Shown: positions 1 through 64,000 of the stretch, one piece after another
Layout: each line of letters begins with the position of its first letter
Numbering within the stretch: the stretch's first letter is position 1
NCBI GenBank assembly: GCA_937858275.1
Contig: CALLZK010000024.1
Coordinates: 1,567 to 65,566, forward strand
Source of the DNA: an uncultured bacterium
Lineage (GTDB): Bacteria; Patescibacteriota; Minisyncoccia; Phycocordibacterales; JAACPR01
Direction of reading: 5' to 3'
Length of the DNA stretch: 64,000 nt
Made by a program: the position numbers and the translations under genes
The notes under the pieces: generated by a model
What the model was told of the DNA's origin: nothing
The model's input: only the letters and a program-made list of their open reading frames with translations
The model's database searches: none

Positions 1-1
1 G

Positions 2-127
2 GCAAAAAATTTGGTTAATAGTATGAAGATTGAAGTGATTTGCAAAGAAAATAATTTGGCAAAAATGCTTGATATAAAATTAATTGATTATAAAACTGCT
101 CTAAAGTTGGCTTTGAGTAATCAATAA
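2..127 (+). CDS. 3' end of an unidentified upstream gene (partial; 5' end outside the window)
   Basis: Open frame from the window edge to TAA at 125-127 (..LVNSMKIEVICKENNLAKMLDIKLIDYKTALKLALSNQ*). No recognisable family. Confidence 0.2.
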   Translation, partial: AKNLVNSMKIEVICKENNLAKMLDIKLIDYKTALKLALSNQ

Positions 128-180
128 TTTATTTTAAAAAAAATTGTTTTTTTAATCAAAAATTGTTATAAATAAAAGTT

Positions 181-822
181 ATGAAAAATAATTTTTTAAT
201 TTTATCAATAATTGTAATTTTAATAGCGATTATTGGAATTTTTTATTTTAAATTTAATAGCAGAGAAAATAATCAAGATATAAAAGAAAATAATCAAGCA
301 AAAATAATTGATAATAATCAACAAAAAAATAATATGGAAAATATAAAAGCAACATTAAAAACAAATTTAGGAGAAATTGTATTAGAATTATACCCAAATA
401 AAGCCCCAAAAACAGTTGATAATTTTGTCACATTGGCAAAATCTGGTTTTTATGACGGAACAAGATTTCATAGGGTTATAAAAGATTTCATGATTCAGGG
501 AGGAGATCCGTTATCAAAAGATATTTCAAAAATAGATTTTTGGGGAACCGGTGGACCTGATTATGTTTTTGAAGATGAAAAAAATAATGTTCGATTGGTC
601 GAAGGGGTCATTGCAATGGCAAATCGTGGGCCAAACACAAATGGTAGTCAATTTTTTATAATTACTGCTCCACAAACTGATTATCTTTTTGGAAAACATA
701 CTGGCTTTGGAAAAGTTGTTGAGGGAATGGATATTGTTTTTAAAATAAGTTCTGTCCAAACTTTGACTCAAAATGATAGACCTATTGAAGATGTTGTTTT
801 GGAAAAAATAATAATTGAATAA
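181..822 (+). CDS. cyclophilin-type peptidyl-prolyl cis-trans isomerase with N-terminal membrane anchor
   Basis: N-terminal TM helix, then a cyclophilin core: 'FHRVIKDFMIQGGDP', 'GPNTNGSQFFI'. Confidence 0.9.
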   Translation: MKNNFLILSIIVILIAIIGIFYFKFNSRENNQDIKENNQAKIIDNNQQKNNMENIKATLKTNLGEIVLELYPNKAPKTVDNFVTLAKSGFYDGTRFHRVIKDFMIQGGDPLSKDISKIDFWGTGGPDYVFEDEKNNVRLVEGVIAMANRGPNTNGSQFFIITAPQTDYLFGKHTGFGKVVEGMDIVFKISSVQTLTQNDRPIEDVVLEKIIIE

Positions 823-852
823 ATAATCTAATATAAAATTGGCATAATCAAC

Positions 853-1890
853 ATGTTAGATTTTGGTATAAAATCAATTAAATCAATACCAACACCAGAT
901 GGGCTGAGAGAAGAATTTCCGTTACCAAAAGAAATTTTTTCAAAAGTTGTTAATCCTGCCAGAGAAACAATAAAAGCGATAATTGATGGTGAGGACACTC
1001 GTCTTTTATTATTAGTTGGACCTTGTTCTGTTCATAATGCCGATGAAGCATTTGAATATGCCAAAAAACTTTCTGAATTAATTCCTAAAGTTAAAGACAA
1101 AATTTTTATTGCCATGAGAGTTTGTCTTGATAAACCACGAACTGGTCGTGGATGGACTGGATTTTTTCAAGATCCAGACTTGAATGAATCTAGAAATATT
1201 GATAAGGGGTGGAGAGAAGGAAGAAAACTTATAATAAAAATTTTATCATTAGGCATTCCTGTTTCTATGGAATTACTTGATGTTGATGCTCGTCAAAATC
1301 TTGATGATGTAGTTAGTTATTGGTGGATCGGGGCAAGAACTACAACATCGCAGAGATTGCGAGAAATAGCTAGTGGTCTATCGGCACCTGTTGGTTTTAA
1401 AAATCCTACTGATGGCAAAATTGATTCAGCAGTTGAAGCAATTGATACTGCAAGACACGAAGCATCTTTTGTGGCGGCAAATGGTAAGGGTGTTCGTTGT
1501 GTATATTATACTTGTGGTAATAAAAATGGTCATTTAATTCTTCGTGGATTTGATGGAGGACCAAATTATTCAGCTAAAGATGTTTCTGATGCTATAAAAA
1601 AACTTGCCAATCGTGGTTTACCACAAAAAGTTTTGATTGATGTGTCTCATGCTAATTCTGGTAAAGATTATCGTAAGCAAAAAGATATTATTACAGAAAT
1701 TGGTACAAGAATCGCTTCGGGAGAAAAGGGAATCGCTGGTTTTTTGTATGAAAGTTATTTACAAGAGGGAAATCAAAAAATTCCAAAAGATATTGCATCA
1801 ATCAAACCAAATGTTTCAGTAACTGATAGCTGTGATAGTTTTGAAACAACAGAAAAAGTTATTTTATCTCTCAGAGAAATTTTAAAATAG
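853..1890 (+). CDS. 3-deoxy-7-phosphoheptulonate (DAHP) synthase, class I (AroG/F/H-like)
   Basis: 'LLLVGPCSVH', 'KPRTGRGW', 'GARTTTSQ', 'VSHANSGKDY', typical of class I-alpha DAHP synthases. Start ATG at 853 is about 5 nt after a TGGCATAAT extended -10 (839-848), so the transcript may be nearly leaderless. Confidence 0.85.
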   Translation: MLDFGIKSIKSIPTPDGLREEFPLPKEIFSKVVNPARETIKAIIDGEDTRLLLLVGPCSVHNADEAFEYAKKLSELIPKVKDKIFIAMRVCLDKPRTGRGWTGFFQDPDLNESRNIDKGWREGRKLIIKILSLGIPVSMELLDVDARQNLDDVVSYWWIGARTTTSQRLREIASGLSAPVGFKNPTDGKIDSAVEAIDTARHEASFVAANGKGVRCVYYTCGNKNGHLILRGFDGGPNYSAKDVSDAIKKLANRGLPQKVLIDVSHANSGKDYRKQKDIITEIGTRIASGEKGIAGFLYESYLQEGNQKIPKDIASIKPNVSVTDSCDSFETTEKVILSLREILK

Positions 1891-1974
1891 TTTTTCAAAA
1901 TATTTTGATTTACACGATTCTTTTTTAATTTTTTAATGAAAGTGTTTATGGGGTGTTGGGGGCATAAGGAGTAT

Positions 1975-2003
1975 TTGACAAAGTTATTTATTTATGCTAG
2001 TAT
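1975..2003 (+). promoter_or_regulatory. sigma70-like promoter TTGACA-17nt-TAGTAT for the small GC-rich gene
   Basis: TTGACA 1975-1980, 17-nt spacer, TAGTAT 1998-2003. A 5'-UTR hairpin TACCGG-CAAAT-CCGGTA (about 2029-2045) lies just upstream of a strong SD (GGAAGGAG). Confidence 0.5.
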
Positions 2004-2058
2004 CATGGTCGAATTGAACAAAAAAATTACCGGCAAATCCGGTAGGAAGGAGATAGTA

Positions 2059-2373
2059 ATGAATAAATTGTTAAGTGGTCTTTTAATTGTTTTGGTGGTA
2101 TTTTTTATCACCACGGTCGCAGATGCCGTCGTCGTCCCCAAACTTGTTTCTATTGAGATTCAAAACAATGAAATTTGGGTGGTTTTTGATCGCGGCACCA
2201 ACACCCAATTTCGTTTGGAGCGGGCAGTTGGGGCGGATGGTGTTTACCAGCCCTTTACTCCGGGCGAAATTGTGGCGACGGAGTTTCCGGCCCCCAACCT
2301 TGTCCGTTGGCGACTAAATCCGGCGGTACTTGGTACCGCCCAAAGAACTTTTCGGGTCGCTACCTTACCGTAG
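2059..2373 (+). CDS. small secreted protein (104 aa) of unknown function, in a about 50% GC island
   Basis: ATG at 2059 is preceded by 'aggaaGGAGatagta'. Signal peptide 'MNKLLSGLLIVLVVFFITTVADA'. Stop TAG at 2371-2373. Codon usage is GC-rich, unlike its neighbours. The ORF track extends it to 1936. Confidence 0.6.
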   Translation: MNKLLSGLLIVLVVFFITTVADAVVVPKLVSIEIQNNEIWVVFDRGTNTQFRLERAVGADGVYQPFTPGEIVATEFPAPNLVRWRLNPAVLGTAQRTFRVATLP

Positions 2374-2390
2374 CAACTCAAAAATTCTTT

Positions 2391-2428
2391 AAACCCGAGC
2401 AGAATTAATTTTCTGTCTCGGGTTTCAC
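2391..2428 (+). terminator. rho-independent terminator (CCCGAGCAGA...TCTGTCTCGGG + T-run)
   Basis: Inverted repeat with one bulge, followed by TTT. It lies 18 nt after the 2373 stop. Confidence 0.6.
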
Positions 2429-2433
2429 TTTAT

Positions 2434-2462
2434 TTGACATATTGTTTTAAATATGATATTAT
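2434..2462 (+). promoter_or_regulatory. sigma70-like promoter TTGACA-17nt-TATTAT for the 2511 gene
   Basis: TTGACA 2434-2439, 17-nt spacer, TATTAT 2457-2462. Confidence 0.5.
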
Positions 2463-2510
2463 AAAAGACGAAACAAAATTTATTTATTTTGTTTAATTTA
2501 TTTAAAAATA

Positions 2511-3509
2511 ATGAAATTAAAAATTATGAAAAATAGTTTAAAAGTTTTTACAGCAATTATTGTTTTATTGCTGGCTGTTTTTGTTTCTTCAAATTCTGTT
2601 AGTGCAGAAGAAGAACTAAATACAGAAATTGAAAACACAAATAAGGCAGAAGAAATTTCACAAATTTCCGCATTTTCAACTGAATCAGAAGAAATTGCTG
2701 AAGAAGAAGAAATTTTGCCACTAAGATTCATTTCTTGTTATCCGATAGAAGTAAACAGCAACACCGGTTTTAGAGTTGATTGGAGAGCGGAAATAACAGG
2801 TGGATCTGGTTCTTATAATTTATCATGGTCTGGAACTGACGGTTTATCTGGAAATTCCACATTGACTTCAATTGTTTATAATACAATTGGTTCAAAAACC
2901 GCTTCAGTTTCAAACATTGCTTCAACAGATGGACAAGTTTTGTTTGAAACATTTAATTGTTCTGGTTCTGTGACTGTATATCAAGCACCAGAAAATATTA
3001 CAAATACTCCAAACAATCCAAGTTCTGGCGGTTCAACTGGTGGTGGAAATATTACAACTGAAGATGGACAAGTTATTATAAATGACGGTTCTTCAAATAA
3101 TGTTCCAACACGAGGAGGGGGTGGGGGATCGGGTAGAGGAATTGATGAAGATACATCAAATTTAACAGAAGAACAAATGTTAGCATTAATATCTATACTT
3201 GCCATTTCTTCAACACCAACCTCAAATCCTGTTTTACCGACACAAATTTCTGCCATTTCAAATATTGTAAATAATCAAAATCAAGATTCCGATCTTGAAT
3301 TGGTTGAAATATTAGATGCAGAAATTGCTTTAGAAAATTCTGAAAATGAAAATCAAGGATTTCTATTGGCGGCGGTCAGTAATTTGGGTTCTGGAATATA
3401 TCAATTTGTTCTAAATAATTGGCTATGGCTAATAATAGCAATTTTGCTGATTGGATTTGTAATTTGGTTTATCTTAGTTAAAAGAAGAAAAGATCAAGAA
3501 CAAAAATAA
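2511..3509 (+). CDS. secreted or surface protein with signal peptide, acidic and Gly/Ser/Thr-rich low-complexity regions and a C-terminal TM anchor followed by KRRK
   Basis: Signal peptide 'MKLKIMKNSLKVFTAIIVLLLAVFVSSNSVSA'. Run 'GGGGGSGRG'. C-terminal 'LWLIIAILLIGFVIWFILVKRRKDQEQK'. Confidence 0.7.
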   Translation: MKLKIMKNSLKVFTAIIVLLLAVFVSSNSVSAEEELNTEIENTNKAEEISQISAFSTESEEIAEEEEILPLRFISCYPIEVNSNTGFRVDWRAEITGGSGSYNLSWSGTDGLSGNSTLTSIVYNTIGSKTASVSNIASTDGQVLFETFNCSGSVTVYQAPENITNTPNNPSSGGSTGGGNITTEDGQVIINDGSSNNVPTRGGGGGSGRGIDEDTSNLTEEQMLALISILAISSTPTSNPVLPTQISAISNIVNNQNQDSDLELVEILDAEIALENSENENQGFLLAAVSNLGSGIYQFVLNNWLWLIIAILLIGFVIWFILVKRRKDQEQK

Positions 3510-3540
3510 AGATTATAAAAAATTAAACAAAATATTTATC

Positions 3541-3570
3541 AAAAAACCGCATTAATTGCGGTTTTTTGTA
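3541..3570. terminator. bidirectional hairpin terminator (AAACCGCA-TTAAT-TGCGGTTT flanked by A and T runs)
   Basis: Perfect 8-bp inverted repeat with an A-run upstream and a T-run downstream. Confidence 0.6.
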
Positions 3571-3592
3571 TGTATTGTATTATTAAAAAAAT

Positions 3593-4357
3593 ATGGTTTA
3601 TAAAAACAATAAAAATACTAGTTGGGGTCAGGTCGCAAATTGGTACGATTCTTATTTAAAAAAAGAAGATTCCTACCAATCAGTTGTTATCTGGCCAAAT
3701 TTAAAAAGATTGGTTGATCTAAAACCAAATGAATCAATGCTTGAAATCGCTTGTGGTCAAGGGTTTTTTCTAAATAAATTTTATGATTTTTCAAAAAATA
3801 TTTTTGGTATTGATATTGGTTCTGACTTAATAAAGATCGCCCAAAAAAATAATCCAAAAATAAAATATGCAATTGCTAATGCCGAAGATTTAAATGTTTT
3901 TCCTGATACAAAATTTGATGTCATAAATATTATTTTGGCTTTACAGAACATAAAAAATCTCGATGCAGTTTCGGTTAATATTTCTAGAATGTTAAAAGAC
4001 GGCGGAAGAGCTTTCATAGTTTTAAACCATCCATTTTTTAGAATTCCTCAAAAAAGCGATTGGCATTATGATGCCAAAAAAAATCTTCAAGGTCGAATAG
4101 TTGATTCCTATATGAGTAATTTTGAAATTAAAATAAATATGCACCCCGGTAAAGATTCAAAATACACATATTCTTTTCATCGACCACTTCAGGTTTATTC
4201 AAAATCTTTTGCCAAAAATAATTTAGCTATTTTCAAAATTGAAGAATGGGTTTCTCACAAAAAAAGTCAAAAAGGTCAAAGATCTTCAGCCGAAGATCGT
4301 GCCAGAAAAGAATTTCCAATGTTTATGTGTTTGGAATTAAGAAAAATAAGTATATAA
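3593..4357 (+). CDS. class I SAM-dependent methyltransferase
   Basis: Motif I-like 'LEIACGQGFF' and a Rossmann-type methyltransferase layout. Substrate unknown. Confidence 0.7.
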   Translation: MVYKNNKNTSWGQVANWYDSYLKKEDSYQSVVIWPNLKRLVDLKPNESMLEIACGQGFFLNKFYDFSKNIFGIDIGSDLIKIAQKNNPKIKYAIANAEDLNVFPDTKFDVINIILALQNIKNLDAVSVNISRMLKDGGRAFIVLNHPFFRIPQKSDWHYDAKKNLQGRIVDSYMSNFEIKINMHPGKDSKYTYSFHRPLQVYSKSFAKNNLAIFKIEEWVSHKKSQKGQRSSAEDRARKEFPMFMCLELRKISI

Positions 4358-4364
4358 TAATTAA

Positions 4365-4742
4365 ATGAAATTTTACGATTATGTTTTGTGGAAAAGGAAA
4401 TATGTTGATTTGTGGACAATACCTCATTTTTTGATTGGTGTATTATTTGCTTTTTATGCAATTTGGGCCGATATGCCAATTTTAACAAGTTTTTATATAA
4501 TGACTTTAGTGGCTGTTTTGTGGGAAATATTTGAGATAAAATTTGATTTACACGAAGAATTTACAAATAGAATATCCGATGTTTTTTCTTCAATTACAGG
4601 TTTTTATTTATCGATAGTTTTGATTGATTTTTTTCAATTATCTGGAAAAACTTTTGAATTTTGGTTTTTAATTTTCATTTTTATTTATGTTGTTATTAAT
4701 ATTTTTGGATGGTGGTGTCATTATCTAAGAATAAAAAAATAA
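4365..4742 (+). CDS. small polytopic membrane protein (about 4 TM), function unknown
   Basis: Hydrophobic segments throughout. No recognisable motif. Confidence 0.5.
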   Translation: MKFYDYVLWKRKYVDLWTIPHFLIGVLFAFYAIWADMPILTSFYIMTLVAVLWEIFEIKFDLHEEFTNRISDVFSSITGFYLSIVLIDFFQLSGKTFEFWFLIFIFIYVVINIFGWWCHYLRIKK

Positions 4743-4800
4743 ATCCCCTTATTATTTTAATGTTTTTATGATTTTCAGATATATGTTATAATTTTTTATT

Positions 4801-5253
4801 ATGACAATACAAGAAACAATAAAAGAAGGTATAAAAACCGCCATGAAGTCAAAAGACGAAATCAGACTATCTGTTTTAAGAGGTCTTTCGGCTTCTTTTA
4901 CAAATGAATTAGTTAATTTAAAAAGAACACCACAAGACAAATTATCAGACGAAGAGGCCTTAAAAGTTATTACACGAGCTTCCAAACAAAGAAAAGATTC
5001 AATTGAGCAATTTGAAAAAGGTGGTCGTCCAGAGCTTGCAGAATCAGAAAAAGCCGAACTAAAAATCATAGAAGAATTTTTACCTCAGTTAATGTCTGAA
5101 GAAGAAATTAGAGCTTATGTTTTGGCAAAAAAAGATGAAATGGGAATAAACTCAAAAGAGCAATTTGGACAATTTATGGGTGCCATTATGTCTGGTCTGA
5201 AGGGTAAGGCAGATGGTTCTATTGTCAAAAAAGTCATAGAAGAAAGTTTATAA
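4801..5253 (+). CDS. GatB/YqeY-domain protein
   Basis: 'LRGLSASFTNE', 'KGGRPELAESE', and a C-terminal GatB/YqeY-like helical region. Confidence 0.8.
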   Translation: MTIQETIKEGIKTAMKSKDEIRLSVLRGLSASFTNELVNLKRTPQDKLSDEEALKVITRASKQRKDSIEQFEKGGRPELAESEKAELKIIEEFLPQLMSEEEIRAYVLAKKDEMGINSKEQFGQFMGAIMSGLKGKADGSIVKKVIEESL

Positions 5254-5257
5254 TTTT

Positions 5258-6343
5258 ATGGAAATATTTTTTTTGATTATAATAGTTATTTTGTTTATTT
5301 TAAACATTGCAATAGTTTTTTTCTTTCTGAAAAAGGGAAATGGTAGTGATAAAAATGATCAAAATAGCATGCAGCTTTTGTTGCAACATCTAAATGATCT
5401 AAATAAAACAGTTGATCAAAAATTAACAGAATCACGAAAAGACATGATTGAATCTATAAAATTTCAATCAGGCGAATCTCAAAAAACCATTGAAAATGTT
5501 AATGAGGAATCAAAAAAAATAATTAGAGAAATGACTGAAAAATTAACTAGGTTAGATGAAACAAACAAACAAGTTCTAAATTTTTCAGATCAACTTAAAA
5601 AACTTCAAGACACATTAACAAATCCAAAACAAAGAGGAATTTTGGGGGAATATTTTTTGGAAGAAACACTAAAAAATGTTTTACCGCCAAATTCTTATCA
5701 AATGCAATACAAATTCAAAAATGGAGAAATTGTTGATGCTGTTGTTTTTGTTAAAGAAAAAATAATTCCAATTGATTCAAAATTTTCTTTAGAAAACTAT
5801 CAAAGACTCATTGAAGAAGGCGATCCTACAAGAAAAGAAGAAATTCAAAAAATCTTCAAAGAAGATTTGAAAAAAAGAATTGACGAGACCTCAAAGTATG
5901 TTAGACCAGAAGAAAATACTATGGAATTTGCATTTATGTTTATACCTTCAGAATCTATTTATTATGATTTGTTGATTAATAAAGTTGGAACAACAAAAGT
6001 TTCAACAAGAGATTTGATCGAATATGCATTCAAAGAAAAACATGTCGTTATAGTTTCACCAACAAGTTTTTTGGCTTACTTACAAACAGTTTTACAAGGA
6101 CTTAGGGCAATGCAAATTGAAGAATCAGCCAAAGATATTAGAAAAAAAGTTGAAGGTTTGGCCAAACATATTTCCAATTACGATGAATATTTAAAAAAAT
6201 TAGGCGGACATCTTTCTACAACTGTTAATACATACAATATTGCATACAAAGAATTTAAAAAAATAGACAAAGATGTTGTGAAAATTTCAGATAAGGGTGG
6301 AGAAGTCGAGGTTTTGGAATTATCAAAACCAGAAATAGAATAA
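5258..6343 (+). CDS. rmuC: DNA recombination protein RmuC
   Basis: N-terminal TM, coiled coil, and the RmuC core 'FAFMFIPSESIYYDLL'. Confidence 0.85.
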   Translation: MEIFFLIIIVILFILNIAIVFFFLKKGNGSDKNDQNSMQLLLQHLNDLNKTVDQKLTESRKDMIESIKFQSGESQKTIENVNEESKKIIREMTEKLTRLDETNKQVLNFSDQLKKLQDTLTNPKQRGILGEYFLEETLKNVLPPNSYQMQYKFKNGEIVDAVVFVKEKIIPIDSKFSLENYQRLIEEGDPTRKEEIQKIFKEDLKKRIDETSKYVRPEENTMEFAFMFIPSESIYYDLLINKVGTTKVSTRDLIEYAFKEKHVVIVSPTSFLAYLQTVLQGLRAMQIEESAKDIRKKVEGLAKHISNYDEYLKKLGGHLSTTVNTYNIAYKEFKKIDKDVVKISDKGGEVEVLELSKPEIE

Positions 6344-6362
6344 TTTTTTAATTTTAAATTTT

Positions 6363-6386
6363 AAAGCCCCGAACTCTCGAGGCTTT
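6363..6386. terminator. hairpin between convergent genes (AAAGCC..CGA/TCG..GGCTTT)
   Basis: Interrupted 9-bp stem between the rmuC stop (6343) and the 6403 minus-gene stop. Confidence 0.4.
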
Positions 6387-6402
6387 GAAATTTATATTTG
6401 AA

Positions 6403-6717
6403 TTAATCTCTGGCAAACATCATGTGAAATTGTTTTGGTAAATCTGTGATTGAATTTGATTCCAAACAAACCCACACATTGCCAGTTTTTTTGATGGCAA
6501 AAATATTACAAATCAAACCATTTTGCATTATTGGTATTGCAATAAAATCAATTTCCAAATCTTCATCCTCAATTTGAATTCGATGTTTTTCTACTTCATT
6601 TTTGAGGTATTCTGGATTTGGTATTGTAAAATTATTGCTTAGGTAATGTCTTATGGTCAAAGACACGGTGTCTTTGTGTGTTTTTTGCAAAACTGTATGT
6701 TTTGATAGTGTCTGCAT
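6403..6717 (-). CDS. hypothetical small protein (104 aa)
   Basis: ATG at 6717 is preceded by 'aaaaaGGAGtaaa'. The longer track ORF (to 6960) would run through the rplU promoter and coding start, so the shorter version is preferred. Confidence 0.45.
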   Translation of the reverse strand: MQTLSKHTVLQKTHKDTVSLTIRHYLSNNFTIPNPEYLKNEVEKHRIQIEDEDLEIDFIAIPIMQNGLICNIFAIKKTGNVWVCLESNSITDLPKQFHMMFARD

Positions 6718-6830
6718 TTTACTCCTTTTTTGTTGAATGTTCAAAAATCTAATTACATTTTTAGCATTTTGTAAAAAATAGTCAAAAATTTTCTTTAGGA
6801 AAAATTTAACCCGTCTTATACAATTCTTTC

Positions 6831-6859
6831 TTGCAAAATTAATCAATTTGGTGTAATAT
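6831..6859 (+). promoter_or_regulatory. sigma70-like promoter TTGCAA-17nt-TAATAT for rplU
   Basis: TTGCAA 6831-6836, 17-nt spacer, TAATAT 6854-6859. Confidence 0.5.
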
Positions 6860-6909
6860 GATATTCCAACATGCAAAAAACAACTAAAACACAAGAAACA
6901 AGCAACAAA

Positions 6910-7221
6910 ATGGCCGTTATTAGAACAGGTGGAAGGCAATTTTGTGTAAAAGAGGGGCAAATTATAAAAATTGAAAAATTACCACAAGAATCTATAAAAA
7001 ATTCAAAAGATATAATATTTGAAGATGTTTTACTAGTTTCTGAGGGGGAAAATGTTCAAATTGGTACACCAAATATAAAATCAAAAGTATCTGCTGAACT
7101 AATAGAATCAGCTAGAGACAAAAAAGTTATAGTCATACATTACAAAGCAAAATCTCGATATTTCAAAAAAAATGGCCACAGACAGCCATACATGAAAGTC
7201 AAAATTTCAAATATTTCCTAA
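6910..7221 (+). CDS. rplU: 50S ribosomal protein L21
   Basis: 'MAVIRTGGRQFCVKEGQII' matches the L21 N-terminus. An in-frame ATG at 6871 would add 13 residues and leave almost no leader after the promoter. Confidence 0.85.
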   Translation: MAVIRTGGRQFCVKEGQIIKIEKLPQESIKNSKDIIFEDVLLVSEGENVQIGTPNIKSKVSAELIESARDKKVIVIHYKAKSRYFKKNGHRQPYMKVKISNIS

Positions 7222-7832
7222 AACCTATTTTTTAGTGCATTTTTGATTGTTTCTTTGTCAGAATATTCAAGTTCTGTTCCAGTAGATAAACCTCTGCCTA
7301 ATATGCTTATTTTTATTGAATAGTCTTTTAGCATTTCTTTTAATTCTTTTTTGATTATTTCGGCAGTATTATCTCCTTCGGGATTTGCACTAAGTGCTAT
7401 AATAATTTCTTTTAAAAAATCTTTTTTATTTTTTATTTCATTTGATAATTCAAATAATCTTATTTTGTTTTGTGGTTCTTTGTCTAAAACCGGGACCAAG
7501 CCTCCAAGGACAAAATAATAACCATTAAAAGTATTGCTTTTTTCTATAGAAATTAGATCAACATCTCTTGCAACAATCATCAAAATTTCAAAATTTCTAT
7601 TTTTGTCAGAACAAATGTTGCAAATGTTTTGATTTTGATTTTCAGAAATATAAAATCTTTTGCATGATTGGCAATTTTTAACTTTTTGATTTAGTTCCGG
7701 TATAAGTCTTGAAAGTTTATCAAGATAACTGTTTTTTTGTTTTAAAAGGTAATACACAAATCTTTCGGCTTGTCTTGGGCCGACTCCTGGAAATTTTCTA
7801 AATATTTCTGTAAGTTCTTCTATTATATTCAT
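7218..7832 (-). CDS. recR: recombination protein RecR
   Basis: HhH 'FPGVGPRQAERFVYYLL', a C4 zinc finger 'CQSCKRF...CNICSD', and a Toprim region. The chosen start (7832) abuts the dnaB stop. The track start at 7910 would overlap dnaB by 77 nt. Confidence 0.8.
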   Translation of the reverse strand: MNIIEELTEIFRKFPGVGPRQAERFVYYLLKQKNSYLDKLSRLIPELNQKVKNCQSCKRFYISENQNQNICNICSDKNRNFEILMIVARDVDLISIEKSNTFNGYYFVLGGLVPVLDKEPQNKIRLFELSNEIKNKKDFLKEIIIALSANPEGDNTAEIIKKELKEMLKDYSIKISILGRGLSTGTELEYSDKETIKNALKNRF

Positions 7833-7833
7833 A

Positions 7834-9201
7834 TTAAAAATCTTCAAAATCGGCATTTCCACCAACAGATGATGTATCAATATCTCTAAAGGTTGTTTTC
7901 TTATCATCAAAATATAATTCTACACGACCGGTTGGACCATTTCTGTGTTTTTCTATCATAATTTCGGCAATGTTTGGTTTCTCTGAATTTTCGTTGTATT
8001 TGTCTTCTCTGTGAATAAACATTACAACATCAGCATCTTGTTCGATAGAACCAGAATCTCTAAGGTCTGATAGTCTTGGTCTGCCACCTCTTTGTTCTAC
8101 AGCTCTTGATAGTTGGGAAAGGGCAATTACGGGCACATCTAATTCTCTTGCCAAGCCCTTTAGGGATCTAGATATTTCGGTTACTTGTTGAACAACATTA
8201 TCGCCACTTTTGTTTTGTGTTGGAACCATCAATTGTAAGTAATCAACTATAATCAAAGATAGATTTTTTTCTGCTTTTAATCTGCGGGCCGTTGATCTCA
8301 TTGAGACAATGTTGTTGCCTGGTCTATCGTCCACAAAAAACGGAGCACCAGAAAGGGTATCCAAAGAATCTCTTATTCTTTGAAAATCATCCTCATTAGT
8401 CAATCTACCAGTTCTTAATTTCCATGCATCTACCTGAGCTTGAGCTGCTAATATTCTATCAATTAATTGTTGAGCACTCATCTCCAAAGAGAATATTAAT
8501 GTTGGAACACTATTGTTGACAGCAACATTTCTAGCAATATCCAAAGCGAGAGAGGTTTTACCCATAGATGGTCTAGCAGCCAAAATTATTAAATCTGATT
8601 TTTGAAATCCGGCCAATGTATTATCTAGACTTTTAAATCCTGTCGGAACACCTCTTAGTTCGTCTTTTGATTTGTGTAATTTGTCCAATCTTTCCCATGC
8701 TTCTGGTAATGTTTCTTTTAGAGAAAAAAAGTTTTTTTTGGTGGTTCTATTTGTAACCTTAAAAATCTTTTTTTCGGCCTCATCAAGCAGTGACTCAAGA
8801 TCATATTCTTCACTATAACCCATGGCACCAATATCATGTGATGCATCTATCAAATTTCTTGTAATAGATTTTTTTAAAACTATATTTGCATAATGAACTA
8901 TATTAGAAGCAGATGGAACAGATTCGACCAATTCTGATAAATAACTTTTTCCACCAACCTGATCTAGAATTTTTTTCTCTTTCAATCTGCTAGATAGGGA
9001 AATGAGATCTATTGGAATTGCTTTTGAAAAAAGTTCCAGCATTGTTTCATATATTTTTTTGTGCCTATCTTGATAAAAATTTTCTATAGAAATTATATCT
9101 AATATTTCATTTATTGATTCTGGTTTTAATAAAATAGAACCAAGCAATGCCATTTCGCTTTCAATGCTTTGGGGTGGAATTTTTAGTTTGTTATCGTTCA
9201 T
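7834..9201 (-). CDS. dnaB: replicative DNA helicase DnaB
   Basis: Walker A 'ARPSMGKTSLAL', 'IIVDYLQLM', 'SQLSRAVEQR'. No intein. Confidence 0.95.
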   Translation of the reverse strand: MNDNKLKIPPQSIESEMALLGSILLKPESINEILDIISIENFYQDRHKKIYETMLELFSKAIPIDLISLSSRLKEKKILDQVGGKSYLSELVESVPSASNIVHYANIVLKKSITRNLIDASHDIGAMGYSEEYDLESLLDEAEKKIFKVTNRTTKKNFFSLKETLPEAWERLDKLHKSKDELRGVPTGFKSLDNTLAGFQKSDLIILAARPSMGKTSLALDIARNVAVNNSVPTLIFSLEMSAQQLIDRILAAQAQVDAWKLRTGRLTNEDDFQRIRDSLDTLSGAPFFVDDRPGNNIVSMRSTARRLKAEKNLSLIIVDYLQLMVPTQNKSGDNVVQQVTEISRSLKGLARELDVPVIALSQLSRAVEQRGGRPRLSDLRDSGSIEQDADVVMFIHREDKYNENSEKPNIAEIMIEKHRNGPTGRVELYFDDKKTTFRDIDTSSVGGNADFEDF

Positions 9202-9328
9202 ATCAATTATAATAGATTAACATAAAATTTACTTAAATAAATAATAAAAAAATTATAAATAAGTGTAAAGATTGTGGAAATCTAAATCACAACACAATAT
9301 ATGAAATGAGGCAATAAAACAAGATTGT

Positions 9329-10255
9329 TTATAGCCACTTTTTTCTTTTAAAGTAAATATACATTCCAATAGATAACAAAAGCATTAAACAAATTATGAT
9401 ATAAAAATCAAATCTTGAGCCAACGATTGGCATGTATTTTGTGTTCATGTTAAATATTCCGGCTATCAATGCCAAAGGAAGGAATATAAAGTTCGTCACT
9501 GTCAAAATTTTCATAATCTCATTTTGTTTTGTAGAAAGTAAAGAATCATTTGTTTCTCTCAATTCTTCCAAATATTCTTTTGTGCTTGTAAGTTCTGTTT
9601 TTACTTTGTGATATTCTCCAAGTGTTGCATGTGAATAATAATCAAAATCGCTACCAAAAAACTTTTTACAAGCCACCTCAAATGATTCCAAAATTTCTTG
9701 ATGAAGAGAAATTGATTCTTTGTAATTTAAAATTCTTCTATTTAATTTTGATATTTCTACAACCATTGTTTTTTCATGGCCAGAAAAAATTTTATTTTCA
9801 ATATCGTGAAGTAGATCTCTTATATGAGCTAATCTATGCATCATTGATTTGTACAAATACTGAGTCATGTGGAAAAAAATATGTCCAGCATGTTCGGCAC
9901 CATTTCCTTTATCCAAAATTGACTTTACTTCAAATGCTTTTGCAAATTCAAGTAATGCATCAACGGTATTATATCTGGTAGTGATAATAAATTTTTTGCC
10001 AATTATAAAATCAATTTCCTGTATCTTATCACTGGCGATTTTTTCTTGACCATTTTGATGTGTTGTGGGGAAGTTTAAAATTAAATAAATATAATCTTTG
10101 TAATATTCAACTCTCGGTCTAAGTGTTGGTAAAATCAATTCATTTGCAATTAACGGGTCAATCTCAAATCTTTTAACTATTTGTAAAGCTTCTTCTTGAG
10201 TTGGATTTTCTAAATCAACCCAAGTTATATTTTTATGTTTATATTCGCTCATCAT
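9329..10255 (-). CDS. corA: CorA-family divalent cation transporter (variant MN motif)
   Basis: Large cytoplasmic N-domain plus two C-terminal TM helices, with 'GIFNMNTKYMP' in place of the canonical YGMNF. Confidence 0.7.
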   Translation of the reverse strand: MMSEYKHKNITWVDLENPTQEEALQIVKRFEIDPLIANELILPTLRPRVEYYKDYIYLILNFPTTHQNGQEKIASDKIQEIDFIIGKKFIITTRYNTVDALLEFAKAFEVKSILDKGNGAEHAGHIFFHMTQYLYKSMMHRLAHIRDLLHDIENKIFSGHEKTMVVEISKLNRRILNYKESISLHQEILESFEVACKKFFGSDFDYYSHATLGEYHKVKTELTSTKEYLEELRETNDSLLSTKQNEIMKILTVTNFIFLPLALIAGIFNMNTKYMPIVGSRFDFYIIICLMLLLSIGMYIYFKRKKWL

Positions 10256-10282
10256 ATTTAAAACATTATATCAGGTTTATAT

Positions 10283-10311
10283 TTGACCCTCAAATATTTT
10301 TTTGTCATAAT
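10283..10311 (+). promoter_or_regulatory. sigma70-like promoter TTGACC-17nt-CATAAT for ctpA
   Basis: The track ORF start at 10283 (TTG) is actually this -35 box. Confidence 0.5.
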
Positions 10312-10318
10312 TGTGTTA

Positions 10319-11524
10319 ATGAAAAAGATTTTAAAAGATTTGTCGTTATATTCCGCATCAATAATTGTTGCTTTAATTGTTTTTTTTAGCGGTTTTTTTG
10401 CTGGAAATTTTAATCAGGTTCAAAATGCTAATATCTCAAATAATTCGGTAAATGCTTCAACTGAGGCGGATTTGTCCGAATTTTGGCGAGTTTGGAGAAT
10501 TTTGAATGAAAAATACAAATCTTCTAATGAAAATAATGTTTCAGACAAAGACAAAATATACGGAGCCATAAAAGGAATGGTAGATTCTTTGGGCGATCCT
10601 TATACACATTTTCTAACACCAGAAGAAAAAAAGAATTTTGAAACAAGCATTCAGGGAGAATTTTTTGGTGTTGGAATGGAAATATCTTCAAAAGAAAAAA
10701 TGATTGTGGTTGTGTCTCCTCTAAAAAACACACCAGCAGAAAAAGCTGGAATTTTGGCTGATGATGTAATTGTTTCTATAGATGGTGTTCCAACATTATC
10801 AATGGGTGTAGATGATGCAGTCAGCAGAATAAGGGGGCCAGCTGGTACAAAGGTAAAATTAAATGTTTATAGAAAATCCACTGAACAAAATTTTGATGTG
10901 GAAATTGTAAGAGAAAAGATTAATATTCCAACACTAGAAACAAAAGTGGTTGATGATGTATTTGTAATATCACTTTATAATTTTTCAGCAAACTCCACTT
11001 CTCAATTTAGAAATGCCCTAAGAGAATTTACTTCATCCAGAAAAAACAAATTAATTTTGGATCTTAGAGGAAATCCGGGAGGTTTTTTGGAGGCATCTGT
11101 TGATATTGCTAGTTGGTTTTTGCCAGCCGGAAAAGTTGTTGTAAAAGAAGATTTTGGTTCTTCTGAAAAGGTTTTCAGAAGTAAGGGTTATAACATATTC
11201 AGTAATCGAGATTTAAAAATGGTTGTATTAGTTAATAAAGGATCCGCATCTGCTTCAGAGATATTGGCTGGTGCTCTTTCAGAGTATGGTATAGCAAAAA
11301 TTGTTGGAACAAATACTTTTGGTAAAGGTTCCGTTCAGGAATTAATTCAAATATCAAAAGATACATCCTTAAAGGTTACAGTGGCTCAATGGTTGACACC
11401 AAATGGTGTATCAATATCTGAAGGTGGTCTAAAACCTGATCTTGTTGTAGATACTGCCCCAGATGGTGTAGAATTAATGGATTATCAATTTCAGAAAGCA
11501 ATTGAATTATTAAACACAATATGA
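10319..11524 (+). CDS. ctpA: carboxyl-terminal processing protease (S41, CtpA/Prc) with PDZ domain
   Basis: ATG at 10319 (MKKILKDL..., TM anchor). PDZ 'GVGMEI..VVSPLKNTPAEKAGI'. S41 catalytic 'GSASASEILAGAL'. Confidence 0.9.
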   Translation: MKKILKDLSLYSASIIVALIVFFSGFFAGNFNQVQNANISNNSVNASTEADLSEFWRVWRILNEKYKSSNENNVSDKDKIYGAIKGMVDSLGDPYTHFLTPEEKKNFETSIQGEFFGVGMEISSKEKMIVVVSPLKNTPAEKAGILADDVIVSIDGVPTLSMGVDDAVSRIRGPAGTKVKLNVYRKSTEQNFDVEIVREKINIPTLETKVVDDVFVISLYNFSANSTSQFRNALREFTSSRKNKLILDLRGNPGGFLEASVDIASWFLPAGKVVVKEDFGSSEKVFRSKGYNIFSNRDLKMVVLVNKGSASASEILAGALSEYGIAKIVGTNTFGKGSVQELIQISKDTSLKVTVAQWLTPNGVSISEGGLKPDLVVDTAPDGVELMDYQFQKAIELLNTI

Positions 11525-11955
11525 AAGTAATTTTACTACAAAACATAGCAGGATTGGGTCAAAAAGACGATATAAAGGATGTTAGTGAGGGATATGCTAT
11601 GAATATGCTAATTCCCAGAAAAATGGCAAAATTTGCCTCTTCTGGTGATATAAAGCAAATACAAAATACAAAAAATAAAAAATTAAAAAACAGTGAATTA
11701 TTGCAAAATAAAGTTCACAAACTACTTAATCAAATAGATGGAAAAAATATTATAATTAATGCCAAATCAAATGACAAAGGACATTTGTTTGCCCAAATTC
11801 ATGCCAAAGAAATTGCTGACTCAATAGGGGAGTTGGGTTTTGATATAAGCGAAGATTGGGTTGTATTAGAAAAACCAATAAAAGAAATTGGAAAATTTTC
11901 AATCAAAATATCTGCTTACAAAAAAAGTATTACTGTGAAGTTGGAAATCAAATAA
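11521..11955 (+). CDS. rplI: 50S ribosomal protein L9
   Basis: 'MKVILLQNIAGLGQKDDIKDVSEGYAMNMLIP'. The start overlaps the ctpA stop (ATGA). Confidence 0.9.
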   Translation: MKVILLQNIAGLGQKDDIKDVSEGYAMNMLIPRKMAKFASSGDIKQIQNTKNKKLKNSELLQNKVHKLLNQIDGKNIIINAKSNDKGHLFAQIHAKEIADSIGELGFDISEDWVVLEKPIKEIGKFSIKISAYKKSITVKLEIK

Positions 11956-11974
11956 AAATATTATTTTTTAATAT

Positions 11975-12247
11975 TTACAAAACACTAACTGTTTTTTTGA
12001 CAACTACTTTATTGTTGAAGCTTGTTTTTCTGGTTGTGCCAAATTTTACTACACCACTTTTTGTGGCATATATTGTGTGATCTTTACCCATTTTTACATT
12101 TTTTCCGGGAAGAACTCTTGTTCCTCTTTGACGAATTATTATATTTCCAGATTGTGCTTTTTCTCCGTCATATAATTTTGTACCCAAATACTGCGGATTT
12201 GAATCCGTTAAGTTCTTGGCTGTTCCTGCTGATTTTACATGTGACAT
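11975..12247 (-). CDS. rpmA: 50S ribosomal protein L27
   Basis: 'MSHVKSAGTAKNLTDSNPQYLGTKLYDGE..GNIIIRQRGT'. Confidence 0.9.
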   Translation of the reverse strand: MSHVKSAGTAKNLTDSNPQYLGTKLYDGEKAQSGNIIIRQRGTRVLPGKNVKMGKDHTIYATKSGVVKFGTTRKTSFNNKVVVKKTVSVL

Positions 12248-12301
12248 ATTTTGATTATTTTAATCAGATTTTAACTCTGTTTGCTAATTAATATTAGTTA
12301 T

Positions 12302-12652
12302 ATGAGTTTAAAACAAAACATTTTAAAAATCAAGTGGGTAATCGTGTTATTGGCATTTTTATTAACATATAATATTTTATTAATTTTAAATATTGATTTT
12401 GATACAAAAGATGAAGAGATCTTATTTGAAAGGGTATTTGAGATTGATTTTACTCAAAACAATCAAAATTTAGACAAAAATCAAAATACAAATAAACCGA
12501 AAAGTCAAATTTTAGCATCAAAAAGAGGTAAAAATTATTATTTTTCTCATTGTTCGGGTGCCAAAAAAATAAAAACAGAAAATATTATTTATTTTATGGA
12601 TGAATTATCTGCTCAAAAAGCTGGATATGTATTGGCTAAAAATTGCAAATAA
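12302..12652 (+). CDS. membrane-anchored small protein with C-terminal Ada-N-like metal-binding-type domain
   Basis: ATG at 12302 (the track's TTG at 12281 is unlikely). TM 'WVIVLLAFLLTYNILLIL'. C-terminal 'YYFSHCSGAKKI..NIIYFMDELSAQKAGYVLAKNCK' resembles Ada N-terminal Zn-binding domains, but with only 2 Cys. Confidence 0.5.
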   Translation: MSLKQNILKIKWVIVLLAFLLTYNILLILNIDFDTKDEEILFERVFEIDFTQNNQNLDKNQNTNKPKSQILASKRGKNYYFSHCSGAKKIKTENIIYFMDELSAQKAGYVLAKNCK

Positions 12653-12711
12653 TGGCTTTGTTGAGCCACACAATAAGCATTTAAAATATCAAGAAAATAT
12701 AAATATTTTGC

Positions 12712-12740
12712 TTGACTTTGGGTTGGTTTTTTGCTACTAT
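12712..12740 (+). promoter_or_regulatory. sigma70-like promoter TTGACT-17nt-TACTAT
   Basis: The track ORF start (TTG 12712) is this -35 box. Confidence 0.45.
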
Positions 12741-12746
12741 ATATGT

Positions 12747-12805
12747 AACTCAAGCAATGCTTGAGTTTTTTAGTTCTAGGCCTTGTAAACAAGATAAACC
12801 TAGAA
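12747..12805 (+). promoter_or_regulatory. two consecutive perfect hairpins downstream of the promoter
   Basis: Hairpin 1: AACTCAAGC-aat-GCTTGAGTT + TTTTT (12747-12770), which has intrinsic-terminator shape. Hairpin 2: TTCTAGG..(inner CTTGT-aaa-ACAAG)..CCTAGAA (12774-12805). Together they could be a terminator for the upstream gene or an attenuator or operator for the SLT gene. Confidence 0.4.
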
Positions 12806-13356
12806 CCTGTGTTCGATACCAATGGTTGCATGCACAGATTGGAATTAATAAAAACAATATTATACATCTTGCCATAGGAATTTCATTGTTAGTTGCGACA
12901 GCCACGAATCAGCCAGCAATGATTATTTCACAAAGTCAGAAAAATACAGATGACTCAACACCAAAATCGGTTGAAATACAAAACATCAATGAGAATAAGG
13001 TGATTGAGAATACAGAAACAGAACTAAAAAAACTCAAAACAACAAAAGAAGTTGTTCATGAAAAATTTAGCGATATACCAATTATGATAGAAATTGCCCG
13101 TTGCGAATCTGGTTTTAGACATCAGAATTCTAACGGGGAAGTTTTAAGAGGTTATATCAACTCAGCTGATGTTGGGGTTATGCAAATTAACGAAAAATAT
13201 CATTCTGAAACAGCTAAAAGATTAGGCTACAACATATACAGTTTGGATGGTAACATGGAATATGCCAGATATTTGTACGAAACTCAAGGAACAAGACCGT
13301 GGATTCATTCATCAAAATGTTGGAATTCTATTCGTGAAGTAGCTTTTGCAAACTAA
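12757..13356 (+). CDS. membrane-anchored lytic transglycosylase-like (SLT/Rpf-like domain) protein
   Basis: C-terminal 'IARCESGFRHQN...GVMQINEKYH...YARYLY' fits the SLT 'ES..GLMQ..Y' signature. The start is uncertain: ATG 12757 lies inside hairpin 1, and an in-frame TTG at 12826 precedes the TM 'IIHLAIGISLLVATA'. Confidence 0.6.
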   Translation: MLEFFSSRPCKQDKPRTCVRYQWLHAQIGINKNNIIHLAIGISLLVATATNQPAMIISQSQKNTDDSTPKSVEIQNINENKVIENTETELKKLKTTKEVVHEKFSDIPIMIEIARCESGFRHQNSNGEVLRGYINSADVGVMQINEKYHSETAKRLGYNIYSLDGNMEYARYLYETQGTRPWIHSSKCWNSIREVAFAN

Positions 13357-13361
13357 ATAAA

Positions 13362-13400
13362 AACAAAAAACTCGGTCGAACAATTTGCCGAGTTTTTTGT
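13362..13400. terminator. bidirectional terminator (AAAACTCGG..12 nt..CCGAGTTTT)
   Basis: Perfect 9-bp stem flanked by an A-run and a T-run, in the convergent intergenic region. Confidence 0.65.
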
Positions 13401-13598
13401 TTGATTAATTTTTTAATATATTTAAATTATTTGATCTATTTTAAAAAAGTATATTATTTAACCCCTCTCTCAAATAGGATATTATGTCGCACAATATATC
13501 TTTTGCGACACAATACTATATATAAATACTATAAATACAAAAAATCATTTTATTTAATAAACAAGAAAAAATAATAGAATTTAAAATTATAAAATATT

Positions 13599-13838
13599 TT
13601 AATTTTTGAACCAGTTTAATATATTTGATATTTCAGCTGCTTTTTTTATAACATTTACTACAAAATTTACTATAGCAACTATTACATTCCATATAAAAAT
13701 GAAGATTTTAGATAAATACTCATTCCAAATATATTCTGGACCATAACCATATAAAGATGCTACCACCAACACTATTATTATTAATATAATTATTTGTATA
13801 AAACCACCGGATGATTTTGTGTTTCTTTTCATATACAT
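13599..13838 (-). CDS. small 2-TM membrane protein, function unknown
   Basis: Two hydrophobic helices in 79 aa. Confidence 0.4.
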   Translation of the reverse strand: MYMKRNTKSSGGFIQIIILIIIVLVVASLYGYGPEYIWNEYLSKIFIFIWNVIVAIVNFVVNVIKKAAEISNILNWFKN

Positions 13839-13908
13839 TAAATTATATCACATGTATTTAAATATTTTTTTAGAAATGCACAATTAAAAATATAAATAAA
13901 ACAAAATT

Positions 13909-15252
13909 TTATAGTTTTGGTAAATATTGCATCGGATCAAGATATGCATTTAAATCAGCGAAAGGACCAGTCGCTCCAGTTGCCGCACATCCTGTACCAC
14001 CGGGTCTATATTCTCCGTATTTTCCGACTTTTACACCTTGCGAAGCATATATTGTCAAGTGCAAATGGGGGCCGGTTGTAACACCAGTATTTCCGGATAA
14101 TCCAATCATTTGTCCTGTGGAAACTTCTTGACCGACAACCACCGAAATACTTGAAAGATGGGCATACAAAGAAGTTAGTCCATTTGGATGTTCTACTAAT
14201 ATCCATTTACCCCAAGCATAACAGCCTGGATATGCATCTGTGTTCCCTAATCCAATTACTTTTCCTTGATAAACTGATTTTACTCTTGTACCAACCGGAG
14301 CTGCAAAATCTGTACCGGGGTGAAATGGTCTTCCATATATGTGAGGATTTGTTTTGGCAAATTGGGAACCACCAAATGCTTGTGTCACTCTTATACTATC
14401 TAATGGCCAAGACAAAATTCCATTTCTTGGTGCTGGATAGGATTTTGGATCTATTAAAATATTTAGTTTTGATTCTATATCCATTAATTCCCTTTCAAAA
14501 CTTTGTCTTTTTCTTAAGTTTTCTGCTAATATTTTTTGATATTCAGCCTCCTCATTTTTTGTTCTTTTAAGTAGGTCATCTTGTTGTTTTTTTGTTGATT
14601 CAACTGATTCCCTTTCGCTAGCTAATTCTTGTTTAAAAACAGATAAAATATTTTTTTCTTGTTGTTTTTCAATTTCTTTATTACCCAAATCGTCTATTAT
14701 TTTTTTTAATTCTATTATTTCTAAATTTATTTTATTTTTTAAGATTTCAGTTTGTTCTAAGTCACTCCAAAAATCAGAAATTGATTCATATCCTAATATT
14801 TTTTCTACAAAAGATTTTGAATTCAAGTCATTAATTTTTCTCATAGAAGAAGCTAGGGCATCAGAATTTTGTTTGATTAAGGATTCTTTTTGTTTTATTT
14901 CAAAACCAATTTTATCTATAAGTAATTCGGTCTCTATTATTTTTGTTTCGGTTTTTGTAATTTCAACTAAAAGCTTTTTTCTACTGGCTTCTAATTGTGC
15001 TAATGTATTTTGTAAAGTATTAGCTCTTCCACTAACACTTTGTAATGCTTGTCTTTGTTTTGCTATTTCAGCATCTATTTTTTGTAATTCAGTTCTTTTC
15101 TGATCAATTTCTTTTGATAATCTATCTATTTCTGTTGTTGATGCTGATGTATTTTGTGGTTGATTTGTTATTATGAAAAAACCAATTAAACATATTATCA
15201 AAAATACTGAAACAAGATTTATTTTTTTTGTGTTTATTTTTGAATTAATCAT
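13909..15252 (-). CDS. M23 family peptidase with N-terminal coiled-coil (EnvC-like murein hydrolase or activator)
   Basis: Signal anchor, long coiled coil, then M23 motifs 'HPGTDFAAPVGTRV' and 'HLHLTIY'. Overlaps the gltX stop by 8 nt. Confidence 0.85.
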   Translation of the reverse strand: MINSKINTKKINLVSVFLIICLIGFFIITNQPQNTSASTTEIDRLSKEIDQKRTELQKIDAEIAKQRQALQSVSGRANTLQNTLAQLEASRKKLLVEITKTETKIIETELLIDKIGFEIKQKESLIKQNSDALASSMRKINDLNSKSFVEKILGYESISDFWSDLEQTEILKNKINLEIIELKKIIDDLGNKEIEKQQEKNILSVFKQELASERESVESTKKQQDDLLKRTKNEEAEYQKILAENLRKRQSFERELMDIESKLNILIDPKSYPAPRNGILSWPLDSIRVTQAFGGSQFAKTNPHIYGRPFHPGTDFAAPVGTRVKSVYQGKVIGLGNTDAYPGCYAWGKWILVEHPNGLTSLYAHLSSISVVVGQEVSTGQMIGLSGNTGVTTGPHLHLTIYASQGVKVGKYGEYRPGGTGCAATGATGPFADLNAYLDPMQYLPKL

Positions 15253-16714
15253 TTTTAATTTTTTCTATTGCAATTTTAATTCTTTCAATGGTTTCCATTT
15301 TACCCAAAATATAAACCAGAGTAAAAGGATCTGGGCTTTTTTCTTTTCCAGACAGGGCAAATCTAAGTGGCCACAAAACACTACCTTTATCATTTTGTTG
15401 AACATATTTCCAAATAAAATCTTTTATTTGTTCTAATGATAAATTCTCAAAATCTTTTTCCTGTTCAATTATTGCTATTAATTTTTCTAAATGATTAATA
15501 GTATCTGTTTTGTTTGAATTTTTCCAAATTAATTTTGTGGCTTCATAGTTATTGTTTTTTTCAAAATAATAATTTATATCACCATCTAAAATTAAATTAT
15601 CAATATCTGAGAATTTTGAAATTCTTTCTTTTATGATTGGAATTATTTTTGATATTTTTTTATCTTCTTTTTGAAATTTTAAATTTTTAATTTTTTCTAT
15701 AAAAATATTTTTTATTTCATCATCCGAAATGTTTTTAATATACTCTTTGTTAAACCATAAAAGTTTTTCTTCGTTAAATTTTCCACCGCCAGTTTGAATT
15801 TTTTCTATTTCAAAACTTTGCATTATTTCATCCAAAGTCATCAATTCCCTATCGTCTCCGGGGTTCCAGCCAATTAAAGCCAAAAAATTAAGCATTGCAT
15901 GGGGTAAAATACCATCTTTTTTGTAATCTAAAAGATCTTTTGCACCATCTCTTTTGCCTAACTTTTTTTTGCCATCAGGACCCATTATTGGTGGTAGAGT
16001 TACAAAAATTGGGGGTTTTATATCAAGTGCTTTATATAGTGCTAAAAATTTTGGTGTTGAAGAGATAAACTCATCAGCTCTAAAAATGTGAGTCGTTTTC
16101 ATGTAATAATCATCAATAATATGAGCAAAATTGTATGTTGGATATCCATCGCTTTTAATCAAAATAAAATCGTCTAAGGCTTCTGGACCAGAACTTAATT
16201 TTCCACGAACAGCATCATTCCAATTGGTTGTTTGAGGATCAACTTTTAATCTAAGTGGTTTGCCAATACTCCACTCTGGCGGATTTTTTGGCCTGTAATT
16301 TCTGTATAAAAAAGGTTTGTTTTCTGTTTTTGCTTGATTTCTAAAATGTTCAATTTCTTCTTCAGAATACGGATCACAATATGCTAAACCTTTTTCTATC
16401 AAAATCTGAGCATGTTTTTGATATGTTCCCAACCTTTCTGATTGTTTGTATGGAGAATTTGGTCCACCAATGTCTGGTCCCTCATCCCAATCTATACCAA
16501 GCCACTTAAGTGATTCAACGATGTGTTCTATTGATCCCGAAACTTCCCTGGCCTTGTCTGTGTCTTCTATTCTTAATATAAAAGTGCCATTATTTTTTCT
16601 TGCAAATAACCAAGCAAATAATGCTGTTCTAACTCCTCCAACATGCATAAAACCAGTTGGTGATGGGGCAAATCTTGTTACTATCTGTGATTTTGGATTT
16701 TTTTCTGATGGCAT
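15245..16714 (-). CDS. gltX: glutamyl-tRNA synthetase
   Basis: 'RFAPSPTGFMHVGGVRTALF' (HIGH-class) and 'KLGKRDG' (KMSKS variant). Confidence 0.9.
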   Translation of the reverse strand: MPSEKNPKSQIVTRFAPSPTGFMHVGGVRTALFAWLFARKNNGTFILRIEDTDKAREVSGSIEHIVESLKWLGIDWDEGPDIGGPNSPYKQSERLGTYQKHAQILIEKGLAYCDPYSEEEIEHFRNQAKTENKPFLYRNYRPKNPPEWSIGKPLRLKVDPQTTNWNDAVRGKLSSGPEALDDFILIKSDGYPTYNFAHIIDDYYMKTTHIFRADEFISSTPKFLALYKALDIKPPIFVTLPPIMGPDGKKKLGKRDGAKDLLDYKKDGILPHAMLNFLALIGWNPGDDRELMTLDEIMQSFEIEKIQTGGGKFNEEKLLWFNKEYIKNISDDEIKNIFIEKIKNLKFQKEDKKISKIIPIIKERISKFSDIDNLILDGDINYYFEKNNNYEATKLIWKNSNKTDTINHLEKLIAIIEQEKDFENLSLEQIKDFIWKYVQQNDKGSVLWPLRFALSGKEKSPDPFTLVYILGKMETIERIKIAIEKIKND

Positions 16715-17839
16715 TTATTTGTGTTTTATTGCTAATAAAATTATTTCTTGGGCAATTGTTTCTGCGGCATTGATTTTGGAAAATTCTTTTGCCCCCCTAA
16801 TCATTGATTGTTGAATTTCTGAATTATTTAAAATTCTATCTATTTCAGAAATTAAAATTTTATCTGATAAGTTTGCTTCTTCTATTACCGTAGCAGCACC
16901 AGTTCTGGCATATATATAAGCATTTTTTCTTTGATGATTTCCCTGCGATTCCGTAATGGGTATAAGTATTGATGGTTTTTGCCAATTTGATATTTCGAAT
17001 ATTGTAGAACCAGCTCTGCTTATAATCAAATTAGCGGCTCCCGCGGACATTTTCATGGCCAAGTCATCAAGATATGGATAAATTCTATATCTTTTTAGAT
17101 GTTCTGGATTTTTTATTAAAACCTTAACTACTTTTTCGTATTCATCAAAATTATTTTTGCCGACTTGATGTATTATTTGATATTTTTTTATTAATTCTGG
17201 TAAACCGTTTAATATCATCTCATTTATTATTTGAGCACCCTGAGAACCGCCCAAAATCAAGATTATTGGAATGTTTGGTGACAAGTCTAGATATTCGGCC
17301 GCTCCGTCCGTCAAACTAATCTTTAAGGCCTTTCTAATGGGATTTCCGGTATGTGCAACTTTTTCTTGAGGAAAAAAATTTGCCGCCTCTGGATATGATA
17401 CTGCGATTTTTTTTGCAAATTTTGAAGCATAAATATTTGCTCTACCAGGAGCACAATCTGATTCGTGAATAATTACTGGTATGCCAAGAATTCTGGCTGC
17501 AAATGTGACCGGAAAACTTCCCGAACCACCTTTACTAAATACCACATCAGGATAAAGCCAAAACAATTCCCATAAAGATTTTATTACACCCCAAAAAGTT
17601 ATAAACAAATCACTAATATTTTTTTTGGATGAATATATTCTTAATTTTCCAGCCGGAATTTTTACATAAGATATCTTGTTGTCAAAAAGTAGTTTTTTGT
17701 TGTATGGATCAGGAGAAAAAAAATATAAATTTGGTTCTATTATTTTTTTCTTTTTGCAGACATCTTTTATACCCTCAGCAACCGCGATTATTGGATAAAA
17801 ATGACCACCAGTTACTCCGCCTGTAAAAACTATTTTCAT
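16715..17839 (-). CDS. murG: undecaprenyldiphospho-muramoylpentapeptide beta-N-acetylglucosaminyltransferase MurG
   Basis: 'MKIVFTGGVTGGHFYPIIAVAEGI', and a C-terminal 'GGSQGA' UDP-GlcNAc binding region. Confidence 0.9.
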   Translation of the reverse strand: MKIVFTGGVTGGHFYPIIAVAEGIKDVCKKKKIIEPNLYFFSPDPYNKKLLFDNKISYVKIPAGKLRIYSSKKNISDLFITFWGVIKSLWELFWLYPDVVFSKGGSGSFPVTFAARILGIPVIIHESDCAPGRANIYASKFAKKIAVSYPEAANFFPQEKVAHTGNPIRKALKISLTDGAAEYLDLSPNIPIILILGGSQGAQIINEMILNGLPELIKKYQIIHQVGKNNFDEYEKVVKVLIKNPEHLKRYRIYPYLDDLAMKMSAGAANLIISRAGSTIFEISNWQKPSILIPITESQGNHQRKNAYIYARTGAATVIEEANLSDKILISEIDRILNNSEIQQSMIRGAKEFSKINAAETIAQEIILLAIKHK

Positions 17840-18957
17840 ATTTGTTGATTTTGATTATTAATTCTTGATATATTTAGCATAATTCCAACTGAAAAAAAGG
17901 TAAAAAATAAAGCAGTTCCTCCGTGACTAATAAATAAAAGCGGTAAACCTGATAATGGAAATATTCCAAGCATTGAAGCCATATTTATAAAAGACTGGCT
18001 GACAATCATTATACCAAAACCAACCATAAGTAGTCCACCAAATAAATCGTTTGTATTCATTCCTATTTTTAAACTTTGAAATAAAAAAGATATAAATAAT
18101 AAAACTATAAAAAATGCTCCCACAAAACCAAATTCTTCTCCCAAAACAGCAAATATTGAATCACCTACCGGTTCTGGTAAAAGATCAAATTTTTGCAAAC
18201 TCTTACCAAAACCCCTACCCCCTAAACCACCAGAACCTATCGCAATCAGAGATTGGTGAACCTGATAACCCGTTGATTGTATATTGGCTTTTGTCGGCTC
18301 CATAAAAGTTTGTATTCTATCCAAAACATATGGTCTATTTAATAAAACAAATACAAGCAATATAATTGAAAATCCGATAACAACAGCAAAATGTTTTAGA
18401 TTTGCTCCACCAACAAAATACATGGACATTCCGGTTAATAAAATTACAAAAGCAGTATCATTGTCTGGTTGAAATAATAATAAAATTACAGTTATAAAAG
18501 TTATAATTATAAATGGCAGTGTTCCGTATCTAAATGTTTTAATTTTATTTTTTACAACAGATAACCATGTCGCCAAAAAAATTATGTAAAATATTTTTAA
18601 TATTTCACTTGGCTGAAAAGAAATTGGGCCAATTAATATCCATCTTTTTGCACCGGCAAATTCTAATCCTGTATAAGGAATAAAAACTAAAAGTGTTAAA
18701 AAAATTGAAGCTATCCATAGCCAAAAAGAATATTTTTTCCAAAATTTATAATTTATTTTTGAATTTATATAAAATATTATTCCACCCAATATGAAACCAA
18801 AAAATATTTGATTTGTGATTATCGAAGTGTATTTTATGTCATCTTTGGCTAATAAGCCCATTGATGCTGATAGAAAAACAAAAAAACCGGTCACAGCCAA
18901 CACTAAAATATTTATTAAAAATAATTTATTGACTGGATTTTTGTGTATCATTACCAA
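17836..18957 (-). CDS. ftsW: SEDS-family peptidoglycan polymerase FtsW/RodA
   Basis: 10-TM topology and 'SDSIFAVLGEEFGFVGA'. Overlaps the murG start by 4 nt. Confidence 0.85.
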   Translation of the reverse strand: MVMIHKNPVNKLFLINILVLAVTGFFVFLSASMGLLAKDDIKYTSIITNQIFFGFILGGIIFYINSKINYKFWKKYSFWLWIASIFLTLLVFIPYTGLEFAGAKRWILIGPISFQPSEILKIFYIIFLATWLSVVKNKIKTFRYGTLPFIIITFITVILLLFQPDNDTAFVILLTGMSMYFVGGANLKHFAVVIGFSIILLVFVLLNRPYVLDRIQTFMEPTKANIQSTGYQVHQSLIAIGSGGLGGRGFGKSLQKFDLLPEPVGDSIFAVLGEEFGFVGAFFIVLLFISFLFQSLKIGMNTNDLFGGLLMVGFGIMIVSQSFINMASMLGIFPLSGLPLLFISHGGTALFFTFFSVGIMLNISRINNQNQQI

Positions 18958-19002
18958 ATTATCTCATAATTTTTCAAAAAATCTATCTATTTTTGTTTAT
19001 AA

Positions 19003-20079
19003 TTATACAAATAATAATGCAAATAATATACCGATTGTCGCCAAAATTACTGAAATTATCCAATATCGCATAACAACTTTGTAAGATGGCCAACCAATCG
19101 CTTCAAAATGATAATGTAACGGAGCTGCTAAAAAAACTTTTTTTCCGTTGCGATATTTTTTTGACATTATTTGTATAAAAGATGAACCCGCAGTGGCAAT
19201 TAAAGGAAAAGCTATTATTGGTAAGACCAAAAATCCTATTCCACCAACTATATGGTCTGTCATGAAAGCAACAATTGCCAAAACAATAGTTAAAGACATT
19301 GATCCGGTTTCTGTCATATAAAATCTTGCCGGAGGTATATTAAACCACAAAAAAGCTAATGTTCCCCCGACAATTGCTCCGCAAAAAGCTGCTAAATTTA
19401 TTTGACCTAATGAAAAAGCGATTATTCCATAAGCTGAAAACATTATTGCGAAAATACCACCCGAAAGGCCATCTAGACCGTCTATAACTCCTCCAGAGTA
19501 TATTATAATTGTAACCAAAATAAAGAACGGAATTATTAAAAAACCAATATCTATATAATATTGAAAAGGTAAAGAAATTGAACTGACACCTAATTTGAAA
19601 TAAAACCAAGATGCAACAAATAAAGATATTATTGACACTAATGCAAGTCTTTTTGTTGATGATATGCCCCCAGCTATTCCATCTGACTTTCCTTTTATTT
19701 CAAATAAATCATCTATTAATCCAATAACTGCTCCCAAAATCATGGCAGTTAAAGGTATCCATGTCTGATTTCTACTTAGAAAATCTATTTTTTTGAAAAA
19801 ATCAATCGAAGTTATTTTGGATAATAAAAGTAATAAAAATACCACAATTAAAACACTAAGCCATATAACAATGCCACCCATTCTTGGTGTTTTTGCTTCT
19901 GTTTCGGAGTGAAATTTATTAAAAACTGATGCCGTGTTGCCCGAAGTGTCTAATTTACCCGCTTTACTTTTCCACATTTTATTTTTGTACAAAAAGTCGG
20001 TTATTGGAGATGTGATTAAGATTCCAATAAAAAAAGTCAGAGCGGTTGGTAAAATTATTTTTACGACATCTAATAACAT
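19003..20079 (-). CDS. mraY: phospho-N-acetylmuramoyl-pentapeptide transferase MraY
   Basis: 'GLIDDLFEI', 'VIDGLDGLSGG', and polytopic membrane topology. Confidence 0.9.
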   Translation of the reverse strand: MLLDVVKIILPTALTFFIGILITSPITDFLYKNKMWKSKAGKLDTSGNTASVFNKFHSETEAKTPRMGGIVIWLSVLIVVFLLLLLSKITSIDFFKKIDFLSRNQTWIPLTAMILGAVIGLIDDLFEIKGKSDGIAGGISSTKRLALVSIISLFVASWFYFKLGVSSISLPFQYYIDIGFLIIPFFILVTIIIYSGGVIDGLDGLSGGIFAIMFSAYGIIAFSLGQINLAAFCGAIVGGTLAFLWFNIPPARFYMTETGSMSLTIVLAIVAFMTDHIVGGIGFLVLPIIAFPLIATAGSSFIQIMSKKYRNGKKVFLAAPLHYHFEAIGWPSYKVVMRYWIISVILATIGILFALLFV

Positions 20080-20095
20080 AATTATTGATTATATA

Positions 20096-21043
20096 TTATA
20101 TTTTTAAGTATTCAATCGTCTTTTCTGTTAATTTTTTTACATCCAAAAATCTTCCAGGTTCTGTAGATCCAAGAACAACAATAACTATCGGTCTATTTAA
20201 TGCTGGATCAAAAACTACTGCCAAATTTCCACCTGCCAAATCTGTAAAACCAGTTTTTGATGCTAGAGTATTTGGAAGCATCCCAACATTTTGATTTGTG
20301 TTTCTAATGTTGTGAATTATTCCACTTTCAGAAACTATTCTCATGCTTGGATTTTTTGTATTTTCTAGAATATGGGGATGATTTTTTAAAATATATTCAA
20401 AAAGAGCCACAACATCCATAGCCGAACCGTGAGCTCCGGCAATATTTGGGCTTCTATCTAGACCGGTTGGATTTAAAAAGTAAGAATTTTTCATTCCAAT
20501 ATTTTTTGCTATATCATTCATTTTTTCAATAAAGTTATTTGAAGGAGATTGATAGTCACCAAAAGAATTTGCTGATAGTGTCGCAGCCGCATCATTTGAC
20601 GAGGTTAATAGCATAAAATTTATTAAGTCGTTTTTTTTAAACTTTTCACCGATTGATAAAAAATGATCACCTTCTTGTTTTAGATCTTCGGCAGTTACCT
20701 GGTATATTTCTTTTGTTGAAGTCATTTCAGCTGTAAGTGCCGTTAAAACCTTTGTAATGGATGCTAGTGGTAAAACCAAATTTTCATTTTTTGCAAAAAT
20801 TATTTCACCAGTGTTTAGATCTTTAACTACTGCTGAACTTGCCAAAATTTTTGTATCAAAAAATATTTCTTTTTTTATTAATTCTCTATTTTCAGAAAAA
20901 TCATCCGTGAAAATGGAATTACTAGAAGATGCTATTTGTTGTTCTGTATTTAAATTTGAAATAAAAACAAAAGAAAACAAGAAAGTGACCGGAAACACTA
21001 TTAGAATAAATAAATATAAAATTTCTTTTCTTGTTTTATGCAT
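20096..21043 (-). CDS. D-alanyl-D-alanine carboxypeptidase (S11, low-MW PBP)
   Basis: SxxK 'ASITK', SxN 'SSND', and KTG 'SKTGFT' motifs. Confidence 0.85.
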   Translation of the reverse strand: MHKTRKEILYLFILIVFPVTFLFSFVFISNLNTEQQIASSSNSIFTDDFSENRELIKKEIFFDTKILASSAVVKDLNTGEIIFAKNENLVLPLASITKVLTALTAEMTSTKEIYQVTAEDLKQEGDHFLSIGEKFKKNDLINFMLLTSSNDAAATLSANSFGDYQSPSNNFIEKMNDIAKNIGMKNSYFLNPTGLDRSPNIAGAHGSAMDVVALFEYILKNHPHILENTKNPSMRIVSESGIIHNIRNTNQNVGMLPNTLASKTGFTDLAGGNLAVVFDPALNRPIVIVVLGSTEPGRFLDVKKLTEKTIEYLKI

Positions 21044-21590
21044 TTTTTTCTATTTCTTGTTGATTATTTAGAAAATTATCTATATCTTGATTAACTTTTT
21101 GATATTCTGGAATTTCTTTTGTGTTGTTTATACCAAGATGGGCTAATGTTTCGGTGCTTGCTTGATATAGAAAGATCCTGTCATCGTTTGGATCTTGAGT
21201 TTTTATTATAAGTCCCCTAACTAATAGGTTTCTGATTATAAATTGTGAATTTACACCTCTTATATAATCAATTTTTGATCTGCTTATTGGGCCGCGGTAT
21301 AAAATAATTGTTAATGTTTCAATCGCTGCCTTGCTCAAGTCTTTGGAAAGTTCTTCTTTTTGTAAGTTATTTATAATCTCGGAATTTTGTGGTGATGTCA
21401 TTAAAACCGCTTCTGTTTCATTGTATATCAAATTTATTCCACTATTTTTTCTACTTTCTGACAAAAGAGCAATATTTTGTTTTATTTCCTCGGGGCTTCT
21501 TTTTAGTATTTTTGATAATTCAGAAAATGTTACCGGCTCCCCTTTCCAGAACAAAATACTTTCTATTTGTTTTTGAATATCGTTTTCCAT
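21036..21590 (-). CDS. scpB: segregation and condensation protein B
   Basis: 'IESILFWKGEPVTFSELSKIL' winged-helix repeats. Confidence 0.85.
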   Translation of the reverse strand: MENDIQKQIESILFWKGEPVTFSELSKILKRSPEEIKQNIALLSESRKNSGINLIYNETEAVLMTSPQNSEIINNLQKEELSKDLSKAAIETLTIILYRGPISRSKIDYIRGVNSQFIIRNLLVRGLIIKTQDPNDDRIFLYQASTETLAHLGINNTKEIPEYQKVNQDIDNFLNNQQEIEKNA

Positions 21591-21599
21591 TTTAAAATT

Positions 21600-22331
21600 T
21601 TAAGAATAATTCGGCAAATCTATTTTTTTGGTTTGAATTTTTATATCTTCCGTATAATTATTTTGTTCAGTTTCTATTATACCTTCTTTGACTAATTCTA
21701 ACATGGCCAAAAAACTAACAATAATATTTACCTTGTCTTTTTTGTCATAATCAGAAAAATCTCGAAAACTCATTGATATACTATTTTTTATTCTCTGAGT
21801 TAGTCTATGTATCATTTCCTCCAAGCTAATTGTCTTTTTTATAATTGCATTTGCAACTTTTTCTATTTTGGGTAAAGATTTTATAATTTCTAAAATAGTA
21901 TTTTTTATATAATCAAAATTAATTTGTTTTGATGGTGCAAACACAATCTGTTTTTTGACAATATTTTTTTTATTAAACATTGGATTTTTTAGATACATCA
22001 AAGATATTTCTGGTTCAAAGTTTTTTAATATTTTGTGAATTTTTAGTCTGGTTTCTAAATCTTTTATATCTTTTTGTTCCTCATCTGATAAATCAAGATT
22101 TGGTAAAAGAGATTTTGACTTTATCAATAAAAGAGTTGAGGCAATAAGAATAAAATGAGCTTGGTTTTCTATTGTGATGCTCTCTTTATTTTTTAAATAA
22201 TTTATATAATCATCGGTTATTTGAGCTAAAGAAACATCATTAATTAAGAGTTTTCTTTTTTCAATCAGGTTCAAGAGCAGATCAAGAGGACCTTCAAAAA
22301 CCTGTGTTTTTATTGAAAAATTATCGTCCAT
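21600..22331 (-). CDS. scpA: segregation and condensation protein A
   Basis: 'FEGPLDLLLNLIEKRKLLINDVSLAQITDDY'. Confidence 0.85.
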   Translation of the reverse strand: MDDNFSIKTQVFEGPLDLLLNLIEKRKLLINDVSLAQITDDYINYLKNKESITIENQAHFILIASTLLLIKSKSLLPNLDLSDEEQKDIKDLETRLKIHKILKNFEPEISLMYLKNPMFNKKNIVKKQIVFAPSKQINFDYIKNTILEIIKSLPKIEKVANAIIKKTISLEEMIHRLTQRIKNSISMSFRDFSDYDKKDKVNIIVSFLAMLELVKEGIIETEQNNYTEDIKIQTKKIDLPNYS

Positions 22332-22943
22332 TTATTTTGTGCTAATCTTTATTTCGATTTCATCATTTACACCAACATATTTTATTCCAAATTGTGAAAT
22401 ATCAAATCTTACATTTGTCATATATTTTTCACCTTCTTTTTCAACTGGAAAAGAAATGGATTTTGTAATTCCCCTGAAGGTTAATTCACCGGTTGCAATA
22501 TATCTATTTTCAGATTCTTTAATTACACTACTTAAATCAAACACTATTTCAGGATATGTTGCACAATTCAAAAATTCTTCTGCACACAAGTGTCTGTTTA
22601 ATCCATCTATTTTGAAATCTCTCGATTCTGATTTTATAACTACTTTAGCTTTTTGAATTATTTGATCTTCCGATAATTTTATGTCAGATACCGCATAATT
22701 TGTAAAAGTTCCGGGATGTGATTTTCCTGGCCCAAAACCAATTATTGTTAAATCCAAATTATTCAATATTTTTGATAATTGAGAATCTGAATTTTCAATT
22801 AATTCAGAGTCGTTTTCTGTTTGCTGAATTCCGTTTGTCATTACGGTTGGCAAATCTTGTGATGGGGATTTTACCCCGAAAACAACAAATAATAATACCA
22901 ATACAACAATCAAAATAATCACGATAATTAATGTTTTTTTCAT
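22332..22943 (-). CDS. YceI-like domain protein with N-terminal TM anchor
   Basis: 'FTNYAVSDIKLS', 'GELTFRGITKSISFPV', and a beta-barrel YceI-like pattern. Confidence 0.55.
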   Translation of the reverse strand: MKKTLIIVIILIVVLVLLFVVFGVKSPSQDLPTVMTNGIQQTENDSELIENSDSQLSKILNNLDLTIIGFGPGKSHPGTFTNYAVSDIKLSEDQIIQKAKVVIKSESRDFKIDGLNRHLCAEEFLNCATYPEIVFDLSSVIKESENRYIATGELTFRGITKSISFPVEKEGEKYMTNVRFDISQFGIKYVGVNDEIEIKISTK

Positions 22944-22993
22944 TTTTTTATATAATTAAATTATTAATTTGAATATGATTATATCAAATATAA

Positions 22994-23959
22994 TTATAAA
23001 TTGAAACCAATTTTATCCCTAAATAAATTGACAGTTTTTTGAGTTTCTTTCTTTGTTTTTTTGGCACCATCATTCAAAATTTCTAAAACCATATCTTTTT
23101 TGTTAATCCAATAATTTCTTTTTTCTCTAAGTGGTTTTGAAAAATTATCAATTACATCTATTAGATCTTCTTTTGCCTGTTTGTATGATATTCCTTCTTG
23201 ATATTTTTTTATTAAGTCATTTGTTTCATTTTCAGCTAAAAACATTTTGTGTATTTTGAACAAAATTGAATCTGTGCTTTTTGGAGCATCTTGTGGTACT
23301 GAATCTGTTTTTATGGACATTATTCTTTCTTTTATCTGATCCCTGTCGGCAAATATTTCTATTGTATTTTTGTAGCTTTTACTCATTTTCCTACCATCTA
23401 TTCCCGGTATTGATTCAGCATCTTTGTTTATCAATGGCTCTGGAACTTTGAATGTTTCACCGTATATTTTGTTAAATTTCTCAGCAATGTCTCTAGTTAT
23501 TTCTATGTGCTGTTTTTGATCTTTTCCAACCGGAACAACATCAGCATTGTGTATTAAAATATCTGCTGCCATCAGTAGCGGGTAGTTAAAAACACCGACA
23601 TTTATTTCTTTGTTTTTGGCTTCTGCATCTTTGAAAGCATGTGCTCTCATCAAATAAGGCATTGTAGTAATGCAACCAAAAATCCAAGCCATTTCTGTTA
23701 CGGCTGTCAAATCAGATTGCTTAAAAATTGTAACTTTTTTTGGATCCAGCCCTAAAGATAAAAAATCTACTGCAATATTTAGGCTGTTTTCAGAAAGTTC
23801 TTGCTTGTTTTGAACGGTTGTAATTGCATGTAAATCTGCTATAAAAATATTCGAATCATATTCATCTTGTAATTTTACAAGCTTTTGTATGACACCAAAA
23901 TAATTTCCAAAATGCTCTGTTCCGGTTGGTTTTATGGCTGATACTAATTTTTTTTTCAT
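22994..23959 (-). CDS. trpS: tryptophanyl-tRNA synthetase
   Basis: 'PTGTEHFGNYFG' (HIGH region) and 'KMSKSYKN'. Confidence 0.9.
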   Translation of the reverse strand: MKKKLVSAIKPTGTEHFGNYFGVIQKLVKLQDEYDSNIFIADLHAITTVQNKQELSENSLNIAVDFLSLGLDPKKVTIFKQSDLTAVTEMAWIFGCITTMPYLMRAHAFKDAEAKNKEINVGVFNYPLLMAADILIHNADVVPVGKDQKQHIEITRDIAEKFNKIYGETFKVPEPLINKDAESIPGIDGRKMSKSYKNTIEIFADRDQIKERIMSIKTDSVPQDAPKSTDSILFKIHKMFLAENETNDLIKKYQEGISYKQAKEDLIDVIDNFSKPLREKRNYWINKKDMVLEILNDGAKKTKKETQKTVNLFRDKIGFNL

Positions 23960-23975
23960 AAAATTTATTTAAAAT

Positions 23976-24815
23976 TTATATTTTTTTGAGAATTGGAAAT
24001 TTTATAATAAAAGAAGATCCCTTGTTTAGTCCATCTGATTCTGCCCAAATCTCTCCGTCTTGTGATTCAATAAAATGCTTTGAAACAAAAAGACCAAGTC
24101 CTGTTCCGGTAACATTCAAATCAACCGCCTCTTTGCTTCTTTGAAACTTTGTAAATATATTCTTTAGATTATCTGATTTTATTCCGATACCAGTATCAAT
24201 TATTTTTATAAATAAAAAATCATCGGATTGATTTGCAGAAATTTTGATATTTCCTTTTGGGGTATATTTTATCGCATTATCTATCAAACTAGACAAAACC
24301 TGATGCATTTTGTTTAGATCTGCTTTTATAAAAATATTAGAATCAATACGAGAATCCAACAATAAAGATAGGTGATTTTTTTTGGCTACTGGCTCAAATT
24401 CACAGAAAACTTTGTTTATTAATCTGTTAATGTTTACATCTTCTATTATATAACCAAGCTCATCTTTATCTATTTTTGAAACATTCAAATAATCGTTTAT
24501 TAAAAAACTTAATGTGTCACAAGAAGAATTTACCTTTTCTAGTGACTCCTTTATTTCATCTGAAATTTTTCCATAATCACCTTCTAAAATCATAGAAACA
24601 TATCCCTGTATAACAGTTAAAGGTCCTCTTAATTGGTGAGATGCTATAGAAACAAAATTTGTTTTTTGTAATTCTAAATTTTTTGATTTTTCATTATATT
24701 CTTTTATTTTAAGATTAGCCTCCTCTTCTATTTTTTTATAATGATATTGTTTGTATGATAAATATACAAAAATTAGAAATAATAATATGTAAATTGTAAG
24801 ATGTATCTGATTCAT
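23976..24815 (-). CDS. sensor histidine kinase with minimal N-terminus (one TM, no sensor domain)
   Basis: H-box 'SIASHQLRGPLTVIQGY', N-box 'LIDNAIKYTPKG', G-box 'IIDTGIGI', 'GTGLGLFVSK'. Confidence 0.85.
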   Translation of the reverse strand: MNQIHLTIYILLFLIFVYLSYKQYHYKKIEEEANLKIKEYNEKSKNLELQKTNFVSIASHQLRGPLTVIQGYVSMILEGDYGKISDEIKESLEKVNSSCDTLSFLINDYLNVSKIDKDELGYIIEDVNINRLINKVFCEFEPVAKKNHLSLLLDSRIDSNIFIKADLNKMHQVLSSLIDNAIKYTPKGNIKISANQSDDFLFIKIIDTGIGIKSDNLKNIFTKFQRSKEAVDLNVTGTGLGLFVSKHFIESQDGEIWAESDGLNKGSSFIIKFPILKKI

Positions 24816-25288
24816 TAATTTTGTCTTTTGTTAATTAATAAAATAAAAATTATTGGAATAATTAGTGCCAATCCGTAAGGAATATCCGCAATAATTTTTG
24901 TGGTGTTTGTAGAAAAGTTGTAGATGTTTTTGAGAATTGGTAAAGAATTTATTTGTAAACTTATTATCAAAATAATATAACTAGTTGATAATAAAATTGA
25001 GTCTACTATTTTTCTAAAAGATGTTGAATAATAATTTCCAATAGAAACACTTTTATTTAATATCCAAAATATAAATATATAAATTAACAAAAGAAATACA
25101 AGCTCAATGGTTTGGTTTGTGAATTCTATGTATGGAAAATTTTTAAATATTAATACTGTTGGATATGTGGCAAAAATTAAAGAAATTAGAATCCCCTTTT
25201 TGCCTTTTAAAAATAAAAAAGTCAAAATTGCTATTGTTACAATAATTATTATAATGTCCAAAGACAGAAAAGCAAAATTTTTCATCAA
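24815..25288 (-). CDS. 4-TM membrane protein whose stop overlaps the histidine-kinase start by 1 nt
   Basis: Four hydrophobic helices. Shares nt 24815 with the downstream kinase gene. It may act as the membrane sensing partner. Confidence 0.5.
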   Translation of the reverse strand: MMKNFAFLSLDIIIIIVTIAILTFLFLKGKKGILISLIFATYPTVLIFKNFPYIEFTNQTIELVFLLLIYIFIFWILNKSVSIGNYYSTSFRKIVDSILLSTSYIILIISLQINSLPILKNIYNFSTNTTKIIADIPYGLALIIPIIFILLINKRQN

Positions 25289-25314
25289 TAATATTATACA
25301 CTATTTATTTTATA

Positions 25315-26196
25315 TTAAAAGCCTTCATCTTCTAACATTTTTAGTGCATCTTTGACTTTTTTGGATAACCTTGTTGGTATTTCTATTTCTATTTTAATAA
25401 ACATATCTCCTCTGCGACCGTTTATTGTTGGAACTCCTTTTTCTTTGATTCTAAGTATTTCACCGTGTTTAATTCCTGGTGGAATTTTTACAGAAATAAT
25501 TTGTTCGTCCACAGTTTCAACATCTTTTTTTGTTCCAATAATTGATTCTGTCAATTTGATTTTTAGTAATGTTAAAATGTTAACTCCTTCTTTGGTCAGA
25601 TTTTTGTGTGGTTTGACATAAATTTTTACATATAAGTCTCCTGGATAGCCATCACTTATTGGCTCACCGCGACCCTTAACTCTAAGCATTTCGCCACTAT
25701 CTATTCCTGGGGGAATTTTTATAGAAATATTTTCTTTTTTTGATATATTTTGATATTCTATTTTTATATCTTTTTCTACTCCAAAAACTGATTCTTTAAA
25801 ACTTATTTCGGTACTAACTGAAATATCAGAACCCTTTTTTGCTCTTGAAAATCCCCTGCCACCAAAAAAACTTCCCAAAATGTCGTTTATATCAAATTCA
25901 AAACCTTGAGAATTTTGACTAAAATTTGAAAAATCAAAACCCCCAAAATCTGCACCAGAAAAACCACTATTATTTCCATTGAAACCAGAAAATCCAGATC
26001 CGAATTGATCATACTGAGCTCTTTTTTTGTCGTCCGATAAGATATTGTATGCTTCGTTTATTTCTTTAAATTTTTTTTCGTCACCATCTTTTTTGTCTGG
26101 ATGATACTGATGTGCTAATTTTCTAAATGCTTTTTTGATGTCTTCTTTCGAGGCATTTTTGTCTATCCCCAAAATTTTGTAGTAATCTTTGTTCAT
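25315..26196 (-). CDS. dnaJ: J-domain co-chaperone (DnaJ/CbpA-like, type II: no Cys-rich zinc finger)
   Basis: J-domain '[15 protein letters not shown]', a G/F-rich linker, two beta-sandwich C-terminal domains, and no CxxCxGxG repeats. Confidence 0.85.
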
Positions 26197-28088
26197 TATT
26201 TATTTTCATCTTTTTTTGATTCTTTTTCTTCCACCTCAGCATCTCTAACATCATCTTTTTTTTCTTCTTCTTTTGTCGAGTTATTTTGTTGTTGATTTAT
26301 GTGCTGGCCAATTTTTTGCATTTCTTCTGATAGTTCTGAACTAGCTTTTTTGATTAATTCAATGTCGTCTTTTTTGTTTAATTCTTTTAGATTGTTTATC
26401 TTATCTTCAATAGTTTTTTTGATTTCTGAAGTTATTTTGTCTCCGGCATCTTTTATTGCTTTTTCTGCTGTATATATCATCTGTTCTGATAAATTTTTTG
26501 TATCGATAAGCTCTTTTTTCTTTTTATCTTCCTCAGCATGCATTTCGGCATCTTTTTGCATTTTCTTTATATCGTCTTCTGAAAGCCCAGAACCTGCCTC
26601 AATTCTTATTGATTGGGCCTTGTTTGTTGCCTTGTCTTTTGCAGTTACATTCAAAATTCCGTTAGCATCAACATCAAATGAAACTTCAACCTGAGGCATT
26701 CCTCTTGGTGCCGGCGGTATTCCGTCTAAAATAAAACGACCCAAAGATTTGTTGTCATTTGCCATTGCTCTTTCTCCTTGAACAATGTGTATTTCAACCT
26801 GAGTTTGATTATCTGCTGCGGTTGAAAAAATTTGAGATTTTGTTGTTGGAATTGTTGTGTTTTTATCAATTAATTTTGTTGCAACACCACCCATTGTTTC
26901 AATTCCTAAAGAAAGTGGTATAACATCAAGCAACAAAACATCTTTTACATCTCCTTGTAAAATTCCCCCTTGAATAGCCGCACCAAGTGCCACAACTTCA
27001 TCTGGATTGATTGATTTGTTCGGTTCTTTTCCGAAAAGTTTTTTGACCTCTTCTTGTATTTTTGGCATTCTTGTTTGTCCGCCAACCAAAACTATTTCAT
27101 CAATATCTGTAATTTTAAAAGGTGAAGCATCCATTGCCCTTTTTGTTATTTCAATTGATCTTTCTATGAATTCTGAAGATAGTTCTTCAAGTTTTGATCT
27201 TGTTAACTTTAGTAATAAGTGTTTTGGACCGCTTGAATCAGATGTTATAAAAGGTATGTTTATTTCACTTTCGGTTGCACTGGAAAGTTCTATTTTTGCT
27301 TTTTCAGCCGCCTCATCCAATCTTTGTAATGCTAGAGGATCTTTTGAAATATCAATTCCAGAATCTTTTTTGAATTCTTCCAAAATCCATTTTATTATTT
27401 TTTGATCAATATCTTTTCCTCCCATGTGAGAATCGCCGTCTGTTGCTTTTACTTCAACTATATCATCACCCACTTCCAAAACTGATATATCAAAAGTTCC
27501 ACCACCAAAATCAAAAACTACAATTTTTTCATCTTTCTTTTTATTAAAACCATAAGCCAATGCCGCAGCGGTTGGTTCATTTATTATTCTTTTAACATCC
27601 AAACCTGCTATTTTTCCAGCATCTTTTGTGGCTTGTCTTTGTGAATCATTAAAATAGGCCGGAACAGTTATAACTGCTTCGGTTATTTTTTCCCCAAGTT
27701 TTGCTTCAGCATCTGTTTTAAGTTTTTGTAAAATCATCGCAGAGACTTCTTCTGGTCTGTATTTTTTATCTCCCATTTTTACAACAACACCACCGTTGTC
27801 AGATTTACCAACTTCAAATGGTACTGTTTTTTTATCCTTTTCTACTGCCGGATCTTCGTATGTGTGACCTATGAATCTTTTTATACCAAAAATAGTATTT
27901 TGTGGATTTGTAACTGCCTGTCTTTTTGCTAATTGACCAACCAGTCTTTCTCCGTTTTTGGATATTGCCACAATTGAAGGTGTTGTTCTATTTCCTTCGG
28001 AATTTTCTATAATTTCTGGTTGACCTGCCTCGACAATCGCTACAGCTGAATTTGTTGTACCCAAATCAATACCTATTATTTTTGACAT
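26196..28088 (-). CDS. dnaK: molecular chaperone DnaK (Hsp70)
   Basis: '[13 protein letters not shown]', 'DLGGGTFD', and an acidic C-terminus. Confidence 0.97.
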
Positions 28089-28118
28089 ATTTTTTATTTG
28101 TTATTAAAAATTAATAAT

Positions 28119-28715
28119 TTAATTTTTCAACCTGCCAACTTTAACTGTCGGATATTTTATGACCCTGTCTTGCAATTTGTATCCCTTTTGAATTACTTCT
28201 ACTATTTTACCATCTTTTTCTTTTTCTTCCACATCGACATTTTCTATTGAATGATGCGTTTTTGGATCAAAAAATTGATTTTCCGGATTTATTTCACTAA
28301 CTCCATTTTCTGTTAAAACATTTACCAGTTGAGAGTGAATAAATTCTATTCCAATTCTCCAATCTGGAGGTGCTTTTTCCCATGCTTCTTTGTTTTTGAA
28401 AGCTTGATCAAAACTTTCTATTGTTGGTAAGAGTTGTATTATGAAATCTTCAACTGCATATTTAATTAAATTTTTTTTGTCTTCTTCTGATCTTTTTTTA
28501 AAATTTATAAAATCAGCCTGAGATCTTTGCCAACCATCCAAATACTCTTGTTTTTCTTTTTTGCATTGCTCAAGATCTGATTTAAGATCTTTTATTTTTT
28601 TTAATAAATTTGAAGAATCAGATCCAGAATCTTCTAGATCTTGTTGTTCTTTTTCATAAAAAACATCCTCAAGATTTTCATCTTTTATATTATTTTGATT
28701 TGTGTCGTCAGACAT
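28119..28715 (-). CDS. grpE: nucleotide exchange factor GrpE
   Basis: Coiled-coil N-terminus and 'WQRSQADFINFKKR'. Confidence 0.85.
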   Translation of the reverse strand: MSDDTNQNNIKDENLEDVFYEKEQQDLEDSGSDSSNLLKKIKDLKSDLEQCKKEKQEYLDGWQRSQADFINFKKRSEEDKKNLIKYAVEDFIIQLLPTIESFDQAFKNKEAWEKAPPDWRIGIEFIHSQLVNVLTENGVSEINPENQFFDPKTHHSIENVDVEEKEKDGKIVEVIQKGYKLQDRVIKYPTVKVGRLKN

Positions 28716-28748
28716 TTTTGGTTAAAGTTAAAAGTTTTATAATAAAAA

Positions 28749-29156
28749 CTATCTCTTTGACCACTGTGGTGCTTTTCTGGCTTTTTTTAATCCGAATTTC
28801 TTTCGCTCTTTTACTCTTGGGTCTCTTTTTAGATATCCTAGTTTTTTTAGATTTTTTCTTAATTCTTCATTGTATTCAACTAACGCTCTGGAAAGCCCTA
28901 ATCTAAAACTTTCTGCTTGAGATTTTATTCCACCACCTATTATTTTTGCAACTATTTCAAATTTGTCTGAAATTTCCAGATCTCTTAGTGCAGAAAAAAC
29001 GATTTTTTGAGATTCGTTTGTTTTGAAATAATCAGCGACTGATTTGTTATTTATTACAATTGATTCTTTTGTTGAAGGTGTCATTCTAACCCTTGCTATC
29101 GAGGTTTTTCTTCTACCGATACCTTCTATGTATTTGTTGTCTGTTTTTGTTGTCAT
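28749..29156 (-). CDS. rpsI: 30S ribosomal protein S9
   Basis: C-terminal '...ARKAPQWSKR'. Confidence 0.9.
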   Translation of the reverse strand: MTTKTDNKYIEGIGRRKTSIARVRMTPSTKESIVINNKSVADYFKTNESQKIVFSALRDLEISDKFEIVAKIIGGGIKSQAESFRLGLSRALVEYNEELRKNLKKLGYLKRDPRVKERKKFGLKKARKAPQWSKR

Positions 29157-29161
29157 ATTTT

Positions 29162-29503
29162 CTAATCTTTTATTATCAAATTTTTCATTCTTTGATTTTT
29201 TAAAGTGTTTTTTGGTAACATTCCATAAACCGCTTTTCTAAAAACTTCCCCATAACCCTTTTTTGAAATAAGGTCACCTAATGTTTGATATTTTATTCCA
29301 CCTGGATATCCAGAATATCTAGTATATTCTTTTTCTATTTTTTTCTTAAAGTTTATTTTTGCCAAAGATGCATTTATTATCTGAACTTGTTGAGTTGAAG
29401 TTTTGTTTGGTGTATAACTAGCGGAATCTTTTTCCATTAACATTTTTGCAACTTGTGATGCAACTCTTCCTATTGTTTTGTCTTTTGCGTCTATTATTTT
29501 CAT
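29162..29503 (-). CDS. rplM: 50S ribosomal protein L13 (short, 113 aa)
   Basis: 'MKIIDAKDKTIGRVASQVAKMLMEK'. Confidence 0.85.
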   Translation of the reverse strand: MKIIDAKDKTIGRVASQVAKMLMEKDSASYTPNKTSTQQVQIINASLAKINFKKKIEKEYTRYSGYPGGIKYQTLGDLISKKGYGEVFRKAVYGMLPKNTLKNQRMKNLIIKD

Positions 29504-29508
29504 ATTTT

Positions 29509-29859
29509 TTATACAAATTCAATTAATGCCATTTTACTTGAATCGCTAAGTCTATTAGGTAATTTTGTAATTCTTGTGTAACCACCCTTAAATTCTTTGT
29601 ATTTTGGGGCTACAACAGAAAAAAGTTTTTGAGTTTGTTTTTTGTTTCCAAGCACAGAAAGAACATGTCTTTTGTTCGCCACAGAATCAGTTTTTGCTTT
29701 TGTAACAAGTTTTTCAATAAAAGGTCGTAGTTGTTTTGCTTTTACTTCTGTAGTTTTGATTTTTTCATCTCTTATGATAGAACATGCCAAAGACTTTAGA
29801 AGAGCTCTTCTTCCGTCCCTGTTTCTGCCTAATTTTTTGTTTCTATTGTGATGTCTCAT
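29509..29859 (-). CDS. rplQ: 50S ribosomal protein L17
   Basis: 'MRHHNRNKKLGRNRDGRRALLKSLACSII'. Confidence 0.9.
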   Translation of the reverse strand: MRHHNRNKKLGRNRDGRRALLKSLACSIIRDEKIKTTEVKAKQLRPFIEKLVTKAKTDSVANKRHVLSVLGNKKQTQKLFSVVAPKYKEFKGGYTRITKLPNRLSDSSKMALIEFV

Positions 29860-29901
29860 AGCAAATTACACTAACAATTTTTTGATAAAAAGTAAAGCCC
29901 T

Positions 29902-30870
29902 TTATTTTAAAATTAAACCATGCTCACCAAGAACTTTTTTGATTTCTTGTAAACCCTTCTCTCCCATACCATCAATTTCTAAGATGTCTTCTTCTTTTTT
30001 TCTAGCCAAACCACCTACAGTTCTGATATTTGCTGCCGACAGAGCATTTATAGTTCTTGATGATAAATTCAAATTTTCTACTCTTGTTTTTAGAAAATCT
30101 TCCATATCACCATCTTCTTTTTCTGATTTTGAATTTTTGTTAGAATCTTCTTGTTGTAATACTTTTGTTTCAACCTCTTCTTTAAAACCAACAACAGATT
30201 TTAGTTGAGTAATCATTATTTCAATTGATTTTTCTAGTGCAGATTTTGGTGTAATTGTACCATCGGTTTCTATCATTATTCTCAATCTATTAAAGTCAGT
30301 TCTATCACCAACTCTCATATTCTCTGTTTCATAATTTACTCTTCTAATTGGAGTAAATATTCCGTCTAAAGTTATTGTTCCAACCTCAACTCTGTCTTTT
30401 TTAATTTGATCTTTTGGAACATATCCAAGACCATTTTGAACTTTTAATTCCATTTCAACTGTTTTACCTTTTTCGGTTAAACTAAAAATGTGTTGCTCTG
30501 GATTTTTTATTGAAACTTGACTTGGTGCAACAATATCTTTTGCTGTTATGTTTTTTGGACCAACAGCTTTTATTGTTATTGTTTGAGACTCATTTCCCTC
30601 AAGAGACAGTCTTATTTTTTTAATATTTAAAATTATGGATATTAAATCTTCTTTTACACCTTCAATTGTTGCAAATTCGTGCCCAACACCTTTTACTTTT
30701 AATTCGACAATTGCTGCTCCAGGTAAAGAAGAAAGTATTATCCTTCTTAGTGAATTACCTAATGTGTGACCGTATCCAGGATACAAACCGTCTATTTCAT
30801 ACACACCTTTGAACCCTTCTTCCATAACGATTTTTGGCTTTGATGGCAAAGCAATATTGTGGTCTATCAT
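29902..30870 (-). CDS. rpoA: DNA-directed RNA polymerase subunit alpha
   Basis: N-terminal dimerisation domain 'PLEPGYGHTLGNSLRR' and a C-terminal HhH 'LNLSSRTINALSAANIRTVGGL'. Confidence 0.95.
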   Translation of the reverse strand: MIDHNIALPSKPKIVMEEGFKGVYEIDGLYPGYGHTLGNSLRRIILSSLPGAAIVELKVKGVGHEFATIEGVKEDLISIILNIKKIRLSLEGNESQTITIKAVGPKNITAKDIVAPSQVSIKNPEQHIFSLTEKGKTVEMELKVQNGLGYVPKDQIKKDRVEVGTITLDGIFTPIRRVNYETENMRVGDRTDFNRLRIMIETDGTITPKSALEKSIEIMITQLKSVVGFKEEVETKVLQQEDSNKNSKSEKEDGDMEDFLKTRVENLNLSSRTINALSAANIRTVGGLARKKEEDILEIDGMGEKGLQEIKKVLGEHGLILK

Positions 30871-30955
30871 TTTTAATACTTTTTAAATTAATTAATAATT
30901 TTTTATTCGTTTTTTCAGTATAAAAATTATACTAGAAAAAAAGAATAAAAGCAAA

Positions 30956-31564
30956 CTACCTTTTGTAAAACTGCACTACATTTCCCAAATTAAAAGCCAA
31001 TTCTGTTGGCTTGTATTGCGGATCCGCCAAAACTGTAATTGTGTAGTTTTTGTTATCAACATTTATCCAAGATGGAGGTGTCATATCTTTTTCTTTGTCC
31101 TTGAATGTTGCAAAAAGCGGTTTGTTTCGGTTTGATTCTTTTACTGTCACAACATCACCTTTTTTAACTTGAAAAGATGGAACTGTTGTTTTTTTGCCAT
31201 TAACTTTCATGTGACCATGAGTCACGATTTGTCTGGCTTGAAATCTTGTTGTTGCCAATCCTGATCTTAAAACTACATTATCAAGTCTTCTTTCTAGTAA
31301 TTCAAATAATTTTGCTTCTGGTTGTTTTATTTTTGATCTAACTATTGATTTTACATAATTAGATAATTGAGTAGCTGAAATTCCGTAAGTGTATCGAACT
31401 TTTTGTTTTTCCAAAACCTGAGTTCCAAAGTTGGTTTTTCCATGAACTCCGGTTGTTGAATATCCTTTTTTTTCTGCTCTTAAAATAAATTTTTGAGACT
31501 GTGTTTTTTCAAAAACAGCCGCTCCTAATCTTTTTGCAATTTTATATTTTGGTCCTACTTTCAT
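30956..31564 (-). CDS. rpsD: 30S ribosomal protein S4
   Basis: 'MKVGPKYKIAKRLG' and an S4 RNA-binding domain. Confidence 0.9.
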   Translation of the reverse strand: MKVGPKYKIAKRLGAAVFEKTQSQKFILRAEKKGYSTTGVHGKTNFGTQVLEKQKVRYTYGISATQLSNYVKSIVRSKIKQPEAKLFELLERRLDNVVLRSGLATTRFQARQIVTHGHMKVNGKKTTVPSFQVKKGDVVTVKESNRNKPLFATFKDKEKDMTPPSWINVDNKNYTITVLADPQYKPTELAFNLGNVVQFYKR

Positions 31565-31572
31565 AATATTTT

Positions 31573-32010
31573 TTATACCCTCCTTGGTTTAGGTGGTTTT
31601 GGTCCATTGTGTGGTACCGGGGTCATGTCTTTTAAACTATTTAATTGAATTCCCTTGCTAATAAAACTTCTGACTGAAGACTCTCTTCCGGAGCCAACAC
31701 CCTTTATGATAACATCAACTTTTTTCATTCCGACCTGCTCAGCTTTTTCTGCCAAAACTTCTGCGGCTTTTGAGGCAGCAAAAGGAGTTCCCTTTTTTGC
31801 ACCCTTAAAACCAAGAGCCCCGCTTGAAGATGCTCCAATAGCATTACCTTTTAGATCTGTAAGTAAAAGTGTTGTGTTGTTGTAAGTTGATCTAACATAT
31901 AAAATACCCGCCTCTATTCTTTTCTTGGATAATCTTTTGGCGGAAGCAGAAGACTTTGATGATGAGTCATCTGAGTTCTCTGTTTTTTTTACAATTCTTT
32001 TTTTTCCCAT
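31573..32010 (-). CDS. rpsK: 30S ribosomal protein S11
   Basis: 'GILYVRSTYNNTTLLLTDLKGN', 'PHNGPKPPKPRRV'. Confidence 0.9.
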   Translation of the reverse strand: MGKKRIVKKTENSDDSSSKSSASAKRLSKKRIEAGILYVRSTYNNTTLLLTDLKGNAIGASSSGALGFKGAKKGTPFAASKAAEVLAEKAEQVGMKKVDVIIKGVGSGRESSVRSFISKGIQLNSLKDMTPVPHNGPKPPKPRRV

Positions 32011-32038
32011 AAATTTTTATTTTAAAATTATTTTATTT

Positions 32039-32419
32039 TTATTTCTTTTCAACTGCCTTTCTACCAGATCCCATAGTTTTTCTAACATTTCCACGAACAG
32101 TTCTGGAGTTTGTTTTGGTTCTTTGTCCTCTTGCTGGTAATCTTTTTGCATGACGACTACCTTTATATGATTGAATGTCTTTGTATCTTTTTACATTGTT
32201 AGCAATTTGTCTTTTCAGATCTCCTTCTAGTTTTAGTTTTTCTATTTCTTGTCTGATTTTTGTTTCTTCTTCTTGTGTAATATCTTTTGTTTTTTTGCCT
32301 AAATCTATATTACAGTTTTTTAAGATTTTTTTTGAAGTAGATATGCCAATTCCGTATATTACAGTCAAAGCCATTTCTATTCTTTTGTCCTCTGGTAAGG
32401 TTATTCCTAATATTCTCAT
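32039..32419 (-). CDS. rpsM: 30S ribosomal protein S13
   Basis: 'MRILGITLPEDKRIEMALTVIYGIG'. Confidence 0.9.
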   Translation of the reverse strand: MRILGITLPEDKRIEMALTVIYGIGISTSKKILKNCNIDLGKKTKDITQEEETKIRQEIEKLKLEGDLKRQIANNVKRYKDIQSYKGSRHAKRLPARGQRTKTNSRTVRGNVRKTMGSGRKAVEKK

Positions 32420-32489
32420 TTTTGTATTTTTCGTATAGTTTGATTAATTTAACAGATATTAAACAAAAAGTAAAGGGTTATGTATTTTA

Positions 32490-32603
32490 TTAACCTTGTT
32501 TTTGTTTGTGTCTTGGATTTTTGCAAGTTATGTAAAGATTGCCTCTTCTTTTTACGATTTTGCAATTTTTACATCTTGCTTTTATTGCTGATTTTATTTT
32601 CAT
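32490..32603 (-). CDS. rpmJ: 50S ribosomal protein L36
   Basis: Not in the ORF track because it is under 60 aa. Translates as [37 protein letters not shown] (37 aa, C-C-C-H zinc ribbon), in the canonical infA-rpmJ-rpsM position. Confidence 0.85.
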
Positions 32604-32612
32604 AAATTTTTG

Positions 32613-32828
32613 TTATAATCTTCTAAAAATTCGAGCTTTTCCGCCATAAGGATCTAATTTCATTAAAACCTTGTCGCCTATTAAAACTCTTATTCGCATC
32701 ATTTTCATTTTTCCCGCAAGATAAGCCAAGACTTCTGTTCCGTCTTTTAGGACAACCTTAAACATGGCTTCTGGCAAAGCCTCTATTACAGTTCCCTCAG
32801 CTTGATCTTCGTTGTTTTTATCTACCAT
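32613..32828 (-). CDS. infA: translation initiation factor IF-1
   Basis: '[43 protein letters not shown]'. Confidence 0.9.
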
Positions 32829-32870
32829 TAAAATTCAGTTAAATATAATAACAAAATTATGATTAGTTTG

Positions 32871-34280
32871 TCAATTTTTATTATTAGTTATTTGTAAATT
32901 AATATTTTTTATATCGACCGGAAAAGTTTTTTTCCAAAAAGGAGAAATTGTAGCAGATCCTTTTGTTATTGCTGGAAAATTTGATAGGACCAAACCAAGA
33001 TCATTTTTTGTTTTTCCTGCCATTGTTTTTTTAAAATTTTCTATATCAATTTGCCAGACGAAAGTCATATTTTGATTTACATCTATTGTTTCGCTACTAA
33101 GCAAATTGGTTGAGTCTTCTAATTTTTTTATTGTAAAAATTACTGAATCTATATCTTGTATCAAAACATCTTGACCTACACGATAATCAATAATTGTATT
33201 TTTTGCAATTTCATTTGAAAGTGCTATTTTATTAAATACTTTTATACTTAATTTTCCATCAACACTTATATCTACACTTCTACCGTCTGCAGAATTTGTC
33301 TGTCTTACATTGTTAAAAACAAAAGAATTATCGTCAAATATTGCTATAAATTCTTTTGATATTTGATTAGTTATCTCCAAAATAAGTGCCGATTTTAGTT
33401 CTGAAATTAATTGTTGCGATGATCTGCTTAGAACTTCTGAATCTACAATTTTCCTAATTCCGTTGTACCCTTCGGTCATTGGGGTTTTTGATTTTGCATA
33501 GAAAGAATTGAATTGTTCTTGTCCTTTGAAACCGGGGATTGTAAAGTCTACCAAGTTTATGTTGTACTTTTCTCCGTTTTCGTCCGCAAAAACAACCGCA
33601 TCTATGCTACCTGGTATTTTGTTTCCATCAACTATTCTATAACCAGGAACAGTAATTGATTCTTGTATTCTATAAATTAAACCGTTTGGAGATTCAAATC
33701 TTGTATTGCGAATAAGTGTTTGTGGTCTGTCCGAATATTCATTAAAAATAGTGATGGTTCCACTTGCTTTTGATTGAACAAATTCCTCTTTTTCTGCTGG
33801 TATATTTTTTGTTAATTCTTTTGAGATTTCTATTAATCGATAACCTAAAACATTTTGATTTGAATTTTTTGTGATATCAGCGATTGGAATACTTTTGTTT
33901 ATTGAAGCCTCAACTGTTTTTTGTTCTATACTGATTACTGCATTTTCTAAAAAAGAAATTATAAAAAAAACTATGGCCAAAATAGCTACAATAGATGAGG
34001 TTATTAAAAAAGTTTTTATTTTTTTGCCTTTCTTGTAATTTTTGCCATTTAACTCATTTAGATATTTTTCATCTAATGGAATGTCTTTTTTTACAAAACC
34101 AGATGGTGGTGTAATTGGGGTTTTTGGTTTTAATTCCTGAACAATATGATCATTTTTTAATGATTTTGTCGGTTTTTTTTCTAAAATAACCGGTCTTCTT
34201 CTTGGCGGAACCGGAATATCCCTAATTGATCTTTTTTGTTTTGGTGGTATTACATCTTGTAAAAAATTATTATCATTCAT
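32871..34280 (-). CDS. bitopic membrane protein: Pro/Lys-rich cytoplasmic N-terminus, one TM, about 370-aa extracytoplasmic domain; function unknown
   Basis: 'IPVPPRRRPVILEKKP...', TM 'FLITSSIVAILAIVFFIISFL'. No recognised motif. Confidence 0.5.
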   Translation of the reverse strand: MNDNNFLQDVIPPKQKRSIRDIPVPPRRRPVILEKKPTKSLKNDHIVQELKPKTPITPPSGFVKKDIPLDEKYLNELNGKNYKKGKKIKTFLITSSIVAILAIVFFIISFLENAVISIEQKTVEASINKSIPIADITKNSNQNVLGYRLIEISKELTKNIPAEKEEFVQSKASGTITIFNEYSDRPQTLIRNTRFESPNGLIYRIQESITVPGYRIVDGNKIPGSIDAVVFADENGEKYNINLVDFTIPGFKGQEQFNSFYAKSKTPMTEGYNGIRKIVDSEVLSRSSQQLISELKSALILEITNQISKEFIAIFDDNSFVFNNVRQTNSADGRSVDISVDGKLSIKVFNKIALSNEIAKNTIIDYRVGQDVLIQDIDSVIFTIKKLEDSTNLLSSETIDVNQNMTFVWQIDIENFKKTMAGKTKNDLGLVLSNFPAITKGSATISPFWKKTFPVDIKNINLQITNNKN

Positions 34281-34315
34281 ATTTTGTTTATTTTAACAGA
34301 AAAAATTAATTAATA

Positions 34316-35488
34316 CTAATTATCTAAAAAATTTGAAAAATTTGCAATAATCGAAATCAGAGGATCTTTGTTTATATCATCTTGATATAAACAAAGATCA
34401 GGTATGTTTTTTTGATTTATTATATGAATTATTGGTTCAGAATTTATTTTTAAGGTTTTAAAGTAAAAATCTTTTGATTTTAAAATTGATTGGGTAAATT
34501 CACTTATTTGTAAATCGGTTGTTAAAAAGATTATGCCGGGAGTTATTTCATTAATCCACTTTTTTTCCATAAATTTTGAAATTTCTGATATATATTGATC
34601 TTTTAAACTATTTAAAAAATTAATTTTTTCTGAAAATGCTTCTTGGTTCATGTTTTTATCATAAAACAATTCAATTTCTGAGAATATTTGTTTTTGTTCG
34701 ATTTTGTATTTTTTGATCAATTCTCTAATAAAGAAATTATTACCTTTTGGAAAGGTTACCACACTTTTTAGTACAGAATTTTTGTATAAAGATAAATCTG
34801 TTGTTTCGCCACCAATATCAATCAAAACAAAACTGTCAGTTGAAGGAAATGTATTTTTTATTACAGATAAAATAACAAAAGGATGTGAATTTAGAGATAT
34901 TTTTTTTGGTAAAAAAGCATCTTCTATTTTTTTGATAATTAAATCAGATAGTTTTTTTGAAATATAACCTTCATAAAATGATATTTTTGCTTTTTCAAAA
35001 TATTTTCCAAAAGGATTTGAAATTTCGTAATCATTTAGACTAACTGAAAGTATTTTGTTTTCGATTAAGCATTCTTTTGATGTTATTTCTGTATTGTTTT
35101 TATCGAGTAGGTTTTTGAGAGTTTTTTCGGTAAATTTTGTTTTTTTGTCTTGTGTAAAATTAAAATTTTTTAACTTTAATTTGTACCATGGTGAGGAAAA
35201 ACAACAAAAAACTTCGGAAACTGAATTTTCGCTTTGATATTTTGAATTGTTTTTTATTCCTATTTCTTTGATATCTTTTAAAACCAAATCAAAAGATTTT
35301 ATTAATTTTTTGATAAAAACATTTTGATCAAATGACATTTCTGTTTCTACATAATGTCTTTTTGTATATATTACTTTTGGTCTATCTTCTTTTGATTCAA
35401 TAACAATAGCACCACCAACACTAGCACTTCGAAAATCTAATACAATTTTTAATTTGGGAGATATTTTTTTATTACGAGAAATAAACAT
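34316..35488 (-). CDS. actin-like ATPase (FtsA/PilM/MreB superfamily)
   Basis: Phosphate-1 'KIVLDFRSASVGGAIV' and phosphate-2 'VLIDIGGETTDLSLY'. Confidence 0.6.
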   Translation of the reverse strand: MFISRNKKISPKLKIVLDFRSASVGGAIVIESKEDRPKVIYTKRHYVETEMSFDQNVFIKKLIKSFDLVLKDIKEIGIKNNSKYQSENSVSEVFCCFSSPWYKLKLKNFNFTQDKKTKFTEKTLKNLLDKNNTEITSKECLIENKILSVSLNDYEISNPFGKYFEKAKISFYEGYISKKLSDLIIKKIEDAFLPKKISLNSHPFVILSVIKNTFPSTDSFVLIDIGGETTDLSLYKNSVLKSVVTFPKGNNFFIRELIKKYKIEQKQIFSEIELFYDKNMNQEAFSEKINFLNSLKDQYISEISKFMEKKWINEITPGIIFLTTDLQISEFTQSILKSKDFYFKTLKINSEPIIHIINQKNIPDLCLYQDDINKDPLISIIANFSNFLDN

Positions 35489-35551
35489 TTGTTTTTATTA
35501 TAAAACTTAAAAAGATTTTAGGCAAAGTTTTATTGTTTATATCTTTTATTT

Positions 35552-37342
35552 TTATTGCAAAATCGCCTTGATTCTTCTTGTGCCAGATGAAACAGCTTCT
35601 TCTTTTATTATTTTGAATTGCCCCAATTCTTTTGTGTTTGAAACATGCGGACCACCGCAAAATTCTTTTGAGTAAGCAGTTTGTAGATCGTTGCCAATAT
35701 AATATATACTAACTTCATCTGGGTATTTTTGATCAAAAAAATGAAGAGCTCCCGTTTTTACGGCCAAATCTTTCGGTAATGTTATTGATTTAATTGGTAG
35801 GGCTTCTTTTATTTTATTATTTACAATTTCTTCTATTTTATTTTTTTGCTCATCTGATATTTTTTGATTATAAGAAAAATCAAATCTCAGTCTTTCAGAA
35901 TTTATATTACTACCTCTTTGACTAACATCAAGACCGCAGACATCTCTTAGTGCTTGATGAAGTAAGTGTGTTGCAGTGTGATATTTTTTTTCTATTTCAG
36001 TGTCACCAGACAAACCACCTTTAAATTTTTTATCGGAATTTGAACGGGATAATTTTTGATGTTCGGAAAAAAATTCTTTTGCTTTTTGCAAATCAAATGA
36101 TAAATTATTATTTTTTAATATTTCAGCGGTTATTTCCATTGGAAAACCATAATTTTGATATAAATCGAATATTACTTTTGGTTCGATTTGCTCTTTTGTT
36201 TCAATTATTTTGTTAAGTTTTTTGATACCATCTTTTAGAGTTTTTCTGAATTTTGATATTTCTTGATTTATTATTTCTTTTGTATTTGAAATGTTCAAAT
36301 TTGGATATATTTGGTTGTAATATTTGATTATAGAGTCAATAATCAAATCATATTTTTCAAAAGATATTTTGTCAGAATGAATAATCATTCTTCTAATTAA
36401 TTTTCTCAGTACATATCCCCGGTCGCTATTTGTTGGTATAACACCATCAGAAATCAAAAAACAAGATGCTTTGATGTGGTCGGCTATTATTTTTGCTGAA
36501 TAATCCAAATAATTTGATGAATTTTCTTTTATTATTTTTATAATTTCAGAAAAGGAGTCTATTTCGTAAACATTTTTTTTGTTATTTAAAATCACCGACA
36601 ATCTTTCAAGACCAGCTCCGGTATCTACAGCAAATTTTGATAATTTTTTTATTATTTTTCCATTATCTTTTTCGTATTGCATGAAAACATCATTCCAAAT
36701 TTCTACAATTTTTTGTTCTTCATCAGCCAAATCAAATTGCTCTTTTGTTAAGTCTCCCAATGTTCCGGTTACATCATAAAACATTTCTGTGCAGGGGCCT
36801 GTGGGACCTGTCCATGTATCTGTTTTGGAATTTTTTACTGCTGGCCACCAATTAGAATCGGCTCCTTTAAAATAAATTCTATTTTCTGGTAGAAAATTTT
36901 TCCAAATTTCAAATGATTCGGTGTCTTTTGGAGAATTTTCATCTCCAGCAAAAACTGTGACATACAATCTATTTTTATCCAAACCAAGCCCTTCTTTGGA
37001 ATCAGTCAAAAATTCAAAACTCCACTTTATTGCTTCTTTTTTAAAATAATCACCAATAGACCAATTACCTAACATTTCAAAAAAAGTTAAATGTGTATTA
37101 TCGCCGACCTCTTCAATATCTACTGTTCTAATGCATTTTTGAGCACTGGCCAATTTTGTGTTTGGGGCAATTTCTGTTCCCAAGATAAAAGGAATTATTG
37201 GTTGCACACCAGCATTAACAAATAATGTTGAATTTATTTGATTATTTTGATCTTTGGTTATAACTGATGCTGAATCAATAATTGAATGATTTCTTTGTTT
37301 AAAAAAATTTAAAAATTTTTCTCTTATCTCTCTTGAGTCCAT
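35552..37342 (-). CDS. alaS: alanyl-tRNA synthetase, short form (596 aa)
   Basis: Catalytic core 'TLFVNAGVQP', 'GNWSIGDYF', and an editing-domain 'HTATHLLHQAL', but it ends about 270 aa earlier than canonical AlaRS. Confidence 0.85.
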   Translation of the reverse strand: MDSREIREKFLNFFKQRNHSIIDSASVITKDQNNQINSTLFVNAGVQPIIPFILGTEIAPNTKLASAQKCIRTVDIEEVGDNTHLTFFEMLGNWSIGDYFKKEAIKWSFEFLTDSKEGLGLDKNRLYVTVFAGDENSPKDTESFEIWKNFLPENRIYFKGADSNWWPAVKNSKTDTWTGPTGPCTEMFYDVTGTLGDLTKEQFDLADEEQKIVEIWNDVFMQYEKDNGKIIKKLSKFAVDTGAGLERLSVILNNKKNVYEIDSFSEIIKIIKENSSNYLDYSAKIIADHIKASCFLISDGVIPTNSDRGYVLRKLIRRMIIHSDKISFEKYDLIIDSIIKYYNQIYPNLNISNTKEIINQEISKFRKTLKDGIKKLNKIIETKEQIEPKVIFDLYQNYGFPMEITAEILKNNNLSFDLQKAKEFFSEHQKLSRSNSDKKFKGGLSGDTEIEKKYHTATHLLHQALRDVCGLDVSQRGSNINSERLRFDFSYNQKISDEQKNKIEEIVNNKIKEALPIKSITLPKDLAVKTGALHFFDQKYPDEVSIYYIGNDLQTAYSKEFCGGPHVSNTKELGQFKIIKEEAVSSGTRRIKAILQ

Positions 37343-37362
37343 ATTTTTTATATATTACTTTA

Positions 37363-38064
37363 CTACTTAAAATTGAGCAAATCTAAATCTTTTTCAGGAT
37401 ATATTTCGGTTGATTCTATTAATTCGTACAAATTTCCCTTTTCTGGATAATCCCAACTTATCAAATCCAAATTGGCACATTTGGCATATTTTTTGGCATT
37501 TTCGGTAAATTTTGTATTCGTAATAAGTAAACCATTTGTCATTTTTCTTTTTTTACCCTCAATTAAAAATTCTTGTTCGGACAAATCATCGAATCTAGCT
37601 TTTATGTATAAGGTAACTTTTGTATCTGTTTTGGTGTTTATTTCATTATGATATTTTGCCTCAATTAAAAGTAAATCATCAATATCATATGCCAAAACAT
37701 CTATTTCATGCTCAATACATTTGCCCACAAGCATAATTCCTGTTTGGGTTTTGTACCCTTTGGCATTCATTATTTTTGCTATATATTTTTCAAAAGGAAA
37801 ACCAGTTGGACCAAGTTCTGATAGTTTTCTTCGAATTGAGTATCTAAGGGCGGTTTTTTTTGATTTTTGATTTAAAATTTCATAAGCCCTTTTATATATT
37901 TTTGAAGTTTCAATGCCGTTTTTTAATTCAGATTCGATTTTATCTGAAATTTCATTTGCCAAAATAGAAGATGCTCCAGATTTTTTTAGTGAATTTCTAA
38001 GTTTTTCTCTATTAAATAATTCCAGTTGGCCGTTAGATTTTAGTATTTTTATATTGTCAGACAT
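37363..38064 (-). CDS. ATP-cone domain fused to Mrr-like (PD-(D/E)xK) restriction-endonuclease catalytic domain
   Basis: N-terminal 'IKILKSNGQLELFNREKL..' is ATP-cone. C-terminal 'EHEIDVLAYD...IEAKYH...LLITNTKFTENAKKYAK..LDLISWD' fits the Mrr_cat pattern. Confidence 0.6.
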   Translation of the reverse strand: MSDNIKILKSNGQLELFNREKLRNSLKKSGASSILANEISDKIESELKNGIETSKIYKRAYEILNQKSKKTALRYSIRRKLSELGPTGFPFEKYIAKIMNAKGYKTQTGIMLVGKCIEHEIDVLAYDIDDLLLIEAKYHNEINTKTDTKVTLYIKARFDDLSEQEFLIEGKKRKMTNGLLITNTKFTENAKKYAKCANLDLISWDYPEKGNLYELIESTEIYPEKDLDLLNFK

Positions 38065-38065
38065 T

Positions 38066-38539
38066 TTAACCTTTTATGTATATATCCACCTCGTTTATAT
38101 TTTCATCTTCACCAATTTCAAAAACATTTAATCTGACAATTTGATTGTTAATTGTGGCTATTATGTTTTCATCCAAATCACCATCAAAAGAAATTTTGAA
38201 ATTTCTTGAATCTATAACCTGAATACAAACATTATCAGAATCTGGTTGTGAATAAGTAATAGCTATTTCTGTCAGATTATCTTTTTTTATAACTTCAACA
38301 TTGTGCAAGTAGCAGGGATTTGGCACCTCAAAAGAACCGGCTACTGTGTACTTGCCGTTTTTGTATTGCTGTTTTATGTTTAATGTTTCAGACGGGGTTT
38401 GAATCAAATCTTCTATTGCCTTTTGTCTGTCATTTGAATATTGTTCTGTTTTATTATTTTTATAATAGACATAGATAGAGGATGCTAAAAAGAATAATAC
38501 AATTGCTGCTAAAATTGAAAATGATGTTTTTTTGTTCAT
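38066..38539 (-). CDS. secreted or anchored small protein, function unknown
   Basis: Signal anchor 'FSILAAIVLFFLASSIYVYY', and 2 Cys. Confidence 0.45.
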   Translation of the reverse strand: MNKKTSFSILAAIVLFFLASSIYVYYKNNKTEQYSNDRQKAIEDLIQTPSETLNIKQQYKNGKYTVAGSFEVPNPCYLHNVEVIKKDNLTEIAITYSQPDSDNVCIQVIDSRNFKISFDGDLDENIIATINNQIVRLNVFEIGEDENINEVDIYIKG

Positions 38540-38557
38540 AATGTTTAATTATATCAA

Positions 38558-39616
38558 CTAATTTATTATACCGCCACCAAGACAAATATCCCCATCATAA
38601 AAAACCGCTGACTGACCCGAGGTCGGCACTTCTTCATTTGCATTATTTTCAAGTTCTATATTATTTTCAAAATCTCCACCAATTATTTTAAATAATTGTG
38701 TTTTTTGTCTATATCGGAAAACAGCTTCTATATTTTTTAATTTTGACAATGGTTTATTTATAAAATTTAAATTTGTAATCAAAATTCTTTCTTTACTAGC
38801 ATCATTTTTTTCTTCGGCAACAATCAAAATATTTTTTGAAATATCCTTATCAATAACATAAAACGGTTTGTCTGTTGTTTTTTTATGAAAAATATCAAAA
38901 TTATGTCTTTCACCAATGGTATAAAATATTGCTCCTTCGTGTTTTCCAATTACATTACCTTTTTTATCGACAACATTTCCGGGATTGATTTCTATATAAT
39001 TTTTTAAAAAATTTTTCATATCAACATGCCCAATGAAACAAAGTCCCTGACTGTCTTTTTTATCCGCAGTAAATAAGTTCGCTTTTCCGGCAATTTTTCT
39101 GACATCTTTTTTGTTTAAATGACCAATTGGAAAAAGAACTCTTTTTAATATATCCTGATTCAAATTCCATAAAAAATAAGTTTGATCTTTTTGTTGATCG
39201 ATTGATTTTTTTAAATAAAATTTTTCATCAGAATTTTTATAATTTTGAGCATAGTGACCAGTTGCAATAAAATCAGCATTATTTTGAATTGCAAAATTTA
39301 AAAAAGATTTGAATTTTATTTCTTTGTTACACATTACATCCGGATTTGGAGTTCTGCCGTTTTTATATTCTTCAATCATATAATCAAAAACACCCAATTT
39401 GTATTCTTTTTCTAAATCACAAAGTAAAAATGGTATTTTCAATCTGGCACAAACTTTCATTGCATCTCTCATTTCTGCCCTCCAATTACATGCAACAAAT
39501 TCTGGATACCAAACCTTAATAAAGACACCAACAACATTATATCCCTGTTTTTTTAACAAATAAGCCGAAACGGAGCTATCAACTCCTCCAGATAATCCGA
39601 CAAATACTTTTTTCAT
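38558..39616 (-). CDS. mnmA: tRNA-specific 2-thiouridylase MnmA
   Basis: PP-loop 'VFVGLSGGVDSSVSAYLL'. Catalytic Cys in 'QGLCFIG'. Confidence 0.9.
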   Translation of the reverse strand: MKKVFVGLSGGVDSSVSAYLLKKQGYNVVGVFIKVWYPEFVACNWRAEMRDAMKVCARLKIPFLLCDLEKEYKLGVFDYMIEEYKNGRTPNPDVMCNKEIKFKSFLNFAIQNNADFIATGHYAQNYKNSDEKFYLKKSIDQQKDQTYFLWNLNQDILKRVLFPIGHLNKKDVRKIAGKANLFTADKKDSQGLCFIGHVDMKNFLKNYIEINPGNVVDKKGNVIGKHEGAIFYTIGERHNFDIFHKKTTDKPFYVIDKDISKNILIVAEEKNDASKERILITNLNFINKPLSKLKNIEAVFRYRQKTQLFKIIGGDFENNIELENNANEEVPTSGQSAVFYDGDICLGGGIIN

Positions 39617-39643
39617 AATTTAATTTATAGCAGAATTTTATTT

Positions 39644-40639
39644 TTAATCCAAATACAAAAATCTATTTCTTCTATGCCCATCCAAATCGGTCGCAAAGTA
39701 CATTTTACCATCTCTACCAGTTAAAAAAAATAAATTTTTTGTTTTTCTTGGATTTGCAGCAGCCAAGATAGATTTTATTCCGGGATTACCAATAGGGGTT
39801 GGTATTAAGCCGGTATTTCTATAGGTGTTGTAAGGATGATTATCTTCTAAATCACTCATTGTCAAATCAAATGTGCTTTTTCCTATGTAATAAACAAAAG
39901 GAGCATCAACCTGTAAGGGCATTCCTATTTCTATTCTGTGCCATAAAATATCTGATACCTCTTGAAATGTTTCTGCGGTAGCTTCTTTTTCTATAATAGA
40001 AGCCATTATTATAATTTCTTCCAAGCTGTATTTTGAATTATTTATAATATTTTGATTTTCCCCAATCTTTCTTTCAAAATTTTTATTAAAAACATCCAAA
40101 ATATTTTCTGCAGTAGTATTTATTTTAAAATCGTAAGTGTCTGGAAATAAATAACCTTCTTTATCTTTTGCCAAATTCAAAAAGTTTTGATAATCAAAAT
40201 CCGGTATTTTATTTTTTATCTCTTGAGCAATTTGATTGACGGTAATACCTTCAAAAAAAGTAATTCTAACTACCGGCATTCTGTATTCACCAGTATCAAG
40301 TCTTTGAACAATTGACAAAAGATTTTCTGGACGATTAAAAATATAATCACCGCTAATGATTTTTTTATTTCTAATAGCAATAATTATATTAAAAAAGTTT
40401 TCTGATCTAATTAAATTATTTTCTTTTAAAATTGATGCGGTCTTTCTTGTAGATTGACCCCTTTCTATGTTTATTTTAATTTCTTGATTTTCAAAAGTTA
40501 GATTTGTTGGTGGTTTTATAAAATAAAAAAACCAAAGAGTTATCGAGATTGAAATAGCTAAAAAAAACAAAATAATATTATTGATTTTTTTTAAATAAGA
40601 ATTTGATATTTTACTTGTGAAATTATTGTTCTCTGACAT
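39644..40639 (-). CDS. mltG: endolytic murein transglycosylase MltG (YceG-like)
   Basis: N-terminal TM, 'MASIIEKEA', and the YceG pattern. Confidence 0.8.
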   Translation of the reverse strand: MSENNNFTSKISNSYLKKINNIILFFLAISISITLWFFYFIKPPTNLTFENQEIKINIERGQSTRKTASILKENNLIRSENFFNIIIAIRNKKIISGDYIFNRPENLLSIVQRLDTGEYRMPVVRITFFEGITVNQIAQEIKNKIPDFDYQNFLNLAKDKEGYLFPDTYDFKINTTAENILDVFNKNFERKIGENQNIINNSKYSLEEIIIMASIIEKEATAETFQEVSDILWHRIEIGMPLQVDAPFVYYIGKSTFDLTMSDLEDNHPYNTYRNTGLIPTPIGNPGIKSILAAANPRKTKNLFFLTGRDGKMYFATDLDGHRRNRFLYLD

Positions 40640-40656
40640 TTAAAATTTTATTTATA

Positions 40657-41880
40657 TTAAATAGGTAAATCTGCTGGTGCCTCGCTTTTTTTGGAGTGAA
40701 CTCTTTGTAGTGATGGTGTATGAGACACACTTCCTGGAAAATGATAAATTGTCGCTAATTCCTCACTATTTAAAATAAAATGTTTTCTTTTTCTGCCAAA
40801 AAATGGTCTGAAAAAATAACCCCTTTCTCTATAAGCTTCAAAAATTTCTTGTTTGATCGCTTTTAATTTGTTTCCTGTAGGATCTTCCCACCAATAATCA
40901 AAACCTGTTTTGATTCCGGGCTTGAAACCATTTAATTCACTTGAGCTATATTGTTTAAATCCTCCAGCCAAACCGGCAATATTTACAGGATCAAAAACAT
41001 CTTTTTCTGCAACATACATACCTCGAATACCAACATCAAATGGTAATTTTGAAATGCTTCTTTCTATTGCATTTATTTTATCGATTTGACCTTTTGTGGC
41101 TAAAGGAACCTTTGTTGTACCTTCCCCAGCTTCAACCTCCACCATTGAATCTTCTCGTATCTTTTTAATTAGATCTTTTGCATCATCTTTCCACTTATCT
41201 GTTAAACCAAACCATTTTGTTGGATCCTTATCTTCTTTCTTGTGTGATCTAACTATTATTTGAAGCCACACGAATTCTCCCTGCTTTATTGAGCCCATAA
41301 ATTCCAACATTGGAGTTATTGGATCAGTTTTTTCTTCTTCTTCTGATGCTTTATCCAAACCATAATCGACATAAGTTTTTATTGGAACAGGATCTGGTGC
41401 CGTTAATTCAAATTCTGTAGCCCAAATAGAATAATCGGAATCATTATAATCAACATTTTTTGTATAATCTTCAACTTCAAAAACTTCAATTCCTGGATAT
41501 TGAGCATAAATTTGTGATTGAAGATATCCAACCATATTTTTTCTGGTCCAAACATAAAATCCAACATCTCCACCGTTTGAGGCGATTTCTAATGAAAACC
41601 AAGGTCTGACTTTTCCTTTCCAGTATTTGTCTATCGGTGTTGCTTCTCCCACTGTTTGAGAAAGTGCATTCATAAATAACTCCATAGACAGAGGTGTTTT
41701 GAATATGTCCATTGGTGGAACAATTCTAAGTATTTTGTATTCCTGATCTGCTAAAAATCTATTTCTGGCATAATTTATCCACATATTGACTAATATAACA
41801 GTCAAAATAATTGGTAAAAATATAGGCAAAATCAAAATCAAAAATTCTATTAATCTTTGTATTATATCAAAACTGTTCAT
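40657..41880 (-). CDS. membrane-anchored 407-aa protein, function unknown
   Basis: N-terminal TM 'LIEFLILILPIFLPIILTVILV' and a large acidic domain. No family assigned. Confidence 0.45.
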   Translation of the reverse strand: MNSFDIIQRLIEFLILILPIFLPIILTVILVNMWINYARNRFLADQEYKILRIVPPMDIFKTPLSMELFMNALSQTVGEATPIDKYWKGKVRPWFSLEIASNGGDVGFYVWTRKNMVGYLQSQIYAQYPGIEVFEVEDYTKNVDYNDSDYSIWATEFELTAPDPVPIKTYVDYGLDKASEEEEKTDPITPMLEFMGSIKQGEFVWLQIIVRSHKKEDKDPTKWFGLTDKWKDDAKDLIKKIREDSMVEVEAGEGTTKVPLATKGQIDKINAIERSISKLPFDVGIRGMYVAEKDVFDPVNIAGLAGGFKQYSSSELNGFKPGIKTGFDYWWEDPTGNKLKAIKQEIFEAYRERGYFFRPFFGRKRKHFILNSEELATIYHFPGSVSHTPSLQRVHSKKSEAPADLPI

Positions 41881-41932
41881 TTGAAAAAATTATAACATTT
41901 TAATATAAAAAACAAAATATTTTTGAATTATA

Positions 41933-42964
41933 TTAGACTACTAGTGTGTATTTTCCGCTTTTGTCTTTTTTGAAATGAGATTGATTTTGTAGATTTACCA
42001 AAACCGTATTATCTTTTACATATCTTTCTTTTAAAACCTTTTCAATTATTTCTTCTTTTGTTAGTGGACCGTGTTTTTGTAAAATATTTTTTATAACATC
42101 TCGAACAACACCCGGAGAATATCCCCACTCAGTTAATGCATAAAGTCCTCTGCCAACCAAAACAAATCGCTCATCTTTAATTAATTCATTATGGCATGTT
42201 GCGACATGTGCTTTTCTATTAAAAACTTTCGATATTTGATCGGCTAATTCTTTGAAGTGAATTGGTGAGCCGTGTTTTCTAATTACCAAAAAAGCATAAT
42301 CTCTAATTCCTTTAACATTTATATTTGGTGATTCTATTTTTCCCCATTCTCCAAGAGGATTTTGGGCAATTTTTTTTGAAATTCTCAACCATCTTTTTAC
42401 AACCTCTTCTCTTTTATATTTTTCAGATATTTCCTGGACATGATTTAGAAAAGATTTTATCAATTCTGATTCGGGTATTATGTCGTCATCTTTTAAATTG
42501 GAGTAGATTTTTTTTATGGATTCTTCTATTGATGAAGCCAAGTTTGTATTTACAGACCATCTATGATTAAAATGATCGTCTTCTTTTAATTTTACAAAAT
42601 GATCACCTATAACTAATAGAAAATGTATATGATTTCGAATGGTTTCATTTAATGATAAATGATTTAATAAATCCTCTTCGGAAACTACACCACCAAGATC
42701 ATCTATTACACCTTTTAATTCTTCAAAAACAGGAATAGTTTCGTTATATGCATCAGATTTTCTAATAGAAGAAAGAGAGTGCTCTTCTATTTGTCTAACT
42801 CGTTCACGAGTTATGTTGTATTCTTTTCCGATTGATTCCAAGGTTAATCTATCGGTATTTTTTGAAAGTCCATATCTTTTTAACAAAACATCTTTTGATC
42901 TCTGTGATAATCCAGAAATTAATTTTTTTGTCACTTCTTTTGGTTGAAAACTAAGTTTTATCAT
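41933..42964 (-). CDS. DNA-binding protein with N-terminal sigma-70 region-4-like HTH and C-terminal HARE-HTH-like domain
   Basis: 'LTLESIGKEYNITRERVRQIEEHSL' (sigma region 4) and 'HFKELADQI...FVLVGRGLYALTEWGYSP' (HARE-HTH-like). Confidence 0.55.
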   Translation of the reverse strand: MIKLSFQPKEVTKKLISGLSQRSKDVLLKRYGLSKNTDRLTLESIGKEYNITRERVRQIEEHSLSSIRKSDAYNETIPVFEELKGVIDDLGGVVSEEDLLNHLSLNETIRNHIHFLLVIGDHFVKLKEDDHFNHRWSVNTNLASSIEESIKKIYSNLKDDDIIPESELIKSFLNHVQEISEKYKREEVVKRWLRISKKIAQNPLGEWGKIESPNINVKGIRDYAFLVIRKHGSPIHFKELADQISKVFNRKAHVATCHNELIKDERFVLVGRGLYALTEWGYSPGVVRDVIKNILQKHGPLTKEEIIEKVLKERYVKDNTVLVNLQNQSHFKKDKSGKYTLVV

Positions 42965-43064
42965 ATTTTTTATAAAATTTTTTTTTAATAAAATAACGAA
43001 TATCTATTTAAACTTTAAATAGAGTAGCATTTGCTTATAATCTTGTCAAGGTGTGGTTTTTTGA

Positions 43065-45464
43065 CTAAATTGCGACGATATTTACTATCTTACCTTTTAT
43101 GTAAATGAACTTTTTAATTTCTTTATTTTCAATCCATTTTTGAACTTCTTTTTTTTCTAAAGCCCTATTTTTTATGATTTCTTCTTCTTCGTCAATTTTA
43201 ATTTCAATTTCCGCCCTAACTTTTCCATTAATTTGAATAGCAATTGTTATATTTTGAATCTCAACCATAGAAGCATCGTATTTTGGCCAAACTTGATCAA
43301 AAATTGAGTTTTTATTACCCAATTTCTGCCAAATTTCTTCGCAAAGATGTGGAGCAAAATTTGATAAAATTACAATAAATTTTGAAAAATCTTCTTTTGA
43401 AATTTTGTTTTTGTCAACGACATTTGCAAAAGACATCATTTGGGCAACAATAGTATTTAATTTTAAATTACCAAAATCTTTTTCGGTTTTTTGAATCAAT
43501 TTATTAATTTCAATCAAAACTTCATCTGAAGAATTTTCAGCAATATTGTTTTGGGATATTCTCCAAACTTTTTCCAAAAACCTACGAACCCCAACAACAC
43601 CGTTTGTATCCCATGGATATGAACCGGCTTCATTGTATGGACCAATAAATGCAAGATATGTTCTGACGGTGTCTGATCCTAATTTTTCAACAATTAAATC
43701 GGGATTGATTACATTTCCTTTTGATTTACTCATTTTATTACCATCTGTACCAAGTATTATCCCCCTATTTAATCTTTTAAGATATGGTTCATCATCAAAA
43801 ACAAGACCAATATCTTTTAGGAATTTATAAAAAAATCTAGAATATAAAAGGTGCAATGTGGTATGTTCGGCACCGCCAGAATAAAAACTGATTGGCATCC
43901 ATTTTTTTAATAATTGAGAATCACATAAATTTTCATCGTTATGTGGATCTAAATATCTTAGATAATACCAAGAAGAATCAATAAAAGTGTCTAATGTTTC
44001 TATTTCCGGTGTCCAGCCTTTTCCGAATTCTTTTTCAGTTCTTTCTTTTAATTCTTTTGATTTTGCCAAAGGAGGAACTCCGGTTGGGGTATGATCAACA
44101 TCTTCTGGCAATAACCAAGGAAGTTTTTCTTTTGGAATTGGGTGAGGATTTCCTTTAGGATCATAGACAACCGGAACAGGACAACCCCAATATCTTTGAC
44201 GACCAACAGACCAATCTCTTAGACGATATGTTTTTTTGAATTCCCCACTAACTTTTGGAAGTATTTTTTTGATAGCATCATCTGAATCTAATCCATTAAA
44301 TTCTTGTGAATTAGTTAAAACACCCTTTTCTGTAAAACAATCATTTTGTTCTGTGGAATTTTTTGATTGAATTACTTTTTTGATGGGTAAATTAAATTTT
44401 TGAGCAAATTCAAAATCCCTTTGGTCGTGTGCGGGAACAGCCATCACGGCTCCTGTTCCATAATTTGCCAAAACATAGTCTGCGACAAAAATAGGAATTT
44501 CTTCTTTGTTTATTGGATTAATTGCAAAAACACCATCAATTAAAATACCGGTTTTTTCTTTTTGCAAAGAAGATCTTTCTATTTCATTTTTTTGTTTTGA
44601 TTTTTCTATGTATGAAATTATTTCAGATTTGTTTTTTGAGTTATTGATCAGTTCTTCTATCAAATTATGTTCTGGGGCTAAAACCACATAACTAACACCA
44701 AAGATTGTGTCTAGTCTGGTTGTAAAAACTTTTATTTTGTGTGAGAAATTTTTTATATCAAATTCAAATTCAACACCCTCATTTCTGCCGATCCAGTTTT
44801 TTTGCATTTCTTTAATTTCTTTTGGCCAATTTAAATTATCAAGATCATCAAATAATATATCTGCATAATCTGTTATTTTTATAAACCATTGTTCAATTTC
44901 TTTTTTTTCAACTTTGGCACCAGATCTTTCAGCGGTTCCGTCTGGCAAAACTTGTTCATTAGCTAAAACTGTTTTGTCGATCGGATCCCAATTAACAGTA
45001 GCTTTTTTCTTGTATGCCAAGCCCCTCTCAAACATTTTTGTAAAAATCCACTGTGTCCATTTGTAATATTCTGGATCTGAAGTTACGACTTTTCTATCCC
45101 AATCAAAAGATGCACCCATGGAAATCATTTGCTTGGTCATTGAATCTATATTTGAGTAAGTCCATGTTTTTGGATTTAATTTTCTTTTTATGGCAGCATT
45201 TTCGGCCGGCAAACCAAAAGAATCAAATCCTATTGGAAATAAAACATTTTTGTTATTAAATCTTTTGAATTTGGCATAAATATCAGTTACCGAAAAAGCA
45301 TACCAGTGGCCAACATGCAAATCTCCAGATGGATATGGAAATTCGACAAGAATATATTCGTTTTCTTTACCAGAAACCTCGTTTTGTGTTTTGAAAACTT
45401 TATTTTCTTGCCAAAATTTTTGCCATTTTTGCTCTATTTCTTTGTGATTATAAGAATCTTTCAT
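43065..45464 (-). CDS. leuS: leucyl-tRNA synthetase
   Basis: 'PYPSGDLHVGHWYAF' (HIGH) and 'KMSKSKGN'. Confidence 0.95.
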   Translation of the reverse strand: MKDSYNHKEIEQKWQKFWQENKVFKTQNEVSGKENEYILVEFPYPSGDLHVGHWYAFSVTDIYAKFKRFNNKNVLFPIGFDSFGLPAENAAIKRKLNPKTWTYSNIDSMTKQMISMGASFDWDRKVVTSDPEYYKWTQWIFTKMFERGLAYKKKATVNWDPIDKTVLANEQVLPDGTAERSGAKVEKKEIEQWFIKITDYADILFDDLDNLNWPKEIKEMQKNWIGRNEGVEFEFDIKNFSHKIKVFTTRLDTIFGVSYVVLAPEHNLIEELINNSKNKSEIISYIEKSKQKNEIERSSLQKEKTGILIDGVFAINPINKEEIPIFVADYVLANYGTGAVMAVPAHDQRDFEFAQKFNLPIKKVIQSKNSTEQNDCFTEKGVLTNSQEFNGLDSDDAIKKILPKVSGEFKKTYRLRDWSVGRQRYWGCPVPVVYDPKGNPHPIPKEKLPWLLPEDVDHTPTGVPPLAKSKELKERTEKEFGKGWTPEIETLDTFIDSSWYYLRYLDPHNDENLCDSQLLKKWMPISFYSGGAEHTTLHLLYSRFFYKFLKDIGLVFDDEPYLKRLNRGIILGTDGNKMSKSKGNVINPDLIVEKLGSDTVRTYLAFIGPYNEAGSYPWDTNGVVGVRRFLEKVWRISQNNIAENSSDEVLIEINKLIQKTEKDFGNLKLNTIVAQMMSFANVVDKNKISKEDFSKFIVILSNFAPHLCEEIWQKLGNKNSIFDQVWPKYDASMVEIQNITIAIQINGKVRAEIEIKIDEEEEIIKNRALEKKEVQKWIENKEIKKFIYIKGKIVNIVAI

Positions 45465-45479
45465 TTGAATAATATAATA

Positions 45480-46577
45480 CTACACCTTAAACTCAATTAC
45501 ATCACCATCTTTAACAATGTATTCTTTACCCTCAGTTCTAAGTAGCCCGCTTTCTCTTGCCTTGGCATATGAACCAACAGATAAAAGATCTTGCCAAAAA
45601 ATTATATCGGCCCTGATAAATTTTTCTTGAAAATCGGTATGAATTGCTTTTCCGGCAATCGGAGCTGTGGAATCTTTTTTTGTAGTCCATGCACGAGTTT
45701 CTTTTTGTCCAGTTGTAAAATAAGTTATAAGATCAAGAGTTTTGTAACTTTGTTTGATTAATTCATCAATTCCATATTCAGTAGAATTTCCTTGTCTAAA
45801 TTCTTTTTTTTCTGAATCTGAAAAATCTTTTATTTCTGATTCAAAATTTGCATCAACTATCACATAATTTGATTTTGAATTCTCAAAAAAATTTATGAGA
45901 TTTGTGAATCGCTCGTCATTTATTTCGTCCAAATTTTTTCCGCCGTTTTTTTTATTTAAAACATATAAAATTGGTTTTATGGATAACAAATGCAAACCAT
46001 TTAGAATTTTTTCTTCATCTTCTGAATAATCAATAGAATTTGCCATTTTTCCTTGCTCCAGAATTTTATCGACTTTTTCCAAAATTTCTTTTTCCAAAAC
46101 TGCTTCTTTTTTGCCACTTTTTGCATCTCTTGCAACTGAACCAAGTCTTTTTGTGACAGTTTCCCTATCTGCCAAAATTAATTCTAGATTTATAACTTCT
46201 ATATCTGAGAGCGGATTTATTTTTCCATGAACATGAATAACATTGTCATCTTCAAAAATTCTAACAACCTCAGCAATTGCATCAACCTCTCTGATGTGTG
46301 ATAAAAATTTGTTTCCCAAACCTTCTCCTGCAGAAGCTCCTTTGACCAAACCAGCTATATCTGTAAATTCCACAACCGCAGGAATTGTTTTTTCAGATTT
46401 TGACATTTCGGATAATTTCCAAAGTCTTTCATCCGGAACAGGAACTATTCCAACAGAAGGATCTATTGTGCAAAAAGGATAATTTTCGGCAGAAACAGAT
46501 TTTTTTGTTAAAGCATTAAAAAGTGTTGATTTTCCAACATTTGGTAATCCAACTATTCCGATGGTTAGTTTTGACAT
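45480..46577 (-). CDS. ychF: ribosome-binding ATPase YchF (Obg family)
   Basis: 'IGIVGLPNVGKSTLFNALT' and a C-terminal TGS domain. Confidence 0.9.
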   Translation of the reverse strand: MSKLTIGIVGLPNVGKSTLFNALTKKSVSAENYPFCTIDPSVGIVPVPDERLWKLSEMSKSEKTIPAVVEFTDIAGLVKGASAGEGLGNKFLSHIREVDAIAEVVRIFEDDNVIHVHGKINPLSDIEVINLELILADRETVTKRLGSVARDAKSGKKEAVLEKEILEKVDKILEQGKMANSIDYSEDEEKILNGLHLLSIKPILYVLNKKNGGKNLDEINDERFTNLINFFENSKSNYVIVDANFESEIKDFSDSEKKEFRQGNSTEYGIDELIKQSYKTLDLITYFTTGQKETRAWTTKKDSTAPIAGKAIHTDFQEKFIRADIIFWQDLLSVGSYAKARESGLLRTEGKEYIVKDGDVIEFKV

Positions 46578-46656
46578 GAGTTTTATAATGCCTCTTTTTT
46601 AAAAAAAATTCAAGTTTTGCAAGATTAATTATGGTTTTTAGAATCAAAAAAAATAA

Positions 46657-47961
46657 CTACACCTCCAAATTCATCCACATCCAAGTAAAAATAGCAGTTA
46701 GTATTAAAACCAAAAAAGTTAGTCCTCCATACACCAGATGTGTATAAGCAAAAATCATTCTGCGACTATCAAAATTGCCAGTTTTGATTATTTTCCAAAA
46801 ACTCATTTTATTTTCGTCAATTTTTATTTGTTTTCTAAAAGAAAATAAATTGGTATTTTTTGTGATTCCAATCATTGCAAGACCAACTGCTCCCATAAAT
46901 AATTTTAGATTTATTTCATTTTCAAATAATTTACTTTTTACAATAAAAGAAAGTGGATTTATTTGCTGAATTTTTATGGCAAGTTTTTGCTCTATATAAG
47001 ATTCAAGCCCAACCATCATTGAACTGCCGCCAGATAAATATATTGCATCTACGGTTTCGCCAGAGTTTTTTTCATAATAATTTATACTATTCCTAACTTC
47101 TTCTAATAAATTATCAACTATTTTTGTAATAGAATTTTTGTAAGCACCTTGAGCAGATTCTCCAATACCAAATTTTATTTTCATTTCTTCTGCCTCTAAT
47201 TTTGTAATTTTTAAATCATTTGAAATAGCATCTGTAAAAGAATCTCCGGCAATAGAGACTGTTGTTGATAATTTCAATAAACTATTTCCTTCAAAAATAG
47301 TAATGTTGCTTTTTTCACCACCAATATCTAGCACAACATGAGTATCTTTATCAATTGGAGGCAAAAAAACTTTTCCCATACACATACACACCAAAGAAAA
47401 TTCTACGACCTCAAGACCTAGTCGATGACACACCTCAACATAATCATTCAAAACACCTTGTTGAATCCCGATAAATGTCACATATTGAAGTTGTTTTTTG
47501 GGAATATTATAAGTTGTATAATCCCAATAAATTTGTTTGAAATCAAGTGGAACATGTTTTTTTGCCTCTTCCAAAATTTTTAGTCTGATTTCTGAATCTG
47601 AAAGAGATTTGTCCATGGCAGTTCCCCAAGTAAAAACCTGTGCTTCTGGTAAAGACAAAATAACTCTATTAGTTGAAGTTTTTCTGGGTTTTGCATTTTG
47701 AAGTAAAATTTTTATTTTTTGTTCCAAAATTTCTTTATTTAAAATTTTTCCCCTTTCAACAACTCCGTTTTCTAATAAAACTCGAGACCAAGATCTTGGT
47801 GCATGAGAAAAAAATGCATTAAATTCTAACAACTCTATTGAAGTATCAGAAATATCCATACCAAAAGCAGTGTCAATTCTTTTTCTAAAAAAAGTGTTGA
47901 ATGGATTTTTAAAATTTGGTTGTAAATTCTGTTGTTTTTGTGGTTGTATTTTTGATTCCAT
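46657..47961 (-). CDS. pilM: type IV pilus assembly protein PilM fused to a PilN-like C-terminal TM segment
   Basis: Actin-like 'VVLDIGGEKSNITIF'. C-terminal TM 'LVYGGLTFLVLILTAIFTWMWM'. Confidence 0.7.
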   Translation of the reverse strand: MESKIQPQKQQNLQPNFKNPFNTFFRKRIDTAFGMDISDTSIELLEFNAFFSHAPRSWSRVLLENGVVERGKILNKEILEQKIKILLQNAKPRKTSTNRVILSLPEAQVFTWGTAMDKSLSDSEIRLKILEEAKKHVPLDFKQIYWDYTTYNIPKKQLQYVTFIGIQQGVLNDYVEVCHRLGLEVVEFSLVCMCMGKVFLPPIDKDTHVVLDIGGEKSNITIFEGNSLLKLSTTVSIAGDSFTDAISNDLKITKLEAEEMKIKFGIGESAQGAYKNSITKIVDNLLEEVRNSINYYEKNSGETVDAIYLSGGSSMMVGLESYIEQKLAIKIQQINPLSFIVKSKLFENEINLKLFMGAVGLAMIGITKNTNLFSFRKQIKIDENKMSFWKIIKTGNFDSRRMIFAYTHLVYGGLTFLVLILTAIFTWMWMNLEV

Positions 47962-47995
47962 TTTTTTATTATAACAAATTTTTAATTAAAACAAA

Positions 47996-48430
47996 TTAAA
48001 AGTTAGCGAAATTGTTCCAACTTTCAATAACAACTTGTGGTGTGGTTGTGGAAACGACAACTTCTATTTTGGCAGTAAAGTTTTGATCACCAAATGAGCT
48101 TTCTCCACGAATAGTTTTTGTTGGATAATTTCCCGAAATAGAATAATTACACTCTTCATCAGTCTGAAATGTTAAATCTATACCAGAAACGGTGTCGTCT
48201 GAAACTGTTGTTGTTGGATCATTTACTAATTCCATCAGGGCATGTTCTATACATGTATTTGCCAAATATTTTGCAATTTTTGATTGTTCATTTGCGGAAG
48301 AAACTTGAGCATCATCAATAACCTGTAATGCCAAACTAGAAACAACAAAAAGTAATATTGCATTAACTAATAAAATTGCAGTTAATGCCACAAAACCATC
48401 TTTTTTTATTTTATAAGATTTTAATTTCAT
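47996..48430 (-). CDS. pilin-like or minor pseudopilin with degenerate prepilin motif
   Basis: 'KKDGFVALTAILLVNAILLF' is a class-III-like signal with no Glu at +5. Lies in the pilus locus. Confidence 0.45.
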   Translation of the reverse strand: MKLKSYKIKKDGFVALTAILLVNAILLFVVSSLALQVIDDAQVSSANEQSKIAKYLANTCIEHALMELVNDPTTTVSDDTVSGIDLTFQTDEECNYSISGNYPTKTIRGESSFGDQNFTAKIEVVVSTTTPQVVIESWNNFANF

Positions 48431-48433
48431 GTT

Positions 48434-51400
48434 TTATCTTCTAATATTAACTGTTGTCTTGAAATATTGTCTTGGGCCATTCTGATCTCTATTTGGTCCA
48501 ACATATTGTAACACTAATTCTATTTGAATTAATCCGGATTGTCCTTCTGCTGTTAAGTTTTTAAAATTAACCGCCAAAACATTTACAGTATTTGAAGTTA
48601 ATCTAACTTCCTGATCACTTCCTATTTTTTTATACAAAACACCATTTTTAACATAAAAAATAGTTTGAATATCATCTTTTTTCAGGGTAAGAGTTGAAAC
48701 ACCAGATTGACCGATAATAGTAGAGCCGAAAATTGATGCGGAATTTTGATTTGAACCAGAAAATTTTATTTCTATATCATTATTTGCAATTTCTATACTG
48801 CTTGTGCTATTTATAATAAATTTTATGGATTGTCCGGCAAACATTATACTTTGTTGATCTCCTGTATTTATTGAATAAAAAGGATATAAACAAAAACGAT
48901 TGTTACTACCAAATTCTACACCAGGGTTGCTTGTTATTTTTATAATATTGCTATTGTCTTCAAAAGAAGAGCTGTTTCCAAAATCAAAAATATCTTGTGT
49001 CGGCATTTCTATTGGACAAGAATTTGAGCCGGACATTTGATAATGTCTCAATAAAACATTTGAAATATATTCTTTTGATAATGATCCTGTGTATTCCAAA
49101 GATATTGAATTTAGGGTTGTGGTAGCAGTTTCTAATAATAAACTAAATGCTCCACCAAGTGGTTGATTTGTTATTACATCGCTTTCTAATTGTATGTTTC
49201 TTATTTGTGAGCCGTGAGCCGAAATCAATATTTGTTGTGGTGCCAAAGATGTTAAAGTCCAATTAGTATTATTTGTGGAATCTGTACTATTTGAAGCATT
49301 AACTGCGATATCGCTTATGTTATTAGAATCTTTCACATCTACATATTGAATTTCTCTATTTCCTTTTGGATCTATATTCCACTGAGTGCCACCAACTGTC
49401 GATCTTAATTTTAAAAGAGAATTTTCTTGACCTTTTATTGTCAAATTATTATTTATGGTTGTAGTTTGTTCTGCAACAAAAAATGCTGTATTACTATCAT
49501 TTCCCTCAATAGTTAAATTACCGTAAGTCCAGTCTGATTTTATGTTAAAATTAACATCCTGATTGCCGGTATATTTTATCGTACTATCAAATTCAATTGT
49601 TGGGTTATGAGAAAGTGTTTCATTTCCTGTCAAAATAAGAGTTGCATTATTTTGAATTGTAAAAGAATTGTTTGTAGTTAAATTATAACCATTTAGATTA
49701 AAAGTGGATCCGCTTGTAATGATTATATTATTAATAACCGCATTAGAATTTAATTTTAACCCCTCTTCGTTTGTATTTGAAATTGTGACTGTGCCAGTAG
49801 TAAGTGCGGTTGAATTTGCATGATTCAAATTTTGAACATTACTACCAGAAAAAATATAATTTGTATTACTTGCTATAGAAATAGTATATGTAATATTACC
49901 CTTTAGATTTATTGTTCCAGAATTTGGTACAGCATTAATTATATTCAAATTTCCATTAACAATTAAAGTGTCGTCTGTCGCAATGGTAAGATAATTATTA
50001 GTGGCATTTTTATTTATAGAAACATTATTAAATTCCAAATTTGAATTTACATCAATGGTTGTAAAACTTCCACCAAAAATTACTGTGCCCCCACTATGAT
50101 TAAATGTTCCACCAGTAGTATTGATGAAGTTTCCATTAAATTGAGTTGTTCCAGTTGAAGCATTGAATATTCCTGTTCCAGAAAGATTAAATGCTCCGGT
50201 GATAGTGACTGTTCCAGAACCACCGTTGAAAGTGCCGCCTGATTGGGTGAAAGTGCCGGTAACATTTAAATTGTTTGAGTTAATAATAAAACTATTAAAA
50301 GATTGAAGATTCAGACTACTTATTGTGGTGTTAGCACTACTTGATATTGAAACATGAGGATTATTGATTATTAGATTTGGTAGACCGCCGCCGTTTAAAT
50401 TGACAGTTTTTGGGTTGGTTGTTCCATCATTAATTATATTAAGATTTGTACTACCAGCCCAAGAATTTTCCCCGGACGATAGATTACCCTTCAAATTTAC
50501 CGTACCAGCACTAAAACCACCCTGATTAATAATCAGATTTCCGTTTATAATAAGTGTGTCTCCTGTTGATATTGTAACTAACTGATTGCTAGCACCCTTG
50601 TTTATTGTAATATTATTAAATTCCAAATTTGAATTTACATCAATGGTTGTAAAACTTCCACCAAAAATTACTGTGCCCCCACTATGATTAAATGTTCCAC
50701 CAGTAGTATTGATGAAGTTTCCATTAAATTGAGTTGTTCCAGTTGAAGCATTGAATATTCCTGTTCCAGAAAGATTAAATGCTCCGGTGATAGTGACTGT
50801 TCCAGAACCACCGTTGAAAGTGCCGCCTGATTGGGTGAAAGTGCCGGTAGTAGTTAAATTGCCGGAACCCACATCAAAAGACCCATTAAAAGCCTGAAGA
50901 TTTAAACTTTGAAATCTATTATTTCCCGAATAAACAATAGAAATGTTTGAATTATTTATTATAATATTTGATAAATTTGCATTATTAATAGTAATAGTTT
51001 TTGAATTTACCGTTCCGTCAGAAATTAAAGATATATTTGCAGTTCCACTAGCATCAACAGAAGAAAAATTTGCATTACCAAAGATATTTATATTTGCACC
51101 AGATATTGTACCGCTCAAATGAGTAAATGTATTTAAAACATTAAGTGTGTCACCGGTAGCAATAGTTAGAACAGTGGCGGGTGTTCGGTTTACTGTTAAA
51201 TTATTAAATGTTAAAGATGAATTTACATCTATTGTTCTATGGGCCCCAGCCAAAACAACGGTTCCATTATTGTGATTGAATGTTCCACCGGTAGTATTGG
51301 TAAAATTATTATTAAATTGAATATTGCCGACAGAATTTGGAGCATTAAATATTCCAGTACCAGATAAAGTAAATACTCCAGTAATTAAAATATTTCCAGA

Positions 51401-51799
51401 ACCACCGTTGAAAGTGCCACCTGATTGGGTAAAATGTGTTGAGGTGGTTAAAGAGTGTGTATTAACATTCAACGTTCCAGCAGACATGTTTATTTGCTGA
51501 ACAGACCAATTAGCAGTCAAATTGGCAGTGTTTGTACAACTAGAAGTAAAATAAGCAATATCTAATGTGTTTGGCACACTAGCACCACCACCAACTCCGC
51601 AGGAATTTGCAGTAGTAGACCAATTGGCAGAATCCGTTACACTTCCACCCTCTGTACCAACCCAATATCTATCTGCGGCAAAAACACTATTAGTAGAAAT
51701 AAAAAAACTAAAAAACACAGTTATTAATACGAAAAAAAATAAAACAAAATTTATTTTTATTTTTTTATCTTTTTTTATGTTTTTAATAAATTCTTGCAT
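48434..51799 (-). CDS. large secreted beta-helix-type repeat protein (putative pilus-associated adhesin)
   Basis: Signal peptide, then 'DRYWVGTEGGSVTDSANWSTT..PNTLDIAYFT', then three about 196-aa repeats 'TQSGGTFNGGSG.VTITGAFNLSGTGIFNA...'. Lies between the minor pilin genes. Confidence 0.7.
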   Translation of the reverse strand: MQEFIKNIKKDKKIKINFVLFFFVLITVFFSFFISTNSVFAADRYWVGTEGGSVTDSANWSTTANSCGVGGGASVPNTLDIAYFTSSCTNTANLTANWSVQQINMSAGTLNVNTHSLTTSTHFTQSGGTFNGGSGNILITGVFTLSGTGIFNAPNSVGNIQFNNNFTNTTGGTFNHNNGTVVLAGAHRTIDVNSSLTFNNLTVNRTPATVLTIATGDTLNVLNTFTHLSGTISGANINIFGNANFSSVDASGTANISLISDGTVNSKTITINNANLSNIIINNSNISIVYSGNNRFQSLNLQAFNGSFDVGSGNLTTTGTFTQSGGTFNGGSGTVTITGAFNLSGTGIFNASTGTTQFNGNFINTTGGTFNHSGGTVIFGGSFTTIDVNSNLEFNNITINKGASNQLVTISTGDTLIINGNLIINQGGFSAGTVNLKGNLSSGENSWAGSTNLNIINDGTTNPKTVNLNGGGLPNLIINNPHVSISSSANTTISSLNLQSFNSFIINSNNLNVTGTFTQSGGTFNGGSGTVTITGAFNLSGTGIFNASTGTTQFNGNFINTTGGTFNHSGGTVIFGGSFTTIDVNSNLEFNNVSINKNATNNYLTIATDDTLIVNGNLNIINAVPNSGTINLKGNITYTISIASNTNYIFSGSNVQNLNHANSTALTTGTVTISNTNEEGLKLNSNAVINNIIITSGSTFNLNGYNLTTNNSFTIQNNATLILTGNETLSHNPTIEFDSTIKYTGNQDVNFNIKSDWTYGNLTIEGNDSNTAFFVAEQTTTINNNLTIKGQENSLLKLRSTVGGTQWNIDPKGNREIQYVDVKDSNNISDIAVNASNSTDSTNNTNWTLTSLAPQQILISAHGSQIRNIQLESDVITNQPLGGAFSLLLETATTTLNSISLEYTGSLSKEYISNVLLRHYQMSGSNSCPIEMPTQDIFDFGNSSSFEDNSNIIKITSNPGVEFGSNNRFCLYPFYSINTGDQQSIMFAGQSIKFIINSTSSIEIANNDIEIKFSGSNQNSASIFGSTIIGQSGVSTLTLKKDDIQTIFYVKNGVLYKKIGSDQEVRLTSNTVNVLAVNFKNLTAEGQSGLIQIELVLQYVGPNRDQNGPRQYFKTTVNIRR
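50024..50849. repeat. intragenic tandem duplication: 238 bp 100% identical at 50024-50261 and 50612-50849 (period 588 bp = 196 codons), with a third diverged copy about 51230-51440
   Basis: Direct comparison of the two stretches. In-frame repeat inside the giant gene. Confidence 0.85.
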
Positions 51800-51819
51800 T
51801 TTTTTTTATTTTTTTATGT

Positions 51820-52077
51820 CTAATCATCAAAAGAACCAGCACCAACAAATTCATCGGCATCCAAAATAGCATCAACAATTGCATTCATGGCATTTTGTCC
51901 GCTTCTGTTCAGTTCCTGATGAGCTTTTATTCTTTCTCTACCAGAAAAAATATTTATGGATATTTGAACAATTATAGCCAACATTACAAGTGTAATTGCA
52001 AAATAAATTATAAATTCCAAAATAGTAAGTCCTGAATTTTGTTTAATTTTATTTTTTTTATTTTGTAGTAAAAACAT
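51820..52077 (-). CDS. type IV pilin-like protein (pseudopilin, 85 aa)
   Basis: 'NSGLTILEFIIYFAITLVMLAI' has a G/LTILE prepilin motif after a 16-aa leader. Confidence 0.65.
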   Translation of the reverse strand: MFLLQNKKNKIKQNSGLTILEFIIYFAITLVMLAIIVQISINIFSGRERIKAHQELNRSGQNAMNAIVDAILDADEFVGAGSFDD

Positions 52078-52099
52078 TTTATTATTTTAACATAAATTT

Positions 52100-52603
52100 T
52101 TATGGTTCAGGTTCTGGTGTCGGTTCTTCTTGAACCATTTTCCAATTAGATAAATATGTTGTCAAAATAGTTTCTCCATTTTGTCCAACCCTCTTTGGCC
52201 AAGTAACTTTACTCTGAATTTGTTTTATATCACCAATCCCGGAAATAGAAATTGTTCTGGTGAAAGTTTTACTATCCGATATTTGAATATTTTTGTGTTG
52301 TTCATTGTTGCTCAAAACCCACTGAGAATTCAACTCATCAAAGTAAATGCCGTAATCATTAACATCACTCAGAGATGCAAAATCTATATCTCTAATTGAT
52401 TTGACTGCTTCAAGCCCCTCTTCGGCAAGCAAAACTGCCTGATTTAGATTATAAGAATTTTCTGAGGTATCCAATATATCAATCATAAAAATTGCTACCC
52501 CCATCATACCAATTGTAAAAAAAGCAATTGCAAATAAAACTTCCAAAACTCCAAATCCACGATTTGTGATTTTGTATTTTTTTGTAAATTGAATACTTTT
52601 CAT
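52100..52603 (-). CDS. type IV pilin-like protein (pseudopilin)
   Basis: 'NRGFGVLEVLFAIAFFTIG' has Glu at +5. Confidence 0.65.
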   Translation of the reverse strand: MKSIQFTKKYKITNRGFGVLEVLFAIAFFTIGMMGVAIFMIDILDTSENSYNLNQAVLLAEEGLEAVKSIRDIDFASLSDVNDYGIYFDELNSQWVLSNNEQHKNIQISDSKTFTRTISISGIGDIKQIQSKVTWPKRVGQNGETILTTYLSNWKMVQEEPTPEPEP

Positions 52604-52609
52604 TTTAAT

Positions 52610-53116
52610 TTATGGTTGTTGTACAATATCATCAACACAATTATTACCAAATTCTACCAAGCCAGAATTTTCACAAATAGAAATTTGTTCAGAAACATTT
52701 CCTTTTGATAAAGTAATAATTCCTGTCCAATTTGGAAATCCTGTTGCATTTTCAAAATAAATAGAATTATTATTGGGTGTAGGTGGCAAAAATTCCACAC
52801 TCAATCCATACAAATTAAAAATTTCATTTACTGAATCGTTTGGGTTATAAGAATCACCTCTAAAAAGTACAAAAAAATCTTCACTGTTGGGATTAAAAAT
52901 AACACCATAGCCACTATCTCCTCGACGAGTTAAAGCAAATGCTTGAGCTTTTTTTAAAGTTGAAAAAACTTCATCGGCAGTACTTTTTGTAATTTGTGAA
53001 TTATAAAATTCAATTGTGGCAGGAATAGTTAGTCTAGCAATCAAAACCATCAAAAGAACAGCAATCATTATTTCTAATAAAGTAAATCCTTTATTTTTTT
53101 TGATAATTTTGATCAT
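52610..53116 (-). CDS. type IV pilin-like protein (pseudopilin)
   Basis: 'KGFTLLEIMIAVLLMVLIA' is a canonical prepilin N-terminus. Confidence 0.7.
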   Translation of the reverse strand: MIKIIKKNKGFTLLEIMIAVLLMVLIARLTIPATIEFYNSQITKSTADEVFSTLKKAQAFALTRRGDSGYGVIFNPNSEDFFVLFRGDSYNPNDSVNEIFNLYGLSVEFLPPTPNNNSIYFENATGFPNWTGIITLSKGNVSEQISICENSGLVEFGNNCVDDIVQQP

Positions 53117-53134
53117 TTTTTTAAAAAAACTAAA

Positions 53135-54202
53135 CTATCTTAGACTGCCAGACAAAGAATAGATTGGCAGAATAATTGATAGAGCAATTAATCCCACGAT
53201 AAGACCAATTGAAACAAGTAATATCGGCTCAATAACTGTAGGTAAATTTTTTGTTCTAGTGTTGATATCCCTTCCATAAAAAACTGCTAAATTTTCAAAA
53301 GAACCTTCTATTGTACCAGTTTTTTCACCAACCATAATTATGCTTCTAAAATTATGTGGATATAAATTTTCAAATGTTGAAATTGATTCAGACAAACTAA
53401 CTCCTTGAATAAGTTTTTCTTTTATAATCAAAAAAGAATCTTGATATGGAATATTTTTACTTTCCATACTAGCAATATCAAAAGATTCATTTATTGTTAG
53501 ACCAGACTTCAGAAGTATATGCATTAATTGTGAGTATAAGGCCAATTCATATGCTCGAACCAGTGGGCCGACAAAAGGTGTTCTCAAATAAATTTTTTGC
53601 AAAATTCTTCTTGTTGGAATCCATCTTGAAATTAAAACCATAAAAACAATAAATAATAAAACTCCCAAAGCAATCATTTTTGTATTATCTCGAAAAAAAG
53701 TTGCGGTATTTAAGACAATTCTTGTTACCAATGGTAATTGGATTTTCATACCTGTAAATATTGGAATAAGTTTTGGTAAAATAAATATTGAAAGTCCAAA
53801 ACCAAGCAAAATTGCTGCTGAAAGTACAATTTTTGGATATAAAGTTACAGATTTTATATCTCTTTTTAATTGTAAATTTCTTTCCATCCAATCAGCCAAA
53901 AACAAAAGATTATTTACCAAACTACCGCTAACCTCACCAGCTTTGACCATGCTAATAAAAACACTTTTTAATCTAACAGAGCTTTTTTGTAATGTAATTG
54001 AAAGAGGATTTCCTTTTTCAAGATCAATTATAACTTCATCCAAAAGTTTTTTCATCGCAGCAGATCTTGCCTCTTCTCTTAACATTCTAACAGATTCATT
54101 TATTGTAATACCGCTTTTCAATAATACTGCCAAATCACGAGCCAAATCAATTTGTTCTTGTGGTTTTATTTCTACTTGAAAAGCTAAAAAATTTGATGAC
54201 AT
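53135..54202 (-). CDS. pilC: type IV pilus platform protein PilC (GspF family)
   Basis: Two T2SS_F repeats and 3 TM segments. Confidence 0.85.
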   Translation of the reverse strand: MSSNFLAFQVEIKPQEQIDLARDLAVLLKSGITINESVRMLREEARSAAMKKLLDEVIIDLEKGNPLSITLQKSSVRLKSVFISMVKAGEVSGSLVNNLLFLADWMERNLQLKRDIKSVTLYPKIVLSAAILLGFGLSIFILPKLIPIFTGMKIQLPLVTRIVLNTATFFRDNTKMIALGVLLFIVFMVLISRWIPTRRILQKIYLRTPFVGPLVRAYELALYSQLMHILLKSGLTINESFDIASMESKNIPYQDSFLIIKEKLIQGVSLSESISTFENLYPHNFRSIIMVGEKTGTIEGSFENLAVFYGRDINTRTKNLPTVIEPILLVSIGLIVGLIALSIILPIYSLSGSLR

Positions 54203-54206
54203 AATT

Positions 54207-55883
54207 TTATGCTATTGGATTTAATAATTCTTCTAATGTCGTTGTTCCAGAAATCAAATGATACAATTCCCAATATTCCAAAGTCTTCATTCCTTGCAAA
54301 ATAGCAAATTTTTTGATGTTTTGTGATATTTCACCTGCTACAACCATCTTTCTAATTTCATCATTCATTTCCAAGACTTCAAAAATACCAGTTCGCCCAA
54401 GAAAACCTGTATTGCCACACATTGCACATCCAGCACCACTATAAAAATGAATATTATTGGGGTCTATCATTTTATCCTTAAATTCATTTTTCAAAACAGA
54501 TTCCAAATTTGGATTTGCTTTTATAAAAGCTGTTTCAGATTCTGTTGCATTTCTTGAAACTTTACAATACGGACAAACTTTTCTAACTAATCTTTGTGAA
54601 ATAATTACAGAAACCGATGTTGCAATAAGAGTTTTTTCCACATTTAATTCTGAAAGTCTAGAAAAAACGGTTGCAGTATCATTTGAGTGAAGTGTTGTAA
54701 AAAGAACATGGCCTGTAAGTGCGGCATTTATAGCAATAGAAGCAGTTTCATCATCTCTAATTTCTCCAACCATGATCATATCCGGATCTTGACGAACAAT
54801 AGATCTAAGTCCGTTTGCAAAATTTAAATTCTTTTTTTCGTTTACTTGAATCTGTTGAATTCCTTCCATGGCATATTCCACAGGATCTTCTATCGTGACA
54901 ACATTTAATTTTTTCTTATCAACCAATTGCAATATGGCATAAAGAGTTGTGGTTTTTCCAGAACCAGTAGCACCAGTTGATATAATCATTCCATTTGGAC
55001 GAGAAACTATTTTTTTTATTTTTTCTAAATCTTCTGGCATCAAACCAAGTTCTTCAAGTGTTAGTCTACGAGATTTTTCTGATAAAATTCTCATAACAAT
55101 ATTTTCACCGTTTGTGACTGGTAAAATAGAAACTCTAATATCGAATTTTTCTTTTCCGACTGAATGAGAAAATCTACCGTCTTGAGTCATTCCATGTTCG
55201 TCTGTTTTTAGATGAGATTTTATTTTTATAAGAAAAACTATTTTTGGATGAAGTTCTAAAGGATATGTTGCCACCCTTCTTAAAAGCCCATCAACACGAA
55301 CCCTTATTCCAACATCAGAAACGGATGGTTCAATATGTATGTCAGATGCTTTATTTTCATAAGCATATGAAACTACCCTATTTACCATTTTTACAATTAT
55401 TTCATCGTTTGCAGTTTTTTTAAAATCTTCCACAAAGTCCCTGAAGTCTTGTGGTAAATTGTTTTTGTAAAATAAAAGAAATTTTTCAATAGAGGTTGGA
55501 GTGGCATAATACATTTGTGATTTTTTGCCAACTATTTTTTCTAGATTTTTGGCAAGTTCATAATTTGTTGGATTTGTGGTAGCAATTTTGAATGTTGTTT
55601 CGTCTTCTGAAAAAATAAGTGCTTGTTGAGAAATTGCCACCGATTCTGGCATATAAGACAAGTAATTGTCTTGAATACTTTCGTGATTTAAATCCACAAA
55701 AGGAAAACCGAGATGTTTTGCGATTATTTGTCCAAGTTCTATTTCTGAAATAATTTTTTCTTTTACCAAAACCTTTTCAATAGAAACCTTTTCTTTATCA
55801 GCAATAGATTGTGCATTTTCAAAATCAACCAAAGAAACTGTTTGGCTATCTAATAAAACTTTTTTTAGCTCTTCTGTTGGCAT
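54207..55883 (-). CDS. pilB: type IV pilus assembly ATPase PilB (GspE family)
   Basis: Walker A 'STGATGSGKTTTLYA', 'IMVGEIRD', and a tetracysteine motif 'CPYCK..CAMCGNTG'. Confidence 0.9.
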   Translation of the reverse strand: MPTEELKKVLLDSQTVSLVDFENAQSIADKEKVSIEKVLVKEKIISEIELGQIIAKHLGFPFVDLNHESIQDNYLSYMPESVAISQQALIFSEDETTFKIATTNPTNYELAKNLEKIVGKKSQMYYATPTSIEKFLLFYKNNLPQDFRDFVEDFKKTANDEIIVKMVNRVVSYAYENKASDIHIEPSVSDVGIRVRVDGLLRRVATYPLELHPKIVFLIKIKSHLKTDEHGMTQDGRFSHSVGKEKFDIRVSILPVTNGENIVMRILSEKSRRLTLEELGLMPEDLEKIKKIVSRPNGMIISTGATGSGKTTTLYAILQLVDKKKLNVVTIEDPVEYAMEGIQQIQVNEKKNLNFANGLRSIVRQDPDMIMVGEIRDDETASIAINAALTGHVLFTTLHSNDTATVFSRLSELNVEKTLIATSVSVIISQRLVRKVCPYCKVSRNATESETAFIKANPNLESVLKNEFKDKMIDPNNIHFYSGAGCAMCGNTGFLGRTGIFEVLEMNDEIRKMVVAGEISQNIKKFAILQGMKTLEYWELYHLISGTTTLEELLNPIA

Positions 55884-55953
55884 TTTGAAATGTACTTTTT
55901 TTAAAAATAAATAATTTAAATCAAACTAAAACAGGCAAGGCAGAAGATTTTGA

Positions 55954-56421
55954 CTATCTTGTGACACCAATATAGTCAGATGAAACTATTGATCCGTCGG
56001 GGCCTTGTGTATTTTGGGCACATACAGTAACCCTTCCATTACCTGAATCGATTACAACTTTATATTGTCCGTTGTTATTTGAAACATCCGGATCGGTTGG
56101 TATTGCAGAAAGATAACTTGAAACCAGGTAGGATTCCAAGTCCGATGCATCCGTTCCATCATTAACACAGCCCTGTATGGCCTGATCTGTATCAGAATAA
56201 GAATCATCATCATATATATTTAATAAACTTAAATTACCAGCATTATCAATTCCATATTGATGAATTGCATTCAAGATCGCCAAAACATCAGATCTTCTCT
56301 GAGCATTATTTGCATCAGCAATTTGTTTTGCTGGATTTATGGCGACAATAACTATACCTGCCAGAATAGCAATTATTGCTATAACTAATAACATTTCTAA
56401 TAATGTAAAACCTTTTTTCAT
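55954..56421 (-). CDS. pilA: type IVa major pilin
   Basis: 'MKKGFTLLEMLLVIAIIAILAGI' and a C-terminal Cys pair (disulfide loop). Confidence 0.85.
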   Translation of the reverse strand: MKKGFTLLEMLLVIAIIAILAGIVIVAINPAKQIADANNAQRRSDVLAILNAIHQYGIDNAGNLSLLNIYDDDSYSDTDQAIQGCVNDGTDASDLESYLVSSYLSAIPTDPDVSNNNGQYKVVIDSGNGRVTVCAQNTQGPDGSIVSSDYIGVTR

Positions 56422-56534
56422 ATTTTTATATTTAAATTAATCTAATATTGTTTTAATAAAACTCTATAACCAACAAATTATAACATTATAAGAATTTATT
56501 GGGAACAGTCAAAAATAAAATAATGTGTAAAACT

Positions 56535-56753
56535 CTATTTCATTAACTGAGATAATTTATGTTGATTTGCCATCATCACTTCCATTGCGGCGGTTTGTTG
56601 ATCTTTTCCAGATTTTATTTTTGCTTGTATTTCTTCAGCAATTTTTTTGAAAAATTCTGGGTCTTTTTCAAATGCTGTAATAATTTTATCTTGCTGATCT
56701 TTTGGAAGATCCTTCATTTGCCTTCTAAGCATTGCTTTCATCAAAAAATTCAT
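56535..56753 (-). CDS. small helical protein of unknown function
   Basis: ATG at 56753 (MNFLMKAMLRRQ...). The longer track ORF overlaps the upstream gene by 50 nt. Confidence 0.35.
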   Translation of the reverse strand: MNFLMKAMLRRQMKDLPKDQQDKIITAFEKDPEFFKKIAEEIQAKIKSGKDQQTAAMEVMMANQHKLSQLMK

Positions 56754-56784
56754 ATTTTTAAAATTAAATTTATAATTTGTTTTA

Positions 56785-57105
56785 TTAATTATGTTTGTAA
56801 GTCTCACCCTCATTACCCAATCCACCGGACTCAAACATTATAGCAGAATCATCTAATCTTTTTTTCATTTTTGCTATTTCTTCATTCTTTTTTTTGATTT
56901 TATAACCTCTTGTCAAAAAAGGTGGCATCATAATCAAAATCGGAATCAAGACACCAACAATAAATGAAGTTACTATGATCAAACCAATTGGGCTCTCAAA
57001 ACTTATGATCCAAAATTTTACAGTTATCAAATCTAAATTTTGAAAATTAAAAACTAACCCGGCAGATAATAAAATTAAAAATACTAAAATTAATGAAATA
57101 ATCAT
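56785..57105 (-). CDS. LapA-domain (DUF1049-like) membrane protein
   Basis: TM, 'NFQNLDLITVKFWIISFE', TM, then a basic coiled tail, as in LapA/YrvD. Confidence 0.5.
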   Translation of the reverse strand: MIISLILVFLILLSAGLVFNFQNLDLITVKFWIISFESPIGLIIVTSFIVGVLIPILIMMPPFLTRGYKIKKKNEEIAKMKKRLDDSAIMFESGGLGNEGETYKHN

Positions 57106-57152
57106 ATTTATAGATATTTTAGCATAGTTTTAAATAATCCACCAATATGGAC

Positions 57153-57180
57153 TAGATTTTTAAAATAATTGCTGTATAAT
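57153..57180 (+). promoter_or_regulatory. candidate promoter for tRNA-Ala (TG-TATAAT extended -10 at 57173-57180)
   Basis: A perfect TATAAT 12 nt upstream of the tRNA 5' end. The -35 is weak. Confidence 0.4.
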
Positions 57181-57191
57181 AGTTTTTGTTT

Positions 57192-57264
57192 GGGCCGGTA
57201 GCTCACCTGGTAGAGCGCCTCACTTGCACTGAGGAGGTAGCGGGTTCAAGTCCTGTCCGGTCCA
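57192..57264 (+). tRNA. tRNA-Ala (anticodon UGC)
   Basis: Cloverleaf: acceptor GGGCCGG/CCGGTCC with G3:U70, D-arm GCTC..GAGC, anticodon stem CCTCA/TGAGG with loop CTTGCAC, T-loop TTCAAGT. 73 nt. CCA is not encoded. Confidence 0.9.
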
Positions 57265-57268
57265 CAAA

Positions 57269-57724
57269 ATGAATTTTGGTCTTTCAAAAAAAATGCAAAT
57301 AGTATTTTTTGTATTGATAATTTGTGCTGTAATAGGCCTGTTAGACACTGTTTATTTAACAATAAAACATTATGAGGGTGCTCCGGTTGTTTGTGGATTA
57401 TTTGATAGGTGTGACATTGTAACAACAAGTAAATACTCGACGATTTTTGGATTTCCAATTTCTCTTTTGGGAGCAATATATTATTTTTTAATTTTAATAT
57501 TAATAGATATTTATTTATTTTTTAAAATAAAATTTATTCCAAAAATTGCTTTAGCAATTTCCACATTATCATTTTTGTTTTCTGTGTGGTTAGTTTATTT
57601 ACAATTATTCATTCTAAAATCCATTTGCCCATATTGCATGCTATCGGCAACAACTTCCACAATTATTTTTGGATTGCTTATTTTTATAAATTACAAATCT
57701 CGCATTGCCAATTCTATTACATGA
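57269..57724 (+). CDS. vitamin K epoxide reductase (VKOR) family membrane oxidoreductase
   Basis: Loop Cys pair 'VVCGLFDRCD', active-site 'CPYC', and 4-5 TM. Starts 4 nt after the tRNA. Confidence 0.75.
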   Translation: MNFGLSKKMQIVFFVLIICAVIGLLDTVYLTIKHYEGAPVVCGLFDRCDIVTTSKYSTIFGFPISLLGAIYYFLILILIDIYLFFKIKFIPKIALAISTLSFLFSVWLVYLQLFILKSICPYCMLSATTSTIIFGLLIFINYKSRIANSIT

Positions 57725-58659
57725 TCCAAAAATTCTTTGTAATTTGAGCCAATTGGTGGTAAAGATTTTGGGAACAAAGATTCTTTTGTTAATCCTGGTA
57801 AAGAATTTGTTTCGAGTGCATAAATTCCTCTTCTTGGATGAATTATAAAATCAGTTCTAGAATAATGTCTCAAACCCAAAGAATCATGGGCCAAAATAGA
57901 ATATCTTTGTAAAACTTCTTTTTCATCATTATTAAAATTTCCAGGACAAATTTCTTCTGATTTTCCAGAATATTTTGCTTCATAATCAAAAAAATATTTT
58001 TCTTGTGGAATTTTTATTTCAACAGGAAGCATAGCATAAATTTTTTGGTCTCTGAATTTGTCTATTACTCCAACAGTTGCTTCTTTTCCAGAAATATATT
58101 CTTCTATTAACAAATTATCAAATTGAATAAACATACTTATTAATGTCTCAACCAAACTTTTGTAATCTCTTGCAATTGAAACACCAACCGAAGAACCGGA
58201 TGCAATTGGTTTTATAACTACCGGCATTGGAAAAGAACGAAATATATCTATAGCAATTGTGTGTACATCTCCGTCAGTTTTTTTCACAACTTTATAAATA
58301 GGAGTTTTTATGCCGAATTTTTGATAAATATCCTTTGTTAATTTTTTGTTCATTGAAATTGCAGCAGAAGCTTTTTGAGGACCAGTAAATGGCACTCCGA
58401 CATTTTCAAGAATTCTTTGAACTTTTCCATCTTCACCATATTCCCCATGCATTGCATTGAAAACACAATCAGAATTGGCACACACTTTTTCGGGAGAAGT
58501 TTCTGATCCTCCAGAAACCCAAATACCGGATCTGTCTACAACAACATCCAAAACATCATTTTCTTTTGATAATTCATCAATAACAGATCTTCCGGTTTTC
58601 ATGGAAACCTCATGCTCATTTGATGGACCGCCCCTGATGACAACTATTTTCTTTTTCAT
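57691..58659 (-). CDS. ddl: D-alanine--D-alanine ligase
   Basis: 'KIVVIRGGPSNEHEVS' and an ATP-grasp region 'SGSSVGV'. Confidence 0.9.
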   Translation of the reverse strand: MKKKIVVIRGGPSNEHEVSMKTGRSVIDELSKENDVLDVVVDRSGIWVSGGSETSPEKVCANSDCVFNAMHGEYGEDGKVQRILENVGVPFTGPQKASAAISMNKKLTKDIYQKFGIKTPIYKVVKKTDGDVHTIAIDIFRSFPMPVVIKPIASGSSVGVSIARDYKSLVETLISMFIQFDNLLIEEYISGKEATVGVIDKFRDQKIYAMLPVEIKIPQEKYFFDYEAKYSGKSEEICPGNFNNDEKEVLQRYSILAHDSLGLRHYSRTDFIIHPRRGIYALETNSLPGLTKESLFPKSLPPIGSNYKEFLDHVIELAMRDL

Positions 58660-58688
58660 TTTAAATAAAAATTAAACAATAATTTATT

Positions 58689-59945
58689 TTATTTTAACAT
58701 ACTTCTTCTTTTTCTGTGAAATGAAATTGCAAATCTGTGAGTTTCTTGATTAATTTGTAAAATTAAATTTTTGTATTTTTGAACTAAATTTTTATCTCCC
58801 AAAATTTCTTTTGGGGCATGTTTGTCGTTTTTTACAACAGATACAATTTTGGGTTTTTTATCATTTTGATTTTTATAAATTTCATCAATGACATTTTGAG
58901 CTATATTTTTTTGTCCAATTCCACCGTCTATAATTATCAAGTTGGGCCATATCCATTCTGAATGATTTAATCTTCTGGTGATTATTTCTTTAAGTGCGGC
59001 ATAATCATCATTTTTATTTTCATTTTTTATGATAAATTTTCTATATAGATTTTTTTGTAAGGAATTATTTTGATAAACCACCATAACTCCGACGGATTGA
59101 TCACCAGATGTGTGAGAAACATCGTAACTTTCTATTCTAAAAAAATCTTTGTTGCTAGAAATTAAATCAGAAAAATCTTCAGAAATCAAAGAAATATCAT
59201 TTATGTGTCCAAGAGCAAAAATGGTGTTTTTAATGTTTTGAGCTTTTTCAAATTCTTGCATTCTAGAAAAATCAGACATCTGTTTTTTTAAATTTGAAAT
59301 AATTTTTTTCTTTTTACCTTCAAAAAAAAGAATAATGTTTTTGATATTTTTTTGATATTTTTTGAGAGAATTTTTGTCTTCAAAAATATTTGGATAAATT
59401 CCAATTTCAAAATTCAAATTAATTCTTTTTTTGTCTAAATCTTTGAATTTTTCTATTGGTTTTTGATTATCAAAAAAAGGAAATATTCTCTGAATTATTT
59501 TTAGAGCTTGTTTTAATTGTCCCGCATTAACAAATGGACCAAAACTTTTTTTGATTTTAAAATCAAATAAATTATATTTTAATTCTCTCTGTCTCAAGAC
59601 CAAAATCCTGGGTATTTTTTCTTCTGTGATTACAACATAATTATAACTTTTATCGTCTTTTTCTTTGATATTGTATTTTGGTTTATGTTTTTTAATTAAA
59701 TTAGATTCCAAAATTAAAGCCTCCAAAACCGAATCCGTTTTTTTAAACACAATTTTGTCAGAAATTGTAATCATATCAACAATCGCGGGACCTCTGGTTT
59801 TGATTAAATCATTAGAAAAATAACTTCTAATCCTATCCTTTAGAGATGTGGCTTTCCCAATATACAAAATTTTGGATTTTTTTTTGAAAAAATAAACACC
59901 GGGTGAATTTGGGAATTTGTATTTTTTTAAATTTTCTAAATTCAT
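58689..59945 (-). CDS. uvrC: excinuclease ABC subunit C, short form (418 aa)
   Basis: GIY-YIG 'PGVYFFKKKSKILYIGKA', a UVR domain, 'IIDGGIGQ', and 'ETHRFAISFHRKRR' at the C-terminus. About 190 aa shorter than canonical UvrC. Confidence 0.8.
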   Translation of the reverse strand: MNLENLKKYKFPNSPGVYFFKKKSKILYIGKATSLKDRIRSYFSNDLIKTRGPAIVDMITISDKIVFKKTDSVLEALILESNLIKKHKPKYNIKEKDDKSYNYVVITEEKIPRILVLRQRELKYNLFDFKIKKSFGPFVNAGQLKQALKIIQRIFPFFDNQKPIEKFKDLDKKRINLNFEIGIYPNIFEDKNSLKKYQKNIKNIILFFEGKKKKIISNLKKQMSDFSRMQEFEKAQNIKNTIFALGHINDISLISEDFSDLISSNKDFFRIESYDVSHTSGDQSVGVMVVYQNNSLQKNLYRKFIIKNENKNDDYAALKEIITRRLNHSEWIWPNLIIIDGGIGQKNIAQNVIDEIYKNQNDKKPKIVSVVKNDKHAPKEILGDKNLVQKYKNLILQINQETHRFAISFHRKRRSMLK

Positions 59946-60025
59946 TTTTGTTATTTTTTATAATAATTTATACAAAATATTGTTTTTTAAAAAAATAATT
60001 TAATTTATAAAATAATTAGAAAAAA

Positions 60026-62632
60026 TTATTTTTTTCTTTTTAATACTCTTTTCAAATATTTTGAAGTAAATCCTTTTTCAGAATCAGCGACTTGCTCTGG
60101 AGTTCCTTTTGTTATAATTTTTCCACCATTAACTCCTCCACCAGGACCAATATCAATAATATAATCAGAGGATTTTATCAAATCCATATTGTGTTCTATT
60201 ACAACGACCGTGTTTCCTTTGTCGACTAATTTTTGTAAAATTTCAATTAATTTTTTTACATCTTCATAATGAAGACCAATGGTTGGTTCATCCAAAATAT
60301 AAATTGTTTTTTGTAAATGTGCCCTATATAATTCGGAAGAAATTTTTACCCTTTGAGCCTCACCACCAGATAAAGTTGTGGCGGATTGTCCTAATTCCAA
60401 ATATCCAAGACCGACATCATCTAAAGTTTTTAATCTATCGTAAATTGCTGGAATATCTTCGAAGAATTTTAGAGCTTCTTCAACTGTCATGTTCAAAACC
60501 TCATAAATATTTTTGTGTTTGTATTTGACTTCAAGAGTTTCTTTCATAAATCTCTTACCATTACAAATATCACAAGGAACATAAACAGTTGGTAAAAAAT
60601 GCATTTCAACTGCAATATATCCATTACCCTGACATGCCTCGCATCTTCCGCCTTTAACATTAAAAGAAAATCTATTGGCCTTCCAACCCCTTGCTCTTGC
60701 TTCTGAAGTTTCAGAAAACAAATCTCTAATAAAAGAAAAGGCACCAGTATAAGTTGCCGGGTTTGATCTTGGGGTTCGTCCAATTGGTGATTGATCTATC
60801 AAAATTGCTCTGCTGATATATTCGCTCCCACTAAAACTTTGGCAATTTTCCAAAACATCGGTTCTGTATCTACGATCAAATTTGTTTCTTAAATTTTTAT
60901 ATAATATTTCATAAACCAAAGATGATTTTCCGGAACCAGAAACTCCCGTTACTGATACAAATTTTCCTAACGGAAAATCAACATCCATATTTTTAATATT
61001 AAAAATATTTCCGCCTTTAATTTGAATTTTTCCACGATTTTCATTTCTACGACTGTCTGGAATTTCTATATTTTTTTCACCTCTCAAATAATCAAGAGTT
61101 AAAGATTTTGAATAATTTGTTTTTGCGGTTAATAATTTTTCTAAATCATCTGCGACAACAACATTTCCACCATGTACCCCAGCTCCAGGTCCAATATCAA
61201 CCAAATAATCAGCAGAAAAAATAGTATCTTCATCATGTTCAACAACAATAATAGTATTTCCAGCATCTCTTAACTCAAGAAGTGTTTTTATGAGACGGTC
61301 ATTGTCGTGTGAATGCAAACCAATTGTTGGCTCGTCCAAAACATAAGTTGCACCAACAAGACCAGATCCAAGTTGTGAAGCCAAACGAATTCTTTGTGAT
61401 TCCCCACCAGACAAAGTGTGTGCTCTTCTGTCTAATGTCAAATATTCTATTCCAACATTATTCATAAAATTTAATCTTTCAGTAATCTCTTTTAATACAA
61501 CCTTGGCAATTTCTTGTTCTTTTTTATTTAATTTTAATTTTTCAAAAAAAACTATGCACTCCGAAACTGACATTTTTGTTAAATCCACAATATTGGTTTT
61601 TGTATTTGGTAGAAAAATATGCAAAGCTTCTGGTCTTAGTCTGGCACCGTTACAAGACTCACACAAATCATTACCAAAAAAATGTTTTGTACCAAGACCA
61701 TTACAAGTTTGACAAGCTCCATATGGAGAATTAAAAGAAAATAACCTGGGTTCTATTTCTGGAAAAGAAAATCCATCATGCGGACACATAAATTTTGCAG
61801 AAATTAATTTTTCTTCATTTGGGGTAACGATTTTTAGTAATCCCTCAGATTCCTGCAATGCCCTTTCTATTGATTCAGAAAGTCTTTCTTTGTAGCCTTC
61901 TTTTTTATTTTTAATATCTGACAAATACAACTCGTCAATCAAAATATCAATATCGTGTTTTTTGTTTTTTGATAAAACAATACTTTCTCTTAATGAATAT
62001 ATTTTTCCATCTATTTTGGCTTTTTGATATCCTTTTCCCAACATATCATAAAGCAATTGATAATACTCCCCTTTTCGCCCAACTATAACAGGAGCAAAAA
62101 CCATTAATTTTTCGGAGTCAACTTTGACATTCAAAACCTTTTTTGAATTTTTTGATTCTATATTTTCTACTAAATTTATGATTGTATTTAAAATTTCTTC
62201 TTGTGTTAATTTTACAATTTCTTGTCCGCAAACAAGACAATGTGGTCTACCAATTCTGGCATATAAAATTCTCAAATAATCATAAATTTCAGTAATTGTA
62301 GCAACGGTTGACCTTGGATTATTTGAACGAGATTTTTGATCTATTGAAATTGCCGGAGAAAGACCAGTTATTTCGTCGACATCTGGTTTTTGCATTTTAT
62401 TTAAAAATTGCCTAGCATAAGCAGACAAAGATTCAACATATCTTCTTTGTCCTTCTGCAAAAATTGTATCAAAAGCCAAAGAAGACTTTCCGGAACCAGA
62501 AAGTCCGGTGAAAACAATCATTTTGTGCCTAGGCATTTCAACTGTAATATTTTTTAGATTGTGAGTTCTGGCACCTTTAACAATTATTTTTTCTTGGTCT
62601 ATATTATTTTTTTTAAAATTTTGTTTTGACAT
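60026..62632 (-). CDS. uvrA: excinuclease ABC subunit A (868 aa)
   Basis: Two ABC modules '[14 protein letters not shown]' and '[11 protein letters not shown]', and zinc fingers '[13 protein letters not shown]' and '[16 protein letters not shown]'. Confidence 0.95.
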
Positions 62633-62699
62633 TTTTTATAAAAACATACAAACCCTGATTTTGCTGACAGGGTTATATTGGAAATTCATTATCGCATTT

Positions 62700-62745
62700 T
62701 TTTTTAAAAAAACAAGCCCGCACATTCTGTCACAATATGCGGGCT
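62700..62745 (-). terminator. hairpin terminator (GCCCGCA..15 nt..TGCGGGC + T-run on the minus strand) after the GC-rich gene
   Basis: 7-bp GC-rich stem flanked by A and T runs. A second hairpin ACCCTG..CAGGGT (62652-62673) lies in the uvrA leader. Confidence 0.6.
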
Positions 62746-62759
62746 TTAGGGGACGAAGC

Positions 62760-63497
62760 TTAGGCAGTGCAACTTGCCGATGACACCCTGACCCTCATCC
62801 AGTCAACATGGGTATCAGCAGGCTTGGGCACATTACCGTAAGACTTCAAACGGTATTGAAACTCGGGCAAGGTCAAACGATTTAATATCGAGATCTGTCG
62901 AAGCAGTTCGTTGTATGTTTCATCTGCCGACAGGTTGCCGTTGTTTTTTACCAAAAACCTTGGCACATTCCTTGATTTGACCTCGCGATCAATCAGGTGG
63001 GCAACTTCATGGTAACGATGAATTCGTTTCCAAACCGCCTCTTCGTCCATGTCGTCGATACGACACTGTTCTTCCGCTCGCTTTTTAGCACGAGCAAAAC
63101 AAACATGTGGCGGAACATCGATTTCAATTGAAATGATGTCATTGCTTGAACTATATTTCAACAGATCAAGCATCAAAACGGCTTGTTCTTGCTCTCGCAA
63201 GATGCCGTTATGAATAACCACCGACAGTCCCCGTCCTTTCAGAACAGATTCATCAAGACCATCAAAAATTCTTTGGCCCTGATTATCTTTTCCGGACAAT
63301 GCACTTCCTCGCAAGATCACATGAAGGACCTTTTGAGTTCCACTTTGAGGAACTCGATAAAGTGCATCCTTCCAAATATTGTAAGCGATTTTGCACGGAA
63401 CATTCGCTCCGCGAGACATCATTTCACGAACCGAAGAAGCCAATTGCGGATCTTCGATTTGCTTTAAAAGTTCAGACATAACAATCATTCTTTTCAC
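62760..63497 (-). CDS. P-loop kinase-like protein (possible chloramphenicol-phosphotransferase-like or NMP-kinase fold) in a about 50% GC island
   Basis: GTG start at 63497 is preceded by 'ttGGAGGatagaa' (ATG alternative at 63488). Walker-A-like 'VILRGSALSGKDNQG'. 'IEIDVPPHVCFARAKKRAEE' resembles a kinase LID segment. Codon usage is GC-rich. Confidence 0.55.
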   Translation of the reverse strand: MKRMIVMSELLKQIEDPQLASSVREMMSRGANVPCKIAYNIWKDALYRVPQSGTQKVLHVILRGSALSGKDNQGQRIFDGLDESVLKGRGLSVVIHNGILREQEQAVLMLDLLKYSSSNDIISIEIDVPPHVCFARAKKRAEEQCRIDDMDEEAVWKRIHRYHEVAHLIDREVKSRNVPRFLVKNNGNLSADETYNELLRQISILNRLTLPEFQYRLKSYGNVPKPADTHVDWMRVRVSSASCTA

Positions 63498-63556
63498 TTC
63501 TATCCTCCAAGAGCATTTTAGCTCTATAATGTTACTGTACTAATCAACGAAAGCAC

Positions 63557-64000
63557 CTACTTTCGTTTCAATCCGTCAGAAACTTTACCATTTTTATTTA
63601 AAATATCAAGTATTTGTCTTATTTCGTCTCTTAAAATAGCAGCAGTTTCAAAATCAAGACTTTTGGCAGCAGCATTCATTTTTTTCTCTTTTTGTTTTAA
63701 TAATTTTTCTGGATTATTTTTTAACATTTTTTCATCAAGTTTTAGTAAAATATTAACAGCCTTTTTGTGTTCGGTATTAATTTGATCTGTTATATCTTTA
63801 ATAGATTTTATAATAGTTTTTGGGGTAATATTATTTTTCTTATTATATTGTAATTGAATTTCTCGACGACGATTTGTTTCTTTTATTGCTCTATCAAGAG
63901 AACCGGTTATTCTATCTGCATACAAAATAACCCTACCATCAACATTTCTGGCTGCTCGACCAATAGTTTGAATTAAAGAAGTTTCTGATCTTAGAAAACC
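63557..64000 (-). CDS. uvrB: excinuclease ABC subunit B, C-terminal part (gene continues beyond the window end)
   Basis: 'GFLRSETSLIQTIGRAARNVDGRVILYAD' (helicase motif VI region) and a C-terminal UVR domain '..AAKSLDFETAAILRDEI..'. Confidence 0.85.
   Translation of the reverse strand, partial: GFLRSETSLIQTIGRAARNVDGRVILYADRITGSLDRAIKETNRRREIQLQYNKKNNITPKTIIKSIKDITDQINTEHKKAVNILLKLDEKMLKNNPEKLLKQKEKKMNAAAKSLDFETAAILRDEIRQILDILNKNGKVSDGLKRK

Follow-up and report, generated by a model that had tools for sequence, protein, structure and literature searches.

Short-LID adenylate kinases (AK1, M. tuberculosis Adk) and UMP/CMP kinases, of Pfam family PF00406, are the closest described systems to a protein encoded in the 64,000-nucleotide stretch of DNA analysed here, which we call the window. 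With these enzymes it shares an α/β fold of five strands, an NMP-binding helical subdomain and a short LID, as well as the motifs GxxxxGK, G-x-x-R-x-x-x-Q at β3/α5, R...R before the LID and R-x-D-D after it. Unlike them, it has the NMP-binding subdomain first and β1–P-loop–α1 second, a P-loop that reads GSALSGKD, HNG instead of DG at the end of β3 and a 37-aa C-terminal tail, and it scores under the Pfam threshold. Whereas adk usually lies in a secY-adk-map neighbourhood, the kinase-like gene of the window adjoins uvrB and uvrA; a literature search for adenylate kinases with uvrA/uvrB in Patescibacteria returned nothing relevant. Rearranged motif order with fold and activity kept is known from the circularly permuted P-loop GTPases YjeQ/RsgA, YlqF and YqeH, but these are true circular permutations of the GTPase domain, while the window protein shows a local swap of two neighbouring segments. 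We know of no natural precedent for such a swap in the NMP-kinase family, and a literature search on natural permuted adenylate kinases likewise found nothing relevant. CPT (PF07931), zeta toxins and AAA_33 kinases belong to the same P-loop kinase superfamily, but have neither the NMP-binding subdomain of adenylate kinases nor the R-x-D-D end of the LID; the window protein has both.

Genes of canonical order in the same slot of related genomes (P0003, P0004, L006, L008, L010, L037, L055/L063, P0070-74 and P0077) share with the window gene its position, the β3 motif V[VI]IH[DN]G, the same core residues and elevated GC, and most have a Shine-Dalgarno (SD) site. The C-terminal PEYQYR..DW tail is common to P0004 and weaker in L006. 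Their P-loop is N-terminal, however, and they are 16-35% identical to the window protein.

Our analysis favours a functional, highly divergent ADK/NMP-kinase, a segment-swapped member of a Paceibacterota-specific paralog family of the uvrB-uvrA slot that is resident and not freshly imported; we rate this reading as somewhat better than evenly probable. The gene would be transcribed with uvrB and end at its own terminator, and uvrA would start afresh at a promoter and leader hairpin of its own. The β1–P-loop–α1 unit, normally first, follows the NMP-binding subdomain here and in one relative. The enzyme would most likely catalyse Mg-ATP + AMP <-> 2 ADP, or phosphorylate a closely related NMP, and may serve as an accessory adenylate kinase that is co-expressed with nucleotide-excision repair; both the AMP specificity and any functional link to repair are what we infer.

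A GC-rich kinase-like gene lies between uvrB and uvrA

A preliminary description, made from the sequence by itself, had placed a 245-aa ORF between uvrB and uvrA, and the ORF list bears this out, with uvrC and then ddl following uvrA:

63557..64000 (-): 3' end of uvrB from the ORF list; the gene extends beyond the window (63557..>64000)
63498..63556 (-): spacer of 59 nt between uvrB and the kinase-like gene, read from the sequence
62760..63497 (-): kinase-like ORF, divergent adenylate-kinase-family protein, GC 44.0%, GC3 42.3%
60026..62632 (-): uvrA from the ORF list, 868 aa

The 245 aa are counted from a GTG start; the NCBI call is 239 aa, from Met7. The complete UvrB on the same contig, in L001, has 696 aa with its Pfam domains, and UvrA here is 67-88% identical to that of 80 Paceibacterota/Parcubacteria genomes.

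Composition of the gene is indeed foreign to the genome, at 44.0% GC for the ORF and 42.7% for 62640-63560 (not the roughly 50% first estimated) against 29.7% for the whole window. Across 738-bp windows (sd 3.3%), the GC maximum of 44.7% starts at 62701 and overlies the kinase-like ORF. GC3 is 0.423 versus 0.197±0.049 (z=4.6) and the synonymous-codon log-likelihood has a z of -4.8, so that composition and codon usage deviate from the host as those of a recent islet do. The gene is the strongest compositional outlier of the window but not the sole one, because the ORF at 1936-2373 is equally GC-rich; a second GC-rich cassette with an SD site is seen there, at 1936-2425.

The abrupt GC jump at the cassette borders is what a chimeric contig, with foreign DNA joined between uvrB and uvrA, would produce. 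However, the same sequence is found in assemblies GCA_035324455.1 (100% identity) and GCA_035327505.1 (99.99%), and a 67%-identical homolog in identical context comes from an unrelated SRA run, which makes a chimera unlikely. Homologous gene order recurs, moreover, in the independent runs or genomes L003-L006, L008, L010, L037, L055, L063 and L086-L089, and we give such an artefact next to no probability.

The protein is a divergent member of the adenylate kinase / NMP-kinase family

All family matches of the window protein are to adenylate kinase. It scores 18.5 bits against Pfam ADK (PF00406), below the gathering threshold of 26.8 bits, which counts against our preferred reading, and up to 29.9 bits against NCBIfam adenylate-kinase models; phmmer against the PDB finds ADK 8pvw (E=1e-6). 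Relatives exceed the PF00406 threshold (P0004 32.3, L006 27.9, L037 38.1 and L055 52.8 bits). The AF2 model (pLDDT 77.5, pTM 0.76) has short-LID AK1 and UMP/CMP kinases as its best Foldseek matches in the PDB (E=3e-7, target-normalised TM 0.63-0.68), the best match in a viral structure library is also an adenylate/UMP-CMP kinase, and the predicted three-dimensional fold is that of an NMP kinase. Sequence profiles and the AF2 model thus place the protein in the adenylate kinase / NMP-kinase family, as a short-LID type.

This outcome bears on the preliminary description, which had proposed a CPT-like kinase, with zeta toxins and AAA_33 as further candidates, that might inactivate an antibiotic. 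PF07931 gave no match at E<=10, no CPT was found among the top 50 PDB fold matches of the AF2 model, Zeta_toxin gave no match and AAA_33 reached 18.2 bits, under its 27-bit cut-off. On these absent or sub-threshold matches all three assignments were rejected, and the antibiotic-inactivating role finds no support. A role in anti-phage defence and a phage origin were dropped as well, PADLOC and PHROGs having no matches for the window protein or its closest relatives. No canonical adk was detected within the window by tblastn with E. coli and B. subtilis Adk queries. A ribosomal-protein cluster in the window starts at infA, without secY-adk-map.

The protein and its coding segments divide as follows:

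63357..63494 (-), aa 2-47: strand β2 and NMP-binding helices ('MSELLK...MMSRGANVPCKIAYNIWKDAL')
63225..63356 (-), aa 48-91: relocated β1–P-loop–α1 unit ('LHVILRGSALSGKDNQGQRIFDGLD')
63282-63308 (-), G64-N72: Walker A, within the relocated unit
62874..63224 (-), aa 92-208: kinase core, with β3 'VVIHNGILR', α5, β4, short LID region, β5 and C-terminal helix
62763..62873 (-), aa 209-245: family-specific C-terminal tail, motif PE[FY]Q[YH]R..YG..P....DW

The core carries the catalytic arginines of core and LID, the Asp-Asp pair and the Gln in α5. In alignments with ordinary ADKs (A1, A3, A4), R101, R136, R140, R146, D148, D149 and R158 are invariant, and Q105 varies little or not at all. By our reading of the alignments, R101, Q105, R136, R140, R146, D148, D149 and R158 would correspond to E. 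coli ADK R88, Q92, R119, R123, R156, D158, D159 and R167; the glutamine lies at the position that contacts the adenine of AMP in adenylate kinase structures. The protein contains both motifs singled out earlier, 'GSALSGKDN' and 'DVPPHVCFARAKKR', and the stretch described as LID-like ('DVPP..R..KKR') proves to be β4/α6 leading into the LID. The C-terminal tail is predicted to be disordered (AF2 pLDDT 31-34), and its motif is common to P0002 and P0004 and weaker in L006.

The P-loop unit follows the NMP-binding subdomain

In the chain of the window protein the NMP-binding subdomain comes first and the β1–P-loop–α1 unit second, the reverse of the order in normal adenylate kinases; the P-loop motif is present, not at its canonical N-terminal position but behind the NMP-binding segment. 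In MAFFT alignments, aa 4-47 pair with the segment that binds NMP in P0003, P0004 and ordinary ADKs, and aa 48-91 are left as an insertion that is restricted, in these alignments, to the window protein and P0002 (67% identity). With aa 55-90 deleted, the Pfam ADK match scored 25.5 instead of 18.5 bits, and its profile coverage widened from 78-140 to 39-140. A P-loop HMM built from canonical relatives matched aa 58-78 at 8.4 bits, and P0002 at 14.7 bits, against a maximum of 2.2 in 2000 shuffles, none of which scored as high as the window protein; the earlier view of 'GSALSGKDN' as Walker-A-like therefore stands.

When the sequence was un-permuted in silico, its Pfam score was no higher than with the insertion merely deleted, and a scrambled control reached 25.0 versus 25.5 bits. 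Since the un-permuted order gains nothing over the scrambled control, the divergent P-loop is not recognised by Pfam, and its support is the family-specific HMM. The AF2 model has a strand at 2-6 and helices at 7-12, 17-28 and 35-47 in the N-terminal part (pLDDT 84-92), followed in the relocated unit by a strand at 56-63, a loop at 64-71 (pLDDT <50) and a helix at 72-79, an order consistent with β2-NMPbind-β1-Ploop-α1-β3. The strands can still form the usual five-stranded sheet, within which we infer the spatial position of the relocated P-loop.

These data establish an altered segment order. P0002, from an independent run, has the same architecture; that only two sequences carry the swapped order counts against our preferred reading. 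If confirmed, this would be, to our knowledge, the first natural adenylate-kinase fold that tolerates relocation of its P-loop, and a natural permuted case would be useful to the study of enzyme dynamics and engineered permutation, for which adenylate kinase serves as a standard model.

Selection on the gene is consistent with a working active site

Comparison with the P0002 allele gave a dN of 0.275 and a pS of 0.80 (saturated), and dN far below dS shows, at the sequence level, purifying selection. The longest residue run identical to P0002, aa 58-71, falls in the P-loop block. A P-loop 'GKD' co-occurs with loss of the acidic residue at the β3 end in three separate lineages (window/P0002, L037 and P0074); this pairing suggests that the Mg-binding carboxylate has moved, consistent with a working active site, and the protein is probably catalytically active.

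Several features would also suit a pseudo-kinase that keeps the fold and has lost phosphoryl transfer, acting as a nucleotide-binding or structural accessory, for example of UvrB/UvrA via the C-terminal motif, or drifting to loss. The Walker A GSALSGKD is atypical, without the Pro-Gly of GxPGxGKGT, HNG replaces DG at β3, the NMP-site arginine has become lysine (SELLK), divergence is very fast, the Pfam ADK score is under threshold and a C-terminal motif is conserved. The atypical GSALSGKD-N, in a loop with pLDDT below 50, likewise counts against an active enzyme as we propose it, as does a kinase identity of 27% where UvrA is 88% identical, a speed unusual for a housekeeping enzyme. Yet the protein retains every arginine of LID and core, both aspartates of the pair, Q105 and the P-loop lysine, the low dN relative to dS and the position of the longest identical run speak for constraint, and the GKD/β3 pairing in three lineages looks compensatory. 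We therefore regard a pseudo-kinase as rather improbable.

The family is specific to Paceibacterota and fixed in the uvrB-uvrA slot

In 13 of 13 family loci with readable context the gene is the immediate downstream neighbour of uvrB, and uvrA follows on those contigs that are long enough to show it; homologs occupy this slot in every locus named above for its gene order. Between loci, flanking UvrA proteins are 72-96% identical and the kinase-like proteins only 16-67%. No relatives outside the Paceibacterota uvrB-uvrA slot were found among ~15 billion proteins. The family is very small, specific to Paceibacterota and conserved in genomic position. Of the 9 alleles whose flanks were measured, 8 have a higher GC3 than these flanks, and an SD-like purine run precedes 6 of 9, including L003, L004, L006, L010 and L037. 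High GC, odd codon usage and an SD site recur in most alleles and so are traits of the family; they do not show that the gene was recently imported from a distant organism of high GC.

Such an import, of an un-ameliorated CPT-like antibiotic kinase from a high-GC organism such as an actinomycete, had been the original proposal, and the compositional outlier with its own SD site and terminator does fit it. The preliminary description had named uniform presence across the lineage, at the same GC, as what would speak against it; the position does recur, with homologs in the slot at 12 further loci, but the GC is not uniform (34% to 58%). A recent islet would be absent from the same site in close relatives, where the slot is instead filled by homologs. 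PF07931 and zeta-toxin matches are absent, the NMP-binding domain, LID arginines and fold are those of adenylate kinase, and the only relatives among the ~15 billion proteins sit in the same slot of Paceibacterota, with no sign of an actinomycete or other distant donor. Synonymous sites are saturated against the closest homolog, and an un-ameliorated recent import therefore fails to explain the shared ancestry. We consider this origin highly improbable: the gene is a resident, lineage-specific one and not a freshly imported antibiotic kinase. One observation sits uneasily with residency, namely that GC3 stays at 0.42 where the genome has 0.18, even though synonymous divergence is saturated.

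Alternatively, the slot would be a recombination hotspot: its conserved flanks would let homologous recombination pass kinase-like cassettes, each bearing SD site and terminator, between Paceibacterota, and the 44% GC allele would have come fairly recently from a GC-richer relative. The GC3 of 0.42 against 0.17 and the SD site in an SD-poor genome fit such exchange, as does a kinase-like GC3 that varies less (0.26-0.59) than host GC3 (0.16-0.51), with the excess largest in the lowest-GC hosts. L006, nearest by UvrA (88%) and UvrB tail (85%), carries the allele that resembles the window's least (27%, 42 bits, canonical order), and the more distant L004 and L005 hold more similar ones (71-74 bits). 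DNA identity to L006 drops from ~80% to ~40% where the gene begins and ends, the terminator is mosaic (stem as in L003, loop as in L006), slot length and content vary, and the window holds the further SD-bearing cassette at 1936-2425. However, a GC-rich donor allele was not found in any database searched, no mobility genes lie beside the cassette (neither integrase nor transposase next to the gene, and no donor lineage identified), and a GC excess in 8 of 9 alleles would require that the donor nearly always exceed the recipient in GC. Flank dS is near saturation (1.4-2.1), so the kinase-like dN (0.4-0.9) is not above neutral expectation and fast vertical divergence suffices; as flank dS exceeds kinase-like dN, the identity drop to L006 is no proof of cassette replacement. 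Allele exchange is a possibility to which we give some weight, although we think it unlikely.

For the resident kinase that we favour, composition and SD site mimic recent horizontal transfer and yet recur in most alleles of a position-stable gene, for which allele exchange, biased conversion and selection are candidate causes. Strict uvrB/uvrA linkage in one CPR clade points to an unrecognised excision-repair accessory, or at least a stable co-expression unit. In many related genomes the slot is occupied by unrelated genes (response regulator ± histidine kinase, others), and position alone is therefore no proof of a link to repair; slot length ranges from 72 bp to 3.8 kb. More tentatively, the protein could be an active NMP kinase with a non-circular P-loop/NMP-binding swap, from a previously undescribed, fast-evolving paralog family tied to uvrB-uvrA, acting as a dedicated ATP/ADP-balancing partner of excision repair in energy-poor symbionts, a fuller proposal that we would not expect to hold in its entirety.

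Expression signals delimit the gene within the repair cluster

Four signals were located around the gene:

63505..63509 (-): GGAGG Shine-Dalgarno site, 6 nt ahead of the GTG start codon
62704..62746 (-): intrinsic terminator that ends the kinase-like gene, with a stem of 13 bp, a loop of 7 nt and a T-run
62688..62696 (-): putative extended -10 box TGCGATAAT of uvrA's own promoter, read from the sequence
62646..62679 (-): uvrA-leader hairpin AACCCTG-N10-CAGGGTT (62651-62674)

A P-loop kinase-fold gene with its own SD site and terminator had been described at the outset, and both signals hold up. The GGAGG is present as stated, and 56 of 58 other ORFs checked have no GGAG, GAGG or AGGA 4-mer within 20 nt of the start, in keeping with the claim that native genes lack a strong site. 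The terminator stem, read from 62746 to 62714 on the minus strand, has 13 pairs, 6 of them GC, and is followed by GTTTTTTT; the 133-nt terminator region folds at -34.7 kcal/mol (z=-3.8). L003 has exactly the same stem; L006 has a different one but shares the loop ATTGTGACAGAAT.

No terminator was called in the 59-nt spacer between uvrB and the kinase-like gene. A 6-bp hairpin there spans the uvrB stop codon (CGAAAG-TAGGTG-CTTTCG), has no T-run after it and is also found in L003; in relatives L005, L055 and L063 the spacer measures 14-35 nt. The kinase-like gene is probably co-transcribed with uvrB.

The same TGnnATAAT box lies 3' of the terminator in L003 and L006; a consensus promoter scan did not call the box at 62688..62696, which may nonetheless be part of uvrA's own promoter. 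For the uvrA-leader hairpin, no Rfam family matched and RNAalifold gave no consensus on a MAFFT alignment; in an alignment fitted with a covariance model, 57% of cells were paired, and a partner slid by one column did better. The hairpin is the sole match of model R1 within the window; the inverted repeat CCC(C)..N..(G)GGG, of which it is the copy found here, precedes uvrA in ~40 related genomes.

An adenylate kinase-like gene of anomalous composition lies between uvrB and uvrA

The preliminary description reported a cassette of about 50% GC, with its own Shine-Dalgarno (SD) site and terminator, between uvrB and uvrA. Cassette, SD site, terminator and position were all recovered, but the GC content of the adenylate kinase (ADK)-like ORF is 44.0%, as compared to 29.7% for the window. 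The locus reads:

from 63557: 3' end of uvrB, upstream neighbour
62760-63497, minus strand: ADK-like ORF with a GTG start, 245 aa (NCBI annotation: 239 aa from Met7)
62746->62714, minus strand: terminator of the ADK-like gene, a 13-bp hairpin and T-run directly after the stop codon
62688-96, minus strand: TGnnATAAT box, after this terminator and ahead of the uvrA hairpin
62651-74, minus strand: uvrA-leader hairpin, between the box and uvrA
60026-62632: uvrA, downstream neighbour, followed by uvrC and ddl

The compositional anomaly is real: the highest-GC 738-bp stretch of the window lies over the ORF (sd of 738-bp windows 3.3%), its GC3 is 0.423 versus 0.197±0.049 in the 58 other ORFs (z=4.6), and it is an outlier in synonymous-codon usage too (z=-4.8). 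A single other ORF, at 1936-2373, is as GC-rich. The contig forms part of the Candidatus Paceibacterota MAG GCA_035324455.1; since a second assembly (GCA_035327505.1) has one contig with an identical region, and an unrelated SRA run holds a 67%-identical homologue in the same gene context, chimerism at this locus is unlikely.

GGAGG stands 6 nt ahead of the GTG start, and an SD-like 4-mer is absent within 20 nt of the start in 56 of the 58 other ORFs. No terminator was called between uvrB and the ADK-like gene, and the spacer shrinks to 14 nt in relatives. Together with the strong terminator behind the gene and the box and hairpin before uvrA, this layout suggests that the gene is probably the distal member of the uvrB transcript, with uvrA restarting on its own. 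The genome is nearly SD-free, and the 20 nt upstream of 59 ORFs revealed many genes with a TATAAT-like box no more than 20 nt from the start codon, suggestive of leaderless or very short-leader mRNAs. The terminator itself looks like a mosaic: the allele at locus L003 (870-902) has the identical stem (AAGCCCGCA/TGCGGGCTT) with another loop, and L006 (4355-4390), the nearest species by UvrA, has the identical loop (ATTGTGACAGAAT) on a different, compensating stem.

Gene content between uvrB and uvrA varies across the clade

All family members with readable context (window, L003, L004, L005, L006, L008, L010, L037, L055, L063, L086/87, L088 and L089; uvrA side only for L008) come immediately after uvrB, and ahead of uvrA on every contig that extends that far. 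A wider survey of the slot took in 80 GTDB genomes found by their UvrA, at 67-88% identity. In about 55 of these uvrB is upstream of uvrA on the same strand, and the gap from uvrB stop to uvrA start spans 72 bp to 3.8 kb (L006-L085). Its most frequent occupant is a response regulator with two receiver domains (22 genomes), with a histidine kinase found in 9 and the ADK-like gene in 6, making the interval a variable slot in this clade. Several unrelated ORFs also occupy it, some GC-rich (e.g. L021 3292-3876, 58% vs 41%).

The encoded protein belongs to the ADK family

The proposed kinase fold was borne out, whereas the suggested chloramphenicol phosphotransferase-like identity was not: profile searches gave zero matches to PF07931 or zeta toxin, and Pfam and NCBIfam returned weak ADK matches alone, limited to the C-terminal half. 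Phmmer against PDB sequences found ADK 8pvw (1e-6). An AF2 model from a 13-sequence alignment (pLDDT 77.5, pTM 0.76) best matched short-LID AK1 and UMP/CMP kinases in the PDB (E=3e-7; target-normalised TM about 0.68), and adenylate/UMP-CMP kinase in a viral structure library. In alignments with ordinary ADKs, G98, R101, R136, R140, R146, D148, D149 and R158 show no variation, and Q105 little or none. We read R101, Q105, R136, R140, R146, D148, D149 and R158 as E. coli ADK R88, Q92, R119, R123, R156, D158, D159 and R167, which we take to be catalytic arginines and the glutamine touching the AMP adenine. By matches, predicted fold and conserved residues, the protein is thus an ADK family member, and an antibiotic-inactivating role is unsupported.

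Sequence and model point to swapped N-terminal segments

P0003 and P0004, distant relatives recovered at E about 1e-11 when 1.84 billion representatives were searched exhaustively, have the normal order, β1–P-loop–α1, NMP-binding segment, β3. The N-termini of the window protein and of P0002, encoded by the L003 allele, align on the NMP-binding segment of these canonical relatives: 'RMIVMSELLK...MMSRGANVPCKIAYNIWKDAL' in the window matches the internal 'RIVMSDELK...MMNASQNVPCEKTYRVWASAY' of P0003. In both proteins an insertion follows; in the window protein it is 44 aa long (aa 48-91) and includes 'LHVILRGSALSGKDNQGQRIF'.

Three analyses support a segment swap. With aa 55-90 removed, the Pfam ADK match improved from 18.5 to 25.5 bits, and profile coverage widened from 78-140 to 39-140. 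An HMM built solely from N-terminal P-loop segments of canonical relatives matched window aa 58-78 at 8.4 bits and P0002 at 14.7 bits (maximum of 2000 shuffles, 2.2). The AF2 model runs E2-6, three helices, E56-63, loop, H72-79, E91-97, an order of β2–NMPbind–β1–P-loop–α1–β3, with P-loop pLDDT below 50. An in silico re-ordered sequence scored no better in Pfam than a scrambled control. The ADK sheet has strand order 2-3-1-4-5; as the new connections would link adjacent strands, the swap is topologically plausible. The arrangement is known from two sequences only, the window protein and P0002. We read the gene as an ADK-family paralogue combining swapped segment order with a fixed uvrB-uvrA address.

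Between the window and L003 alleles, pS is 0.80 (saturated) and dN 0.275, and the P-loop block holds the longest run of identical residues. A 'GKD' P-loop (aa 70-72 of the window ORF) pairs with a lost acidic residue at the β3 end (aa 96-98 of that ORF) in three separate lineages, window/P0002, L037 and P0074 (HNG, FIG and FQG); members with GKG, GKR or GKS retain D or E there. We read this correlated change as relocation of a Mg-binding carboxylate, which argues for a working nucleotide site. The enzyme is probably active.

Origin of the unusual composition

Recent arrival from a distant high-GC donor had been proposed. Flanking GC3 was measured for 9 alleles, and in 8 of them the ADK-like gene has the higher value (gene/flanks 0.42/0.17, 0.44/0.24 and 0.52/0.27, for example). 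An SD-like purine run stands ahead of 6 of 9 alleles. Import-like traits common to a family in one fixed slot, and synonymous sites saturated against the nearest homologue, contradict that proposal.

The ADK-like proteins diverge much faster than their flanks: the window and L006 share 88% identity in UvrA versus 27% in the ADK-like protein, and L055 and L063 96% versus 53%. We somewhat favour vertical descent, in which the gene would have evolved very fast while an unexplained force held its GC high. Alternatively, alleles may have been swapped among Paceibacterota via the conserved flanks, as favoured by the least similar allele occurring in L006, the closest species by UvrA and UvrB, by the terminator mosaic, and by a GC excess greatest in the lowest-GC hosts. 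Since dS in the flanks (1.4-2.1) exceeds dN of the ADK-like genes (0.4-0.9), the drop in identity at the edges of the gene is no proof of replacement, and database searches found no donor allele.

Other features of the window

A ribosomal-protein cluster and a second GC-rich cassette (1936-2425, plus strand; GC 45%, GC3 49%) were noted:

32420-34280, minus strand: infA-rpmJ-rpsM-rpsK-rpsD-rpoA-rplQ, preceded by a 469-aa protein with a hydrophobic segment
about 1977-2005, plus strand: near-consensus promoter of the second cassette, TTGACA-17-TAGTAT
2059, plus strand: ATG of its ORF, with an AGGAG SD site and a 104-aa product

The usual neighbourhood of such a cluster is secY-adk-map, the ordinary adk position. 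It is absent ahead of infA, so that position is empty in this stretch, and no ordinary ADK matched within the window. The 104-aa protein, without a match in Pfam or PHROGs, has a hydrophobic, signal-like N-terminus (MNKLLSGLLIVLVVFFITTVADA...), and a hairpin terminator (AAACCCGAG..CTCGGGTTT) follows its ORF.

About 40 Paceibacterota genomes carry, ahead of the uvrA start, the inverted repeat (A)CCC(C)UA..N..(G)GGG(C) (window 62646-62679, minus strand; L004-L085). It occurs once in the 64-kb window and matches no Rfam family. It lies 10-120 nt ahead of the start, mostly within 70 nt, often behind a -10-like box, and several loops read ACCAU.
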